Positions 1 to 10,961 of a DNA stretch of 10,961 bases are shown here, one piece after another. Both the position numbers and the translations under genes were made by a program. The stretch is from a virus. Numbering within the stretch: position 1 is the first letter of the stretch; each line of letters begins with the position of its first letter. Under the pieces are notes generated by a model that had not been told where the DNA came from, did not search any database, and worked only from the letters and a program-made list of their open reading frames with translations. The stretch lies in the UHGV virus genome UHGV-1794807; one strand, written 5' to 3'.

Positions 1-61
1 AGTGCGCTGGGTTATCGCTCGCCACGGGAATATCTGCGGCAGCGGGCTTGTAATGGGTTAA

Positions 62-502
62 GTGATAACAGATGTCTGGAAATATAGGGGCAAATCCAGG
101 AACCCAGAAATACTTCCAGATCACTGGATGTATTACGCGATGCTTTTGTGTATCAGTTATGTTCTGAACAGGGTGATGGAGTTTATATTTCTGGCATCTT
201 CAGACAGATATAAAAAATATCTCAGTAAGAGAGATGAGGCTAAAGTAATTGTGGAGACTGAGCGCCTGTTCAATTCTCTGAGTATTCAGGAAAAAGAGGT
301 TTTAGCATTTGCTGTTATGGCAAATAACAAAATCGTACTTAAGCACGGCGATCCGGTCGCTTTATCTCTTATGAGAAAAGGCCTTCTCCATCGCTCAGGT
401 GTGACTTACAGCGCGTCAGGTAAAGAGAAATTTGTTATACCTGACGTCTGGTTCCATGAGTGTTATATGCGCTTTGCTGGTAAAGCTGATGAGCTAATTT
501 AG
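62..502 (+). CDS. Hypothetical protein convergent with N; one hydrophobic segment; occupies the position where lambda carries sieB (superinfection exclusion) but identity not established
   Basis: 146-codon ORF bounded by TAA at 59-61, GTG start at 62 (alternative in-frame ATG at 128); ends 22 bp before the stop of the leftward N-like gene. No motif recognised; synteny only. Confidence 0.45.
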   Translation: MITDVWKYRGKSRNPEILPDHWMYYAMLLCISYVLNRVMEFIFLASSDRYKKYLSKRDEAKVIVETERLFNSLSIQEKEVLAFAVMANNKIVLKHGDPVALSLMRKGLLHRSGVTYSASGKEKFVIPDVWFHECYMRFAGKADELI

Positions 503-523
503 TTCCTCGACGGCGGGGGATCG

Positions 524-907
524 TCATCTCGCCGTCAGTTGTTTTGATTTCCGGTATCCTGCTGCGTAAAGAGCTACATCTGGAAGACATACACCAGTTT
601 CTGGTTGCTTATGTCCAAACTCATTCGCGTACACAATGGCCGCTCTCTCCAGATTGCGTCTGTATTCTTTCTGTTGCCAGATCACGTCCTGTGCCATGAA
701 CTTAATTGGCTTAGCGTCTTCTATGCGCTCAGGCGTTTCGTGTTTACCTTTAGCCTGAATCTGTGCCCGACTGAGGGTAGGGCGATGAAGTTTCTCTGAA
801 CTGATAACCTCTTCACGAGCTTCAACACCATGTGCAATGGCTTGCGCCTTTAAACGTTCACGGCGACGAGCTGCTGATGAACCTTTGAAAGCTGTTCTGC
901 GTGTCAT
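524..907 (-). CDS. N: N-type transcription antitermination protein (non-lambda N, resembling N of phage 21/H-19B-type lambdoids)
   Basis: Translation from the internal Met begins MTRRTAFKGSSAARRRERLKAQA, an arginine-rich motif like lambda N (RRRERR). ATG at 905-907 is preceded by AGGAGG (914-919, minus strand), so the track ORF start at 955 is likely an upstream extension. Lies first on the pL transcript downstream of a boxB hairpin. Confidence 0.7.
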   Translation of the reverse strand: MTRRTAFKGSSAARRRERLKAQAIAHGVEAREEVISSEKLHRPTLSRAQIQAKGKHETPERIEDAKPIKFMAQDVIWQQKEYRRNLERAAIVYANEFGHKQPETGVCLPDVALYAAGYRKSKQLTAR

Positions 908-1022
908 GGTGACCTCCTGATGAACTTTGGTGATGTGGGCGGTAACCAGCCGCACAAGTCAGGGCCATCTTCACGTTTTACCCTTTCTCGCTTGCCACAT
1001 CCCAAAGTTCACTTTGGTTATC

Positions 1023-1037
1023 GCGCTTTGTCAGCGC
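1023..1037 (-). promoter_or_regulatory. nutL boxB-like RNA hairpin (GCGCU GACAA AGCGC)
   Basis: Minus-strand sequence CTACGGCGCTGACAAAGCGC matches the cro-distal site CTACGTCGCTGACAAAGCGA (3697-3716) at 18 of 20 positions. Both sit where lambda has nutL and nutR. Stem 5 bp, loop GACAA. Confidence 0.6.
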
Positions 1038-1105
1038 CGTAGATTCATATTCGAATCGTTGTATATTCACCGCCCTGGTGAGTAGTGCGTCCTGCTGATG
1101 TGTTT

Positions 1106-1168
1106 AGTATCACCGCTAGTGGTATTTATGTCAACACCGCTAGAGATAATTCATCACCGCAGATGGTT
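1106..1168 (-). promoter_or_regulatory. pL promoter with OL1-OL2-OL3 cI/Cro operators (lambda-type)
   Basis: Three 17-bp operators: TATCACCGCTAGTGGTA (1108-1124), CAACACCGCTAGAGATA (1132-1148), CATCACCGCAGATGGTT (1152-1168). Minus-strand -35 TTGACA (1129-1134) and -10 GATACT (1106-1111). Matches recalled lambda OL/pL except single-base changes. Confidence 0.85.
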
Positions 1169-1315
1169 ATCTGTATGTTTTTTATATGAATTTATTTTTT
1201 GCAGGGGTGCATTGTTTGGTAGGTGAGAGATCTGAATTGCTATGTTTAGTGAGTTGTATCTATTAATTTTCAAATAAATACAATTGGTTATGTGTTTTTT
1301 TTGGGGGGGTTAGGC

Positions 1316-1341
1316 AAAGAAAACCCGGCGCTGAGGCCGGG
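1316..1341 (-). terminator. Intrinsic terminator downstream of the ParA-like ATPase gene
   Basis: Perfect 6-bp GC stem CCCGGC/GCCGGG (1324-1329, 1336-1341) with 6-nt loop, followed on the minus strand by UUUUCUUU (plus 1316-1323); begins 7 nt after the gene stop. Confidence 0.65.
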
Positions 1342-1348
1342 TTCTTGC

Positions 1349-2392
1349 TTAAAGAATACTTGCCAGATACTTAAGTTGTCTTTGATATCGAGTAACCGAC
1401 TGGTTAACTTGTAACCTTTTCCCTTCACTTACTGTATGGAAGCGACCAACTTTTAGCTGTGATATTGGTATGCTTTCAGCCCCACTAATTTGCCCGCTTG
1501 ATACAAAATCATCTGTAACCACAATTGCTTTGCTAACATCTTCATCGGCAAAGAGATGACTGTATTTTTCAGCGATTTTTACAGCTCTCTCTATGTACAT
1601 TTGAGATGCGCGACCTGGTGTTGATGATTTACGGCTTTTTGAACCAGCCATTGTCATTACGATCGCTGCTACTTTTGGAGCCCCAAGCCCACCCGCACGC
1701 TCATTCCATAATACAAAATCTTTTGATTTATTTGCCAGCATTTCCATTGTGAGATGAAGTGACTCAATTGAGTGTTCATCTACGCGTACAGGGATAATCA
1801 ATGCCTCAGACGCGCACCATGCTAGGTGTGTTCCTCCAGCATAGAAGGGGCTTGTATCCATCAATAAAATTTCGCATTTTTTGTCTTTCGCTTCATCGTT
1901 CATTATTGCGCGAAGAGAATTTAATAGTGTTGATACTGCTTTTGGTTCTCCGCGAGATAGCGCTACTTGTAGTTGTTGATACATGCTTGATGGGAAAGCG
2001 AATAGCTCAGGATCACCTGGAATCGCATAACATGCCTTACCACCTTTAAAATCTGGGCAGAAATTACTTACTCGATATGAAATATCTTCTGGCTGCTCAC
2101 CAAAAGCTGGACCCAGCATTTTTGGTGTCAGTGCATTAGCTATTGTTACAACCGGTTTTTCACCACGCAATAGTGTCTCCGTTAAATTACATTGCGGGCA
2201 TAAGTCAGCCACTAATACGGAGTTACGTCGTGACAGCTCATAGGCGAGGTTGAATGTCATCGTGGACTTACCAACACCACCGCGCAGATTGGAAACTGCA
2301 TAACTTTTGAATTTTGGCCCGCCATCTACGACGTAACCTTCCTCAACAACTTGTGCATAGCGTGCCATTACTGACTCAACTACAGTGCTCAT
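1349..2392 (-). CDS. ParA/MinD-family (SIMIBI-class) P-loop ATPase, 347 aa, in the position of lambda rexA-rexB
   Basis: Deviant Walker A RGGVGKST (consensus KGGxGK[ST], first K replaced by R), ParA-like A' motif VLVADLCPQCN (compare ParA LIDLDPQGN), Walker B-like ILLMDTSP. Strong SD AAGGAGG 7 nt upstream of ATG. Flanked by terminators on both sides. Confidence 0.8.
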   Translation of the reverse strand: MSTVVESVMARYAQVVEEGYVVDGGPKFKSYAVSNLRGGVGKSTMTFNLAYELSRRNSVLVADLCPQCNLTETLLRGEKPVVTIANALTPKMLGPAFGEQPEDISYRVSNFCPDFKGGKACYAIPGDPELFAFPSSMYQQLQVALSRGEPKAVSTLLNSLRAIMNDEAKDKKCEILLMDTSPFYAGGTHLAWCASEALIIPVRVDEHSIESLHLTMEMLANKSKDFVLWNERAGGLGAPKVAAIVMTMAGSKSRKSSTPGRASQMYIERAVKIAEKYSHLFADEDVSKAIVVTDDFVSSGQISGAESIPISQLKVGRFHTVSEGKRLQVNQSVTRYQRQLKYLASIL

Positions 2393-2418
2393 ATGAATTC
2401 CTCCTTTAAATTTTGAAT

Positions 2419-2447
2419 ATTAAAGCACCACAATGATGCAGGAGCAA
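2419..2447 (-). promoter_or_regulatory. Candidate sigma70 promoter for the ATPase gene (TTGCTC-N17-TTTAAT)
   Basis: Minus-strand TTGCTC (plus 2442-2447), 17-nt spacer, TTTAAT (plus 2419-2424), about 27 nt upstream of the ATG. The -35 overlaps the first 19-bp repeat. Read by eye, not scored. Confidence 0.4.
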
Positions 2448-2520
2448 TAAAAAAGTGCAGGAGAATGTAAAATTAGCAGGTGAATTAAAAATGCGCAGGA
2501 GATGTGATGTTTTGCAGGTT
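2438..2520. repeat. Five tandem direct repeats, exact 19-bp period, conserved core GCAGGWG plus A/T-rich spacer
   Basis: GCAGG starts at 2438, 2457, 2476, 2495 and 2514. Units: GCAGGAGcaataaaaaagt, GCAGGAGaatgtaaaatta, GCAGGTGaattaaaaatgc, GCAGGAGatgtgatgtttt, GCAGGTTgactg. Lies 46-128 bp upstream of the ATPase start codon. Confidence 0.85.
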
Positions 2521-2616
2521 GACTGAACAAATGCTGATGTATACCTCGTTTGTAGATAGGTATGTTAATTGCTATATAACATGCTTATGTTATTGATATT
2601 TATATATATTAATCAT

Positions 2617-2643
2617 AAAAAAAGGCCGCACTTCTGTGCGACC
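2617..2643 (-). terminator. Intrinsic terminator immediately downstream of cI
   Basis: 8-bp stem GGUCGCAC/GUGCGGCC (one G-U pair), 4-nt loop, then a run of 7 U on the minus strand (plus A-run 2617-2623); starts 5 nt after the cI stop. Confidence 0.65.
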
Positions 2644-2648
2644 TTTCA

Positions 2649-3365
<717 letters not shown>

Positions 3366-3372
3366 TTAAATC

Positions 3373-3438
3373 TATCACCGCAAGGGATAAACTTCTAACA
3401 CCGTGCGTGTTGACTATTTTACCTCTAGCGGTGATAAT
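3373..3438. promoter_or_regulatory. OR3-OR2-OR1 operators with pR (rightward) and overlapping pRM (leftward)
   Basis: OR3 TATCACCGCAAGGGATA (3373-3389), OR2 TAACACCGTGCGTGTTG (3396-3412), OR1 TACCTCTAGCGGTGATA (3420-3436). pR -35 TTGACT (3410-3415) and -10 GATAAT (3433-3438). cro SD TAAGGAGGT at 3451-3459. Confidence 0.9.
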
Positions 3439-3462
3439 GATTACCTGTACTAAGGAGGTTGT

Positions 3463-3663
3463 ATGGAACAACGCATAACCCTGAAAGATTATGCAATACG
3501 CTTTGGGCAAACCAAGACGGCTAAAGATCTCGGCGTATATCAAAGCGCGATTAACAAGGCCATTCATGCAGGCCGAAAGATTTTTTTAACTATAAACGCT
3601 GATGGAAGCGTTTATGCGGAAGAAATAAAGCCCTTCCCAAGTAACAAAAAAACAGCTGCATAA
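3463..3663 (+). CDS. cro: Cro repressor (lambda-type)
   Basis: 66 aa [41 protein letters not shown]..., near-identical to lambda Cro as recalled. Strong SD; first gene on the pR transcript. Confidence 0.95.
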
Positions 3664-3701
3664 GTAACACCGTTCTTTTCACAATGGACATTCGTCCTAC
3701 G

Positions 3702-3716
3702 TCGCTGACAAAGCGA
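3702..3716 (+). promoter_or_regulatory. nutR boxB-like RNA hairpin (UCGCU GACAA AGCGA)
   Basis: Hairpin between cro and the cII-like gene; shares an 18/20 extended match with the nutL site (see 1023-1037). Confidence 0.6.
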
Positions 3717-3800
3717 GCCCCAAGATATCTGACCAACTAAGGCCATATGCGTTTCAACGCATACCTTTCAACTAACTATTCACTATTGGAAAATTAACAA

Positions 3801-4097
3801 ATGACACAAGCAAGTTACAGCAAGCCAACACAGCGAGAAATTGATCGCGCAGAAACTGATTTACTCATCAACCTGTCAACGCTTACCCAGCGTGGTCTGG
3901 CAAAGATGATTGGCTGTCATGAATCGAAGATAAGCAGAACGGACTGGAGATTTATTGCTTCGGTCTTGTGTGCTTTCGGAATGGCATCAGACATCAGTCC
4001 GATTAGCAGGGCTTTTAAGTATGCGCTTGATGAAATCACAAAGAAAAAATCCCCGGCCGCCACCGAGGATTTTAAGCAAATTGATATGCAATTCTGA
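3801..4097 (+). CDS. cII: cII-like transcriptional activator (non-lambda allele)
   Basis: 98 aa, same size and position as lambda cII (second gene after cro). Central segment is HTH-like and the C-terminal [18 protein letters not shown] resembles lambda cII KKRPAATERSEQIQMEF. Confidence 0.7.
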
Positions 4098-4129
4098 GGT
4101 CATTACTGGATCAATCCACAGGAGTAATT

Positions 4130-4276
4130 ATGACAAAACAACTCAGTCCTTACCAGGACAAAATTCACAAACACATACTACGTGATCGCTTCCTGTCCAG
4201 CTTCAAGCAGCCTGGTCGATTCCGGGCTGAGTTGGAAAAAGTGAAGCTGATGCAGAAGGAGAAAGGTCATGAGTAA
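4130..4276 (+). CDS. Small hypothetical protein (48 aa) between cII and the initiator gene
   Basis: ATG at 4130 with GGAG 5 nt upstream (4121-4124). Translation [48 protein letters not shown]; stop overlaps the start of the next gene by 8 nt. Below the ORF-track size threshold. Confidence 0.4.
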
Positions 4277-5168
4277 CATATCTAATCTAGCCGAAGCCAG
4301 AGAGGCCAGAAGGCTACAACAACCGCATCAAAGCAGCGGTAAGGGGTATGCCTTGCTGCACCGTAAAATTATGGATGTGCCGTTTTACAAGGACGCAGAA
4401 GCAGCGCATCTGTGGGTTCACTTAATCCTCAAAGCAAAGCATACGCCTGAGTATGTAATGACTGACGCAGGAGAAATTCTGGTAGGCAGAGGGAAGCTAC
4501 TTGGCGGTAGAAACTCTCTGGCGTTTGAAACAGGACTCAAACCAGATCGCGTTCAGTACCTGCTTAGAAAGTTCAAAAAACTCGGCATGATTGACTGGGT
4601 TTCACACGGTAAATTCTCAGTTTTCTCGGTAGAGAAATATGACGATTATCAGTCAAATTTTGTACCAGCAGATTACCAGCAAATTACCACCTCAAAGCCA
4701 GCAATACCAATGCCTGCAAGCAATACTGTACCAGCAGATTACCAGCAAATTACCACAGATAAAGAATATAATAATATTATCTCTAATACTGACGTATTAG
4801 AGAGTGCCACAGCAGACAAAAAGTCTGACAAGAAAAAACCTTCCGTCAGCTGTCAGGATGTTGTCGATGCTTACCACGAAATCCTTCCTGAAGCGCCAAG
4901 AATCCGCGCACTGAATGACAAGCGTAAAAACCAGATCCGAACGTTCTGGCGCAAAGCCGGAGTGATAACCCGCCAGCTTGACGGGCATGGGTTCACGATG
5001 CAGGACTGGAGAAATTATTTGAGCTACGTAGGCGAAAATTGCCGATGGATGTTCGAAGAACGCCCAAACCATCAACGCGGAACCGTCTGGCACAAAAAGG
5101 GATTTGATTTCCTGCTTAACGACAATACCTACCTGAAAGTTCGTGAGGGTGAACACGATGACCGATAA
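4269..5168 (+). CDS. Replication initiator, lambda O-like / P22 gp18-like origin-binding protein
   Basis: 299 aa directly upstream of and overlapping the DnaB-type helicase gene. Contains an internal iteron array plus AT-rich tract as in lambda O/ori. SD AAGGAG 7 nt before ATG. No sequence identity to lambda O was recognised; call is by architecture. Confidence 0.6.
4662..4790. repeat. Candidate replication origin: two identical 29-bp repeats (four ACCAGCARATT iterons) followed by an AT-rich tract
   Basis: GTACCAGCAGATTACCAGCAAATTACCAC occurs identically at 4662-4690 and 4728-4756; each holds two ACCAGCA[G/A]ATT half-repeats. Followed by agataaagaatataataatattatctctaatact (4757-4790). Encodes the duplicated peptide [10 protein letters not shown]. 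Confidence 0.7.
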
Positions 5169-7623
5169 TTTTTATGCGCCGCCCCATAGCATCGAGGCAG
5201 AGCAGGCGGTGATTGGTGGATTGCTTCTGGATGATGACAGCAGTGAGCGCGTCCAGAAAGTTCTGGCGATGCTGAAGCCTGATTCATTTTACAGCCGACC
5301 ACACAAAATCCTTTTCGAAGAAATAACCAGAATGCACCGGGAGCAAAAGCCAGTAGATGGCCTGACGCTTTTCGATGAACTGGAGCGTAAATCGTTAACG
5401 GCGTCTGTTGGCGGTTTTGCTTATATCTCTGAGATCGCAAAGAACACGCCAAGCGCAGCAAACATCGTTGCCTATGCAATGCAGGTTCGTGAAACCGCAA
5501 TGGAACGCTACGCCATCAACCGCATGACTGAAGCGACGGAATTGCTCTATTCCCGCAACGGAATGACTGCAACGCAGAAGTACGAAGCTATTCAGGCGAT
5601 TTTCACGCAACTGACAGATCATGCAAAAACCGGATCGCGTCGCGGCCTTCGTTCATTTGGTGAGGTCATGGAAGACTGGGTTAGCGACCTTGAGAAGCGA
5701 TTTGACCCGTCAGGCGAACAACGAGGAATGAGCACAGGGATCCCATCGCTGGACAGGATGCTGTCACCGAAAGGTCTGGTGAAAGGCTCTCTGTTTGTCA
5801 TTGGCGCTCGCCCTAAGATGGGGAAAGCGCAACCGCTTAATTCACGCATTTTGCTTGCTGATGGTTCATGGACAACATTTCGTGACGTATGTGTTGGAGA
5901 TTCCCTAGCATCAGTGGATGGACAACCATCATTCGTGTCTGGAGTTTTTCCTCAAGGGGAGCGAGATATTTACCGAGTTACGTTCTCTGACGGAAGAACC
6001 GTTGATTGCGCGGATGATCATTTGTGGGAAATTCATAGTAACCGTATTACCGGTGGCGTTGATGTTGTAGACACCTGCCGCCTACGGGACATGATGGAAT
6101 GCGTTCGCTATCAAAGCCGCATTCATGTTCCTGGTATTAGCGGTGACTTCGGATTGCCTGTTGATTTAGGGATTAGCCCATGGCTGTTAGGTGCGTTACT
6201 TGGCGATGGAAATCTTGCAGGTACGCCACGAATCAGCATGACGGAACCATACATCATTGAGCGAGTAAGATCTGAAGTGGGTGACGATATTGAAGTCAGA
6301 CATGTTTCTGGCTGCGATTACTCCCTATCTCACAAGTTTAGCCGCAAATTATCTCTTACGCGGGTTATGCAACGGATTGGTATCTACGGCCGGATGTCAG
6401 AGATTAAAATTATCCCGGATATTATTTTTTCTGCTGATAAGCAAACTCGTATTGATGTTCTATGCGGATTACTTGAAACCGATGGTTGGGTTGAAGGAAA
6501 TAATGCCCTGCGCTTTAGCTCGGCAAGCAAGTTCCTGTCAGATGGTGTAAAGCGGCTGGTGCATTCTCTTGGTGGCGTGTGTCGTATGACAACCAAACAG
6601 GAGCCGAAATTCAGTTATAAGGGAGAAATGCGCAAAGGTATGGATGCCCATATTTGCGCAATCAGGTTGCCTGATGAGGTTCTATCACACATAAAATCTC
6701 CACGCCTGAAGCAAAAATTCACTGCAAAACGCATCAAAACAAGTGCGCCTGTTATCACGTCGGTTGAGTATATTGGACGTGAAGAGTGCATTTGCATCAT
6801 GGTATCCCACGAGAGACATTTGTATGCAACTGACGGATACATTCTAACCCACAACACCACGCTATACAGCCAGATGGCAATCAACTGCGCAGTGTATGAG
6901 AAAAAGCCCGCTCTGATATTCAGCCTTGAAATGCCAGGTGATCAGATACTGGAAAAACTGGTAGGGCAGAAGTCTGGTGTTAACCCGAATATTTTTTACC
7001 TTCCGGCGACAAATGACGCCGATGACGGCTATCAGGGTGATTACGATGGTGACTTCAACAGGGCGATCGAAACAGCCAATCGCTTGAGTGAAATCGACAT
7101 GCTTTACATCGACGACACGCCGGGATTATCTCTGGCTCAAATCGTCAGCGAAAGCCGTCGAATCAAGCGAGAAAAAGGATGTGTTGGCATGATTCTGGTC
7201 GATTACCTGACACTAATGACCGCTGAGAAGGCCGATCGCAACGACCTTGCTTACGGCATGATCACCAAAGGACTGAAGAACCTTGCCAAAGAGCTTGATT
7301 GCGTTGTTGTGCTTCTGACGCAGCTTAACCGCGCACTGGAAAGCCGAACCAATAAACGCCCATTACCAAGTGACTCGCGCGATACAGGGCAGATTGAACA
7401 GGATTGCGATTATTGGGTGGGGATCCATCGTGAAGGTGCTTTTGATGACAGTGTTCCACCTGGTGAAACCGAACTAATCCTTCGTCTCAATCGTCATGGC
7501 AATACCGGCACGGTGTATTGCATTCAGGCAAATGGCGCTATTTATGACACAGACCAACAGTCTGCTGAAATGCGCCGCCGTGAACGCGAGGAGCCGCAGT
7601 CCAAGAAGAAAGGAGGATTCTGA
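5158..7623 (+). CDS. DnaB-family replicative helicase precursor interrupted by an intein
   Basis: N-terminus PPHSIEAEQAVIGGLLLDD...FYSRPHKILFEEI...GGFAYISEIAKNTPSAANIVAYA closely parallels E. coli DnaB. Walker A GARPKMGK is split from TTLYSQ...PALIFSLEMP by 343 aa. C-terminal motifs LTQLNRALESR and DSRDTGQIEQDCD are present. ATG at 5158 chosen over the track GTG at 5143 (GAGGG 8 nt upstream). Confidence 0.9.
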   Translation: MTDNFYAPPHSIEAEQAVIGGLLLDDDSSERVQKVLAMLKPDSFYSRPHKILFEEITRMHREQKPVDGLTLFDELERKSLTASVGGFAYISEIAKNTPSAANIVAYAMQVRETAMERYAINRMTEATELLYSRNGMTATQKYEAIQAIFTQLTDHAKTGSRRGLRSFGEVMEDWVSDLEKRFDPSGEQRGMSTGIPSLDRMLSPKGLVKGSLFVIGARPKMGKAQPLNSRILLADGSWTTFRDVCVGDSLASVDGQPSFVSGVFPQGERDIYRVTFSDGRTVDCADDHLWEIHSNRITGGVDVVDTCRLRDMMECVRYQSRIHVPGISGDFGLPVDLGISPWLLGALLGDGNLAGTPRISMTEPYIIERVRSEVGDDIEVRHVSGCDYSLSHKFSRKLSLTRVMQRIGIYGRMSEIKIIPDIIFSADKQTRIDVLCGLLETDGWVEGNNALRFSSASKFLSDGVKRLVHSLGGVCRMTTKQEPKFSYKGEMRKGMDAHICAIRLPDEVLSHIKSPRLKQKFTAKRIKTSAPVITSVEYIGREECICIMVSHERHLYATDGYILTHNTTLYSQMAINCAVYEKKPALIFSLEMPGDQILEKLVGQKSGVNPNIFYLPATNDADDGYQGDYDGDFNRAIETANRLSEIDMLYIDDTPGLSLAQIVSESRRIKREKGCVGMILVDYLTLMTAEKADRNDLAYGMITKGLKNLAKELDCVVVLLTQLNRALESRTNKRPLPSDSRDTGQIEQDCDYWVGIHREGAFDDSVPPGETELILRLNRHGNTGTVYCIQANGAIYDTDQQSAEMRRREREEPQSKKKGGF
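5827..6855 (+). mobile_element. Intein with LAGLIDADG homing-endonuclease domain, inserted in the helicase P-loop between GK and TT
   Basis: Removing 5827-6855 restores GARPKMGK-TT (E. coli DnaB ARPSMGKTT). Block A-like start AQPLNSRILLADGSW, two LAGLIDADG motifs LLGALLGDGNLAG (about 6178-6220) and LCGLLETDGWVEGN (about 6460-6500), C-terminal ILTHN followed by +1 Thr. Confidence 0.75.
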
Positions 7624-7651
7624 TGACCATCTACATCACTGAGCTAATAAC

Positions 7652-7684
7652 AGGCCTGCTGGTAATCGCAGGCCTTTTTATTTG
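7652..7684 (+). terminator. Intrinsic terminator-like hairpin after the helicase gene (tR2-position analogue)
   Basis: Perfect 8-bp stem AGGCCUGC/GCAGGCCU (7652-7659, 7668-7675), 8-nt loop, then UUUUUAUUU. Overlaps a possible 30-codon ORF (see findings), so it may be coding rather than a terminator. Confidence 0.5.
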
Positions 7685-7711
7685 GTGGAGAGTAATTGGA
7701 GGATTTAAGAA

Positions 7712-7927
7712 ATGAGTACGATAGCTGAGCTTGTCAGGGCTAATTTTCGTGAAGAGTTGGTGCGTTGGTATCGGTATCGTTCATCGTCAAGTTTGCCGCT
7801 TGATGAGTTGTATGAGCATTCACCTGCCGCACGACGCTATCCGCGTGACCGTGTTCTTCGGCGGTTGTTCAGACTCAACAATGAGTTTCAGCGCAACAGA
7901 ATTATCCGGAGTCTGGATTTAAAGTGA
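7712..7927 (+). CDS. Hypothetical protein, 71 aa, Arg-rich
   Basis: ATG at 7712 with GGAGG 8 nt upstream. No recognisable motif; not lambda Ren. The overlapping 7731-7922 ORF in another frame was not preferred (no SD). Confidence 0.45.
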   Translation: MSTIAELVRANFREELVRWYRYRSSSSLPLDELYEHSPAARRYPRDRVLRRLFRLNNEFQRNRIIRSLDLK

Positions 7928-7937
7928 AGGAGTGAGC

Positions 7938-8174
7938 ATGAGCGACCTATCATTGACCCAGCCAAAGCTAAAAGAATGTCCGTTTTGCGGCGGTAATGCT
8001 CGTCTGTGGGTTGAGGCCGGAATAAATATTGATGTGTGGGGCTATGCAGAATGTGACCTCTGTGAAGCCAGGGGGGCATGGGCACCATCAGTTGCTGCGG
8101 CGGCTGAAAAATGGAACCGGAGAGCAGGAGATGAAGCAAACCTTTCTGCTTCGCAACGAAGCAATCAGAAATAA
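7938..8174 (+). CDS. Lar-family restriction-alleviation-like protein
   Basis: MSDLSLTQPKLKECPFCGG...WNRRA: small protein with the CPFCGG and WNRRA signatures I recall for the Lar family. ATG at 7938 preferred over track GTG at 7932 (AAGGAG 5 nt upstream). Confidence 0.55.
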   Translation: MSDLSLTQPKLKECPFCGGNARLWVEAGINIDVWGYAECDLCEARGAWAPSVAAAAEKWNRRAGDEANLSASQRSNQK

Positions 8175-8577
8175 CGCCATAGACGCCATTCTCTCACTAC
8201 CCATCGACGACAAGTCACCCCACGAAGTCCACGTTAAAGAACCCAAGCGCAGCAAAGCGCAGAATGACCGTATGTGGCCGATGCTGAACGATGTTTCGCG
8301 TCAGGTGCTATGGCATGGTCAACGGCTGGCACCGGAAGACTGGAAAGACCTGTTCACTGCCCTGTGGCTTAAGACCAAAAAACTGGAGCAAAGAAGTGTG
8401 CCTGGTATCGACGGTGGCGTTGTCATGCTTGGCGTGCGTACCAGCAAAATGCGAAAGGCCAGCATGACTGAGCTTATCGAAATCATGTTCTGGTTCGGCT
8501 CAGAGCGCAACGTGCGGTGGAGTGATGACTCCCGGCGAGAGTATGAATGGTCACAACGAAAAGGGAAGGCTGCATGA
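8131..8577 (+). CDS. ninB: NinB (Orf-family recombination mediator)
   Basis: From internal ATG 8131 (RBS GAGCAGGAG): MKQTFLLRNEAIRNNAIDA...DVSRQV.WHG...W...WSD, colinear with lambda NinB. The track ORF start at 8029 is an in-frame upstream extension. Confidence 0.85.
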   Translation: MKQTFLLRNEAIRNNAIDAILSLPIDDKSPHEVHVKEPKRSKAQNDRMWPMLNDVSRQVLWHGQRLAPEDWKDLFTALWLKTKKLEQRSVPGIDGGVVMLGVRTSKMRKASMTELIEIMFWFGSERNVRWSDDSRREYEWSQRKGKAA

Positions 8578-9101
8578 CTATCAAATCAAATACGCCAGCA
8601 CACGACAAGGACTGCTGGCAAACGCCGCTTTGGCTTTTTGATGCACTGGATATTGAGTTTGGATTCTGGCTGGATTCGGCAGCGAGCGACAAAAATGCTC
8701 TGTGTGCTCACTGGCTAACTGAGGCCGACGACGCGCTCAATTCTGAGTGGGTAAGCCACGGTGCAATCTGGAATAACCCACCGTACAGCAATATCAGGCC
8801 GTGGGTGGAAAAAGCCGCTGAGCAGTGCATACAACAGCGACAGACGGTAGTGATGCTTGTGCCAGAGGATATGTCAGTCGGATGGTTCAGCAAGGCTCTG
8901 GAGAGTGTCGACGAAGTTCGCATTATCACTGATGGACGGATTAATTTTATCGAACCATCGACAGGGCTGGAGAAGAAGGGAAACAGCAAAGGCTCAATGC
9001 TGCTGATTTGGCGACCGTTCATCAGTCATCGACGGATGTTTACTACCGTATCCAAAGCGGCATTGATGGCGATCGGGCAGGGCGTCAGGAGGGCGGCATG
9101 A
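8574..9101 (+). CDS. Phage Dam-like N6-adenine DNA methyltransferase (orphan, no cognate nuclease seen)
   Basis: N-terminal [18 protein letters not shown] and catalytic NPPY motif (WNNPPYSN), typical of the small phage N6-adenine MTase family. ATG 8574 overlaps the ninB stop (ATGA); alternative start at 8547. Confidence 0.7.
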
Positions 9102-9280
9102 GACGACAGCGACGAAGTATCACCGACATCATCTGCGAAAACTGCAAATACCTTCCAACGAAACGCTCCAGAAATAAACGCAAGCCAATCCCAAAAGAAT
9201 CTGATGTAAAAACCTTCAACTACACGGCTCACCTGTGGGATATCCGGTGGCTTAGAGAACGTGCGAGGAAAACAAGGTGA
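9098..9280 (+). CDS. ninE: NinE
   Basis: From internal ATG 9098: [60 protein letters not shown], near-identical to lambda NinE as recalled. Start overlaps the MTase stop (ATGA). Confidence 0.8.
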
Positions 9281-9447
9281 TTGACCAAAATCGAAGTTAC
9301 GAACAAGAAAGCGTCGAGCGAGCTTTAACGTGCGCTAACTGCGGTCAGAAGCTGCATGTGCTGGAAGTTCACGTGTGTGAGCTCTGCTGTGCAGAACTGA
9401 TGAGCGATCCGAATAGCTCAATGTACGAGGAAGAAGACGATGGCTAA
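9277..9447 (+). CDS. ninF: NinF (small Cys-rich protein)
   Basis: GTG start at 9277 overlapping the ninE stop (GTGA). Translation [55 protein letters not shown] resembles lambda NinF as recalled. Absent from the ORF track. Confidence 0.6.
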
Positions 9448-10051
9448 ACCAGCGCGAAGACGATGTAAAAACGATGAATGTCGGGAATGGTTTCACCCTG
9501 CATTCGCCAATCAGTGGTGGTGCTCTCCAGAGTGTGGAACCAAGATAGCACTCGAACGACGAAGCAAAGAACGCGAAAAAGCGGAAAAAGCAGCAGAGAA
9601 GAAACGACGACGAGAGGAGCAGAAACAGAAAGATAAACTTAAGATTCGAAAACTCGCCTTAAAGCCCCGCAGTTACTGGATTAAACAAGCCCAACAAGCC
9701 GTAAACGCCTTCATCAGAGAAAGAGACCGCGACTTACCATGTATCTCGTGCGGAACGCTCACGTCTGCTCAGTGGGATGCCGGGCATTACCGGACAACTG
9801 CTGCGGCACCTCAACTCCGATTTGATGAACGCAATATTCACAAGCAATGCGTGGTGTGCAACCAGCACAAAAGCGGAAATCTCGTTCTGTATCGCGTCGA
9901 ACTGATTAGCCGCATCGGGCAGGAAGCAGTAGACGAAATCGAATCAAACCATAACCGCCATCGCTGGACTGTCGAAGAGTGCAAGGCGATCAAGGCAGAG
10001 TACCAACAGAAACTCAAAGACCTGCGAAACAGCAGAAGTGAGGCCGCATGA
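9440..10051 (+). CDS. ninG: NinG (Rap-like recombination-associated endonuclease)
   Basis: 203 aa with Cys clusters (C..C...C..C, CISCG, CVVCN) and lambda nin synteny. Start overlaps the ninF stop, stop overlaps the ninH start (ATGA). Confidence 0.85.
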
Positions 10052-10254
10052 CGTTCTCAGTAAAAACCATTCCAGACATGCTCGTTGAAGCATACGGAAA
10101 CCAGACAGAAGTAGCACGCAGACTGAAATGTAGTCGCGTTACGGTCAGAAAATACGTTGATGATAAAGACGGGAAAATGCACGCCATCGTCAACGACGTT
10201 CTCATGGTTCATCGCGGATGGAGTGAAAGAGATGCGCTATTACGAAAAAATTGA
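10048..10254 (+). CDS. ninH: NinH
   Basis: 68 aa [37 protein letters not shown]... (Fis-like HTH), same size and position as lambda NinH. Confidence 0.8.
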
Positions 10255-10915
10255 TGGCAGCAAATACCGAAATATTTGGGTAGTTGGCGATCTGCACGGA
10301 TGCTACACGAACCTGATGAAAAAACTGGAGACGATAGGATTCGACACCAAAAAAGACCTTCTTATCTCGGTTGGCGATTTGGTCGATCGCGGTACAGAGA
10401 ACGTTGAATGCCTGGAATTAATCACATTCCCCTGGTTCAGAGCTGTACGTGGAAACCATGAGCAAATGATGATTGATGGCTTATCAGAGCGTGGAAACGT
10501 TAATCACTGGCTGCTTAATGGCGGTGGCTGGTTCTTTAATCTCGATTACGACAAAGAAATTCTGGCTAAAGCTCTTGCCCATAAAGCAGATGAACTTCCG
10601 TTAATCATCGAACTGGTGAGTAAAGGAAAAAAATATGTCATCTGCCACGCCGATTATCCTTGTGATAAATACGAGTTTGGAAAGCCAGTTGATCATCAGC
10701 AGGTAATCTGGAACCGCGAACGAATCAGCAACTCACAAGACGGGATCGTAAAAGAAATCAAAGGAGCGGACACGTTCATCTTTGGTCATACGCCAGCAGT
10801 GAAACCACTCAAATTTGCCAACCAGATGTATATCGATACCGGCGCAGTGTTCTGCGGAAACCTCACTGAACCGCCCCGGGAATCCTGGAGACTAAACTTC
10901 CTGAGAAAGAGGTAA
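10232..10915 (+). CDS. ninI: Ser/Thr protein phosphatase (lambda PPase / NinI type), 3' end replaced by IS-derived sequence
   Basis: From ATG 10232: [25 protein letters not shown]...GDLVDRG...RGNHE, the metallophosphatase motifs, near-identical to lambda PPase until ...AVFCGNLT. The remaining 12 codons ([15 protein letters not shown]) are read from the IS terminus. Confidence 0.85.
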
Positions 10916-10961
10916 ACAGGATGACTAAAAATACTCGTTTTTCCCCCGAAGTCCGTCAACG
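10867..10961 (+). mobile_element. Left end of an IS3-family insertion sequence (IS629/IS1203/IS3411-like), continues beyond the window
   Basis: Terminal sequence TGAACCGCCCCGGGAATCCTGGAGACTAAACTTCCTGAGAAAGAGG followed by an OrfA start MTKNTRFSPEVRQ..., matching the IS629-type left end as recalled. Junction coincides with loss of lambda PPase homology. Confidence 0.75.
10921..10961 (+). CDS. IS3-family transposase OrfA, N-terminal fragment (truncated by window end)
   Basis: ATG at 10921 with SD AGAGG; translation MTKNTRFSPEVRQR. Confidence 0.7.
   Translation, partial: MTKNTRFSPEVRQ

Follow-up and report, generated by a model that had tools for sequence, protein, structure and literature searches.

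The Cassette Between cI and OL

The stretch of DNA analysed here (the window) comprises 10,961 nucleotides of the virus genome UHGV-1794807. An earlier note made from the sequence had described its cI, cro and operator/promoter regions as lambda-type, and this is accurate, as cI, cro, pR and pL show ~95% DNA identity. A full-length lambda-type cI was also found in 618 of 5426 E. coli genomes. Between cI and OL lies a cassette with a single gene, close to which sieB is also located. The features of the region are as follows:

1106-1134, minus strand: pL (TTGACA, 17 nt, GATACT) within OL; flank, outside the cassette (homology to lambda OL)
1313-1346, minus strand: terminator 3' of the gene (AACCCGGCC-loop-GCCGGGTTTT), with an inverted repeat at 1322-1343
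1349-2392, minus strand: gene for a 347-aa atypical ParA/Soj-fold P-loop protein, WP_021568301.1 (open reading frame, profiles, model)
2401-2408, minus strand: Shine-Dalgarno sequence AAAGGAGG, 8 nt before the ATG (sequence)
2419-2447, minus strand: candidate sigma-70 promoter, -35 TTGCTC (2447-2442), 17-nt spacer, -10 TTTAAT (2424-2419)
2438-2520, minus strand: iteron array of five CCTGC cores with an exact 19-bp period, the proposed operator of the cassette's own protein
2521-2619, minus strand: AT-rich, cassette-specific spacer, without homology to lambda-type backbones and conserved in E. coli A41
2620-2647, minus strand: Rho-independent terminator just after the cI stop codon (12-bp stem, 6 GC pairs, T run)
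2649-3362, minus strand: lambda-type cI repressor; flank, outside the cassette (open reading frame and homology)
3463-3663, plus strand: lambda-type cro

Sequence comparison showed that positions 1347-2647 have no DNA homology to the lambda, HK97 and mEp234 backbones. Homology to these three backbones stops at 1339-1346 and starts again at 2648-2653. The order of the elements within the interval is the cI-side terminator, the CCTGC array, a weak sigma-70-like promoter, the Shine-Dalgarno sequence, the 347-aa gene and a terminator. The junctions are sharp and fall at gene borders, and the cassette is present in some and missing from others of otherwise homologous phages, as is characteristic of a moron. 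The insulated moron layout that had been proposed for this gene is borne out as regards the terminators on both sides and the junctions to the backbone, with a promoter that is a candidate.

When the interval was compared with lambda 35825-37114, no DNA homology was found, and the encoded protein has a P-loop fold that is unrelated to RexA or RexB. The open reading frame and the missing rexAB homology together support the claim that a single ParA-like gene stands in place of rexAB between cI and the terminator. The gene content of this slot was compared across sister phages, as the earlier note had suggested, and rexAB, hicAB or HK97 gp48/49 were found in the same interval. This interval is a recognised hotspot of mosaicism, and the cI-N interval is known as a hotspot of exclusion genes that are expressed in lysogens (PMC8585504).

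The existence of the terminator reported after cI is confirmed (minus strand, 2647-2620), and it is missing from lambda, HK97 and mEp234; judged from its sequence, it is predicted to insulate the cassette against pRM read-through. The adjoining spacer contains a perfect 7-bp inverted repeat at 2576-2593. The terminator that follows the gene is also present as described, but it is not specific to the cassette since the hairpin at 1322-1343 is practically identical to lambda's terminator after rexB. A near-identical hairpin also follows the gene in cassette copies found in other contexts. Because the hairpin is common to the lambda backbone and the travelling cassette, the left recombination joint is placed inside this shared terminator. 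An Rfam search of the whole window, including the array region, found no known RNA family.

The Shine-Dalgarno sequence noted ahead of the gene is confirmed at 2408-2401 and is a strong one. The candidate promoter with a repeat array that had been proposed upstream of it fared unevenly, as the array has an exact 19-bp period but the promoter does not go beyond a consensus-level guess. The promoter matches the consensus at 8 of 12 positions, which is under the threshold of the promoter scanner, overlaps the last iteron, and has a predicted start near 2412. This arrangement, TTGnnCCTGC, recurs upstream of homologues, in 38 of the 89 distinct regions.

The ParA-like Protein

The assignment of the protein to the ParA/MinD family, for which a profile and structure search had been advised, is upheld by both types of search. 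The sequence matches Pfam AAA_31 (2.8e-13), CbiA (1.4e-9) and PHROG 164, a "ParA-like partition protein" (1.8e-42). The AlphaFold2 model (pLDDT 89.5, pTM 0.90) predicts a single ParA/Soj fold over the full length of the protein, with inserts, and on this model the protein belongs to the ParA/Soj fold. Foldseek returned McdA, Soj, ParA, MinD and NifH with a probability of 1.00. The top matches were McdA (6non), Soj (2bek/1wcv), H. pylori Soj and ParA (8ray), with a target TM of ~0.75; PDB 2oze (protein delta) was also among the fold matches and P1 ParA (3ez2) was a poorer match. The separate C-terminal extension of ~130 aa that the earlier note had described does not exist as such, since in both AlphaFold and Foldseek the last third of the protein corresponds to the regular C-terminal part of the ParA fold. 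A separate C-terminal DNA-binding domain was rejected for the same reason. The N-terminus likewise has no winged-HTH domain of ~100 aa; a single helix (residues 4-18) precedes the P-loop at residue 37.

The active site departs from the family signatures at two positions. The motifs are LRGGVGKST (residues 36-44) and ADLCPQCN (residues 62-69). Instead of the deviant Walker A signature KGGxxGK[ST] the protein has RGGVGKST, with Arg37 at the position of the signature Lys, and instead of the Walker A' motif DxDPQ it has DLCPQ, in which Cys65 aligns with Soj Asp44 (1wcv, compared with the D44A structure 2bek, an ATP-trap mutant). The P-loop Lys42 is kept, and Walker B is present as LMDTSP with an invariant Asp179. 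The Lys-to-Arg change in Walker A had been pointed out before and is present, but it is not a lesion as Arg37 occurs in 81 of 81 distinct family sequences and is paired with Cys at the position of the catalytic Asp. This Cys, which the earlier note had missed, is also found in all 81. Mutating the catalytic Asp of ParA proteins results in hydrolysis-deficient, ATP-bound dimers (PMC8684754). Any effect of the Cys on hydrolysis is a guess here, because a broader clade with the signature Lys intact has Cys at this position too. PDB 3pg5 (DIP2308) was considered as a solved relative and rejected; it retains KGG and Asp and therefore lies outside this clade.

The protein shows ~60% identity between phyla. 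The identical protein is encoded in three different E. coli prophage backbones with synonymous differences only, and the sequences indicate that it is under strong purifying selection.

Partner Genes and Genomic Neighbourhood

No ParB-like gene was found in the window or in the 41 kb of a near-identical prophage, and no conserved second gene was found among 48 genome loci, save an IS1-type transposase in a minority; the absence of a visible ParB partner that had been remarked on thus holds at all three levels. The score against NCBIfam ParA_partition (NF041546) is 36.7 bits, whereas the curated cut-off is 180. All five E. coli copies are chromosomal and lie in integrated lambdoid prophages rather than in an autonomous low-copy replicon. 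An ordinary partition ParA with its ParB and centromere elsewhere in the element would agree with the automatic annotations ("ParA family protein" and "chromosome partitioning protein"), but this explanation is effectively refuted by the missing partner, the low NCBIfam score, the integrated state of the element and the replacement of two catalytic signature residues. The candidate of a canonical partition ParA with a partner was rejected on the first two of these grounds.

The prophage copies are often found beside a repressor, and Peptidase_S24, a repressor-type domain, was present in 15 of 128 ORFs flanking 32 viral loci. Single copies occur after attP in phage RsoM1USA and between int and tail genes. 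At 16 of the 48 genome loci, distributed over at least five phyla, the array is adjoined by a gene for an IS1-family DDE transposase. This gene either diverges from the array or is found downstream, within the same operon; the N-terminal ends of the transposases overlap the array, and a small basic ORF is often present. No transposase was found in the window or in any prophage copy. Terminal inverted repeats around the transposase together with the ParA-like gene were not found; weak, possible inverted repeats of 12-15 bp surround the transposase alone at two loci.

No link to a known defence system emerged. The sole match among the 5027 models of PADLOC-DB 2.0 was PDC-M28B (E 0.0011), which covers 36 P-loop residues, and more remote relatives of the family likewise had no significant match in PADLOC. 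The statement that the gene belongs to no known defence family is therefore sustained, and homology to RexAB or to any PADLOC defence model was rejected. Only a few of 150 ORFs neighbouring 38 non-viral loci matched defence models, so that the association with defence islands is weak. A full-text literature search for ParA-like proteins with prophage, defence or exclusion retrieved no described function for the family. The RsoM1USA phage paper merely names the gene, and two large defence screens, checked for the term, do not mention ParA.

The Iteron Array

The repeat array was mentioned in passing in the earlier note; it is real but was underrated, as it is the key feature and is conserved with the gene across phyla. 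GCAGG occurs at 2438, 2457, 2476, 2495 and 2514 (CCTGC on the minus strand), and Tandem Repeats Finder gave a period of 19. The three-copy pattern was matched 3 times compared with 0.00 expected from 200 shuffles, and the array was found only once within the 41 kb of the prophage. Among the E. coli copies compared, the CCTGC cores are unchanged and the spacers are variable.

Four or more same-strand copies of CCTGC were found in the 250 nt upstream of the gene at 93 of 98 homologous loci, which represent at least eight phyla from Proteobacteria to Actinobacteria and Firmicutes. The cores are spaced by 19 bp (305 times), 9 bp (124), 28 bp (21) and 38 bp (8), which corresponds to a 19/9-bp lattice, and 63 loci have no reverse CCTGC copy at all. 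The ParA-like protein is the sole gene that is always linked to the array. In a Rhizobium/Allorhizobium subclade the repeats are CNCAC on the same 19-bp lattice, and the substitutions Gln328Glu and Asn330Tyr are confined to this subclade, although this covariation of repeat and protein rests on one lineage and two loci. A closer relative of the subclade still has CCTGCA. The covariation remains a single event because a metagenome scan for more members with altered repeats gave three usable loci, all with CCTGCA.

Arrays with the same grammar also exist as orphans, unaccompanied by the gene. They lie at the 5' ends of other genes in phages and overlap gene starts in temperate phages that have no ParA-like gene. 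Examples are the starts of the o-spanin gene in P. aeruginosa phages of the JBD44 type and of genes from the nin/ea region of Klebsiella phages. In the orphan arrays the cores are kept and the spacers have diverged. The orphan-array sequence of the Klebsiella phages was not found in the 5426 E. coli genomes.

Proposed Function and Alternative Explanations

Our best explanation, which we hold as a whole at about even confidence, is that 1347-2647 is a self-contained, horizontally mobile one-gene moron that took the place of rexA-rexB in a lambda-immunity prophage, and that it would encode an ATP-switch DNA-binding protein that reads CCTGC iterons and represses its own promoter. The protein is expected to bind ATP, form a nucleotide-sandwich dimer and bind DNA. 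Because invariant Arg and Cys replace the signature Lys and the water-activating Asp, we infer a slow or non-hydrolysing nucleotide switch instead of a ParB-driven motor. The protein would most likely recognise CCTGC iterons in one orientation on the 19/9-bp lattice across its own promoter. Once bound, it would repress this promoter and keep expression in the lysogen steady and independent of the host, and the terminator would keep this expression insulated from cI. The prophage probably gains a DNA-directed function that acts against other elements, and a role in excluding other phages is plausible. The orphan arrays in temperate phages without the gene would then be candidate targets in trans.

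Sequence evidence that argues for this model includes the linkage of array and gene across at least eight phyla, the one covariation event, the uniqueness of the array in 41 kb and the preserved cores of the orphan arrays. The ParA proteins of F and P1, discussed below, set a precedent for binding to short repeats in the protein's own promoter. Several points argue against it. The modelled structure is a plain ParA fold with inserts in which no DNA-binding domain is identifiable, and direct repeats would be unusual sites for a ParA dimer with two-fold symmetry. By its consensus the promoter is weak, and the exact overlap of -35 and iteron is limited to the 38 of 89 upstream regions given above. 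The orphan arrays could mean that another factor binds the repeats, and a cross-phylum identity of ~60% is unusually conservative for a defence gene. A bolder version, to which we give little credence, is a sequence-directed weapon between phages in which phased CCTGC arrays would be nucleation sites for the ParA-like protein in an ATP-locked state, at which it would spread or act as a roadblock. Its own array would then serve for feedback control, and perhaps for self-immunity by titration, and the orphan arrays would be the targets in competing phages. Operator-guided silencing of this sort by a ParA-family protein would, if true, constitute a novel type of defence, and it would account for the retention of DNA repeats within unrelated coding regions.

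Other explanations make different use of the array. Direct repeats across the promoter, upstream of a ParA gene, are the architecture of parC/parH-type loci, and the array could be the centromere of a one-protein tether or partition module that resembles type Ib/II par loci (centromere upstream of the ATPase gene) without a separate centromere-binding protein. The ParA-like protein would bind both the array and the nucleoid and retain an excised or not-yet-integrated element in dividing cells. The presence of the module on many integrative elements (prophages as well as transposase-linked loci) is consistent with this, and a DNA-only, host-independent mechanism fits the high conservation across phyla. 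We nevertheless regard a tether as unlikely: the E. coli copies are all in integrated lambdoid prophages that need no partition, the loss of the catalytic Asp and the lack of a ParB-like activator argue against a hydrolysis-driven ratchet, and the position beside the repressor is typical of accessory genes expressed in the lysogen. Another possibility, in line with the earlier note, is a conventional single-gene abortive-infection or exclusion protein, an ATPase that responds to a phage product by killing or arresting the cell, for which the repeats would be a promoter feature only. The slot is shared by rexAB, hicAB and BstA-type genes, sieB is nearby, the layout is that of a moron, and other copies lie in accessory spots of prophages. 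Such a protein also appears improbable as the entire protein is a ParA fold with no effector domain, PADLOC matched nothing beyond the P-loop, defence neighbours are few, and the sequence evolves very slowly. It would also leave the cross-phylum conservation of the array and the orphan arrays unexplained.

The transposase-linked loci raise the possibility that the protein is an accessory of IS1-family transposons, either a regulator or an ATP-dependent target selector like MuB or TnsC, with the prophage copies as captured passengers. The transposase gene beside the array in a third of the 48 loci and the overlap of its N-terminus with the array are in keeping with this, but the prophage copies have no transposase and the protein is still under strong purifying selection, and terminal inverted repeats around both genes were not found, which makes this explanation very unlikely. 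Orphan ParA/MinD relatives commonly act on non-DNA cargo, e.g., McdA, and the protein might likewise be a lysogenic-conversion factor with a host structure as its target, much as MinD, MipZ or FlhG-type relatives inhibit or position cell machinery, with the repeats for feedback control only. Its high conservation could then reflect a conserved host target. However, the protein has no evident membrane-targeting helix or partner, the spread from Firmicutes to Bacteroidota would demand a universal target, and the orphan arrays would be unexplained, so that we consider this equally unlikely.

Prophage genes annotated as "ParA family protein" are routinely dismissed as partition leftovers. The family described here is tight and highly conserved in many phyla; it combines a repeat array of its own with a rewired ATP site and has no partner. 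Should the protein read iterons, the cassette would be a minimal, portable module of protein and operator that works in very different hosts, and a model for how sequence specificity could be acquired by a ParA-type switch that has no additional domain. Should the orphan arrays be targets, prophages would have a new means of interference with their rivals, and the classic rexAB slot a new type of occupant.

Comparison with Known Systems

The type Ib/II loci (R1 parC-parMR, TP228 parH-parFG and pSM19035 delta/omega) likewise have short, helix-phased direct repeats across the promoter upstream of an NTPase gene, and the NTPase is likewise a small ParA-type protein without an N-terminal HTH domain. 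Unlike these loci, the cassette has no ParR, ParG or omega gene, resides in an integrated prophage and encodes a protein in which the signature Lys and the catalytic Asp are replaced. The ParA proteins of F and P1 bind short repeated motifs in their own promoters and are switched by nucleotide state (PMC8465637). These type Ia proteins (F SopA/ParA and P1 ParA) have an extra N-terminal winged-HTH domain of ~100 aa and inverted-repeat pairs ~28 bp apart, whereas only 30 residues precede the P-loop here and the repeats are direct with spacings of 19/9 bp.

Lambda rexAB and BstA-aba occupy the same slot downstream of the prophage repressor, and in BstA a DNA-binding protein is coupled to its cognate DNA element in cis (PMC8585504). 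The cassette protein has no relation to either in sequence or fold, and rexAB and bstA share the transcript of the repressor while the cassette gene is insulated by a terminator. McdA (6non; PMC8684754), the best Foldseek match, has Ser at the position of the signature Lys with a compensating distal Lys151, retains the catalytic Asp and acts together with McdB on carboxysomes; the protein described here has Arg at the signature position, Cys for Asp and no partner. The closest parallel to the Cys is found in the Soj D44A and ParA ATP-trap mutants, where the residue at Soj Asp44 is likewise non-acidic, but the change in this family is natural, is to Cys, and is invariant.

The insert and its limits

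The window carries a lambda-type immunity region, as the earlier note had claimed: cI, cro, pR, pL, N and cII were all located, and the flanks of the cassette share ~95% identity with lambda, HK97, mEp234 and their relatives. A single gene encoding a ParA-like protein of 347 aa (WP_021568301.1) is the sole ORF between cI and OL.

Features of the immunity region and the cassette (window coordinates)
524-955, N gene
1134-1106, pL
1322-1343 (within 1313-1346), terminator 3' of the ParA-like gene
1349-2392, minus strand, ParA-like ORF, 347 aa
2447-2442 (-35) and 2424-2419 (-10), candidate promoter, TTG-type -35 abutting an iteron
2438, 2457, 2476, 2495 and 2514, iteron cores (GCAGG) at an exact 19-bp spacing
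2647-2620, minus strand, terminator 3' of cI, 12-bp stem
2649-3362, minus strand, cI
3410-3438, pR
3463-3663, plus strand, cro
3801-4097, cII gene

The terminator after cI, the upstream repeats and a strong SD of the ParA-like gene are present as first read; the repeats are five GCAGG, 19 bp apart. The three-copy repeat pattern was observed 3 times in the window versus 0.00 expected (200 shuffles), and no second such array occurs in 41 kb of the prophage. In the AT-rich spacer that separates the cI terminator from the iterons, positions 2576-2593 form a perfect inverted repeat of 7 bp (ATAACAT, 4 nt, ATGTTAT), which is conserved in E. coli A41.

In BLAST comparisons with lambda, HK97 and mEp234, backbone homology stops at 1339-1346 and restarts at 2648-2653, so the foreign DNA spans the interval between two stop codons, that of the ParA-like gene and that of cI. 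The cI-side terminator, absent from lambda, HK97 and mEp234, is part of the insert. The comparison of sister phages that had been proposed for this interval found rexB-rexA in lambda, gp48-gp49 in HK97 and hicAB with one further gene in mEp234; earlier work already treats the interval as a hotspot of mosaicism (Degnan et al. 2007, cited in PMC8585504). The terminator said to follow the ParA-like gene is present and is practically the lambda terminator 3' of rexB. Homologues of the gene in Pantoea-, Franconibacter- and Rahnella-type contexts, and in Pseudomonas-type ones too, are followed by a near-identical hairpin, AACCCGGCC-loop-GCCGGGTTTT, and the stems (CCCGGC/GCCGGG) are identical between the lambda rexB terminator (locus L119) and the cassette-borne terminators of other genera (L006, L024, L072-L077, L122). 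Because this hairpin is common to the lambda backbone and to the cassette elsewhere, the left joint falls within the shared terminator, which is a likely recombination site. This suggests that terminators act as recombination joints in the exchange of morons.

Of the 5426 complete E. coli genomes, 5 carry the cassette and 618 a full-length lambda-type cI. At the DNA level the E. coli cassette had no match in any INPHARED phage record. The three E. coli copies inspected lie in different lambdoid backbones, with differing replication and early-left genes, and in two distinct integration regions. All three encode an identical protein, and the 1-4 nucleotides by which they differ are confined to third codon positions; among the E. 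coli copies compared, the iteron cores are unchanged and the substitutions are in the spacers.

Several other features of the window were recorded. The window begins with the end of an IS2 copy (1-97), comprising the C-terminus of an IS3-family transposase and a terminal repeat, and a sieB-like superinfection-exclusion ORF adjoins it at 62-502. The 5' end of sieB seems to have been removed by IS2, because IS2 abuts the ORF and the Pfam match begins at profile position 28. A homing-endonuclease segment of the LAGLIDADG type splits an 826-aa DnaB-type replicative helicase (5143-7623), suggesting an intein; in the near-identical prophage in NZ_LR883012 the helicase gene is uninterrupted (1437 nt). 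A Lar-type restriction-alleviation gene of the nin region (7932-8174) and a Dam-type N6-adenine methyltransferase (8547-9101) were also found.

Protein family, fold and active site

Profile and structure searches of the 347-aa protein, as the earlier note had advised, matched it to Pfam AAA_31 (2.8e-13), CbiA (1.4e-9) and PHROG 164, 'ParA-like partition protein' (1.8e-42). It fell far short of every curated NCBIfam cut-off (ParA_partition, 36.7 bits versus 180), and its sole match among the PADLOC models was at the P-loop level (E 0.0011). The AlphaFold2 model, built from an alignment, has high confidence (pLDDT 89.5, pTM 0.90), and its Foldseek neighbours are McdA (6non), Soj (2bek, 1wcv, 6iub) and ParA (8ray), as well as the uncharacterised DIP2308 (3pg5), pNOB8 ParA and delta of pSM19035. 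The match to ParA-type folds spans the whole chain; what had been taken for a C-terminal extension of ~130 aa is the normal end of the ParA fold with inserts and no added domain.

A word-indexed search returned 998 relatives, the best 120 of which are 342-380 aa long, share 62-100% identity with the query and come from taxa as far apart as Enterobacterales, Sorangium and Verrucomicrobia. When 1.84 billion cluster representatives were searched with a profile, only 57 matches lay below 1e-30, and among full-length proteins the values fall sharply from ~1e-60 to 1e-17. The family forms a compact, well-separated group. Locus scans collected 64 genomic and 48 viral loci from taxa that include Actinobacteria, Acidobacteria, Planctomycetes, Bacteroidota, Chlorobi and one Firmicute, and the distance tree has some taxonomic coherence, with an Actinobacteria cluster and an Enterobacterales cluster.

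The replacement of the signature Lys of the deviant Walker A motif by Arg (Arg37) was confirmed and is invariant across 81 distinct family sequences. Cys65, which replaces the Walker A' Asp, is invariant in the same 81 and pairs in the profile alignment with Soj Asp44, which is mutated to Ala in the ATP-trap structure 2bek. The Walker A' Asp activates water in ParA proteins and its loss results in poorly hydrolysing ATP-bound dimers (PMC8684754). By analogy, the ParA-like protein would be a slow switch and not a motor. An unannotated wider clade of 340-370 aa (P0231, P0248, P0265, P0269) keeps the signature Lys (NNKGGVGKS) and has Cys at the catalytic Asp (DLCPQAN); because this clade of similar length has DLCPQ but still KGG, the Cys is older than the Arg. 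No PADLOC model matched this clade and no NCBIfam cut-off was reached.

The iteron array and its candidate reader

Direct reading of the DNA found CCTGC repeats upstream of four distant homologues as well. At least four coding-strand copies lie within 250 nt upstream in 93 of 98 loci, and the opposite strand is without any copy in 63 loci. The copies share the consensus C-(A/T)-CCTGC-A, with a run rich in T after it, and succeed one another at intervals of 19 bp (305 times), 9 bp (124), 28 bp (21) or 38 bp (8). Many loci have a TTG-type -35 directly against an iteron, with a -10-like hexamer 16-18 nt beyond it; in its strict form this pattern was found in 38 of 89 distinct upstream regions. 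As the iteron abuts the -35 of the candidate promoter, a repeat-bound protein would occupy the promoter.

Clustering of all ORFs within 4 kb at 48 loci found no second conserved gene: apart from the ParA-like gene and the shadow ORFs within it, the only clusters were a transposase of the IS1 family (16 loci) and a small, basic ORF (11 loci). Since the motif persists in hosts as distant as E. coli, Mycobacterium and Peptococcaceae, its reader must travel along, and the ParA-like protein is the only candidate. In a Rhizobium/Allorhizobium subclade (50-53% identity), C-N-CAC repeats replace CCTGC on an unchanged 19-bp lattice (L057 and L058, 5800-6000, ~150 nt upstream of the gene). This subclade alone has Gln328Glu and Asn330Tyr, by which the otherwise invariant C-terminal stretch RLQVNxSVTRYQ becomes RLEVYEANKKYR; a closer metagenome relative of the lineage still has CCTGCA. 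This covariation, one event in one lineage only, supports the ParA-like protein as the putative reader.

Genomic context and orphan arrays

In prophage loci the gene strikingly often adjoins a repressor, for example in Sodalis, P. chlororaphis and Chromobacterium, and the 128 ORFs flanking 32 viral loci include 15 Peptidase_S24, 17 HTH_3 and 4 Cro-like. Copies in Franconibacter and Cupriavidus lie between integrase and tail genes, and in RsoM1USA, an isolated P2-like Ralstonia phage, the gene directly follows attP; its authors labelled it a ParA family protein and nothing further. These are typical accessory-gene sites. The commonest non-phage neighbour is an IS1-type transposase (10 of 150 ORFs at 38 loci), and known defence genes are rare near these 38 loci (PD-Lambda-1, PDC-S13 and HEC-09 once each and a few methylases). 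Of 48 genomic loci, 16 from several phyla have an IS1-family DDE transposase gene of 300-340 aa beside the array, either diverging from it with the 5' end over the iterons or lying downstream in the same direction, and a basic ORF of 75-85 aa (KNPAAVALGRLGG...ARW) accompanies this transposase gene in 11.

Features of the comparison loci (coordinates of each locus)
L010, L013, L015-L019, L023, L033-L036, ~4970-5920, IS1-family transposase gene
L055, L062, IS1-family transposase gene, downstream arrangement
L133-L250, orphan-array loci
L253, 2721-2782, orphan array of JBD44 gp44
L255, 2501-2588, orphan array of 'EaA', Klebsiella phage 2 LV-2017

IMG/VR was scanned for four CCTGC at exact 19-bp spacing, for which we estimate ~0.1 chance matches, and at least 120 loci were found. 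Among the matches listed, 21-22 precede a ParA-like gene, 17 are simple satellites of period 19, 11 are at contig ends and ~50 are arrays of the same grammar without a ParA-like gene nearby. The contigs with these orphan arrays differ from those carrying the gene. Orphan arrays overlap the 5' ends of unrelated opposite-strand phage genes, with the ORF starting at the last iteron, and the same overlap is found in transposase ORFs that diverge from the array at IS1-linked loci. In JBD44-type P. aeruginosa phages the ORF is gp44, an o-spanin-like lipoprotein encoded after endolysin and gp43; in Klebsiella phages the array is within nin/ea-region genes such as 'EaA', and its sequence is absent from the E. 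coli genomes searched. In diverged orphan arrays the iteron cores alone are fixed, and the peptides across them keep only LQ, AG, CR and QV, which are GCAGG in three frames (19 = 18 + 1), so selection is on the DNA and not on the peptide. The orphan arrays could be trans targets, decoys, recombination boundaries or the sites of another factor.

Proposed mechanism and comparison with known systems

A ParA/Soj fold with ATP binding is well supported. Cys65 and Arg37 point to a nucleotide-switched DNA binder with slow hydrolysis, and, in the preferred reading, co-conservation, promoter position and the single covariation event suggest binding to its own iterons and autorepression. From its position and the orphan arrays, the protein may have a lysogen-expressed function against other DNA.

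Among the alternatives, the greatest weight is given to a one-protein tether or partition module. A conventional abortive-infection protein ranks next. Less weight still is given to a transposon accessory, and less again to a host-directed conversion factor. An ordinary ParA with a distant ParB is the only alternative effectively excluded.

No published description of the family, its array or its active site was found in the full-text literature searched, nor in two defence screens checked by term. By kind, the cassette pairs a ParA-family NTPase with an iteron-type control region. The orphan arrays leave scope for something more unusual. The ParA proteins of F and P1 also read short repeats in their own promoters but, unlike the ParA-like protein, use an N-terminal winged HTH (PMC8465637).

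Follow-up and report, generated by a model that had tools for sequence, protein, structure and literature searches.

The five phased repeats found upstream of an ATPase gene in the window (the whole stretch of 10,961 nucleotides analysed here, from the virus genome UHGV-1794807) belong to a type of array which, judged from the loci compared, is a conserved hallmark of this ATPase gene family. The element is a variant of the operator/centromere arrays of partition systems, and we regard it as part of a putative ParB-less ParA-type cassette equipped with its own conserved recognition lattice. ParA-type ATPases are thought to bind DNA non-specifically and to receive their site specificity from a ParB-like adaptor. 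The cassette described here is compact and widely transferred; it occurs in more than eight phyla with about 60% protein identity, in the immunity regions of prophages and beside IS1-type transposases, and consists only of the ATPase and a strictly phased array with a predicted promoter built into it. No study of this ATPase family or of its array was found in the full-text literature searched.

The array and its cassette in a lambda-immunity prophage

On the plus strand of the window five GCAGG cores follow one another with four spacings of exactly 19 bp each (Table 1); the ATPase gene that the array precedes is carried by the minus strand, on which the cores read CCTGC(A). The first-pass annotation had proposed that five cores at such an exact spacing are unlikely to arise by chance, and this is confirmed: three GCAGG at 19-bp spacing are matched three times in the window, always inside the array, and not once in 200 dinucleotide-preserving shuffles. 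Two other parts of its description hold only in part. The core GCAGGWG fits four of the five units (three GCAGGAG and one GCAGGTG, the order being AG, AG, TG, AG, TT), the fifth reading GCAGGTT, and the term 19-bp direct repeats is right for the phasing of the cores and not for the A/T-rich spacers. Because these spacers are only loosely alike (TRF reports a period of 19, 3.5 copies and 71% matches), the array is made of phased short cores rather than of true 19-bp repeats. Among five close E. coli copies the cores are invariant and all seven substitutions fall in spacers; across ten distinct enterobacterial orthologues, 24 of the 25 core columns are invariant versus 9 of the 56 spacer columns (Fisher p=3.5e-12). 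Whether the number of repeats varies among homologous prophages had been raised as a question, and it does, from 5 to 7 in close relatives. By-eye comparison of the window sequence with two other kinds of site, the lambda CII sites (TTGC-N6-TTGC) and DnaA boxes, gave no fit.

The window is part of a lambdoid prophage with lambda immunity, encoding cI, cro, cII, O and a DnaB-like helicase, with N and sieB to the left. Homology to lambda is limited to positions 1067-1346 and 2648-3677 of the window; it restarts 3 bp after the stop codon of the ATPase gene on one side and, for both lambda and mEp234, at 2648/2653 beyond the terminator on the other. The insert thus delimited sits between cI and the Timm/OL-PL region as an exact replacement of rexA-rexB, a slot that is occupied by hicAB or by unrelated genes in other lambda-immunity phages. 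Read along the minus strand, it comprises a terminator-like hairpin, an AT-rich stretch, the array, a promoter-like element, a Shine-Dalgarno sequence and the open reading frame, and has room for one gene. As a discrete insert in the rex slot, with its own terminator and a predicted promoter, it corresponds to what is called a prophage moron. Only 5 of 5,426 complete E. coli genomes carry it, one of them in a P22-like prophage located at the dsdC/torI site.

The hairpin forms the upstream end of the insert and should insulate the ATPase gene from read-through originating at PRM/PRE. With a terminator upstream, the ATPase gene needs its own promoter, for which the best candidate is a sigma70-type element at the downstream edge of the array. 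A stricter consensus scan of positions 2300-2700, which demands an A at the second position of the -10 hexamer, returned no canonical promoter, the TTTAAT of the window having none there; the promoter assignment is therefore a prediction, based on a PWM match and on conservation. Enterobacterial orthologues retain the block TTGmTCCTGC-N4-TTGTGGTGnTTwAAT, and the spacers around it drift. The earlier statement that the array begins at the -35 and extends some 80 bp upstream agrees with this placement, in which TTGCTC overlaps the proximal repeat, and the -10 of the window coincides exactly with the next position of the lattice. The AT-rich stretch of the E. coli copies is missing from the other enterobacterial orthologues, where the terminator abuts the array.

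Two features of the replication genes of this phage may be mentioned in passing. The DnaB-like helicase encoded at positions 5143-7623 (plus strand) has 826 aa compared with about 478 aa (a 1,437-bp gene) in related prophages, and its middle part gives weak matches to Hint and LAGLIDADG; on account of the extra length and of these weak matches, it probably contains an intein. The O gene holds two short tandem arrays with a period of 11 bp (TACCAGCARAT, at 4663-4689 and 4729-4760 on the plus strand), possibly the origin repeats of this phage.

Table 1. Coordinates of the array, of the cassette and of related features (positions without a locus prefix refer to the window)
Feature	Location	Strand	Basis or remark
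Five-core CCTGC(A) array	2438..2520	-	Spacers T-rich on gene strand; sequence, TRF and shuffles
GCAGG copies	2438-2442, 2457-2461, 2476-2480, 2495-2499, 2514-2518	+	
Lambda-type cI repressor	2649..3362	-	Upstream of cassette, same strand
Inserted cassette (moron), 1301 bp	1347..2647	-	Boundaries versus lambda at 1346/1347 and 2647/2648
Intrinsic-terminator-like hairpin	2620..2647	-	12-pair stem, T tail, directly after cI stop codon
AT-rich spacer (about 100 bp), terminator to array	2521..2619	.	In E. coli copies
Predicted sigma70-type promoter	2419..2447	-	Best PWM match in upstream region, and conservation
Predicted promoter, -35 TTGCTC	2447..2442	-	Overlaps proximal repeat (2438-2442)
Predicted promoter, extended-10 TG	2427..2426	-	-10 TTTAAT at 2424..2419, spacer 17 bp
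Shine-Dalgarno GGAGG	2400..2404	-	7 nt before the ATG; read from sequence
ParA/Soj-fold ATPase gene, 347 aa	1349..2392	-	ATG at 2392; Pfam, phrog, AF2, Foldseek
IS1-like transposase beside ATPase gene	About 2970-3860 in L014, L016, L017, L019-L021, L023, L025		
IS1-like transposase beside ATPase gene	About 2970-3860 in L027, L032, L037-L040, L044, L048		
IS1-like transposase downstream of ATPase gene	L034, L059, L066		
Small convergent ORF	L019:5031-5285, L020:5038-5280, L021:5034-5414, L024:5038-5268	-	
Arrays without the gene (CCTGCA cores, 19/9 bp)	L127:2172-2233, L145:688-749, L159:11796-11857, L136:8962-9023		
Further arrays without the gene	About 70 more viral loci (L127-L246)		Among matches listed

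A lattice that accompanies the ATPase gene across phyla

A search for the repeat unit in other genomes, as the first-pass annotation had suggested, was fruitful: in about 100 loci from more than eight phyla the gene is preceded by 4-11 CCTGC sites on its own strand. Fifty-six genomic loci, likewise covering more than eight phyla, contain 306 same-strand CCTGC sites within 200 nt upstream of the gene, which amounts to 5.5 per locus against 0.37 per control window taken from the same loci, and an independent set of 44 distinct prophage loci follows the same pattern with 4-11 sites each. When whole loci were scanned, clusters of CCTGC appeared only upstream of the gene, with the single exception of a Rahnella locus (L028) whose second cluster is an artefact, since it is the coding repeat of a pentapeptide-repeat protein.

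The spacing of the sites is quantised. Neighbouring sites lie 19 bp apart in 140 and 165 cases and 9 bp apart in 71 and 49 cases (genomic and prophage loci, respectively), a spacing of 10 bp is found in neither set, and the 28-bp spacings are the sum of 19 and 9, split by a CCAGC variant site. The unit of the array is A-CCTGC-A followed by a 10-nt T-rich spacer, and tight pairs read CCTGCAyCA-CCTGCA. Because the allowed steps differ by one helical turn, they point to recognition of duplex DNA along one face, and this refines the earlier remark that proteins bound every 19 bp would spiral around the helix: with spacings of 9 or 19 bp, and never 10, they would follow one slowly drifting face. 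In 28 of 53 loci the best sigma70-like -35 (TTGnnC, with a 17-bp spacer) starts 4-5 nt before a CCTGC, which places one or two cores inside the core promoter of these loci; the geometry is not uniform, since several loci have their best predicted promoter upstream of the bulk of the repeats. One locus (L031:295-395) shows another arrangement, six GCAGG at 9-bp spacing lying directly upstream of four CCTGC, so that the two arrays are divergently oriented.

By its sequence and its modelled fold, the ATPase is assigned to the ParA/MinD superfamily (SIMIBI, deviant Walker A). It matches the Pfam families AAA_31 (50.6 bits, cut-off 27) and CbiA (38.4 bits, cut-off 25.4) as well as phrog_164 (1.8e-42), and its AF2 model (pLDDT 86) is matched by Foldseek to Soj, McdA, delta and the ParA of pNOB8 with E-values of 1e-10 to 1e-8. 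The Walker A motif is LRGGVGKS (L-R-G-G-V-G-K-S/T in the family): the signature lysine of the superfamily (KGGxGK[ST]) is replaced by an arginine, R37, found without exception in 25 homologues from many phyla. An N-terminal HTH is lacking, the ATPase domain beginning around residue 30 after a single helix (residues 4-18), and neither Pfam nor the AF2 model reveals a recognisable HTH or RHH domain elsewhere in the protein. The C-terminus bears a conserved flexible loop, DDFVSSGRISGA, and an extra basic beta-hairpin (about residues 318-332) with a helix behind it. The homologues, which are remarkably well conserved, measure about 346 aa and show 57-70% identity across Pseudomonadota, Actinomycetota, Verrucomicrobiota, Acidobacteriota, Planctomycetota, Bacteroidota, Myxococcota and Bacillota. 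Sequence searches of NCBIfam and PDB gave only generic ParA or P-loop matches, and PADLOC-DB 2.0 returned no defence-system match, only a 16-bit P-loop match to PDC-M28B.

As to their setting, the loci are either prophages in a chromosome or units resembling transposons. A cI-like repressor gene immediately precedes the ATPase gene, on the same strand, in 28 of about 46 prophage loci; in other loci the cassette adjoins integrases or attP. In 23 genomic loci from several phyla the ATPase gene is adjoined by the gene of an IS1-like DDE transposase, usually divergent, with the array filling the intergenic region of about 150 bp; three further loci (L026, L041, L071) have an IS1595-like transposase instead. 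No convincing terminal inverted repeats were found around the transposase/ATPase unit, which is therefore not demonstrable as a bounded transposon, and homology between related loci of this kind stops at the gene ends. One genome harbours a second, degraded copy of the unit (L071:3856-3925, to be compared with L041:3913-3973), in which two of the five CCTGC cores are mutated and both reading frames are broken, the flanks being nearly identical. Among 72,556 plasmids there is no member of the family, only an Aeromonas relative with 31% identity, and this distribution over prophages and transposon-like units argues against a role in plasmid partition. Among 50,697 isolated phages the gene occurs only in the Ralstonia phage RsoM1USA, where it is listed merely as a ParA family protein (PMC6389784). 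In this phage (L262:2052-2096, 2498-3544) the gene comes right after attP, at the prophage end, and five compressed cores with spacings of 9, 13, 6 and 9 are packed against a TATAAT.

No second gene is common to all loci and no ParB was found among the neighbours. In 16 loci a small convergent ORF of 76-126 aa lies directly downstream of the ATPase gene; it has no Pfam match and ends in a conserved C-terminal tail, GRKGGLKGGKARAxxLTPEQRxEIAKKAAxARW.

Candidate readers of the cores

With moderate confidence, we propose that the ATPase binds its own array cooperatively and represses its own promoter, the array perhaps being a loading site as well. The five repeats would then be the E. coli copy of a conserved cis-acting array within a mobile single-gene cassette, composed of a terminator, an array with an embedded promoter and a divergent ParA/Soj-like ATPase gene. 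The ATPase itself would bind the CCTGCA cores on duplex DNA, at neighbouring sites whose 9- or 19-bp steps differ by a turn of the helix and which follow a slowly drifting face. As the predicted -35 overlaps a core and the spacer or the -10 region contains the next lattice position, occupancy should shut off the promoter, and the outcome might be a host-independent, self-limiting expression in the lysogen. The array may double as a site of nucleation or loading for the function of the ATPase.

The array, its conservation, its lattice, its place exclusively in front of the gene within the loci, its overlap with promoter-like elements and the altered cores of a divergent protein clade (see below) are observed; we infer the ATPase as the binder, repression as the effect of binding and the C-terminal hairpin as the part that reads the bases. 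The ATPase as binder is supported by the composition of the cassette, which has one gene and no neighbour common to all loci. The lack of a recognisable HTH/RHH domain counts against it, as do the sites themselves: a canonical ParA dimer has two-fold symmetry and binds DNA without sequence specificity, and the sites here are direct repeats lying down to 9 bp apart, which is tight for a 38-kDa subunit. A divergent clade (L061, L062 and L074-L077), about 50% identical to the main family, offers a further clue. The 19-bp lattice and the T-rich spacers are retained in it, as is a TTGAC that overlaps the final core, but its cores read CC[AG]C[AG]C (CCCGCA, CCACAC), CCTGC being found 0-1 times per locus. 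The main clade has 103 positions with a conservation of 95% or more; 11 of them are changed in the divergent clade, five of these in the C-terminal hairpin (F318S, H319Y, Q328E, N330Y and S332A). This co-variation, a single event in one divergent lineage in which the clustering in the hairpin was noted post hoc, points to the ATPase, perhaps through its hairpin, as the reader of the cores.

The question arises as to why an operator would need so many sites. Four to eleven of them over 80-190 bp are more than a simple operator requires, and they resemble the parC/operator arrays of type Ib and type II partition loci; one may therefore consider that the array serves chiefly for loading or anchoring, as a centromere-like site similar to parS/parC, from which the ATPase would position, tether or silence DNA, promoter control being a by-product. 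Stand-alone arrays in other phages (see below) are also what would be expected of sites acted on in trans. We find this rather unlikely: the cassette resides in integrated prophages and transposon-like units, which need no partition, it has no ParB-like partner, the family is absent from plasmids apart from the distant Aeromonas relative, and the prophage that carries the cassette has no second array within 49 kb.

Arrays of the same design do exist apart from the gene. Searching viral contigs for exact occurrences of four CCTGC at 19-bp spacing yielded at least 120 matches; those listed comprise 26 perfect tandem repeats and 94 arrays with diverged spacers like the array of the window. Among the 94 so listed, 21 precede the ATPase gene and 73, forming about 18 sequence clusters, have no ATPase gene within 1.5 kb downstream. 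Within the same listed matches, 69 of the 73 orphan arrays are contained in an opposite-strand open frame of 100 codons or more. Orphan sites include the linker after an ACRAAMLQ motif in DUF551/Ea22-like early genes of enterobacterial prophages and the start of the o-spanin gene in Pseudomonas phages. A search with the orphan array of L127, aimed at its prevalence in E. coli, matched only part of the query. The control motif CGTCC gave 12 matches, 11 near-perfect tandem repeats and 1 diverged. Since a period of 19 nt cannot be that of a protein repeat, the orphan arrays are apparently kept at the DNA level, and either they have another binder or they are acted on in trans by the ATPase.

The first of these options can be extended to the cassette. 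The orphan arrays, which make up 73 of the 94 non-tandem matches listed, imply that some other protein could recognise the motif; a different phage or host protein encoded elsewhere might bind the cores, and the cassette would borrow its sites. The location of most orphan arrays in opposite-strand frames, the single diverged match of the control motif and the ATPase devoid of a classical DNA-reading domain are in line with such a binder. We nevertheless judge it doubtful, for the array accompanies the gene in all the phyla named above and we know of no DNA-binding protein of this specificity common to them, the divergent ATPase clade has cores of its own, and there is no neighbouring gene that every locus possesses.

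The second option is more speculative. A ParB-less, sequence-specific ATPase could recognise CCTGCA lattices wherever they occur, and the orphan arrays of other temperate phages would then be its targets in trans, which seems improbable to us at present. It would follow, with the same low probability, that a prophage gene in the rex slot acts on rival phages by exclusion, silencing or mislocalisation, and, no more probably, that these rivals must keep the DNA lattice for reasons of their own. The first-pass annotation had imagined the array as a decoy sensing an incoming phage protein; nothing supports this idea, although some action in trans is still conceivable in view of the like arrays found on other phages.

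An RNA-level element, either a CCUGC-repeat leader or an antisense GCAGGA-repeat sponge of the CsrA type, is very improbable. CAGGAG/CAGGUG repeats are reminiscent of CsrB, and the plus strand of the E. coli copy does present them about every 19 nt; in some loci, moreover, the best predicted promoter is upstream of the repeats. Outside the enterics, however, GCAGG/CCTGC is conserved and GGA is not, the quantised spacing of 9 and 19 nt, one helical turn apart, points to duplex DNA, and many host phyla lack CsrA. Neither strand of the array folds better than its shuffles (z-scores of +0.3 and +1.6), and Rfam gave no family at threshold (best score 25.7 bits versus 90), none of its matches meaningfully overlapping the array.

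An iteron-type replication origin or incompatibility element is hardly credible; the first-pass annotation had mentioned an iteron array for a DNA-binding regulator. The 19-bp period beside the 100-bp AT-rich stretch (2521-2619) does resemble a plasmid oriV, such as the iteron-carrying oriV regions of P1 and F, but no Rep gene is present and the AT-rich stretch lacks conservation elsewhere: orthologues have the terminator directly against the array, and in transposase-linked loci the coding region is only about 40 bp away. The phage moreover possesses an O gene of its own, with origin-like repeats at 4663-4760, and the plasmids searched contain no member of the family.

Comparison with known systems

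The place of the cassette recalls a well-known one. The slot downstream of cI is the classical location of exclusion and defence genes expressed in the lysogen, as exemplified by rexAB of lambda, and like rexAB the cassette occupies the position just downstream of cI. The two differ in that rexAB is co-transcribed with cI, whereas the cassette brings its own terminator and predicted promoter, and the ATPase has no sequence relation to the Rex proteins.

Another resemblance concerns the StbA/stbDR system of R388, in which the operon is preceded by two sets of five 9-bp direct repeats (TTGCATCAT) that overlap its promoter and serve both regulation and DNA positioning. The 9-mer found here, CCTGCAyCA, shares the TGCATCA stretch with the stbDR repeat. 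Unlike our cassette, R388 is a conjugative plasmid, its repeats have a period of 11 bp and StbA is a small protein of the HTH type; the likeness in sequence is probably coincidental.

The closest architectural parallel is given by the partition loci of types Ib and II. Their arrays consist of short direct repeats upstream of a Walker- or actin-type ATPase gene, flank or overlap its promoter, are cooperatively bound and combine operator and centromere in one element; the parC of R1 bound by ParR, the operator boxes of ParG in TP228 and the omega heptads of pSM19035 are examples. Here also, 4-11 phased short cores overlap the promoter of a gene for a ParA-fold ATPase. Types Ib and II, however, encode a small RHH adaptor (ParR, ParG or omega) downstream, none being present here, they reside on plasmids instead of integrated prophages or transposon-like units, and their lattice has a step of 7, 8 or 11 bp as opposed to 9/19 bp. 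With type Ia (ParA of P1, SopA of F), in which the ATPase represses its own promoter by binding a specific operator there, the cassette would share the autorepression that we propose. Type Ia ParA proteins, in contrast, possess an N-terminal HTH region of about 100 aa, recognise an inverted-repeat operator and work together with ParB and parS, whereas the cassette has one gene, no ParB, no HTH and direct repeats.

The likeness to ParA operators and centromeres put forward by the first-pass annotation is the best supported of its readings, in that the array is conserved with the gene across phyla, overlaps the predicted promoter and changes its core with the clade; as a comparison of systems it is an analogy only, given the missing ParB and HTH, the arginine in place of lysine, the direct repeats and the absence from plasmids. 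Because the HTH, the ParB or RHH partner, the plasmid location and the signature lysine are all lacking, the cassette belongs neither to type Ia nor to type Ib/II. If the ATPase reads the array itself, it would represent a new self-contained class of ParA system and a portable, host-independent module of autoregulated expression; the function of a common and unstudied prophage accessory gene would become directly testable, and so would its action on the orphan arrays of other phages.

Follow-up and report, generated by a model that had tools for sequence, protein, structure and literature searches.

Descriptions of class 3 inteins in helicase P-loops, from phages as well as from bacteria, go back to 2010. 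The prototype of the class, the MP-Be 'DnaB' intein of mycobacteriophage Bethlehem, has been reported to splice (Tori et al. 2010, PMC2807308). The numbering of its residues fits an insertion in Bethlehem gp11, upstream of the portal gene. We presume this gp11 intein to be the terminase intein TerL1-c ('gp10') of Kelley 2016. For the Bethlehem TerL1-c intein, both splicing and endonuclease activity have been reported (PMC5050341). Two other placements of MP-Be in the same phage were considered and rejected: the DnaB-like gp62 carries no intein, and the intein of gp52 belongs to class 1; a tblastn comparison of the intein described below with the Bethlehem gp52 region gave no match.

The intein studied here lies in a helicase gene of virus genome UHGV-1794807, of which a stretch of 10,961 nucleotides (the window) was analysed. 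It can be aligned with MP-Be over its whole length, and the two share their size class (343 and 341 aa, respectively), a Hint domain combined with a LAGLIDADG endonuclease, a non-nucleophilic residue 1, His65 and Trp67, a Cys-Ile pair in block F (C323-I324 here, C320-I321 in MP-Be), an aromatic residue at F:15, and a terminal THN followed by Thr+1. The two are nonetheless only 25% identical, and MP-Be begins with Pro1 instead of Ala1; it also sits in a different host protein, after ...SQDQ and outside the GK/T P-loop (slashes mark insertion points throughout), and belongs to an actinobacteriophage, whereas the window's intein belongs to an enterobacterial lambdoid prophage.

In terms of host protein and site, the class 3 mini-inteins at DnaB site b of Mycobacterium smegmatis (DnaBi1, PDB 6bs8) and M. 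chimaera (DnaB-1, PDB 6rix/6riy) are closer. They share with the window's intein the DnaB host family, the P-loop site, Ala1, His65, Trp67, the block F Cys and THN; their Hint domains superpose on ours, with 27-29% identity over the N-terminal 102 columns. They differ in being only about 139-145 aa long, having lost the endonuclease, in their +1 Ser, in having Asp62 at B:7 where our intein has Ala62, and in the redox partner Cys48, which is absent here; they are also encoded in a cellular dnaB gene and not in a prophage gene.

A sister intein is found in the DnaB-like helicase of Stx2a-converting phages (for example BBL33627.1 of phage Stx2a F578, and Escherichia phage TL-2011a). It is 46% identical over the full length and shares the GK/T site, A1, HLW, a block F with CLCIM, THN, Thr+1 and its occurrence in E. 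coli lambdoid phages, but its host helicase is of another sequence. Of 5426 complete E. coli genomes, 30 carry the sister intein and 18 the window's intein; the former also occurs in about 50 Stx2a phage records, whereas no phage record contains the latter. The sister-intein set includes strain WG5::TT12A, which by its name would be a lysogen of a phage from the O157:H7 strain TT12A; literature searches found no description of this strain.

An intein also interrupts another E. coli lambdoid replication protein, the P protein (a primase-helicase) of Stx phage 24B and phage Min27 (Smith et al. 2012, PMC3430580); inteins had thus been recorded from E. coli prophages before. That intein occupies residues 372-702 of a protein in which a TOPRIM primase is fused to a gp4d-type helicase; we liken it to ours by description, its class being unstated in PMC3430580. 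Literature searches combining intein with Stx, prophage and helicase returned no report of the window's intein itself.

The helicase precursor and its insertion site

The precursor gene occupies 5143..7623 (plus strand, as do all features described here) and comprises 826 codons from a GTG at 5143; in sister copies in RefSeq the helicase start is annotated at the ATG at 5158. The 826-aa product matches Pfam DnaB (1.7e-30) and DnaB_C (3.1e-53), and scores 554 bits against NCBIfam TIGR03600 phage_DnaB (cut-off 498.65), the latter match falling in two stretches. We identify it as the DnaB-like replicative helicase of a lambdoid E. coli prophage. N-extein, intein and C-extein are read in a single shared frame. 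The N-extein (5143..5826) contains the DnaB N-terminal domain and the start of the ATPase domain, ending in ...GARPKMGK, the first half of Walker A. The C-extein (6856..7623) starts with Thr+1 (ACC, 6856-6858), which is also the Walker A Thr, and extends over the remainder of the C-terminal ATPase domain of DnaB to the stop codon.

An earlier note on this DNA had proposed that a 343-aa insertion at 5827-6855 splits the Walker A motif between GK and TT and begins with Ala. Both points are correct, the coordinates to the base. When aligned with the intein-less P protein of phage VT2-Sakai, whose exteins are 99% identical, the precursor shows one gap, at residues 229-571, which corresponds to nt 5827-6855. 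At the DNA level the junctions read ...ATGGGGAAA/GCGCAA...CACAAC/ACCACGCTA, while the intein-less empty site reads ATGGGGAAA/ACGACGCTA, and this comparison allows the intein boundary to slide in neither direction. Since intein-less alleles thus fix both junctions, residue 1 is Ala, residue -1 is Lys and, as also claimed before, residue +1 is Thr. The helicase is interrupted as GARPKMGK/intein/TTLYSQ; inteins at DnaB site b lie, by definition, after the invariant Lys of Walker A and before the next Ser/Thr in a helicase of the DnaB family (PMC4760082, PMC5050341, PMC6195587), and we assign the window's intein by its junctions to this classic P-loop site, GK/T.

The same junctions speak to the idea that the boundary was miscalled and that the true element is a class 1 intein starting at a Cys or Ser. 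This idea draws on nothing but the prior that most inteins begin with one of these residues, and the search for a hidden Cys or Ser at position 1, set beforehand as a possible refutation, left Ala1 standing. Were the intein to start at S6 or C22, the nearest Ser and Cys, splicing would fail to restore the GK-TT of the intein-less alleles. A class 1 intein with a hidden start is therefore rejected on the junctions, and we regard a miscalled boundary as extremely improbable.

Splicing motifs and class assignment

We consider it highly probable that nt 5827-6855, at the helicase P-loop site, code for a class 3 intein that is able to splice and that harbours a LAGLIDADG homing endonuclease. Block A (AQPLNSRILLADG, 5827..5865) starts with the non-nucleophilic Ala1, and its AQPL is the consensus N-terminus in the family. 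Block B (GRTVDCADDHLWEI, 5992..6033) contains His65 (B:10, nt 6019-6021) and the WCT Trp67 (B:12, nt 6025-6027), both with numbering identical in the window's intein, MP-Be and Msm DnaBi1; position B:7, which varies across the family, is Ala62 here, Asp62 in Msm DnaBi1 and Ser in MP-Be. Block F (EECICIMVSHERHLYA, 6781..6828) contains Cys323 (F:4, nt 6793-6795), the second Cys in EECICIM, which is predicted to be the initiating nucleophile; this block also has a conserved Ile324 and a conserved aromatic residue, Tyr333 (F:15), and Cys321 (F:2) is variable among relatives. Block G (GYILTHN, 6835..6855) supplies the WCT Thr341 (G:5), the penultimate His342 and the terminal Asn343.

Alignment to characterised inteins supports these placements. 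Against Msm DnaBi1 (PDB 6bs8), phmmer/HMMER places Cys323 on Cys118 and HLW on HQW (H65/W67), Cys118 being the catalytic nucleophile of that intein (PMC6195587). Against the prototype MP-Be (Bethlehem gp11, L005:7680-8702), MAFFT places H65, W67, C323, I324, Y333, T341, H342 and N343 on H65, W67, C320, I321, F330, T339, H340 and N341, residues whose importance has been established by mutagenesis (PMC2807308). The block alignment proposed earlier as a check has thus been run and places the W, C and T at B:12, F:4 and G:5. The HLW in a block B-like segment (His65-Leu66-Trp67) and the Cys in a block F-like segment are borne out as previously described; the Thr of LTHN is present as well, although it lies two residues before Asn343, as the third-last residue, and not three before it.

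The wider family points the same way. HMMER finds thousands of proteins with an intein that is homologous over the whole length (best E = 4e-133), and chance similarity is therefore excluded. It was this exhaustive search that revealed the size of the family; a word-indexed protein search returned 28 matches and no full-length precursor copy. Among 155 homologous intein copies taken from 150 cluster representatives, H65, W67, C323, T341 and N343 are found in all 155, and H342, as well as the THN motif, in 154. Position +1 is occupied by T in 136, S in 18 and C in one, and position -1 by Lys in 135. Since 119 of the 155 relatives also begin with Ala, this start is the norm in a very large family and no anomaly. 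Nor would it be the sign of a dead helicase, because class 3 splicing starts with an internal Cys.

The sequence thus shows Ala1 in place of Cys, Ser or Thr, Trp at B:12, Cys at F:4, Thr at G:5 followed by HN, and Thr+1, and the class 3 (WCT-type) reading put forward earlier is supported by residues that align to characterised class 3 inteins and are invariant in the 155 relatives. An Ala1 is also found in KlbA-like class 2 inteins (PMC2807308), in which no block F thioester forms and the N-terminal junction is attacked by the +1 residue itself. Such inteins, however, lack the WCT triplet and use Cys+1 (PMC2807308), whereas the window's intein has the full, family-invariant WCT set together with Thr+1, which is poorly suited as a nucleophile to attack an amide directly; membership in class 2 was rejected on these two features, and we hold this route to be highly improbable. 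The presence of the motif is not in itself proof of splicing, since the class 1 intein gp41-1, when given a grafted WCT motif, underwent cleavage instead of splicing (PMC7664689).

The class 3 mechanism that we propose is modelled on experimentally studied class 3 inteins; its chemistry is our inference, as are the activity of the endonuclease and the target that it would cut. In a first step, the thiol of Cys323 (F:4), aided by His65 and Thr341 and packed by Trp67, would attack the Lys(-1)-Ala1 bond, giving a branched intermediate with a block F thioester. The hydroxyl of Thr+1, which we infer to be the second nucleophile, would then receive the N-extein, after which cyclisation of Asn343 would free the intein. 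An O-to-N acyl shift would finally yield a native GK-TT Walker A, and with it an active helicase that is the same as in intein-less alleles.

A competent class 3 intein might also splice conditionally, so that reversible oxidation or metal binding at the active-site Cys would switch prophage replication post-translationally. H2O2 reversibly blocks Msm DnaBi1, which occupies the same P-loop site, via a Cys48-Cys118 disulfide (PMC6195587), and reversible inhibition by zinc has been reported (PMC7360933); in our intein, Cys61 (B:6) and Cys321 (F:2) are near the catalytic Cys323 in sequence. The Msm partner Cys48 is not conserved, though, but aligns to Ile48, and Cys321 is variable in the family (Cys in 35/155 relatives, compared with 98/155 for the position of Cys61). 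A selfish element with constitutive splicing is the simplest reading, and a conditional switch seems very unlikely to us.

Endonuclease domain and predicted fold

The two LAGLIDADG motifs on which the earlier note based a homing-endonuclease intein are found at aa 120-130 (LLGALLGDGNL, 6184..6216, acidic Asp127) and aa 212-222 (LCGLLETDGWV, 6460..6492, acidic Asp219), and the predicted fold agrees with them. Pfam profile scores fall below threshold: LAGLIDADG_3 reaches 22.3 bits, slightly under its cut-off of 22.5, and, for the Hint splicing domain, Hom_end_hint is weak, at 19.2 bits vs a cut-off of 32.1. The acidic Asp is kept in 123/155 relatives in the first motif and in 152/155 in the second.

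The AlphaFold2 model of the intein has a pLDDT of 90.8 and a pTM of 0.90, and Foldseek matches it to inteins with a probability of 1.00. The best whole-chain structural matches are PI-SceI (the VMA1 intein; TM 0.73-0.75) and other class 1 bifunctional inteins, in which a LAGLIDADG endonuclease is likewise inserted in a Hint domain; these inteins nonetheless use class 1 chemistry (Cys1, Asp at F:4) and are just 14-16% identical, and PI-SceI has an additional DNA-recognition region. Compared with the class 3 mini-inteins 6bs8 and 6rix, the target TM scores are 0.85 and 0.81, and the fold of the endonuclease domain, of the alpha-beta-beta-alpha-beta-beta-alpha type, resembles PI-SceI, I-DmoI and I-Tsp061I. 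The model is a confident one, and we describe the element (5827..6855, A1...T341-H342-N343) as a predicted class 3 Hint domain, formed from N- and C-terminal segments (blocks A, B, F and G) and split by a LAGLIDADG endonuclease domain. Once freed, the intein would act at the DNA level as a site-specific endonuclease that cuts intein-less helicase alleles near AAGATGGGGAAA/ACGACGCT, and repair of the cut would copy the intein into the intein-less allele (homing).

Maintenance and apparent mobility

All 16 copies of the intein that were examined keep an open frame through both junctions, with no stop or frameshift. They differ at 13 variable sites, seven synonymous and six nonsynonymous (a ratio of about 0.26 per site), none of which affects a catalytic residue or a LAGLIDADG acidic residue; the codon of Thr341 carries a synonymous change in two copies. 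The variation looks constrained, although substitutions are too few for a strong test of selection. In E. coli ET846 and ET791, the intein is 99.5% identical to the window's at the nucleotide level, while the exteins are just 68-75% identical to those of the window and differ in length. The same intein in such divergent helicase alleles points, indirectly, to recent homing. A co-conversion comparison of these divergent alleles found identity extending only 12 nt upstream and 8 nt downstream of the intein, and is uninformative because these identical flanks are also conserved P-loop coding sequence.

Among phage records with the window's helicase allele, none of 87 carries the intein, and there is no direct sign in them of virions from an intein-bearing phage of this type. 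In one database protein (P0002), the intein is cut short at about residue 106 and joined to the sequence of an unrelated phage protein.

The earlier note had also raised the concern that the intein may be splicing-defective or decaying, in which case Walker A would stay split, the helicase gene would in effect be a pseudogene, and the prophage would be unable to replicate alone. Apart from the missing N-terminal nucleophile, this would be in line with the intein-free phage records and the truncated P0002, and with the genome annotation, as PGAP, in every genome inspected, makes two partial pseudogenes of the flanks and gives the intein no annotation. The pseudogene calls, however, stem from a pipeline that aligns to intein-less helicases and not from a lesion in the DNA, and all residues known to be necessary for class 3 splicing are present and family-invariant. 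The 16 intact frames, the bias of the variation towards synonymous sites, and the apparent recent entry into a divergent helicase allele further disfavor an inactive helicase, as an insertion that interrupts an essential phage gene and fails to splice would probably not spread in this way. We thus think a splicing-defective intein unlikely and retain the reading as a competent class 3 intein.

Annotation and significance

In terms of mechanism, the window's intein brings nothing new, as it fits the class 3 definition at all positions that could be compared in sequence. Its value is modest and lies, first, in what it means for annotation. In 15 of 15 RefSeq copies inspected, as well as in the one sister-intein genome inspected, the helicase is given as two or three partial pseudogenes, and in all 15 the intein is unannotated. 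Prophage-completeness calls that need an intact replication module could therefore wrongly score such prophages as defective, including the Stx2a phages with the sister intein.

[quoted passage not shown] This does not hold for its prophages, where the window's intein and the sister intein are found in 18 and 30 of 5426 genomes, respectively. If splicing were conditional after all, helicase activation and replication after induction would depend on the redox or metal state of E. coli, and the phage would offer a genetically tractable, lambda-like system in which to ask whether inteins regulate their hosts. More generally, a native E. coli lambda-like host whose class 3 intein is full-length, and whose endonuclease appears to be mobile, may be a handy model for homing and for any conditional splicing.

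Exact boundaries of the helicase intein

The helicase ORF (5143-7623, + strand, 826 codons) matches Pfam DnaB (1.7e-30) and DnaB_C (3.1e-53) and passes the NCBIfam phage_DnaB model in two stretches (554 bits against a cut-off of 498.65); the DnaB_C match is broken, and weak LAGLIDADG_3 and Hom_end_hint matches fall in the break. Aligned with the P protein of VT2-Sakai, whose exteins are 99% identical, the precursor shows one gap only, 343 residues long (precursor residues 229-571, nt 5827-6855). In the DNA, the filled site reads ATGGGGAAA, then GCGCAA...CACAAC, then ACCACGCTA, while in the empty site ATGGGGAAA is followed directly by ACGACGCTA; sliding of the boundary is impossible. The gap and the junctions together fix an intein that starts with Ala and ends with Thr-His-Asn, preceded by the Walker A Lys and followed by the Thr. 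The earlier note had described a 343-aa Walker A insertion at these coordinates, which is correct, and its Ala as first residue was borne out when we checked for a miscalled boundary against the intein-less alleles. The two LAGLIDADG motifs it reported are likewise present, with their acidic residues Asp127 and Asp219 kept. The +1 Thr codon (6856-6858) is ACC in both intein-bearing allele types and ACG in the intein-less Sakai allele; either co-conversion of this base or protection of the occupied site from the endonuclease may account for the difference.

Catalytic residues, family and predicted structure

Class 3 inteins were defined by Tori et al. 2010 (PMC2807308) as lacking Cys, Ser or Thr at position 1 and having co-varying Trp (block B:12), Cys (F:4) and Thr (G:5); their +1 residue is usually Ser or Thr, and most lie in P-loops of helicase-type ATPases. 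We recovered the prototype sequence from phage Bethlehem, where the published numbering (Ser62, His65, Trp67, Lys319, Cys320, Ile321, Asp324, His328, Phe330, Thr339, His340, Asn341) fits the gp11 insertion exactly. The window intein is 25% identical to this prototype. We aligned the two by MAFFT with relatives in other host proteins and with a sister intein carried by Stx2a phages; among the columns that do not vary are window His65, Trp67, Cys323, Ile324, Thr341, His342 and Asn343. A separate HMMER alignment was made to Msm DnaBi1 (PDB 6bs8), a solved class 3 intein that occupies the same DnaB P-loop site and whose Cys118 is the experimentally proven nucleophile (PMC6195587); it places HLW on HQW and Cys323 on Cys118, so that F:4 is the second Cys of EECICIM, and Cys321 is F:2. 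With W, C and T placed by alignment, the class 3 (WCT-type) reading proposed from the sequence is supported, and in its sequence the insertion is an ordinary class 3 intein of DnaB site b (PMC4760082, PMC5050341).

An exhaustive HMMER search over 1.84 billion cluster representatives matched 15,504 proteins with a cut-off of E <= 1e-3 and 2,760 with one of 1e-30. Many are helicases of ~800 aa in which the match begins near residue 210-230; the nearest representative is 58% identical. Among 155 full-length copies taken from the best 150 proteins, His65, Trp67, Cys323, Thr341 and Asn343 are each present in 155/155 and His342 in 154, and the F:15 aromatic is Tyr in 145 and Phe in 10. The +1 residue is Thr (136), Ser (18) or Cys (1), and the -1 residue is Lys in 135. 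Ala comes first in 119 of these copies (within an AQPL consensus: Gln 131, Pro 132, Leu 133), so an Ala start is the family norm. By a word-indexed search, inteins of this type also occur in PhoH-like, UvrD-like and other ATPases, again at P-loop-like sites. In several metagenomic proteins (P0034-P0042, P0053) a single polypeptide contains between two and four such inteins, located for instance at both a GK/T P-loop and a PhoH-like YMRGR/T site.

An AlphaFold2 model of the intein (21-sequence alignment) has a pLDDT of 90.8 and a pTM of 0.90. In Foldseek searches of the PDB, the modelled whole chain resembles the bifunctional inteins PI-SceI (TM 0.73-0.75), TliVMA and PI-PfuI, its Hint domain the class 3 mini-inteins 6bs8 (target TM 0.85) and 6rix (0.81), and its endonuclease domain I-DmoI and I-Tsp061I.

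Probable splicing competence and mobility

The WCT motif alone is not proof of splicing, because W, C, T and C1A grafted onto the class 1 gp41-1 intein gave no splicing (Beyer et al., PMC7664689). Our prediction of class 3 splicing is based on evolutionary evidence together with homology to natural class 3 inteins over the whole length.

Of 5426 complete E. coli genomes, 18 have the intein, each time in the chromosome, and 380 have the N-extein allele, so that ~5% of alleles are occupied. The earlier note had allowed that the intein might be splicing-defective, and it is consistent with this that the insertion is absent from all 87 phage records having the window-type helicase (95-99% nt identity; 98.6-98.8% among the 30 matches listed). 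On the other hand, all 16 copies compared (15 of the 18 genomic copies and that of the window) keep a single open frame through both junctions. Their 13 variable sites comprise 7 synonymous and 6 nonsynonymous changes, a per-site ratio of ~0.26 (240 synonymous and 789 nonsynonymous sites); none falls on a catalytic residue or on an acidic residue of the LAGLIDADG motifs, and in two copies the codon for Thr341 differs silently (ACT in place of ACC). This bias supports a live intein, but as the numbers are small it is not decisive. At codon 184, in the endonuclease domain (window 6376), the window has Ile (ATT) and all 15 other copies Leu (CTT), a change private to the window source.

Stronger evidence comes from strains ET846 (L006:838-3264) and ET791, where an intein 99.5% identical to that of the window (5/1029 nt differ) sits in a divergent helicase, an 818-codon frame of different length whose exteins are only partly alignable, at 68-75% nt identity; the genes downstream also differ (DUF4406, Ea22-like). 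Recent homing by an active endonuclease would leave just such a pattern, which would be difficult to explain if the insertion, lying in an essential phage gene, did not splice. We thus consider a splicing defect quite improbable, and the splicing-competent class 3 reading is supported by these comparisons. The ET846 chromosome holds a second match to the intein elsewhere. P0002 (565 aa, on a contig of 235,726 bp, with NCBI and Logan as sources) is a chimeric ORF: it starts as the helicase N-extein and the first ~106 intein residues (99% identical), but past ...GISGDFG it abruptly continues as a phage protein with no relation to them (Pfam PF11134). One copy of a window-type prophage was probably destroyed here by a deletion or rearrangement.

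The prophage region

The window is the early region of a lambdoid prophage, with SieB (62-502, +), an N-like antiterminator (524-955, -), a cI-type repressor (2649-3362, -), Cro (3463-3663), CII (3801-4097) and an O-like initiator (4269-5168) ahead of the helicase, which is followed in order by DUF7301, NinB and Dam, and then by ORFs matching NinG, NinH and a Ser/Thr phosphatase according to the RefSeq annotation of a related locus (L002). Between the N-like gene and cI, in the place of rexAB in lambda, lies a 347-aa ParA/MinD-like ATPase with a P-loop (1349-2392, -; Pfam AAA_31, CbiA), a possible cargo gene for superinfection exclusion or defence. Within the O-like gene, direct repeats of ~35 nt (AAT..TGTACCAGCAGATTACCAGCAAATTACCAC; 4656-4756, +), 94% identical and 66 nt apart, encode a repeated 10-residue peptide and resemble the iteron-type origin repeats inside lambdoid O genes. 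A GC-rich inverted repeat with a T run after it (CAGGCCTGCTGGTAATCGCAGGCCTTTTT; 7650-7680, +) stands just past the stop codon of the helicase and looks like an intrinsic terminator.

The Stx2a sister intein and consequences for annotation

Inteins in replication proteins of E. coli Stx phages have already been recorded, for example in the primase-helicases of 24B and Min27 (PMC3430580), while reviews still describe E. coli as apparently free of inteins (PMC5050341). We found no description of the window intein or its Stx2a sister in the literature searched, InBase and the relevant supplementary tables lying outside that search. The sister is 46% identical and occupies the same GK/T site of a different helicase (L003:2398-4791 in Stx2a phage F578; also in strain WG5::TT12A), with the same A1/W/C/T/T+1 set, a LAGLIDADG endonuclease, and an HNH endonuclease gene directly downstream. 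Some 50 Stx2a phage records and 30 E. coli genomes contain it, and it is common among the Stx2a-converting phages of O157:H7 and O121.

In every genome inspected, RefSeq/PGAP leaves the window intein itself unannotated and calls its flanks partial pseudogenes, under the name 'DnaB-like helicase N-terminal / C-terminal domain-containing protein', even though the frame is unbroken (window 5143-7623; L002:5332-7797). In the one genome inspected for the sister (L009:1898-4291), the helicase is split into three pseudogene fragments, and these extend over part of the intein. Such two- or three-part pseudogenes, noted as 'incomplete; partial in the middle of a contig', are systematic in intein-bearing prophage helicases, and pipelines that judge prophage integrity or completeness by pseudogene calls could misclassify these prophages. 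Our literature search returned no description of WG5::TT12A; going by its name, it is probably a laboratory lysogen made with a phage from O157:H7 strain TT12A, and if so, phages with this intein type in their helicase would be viable.
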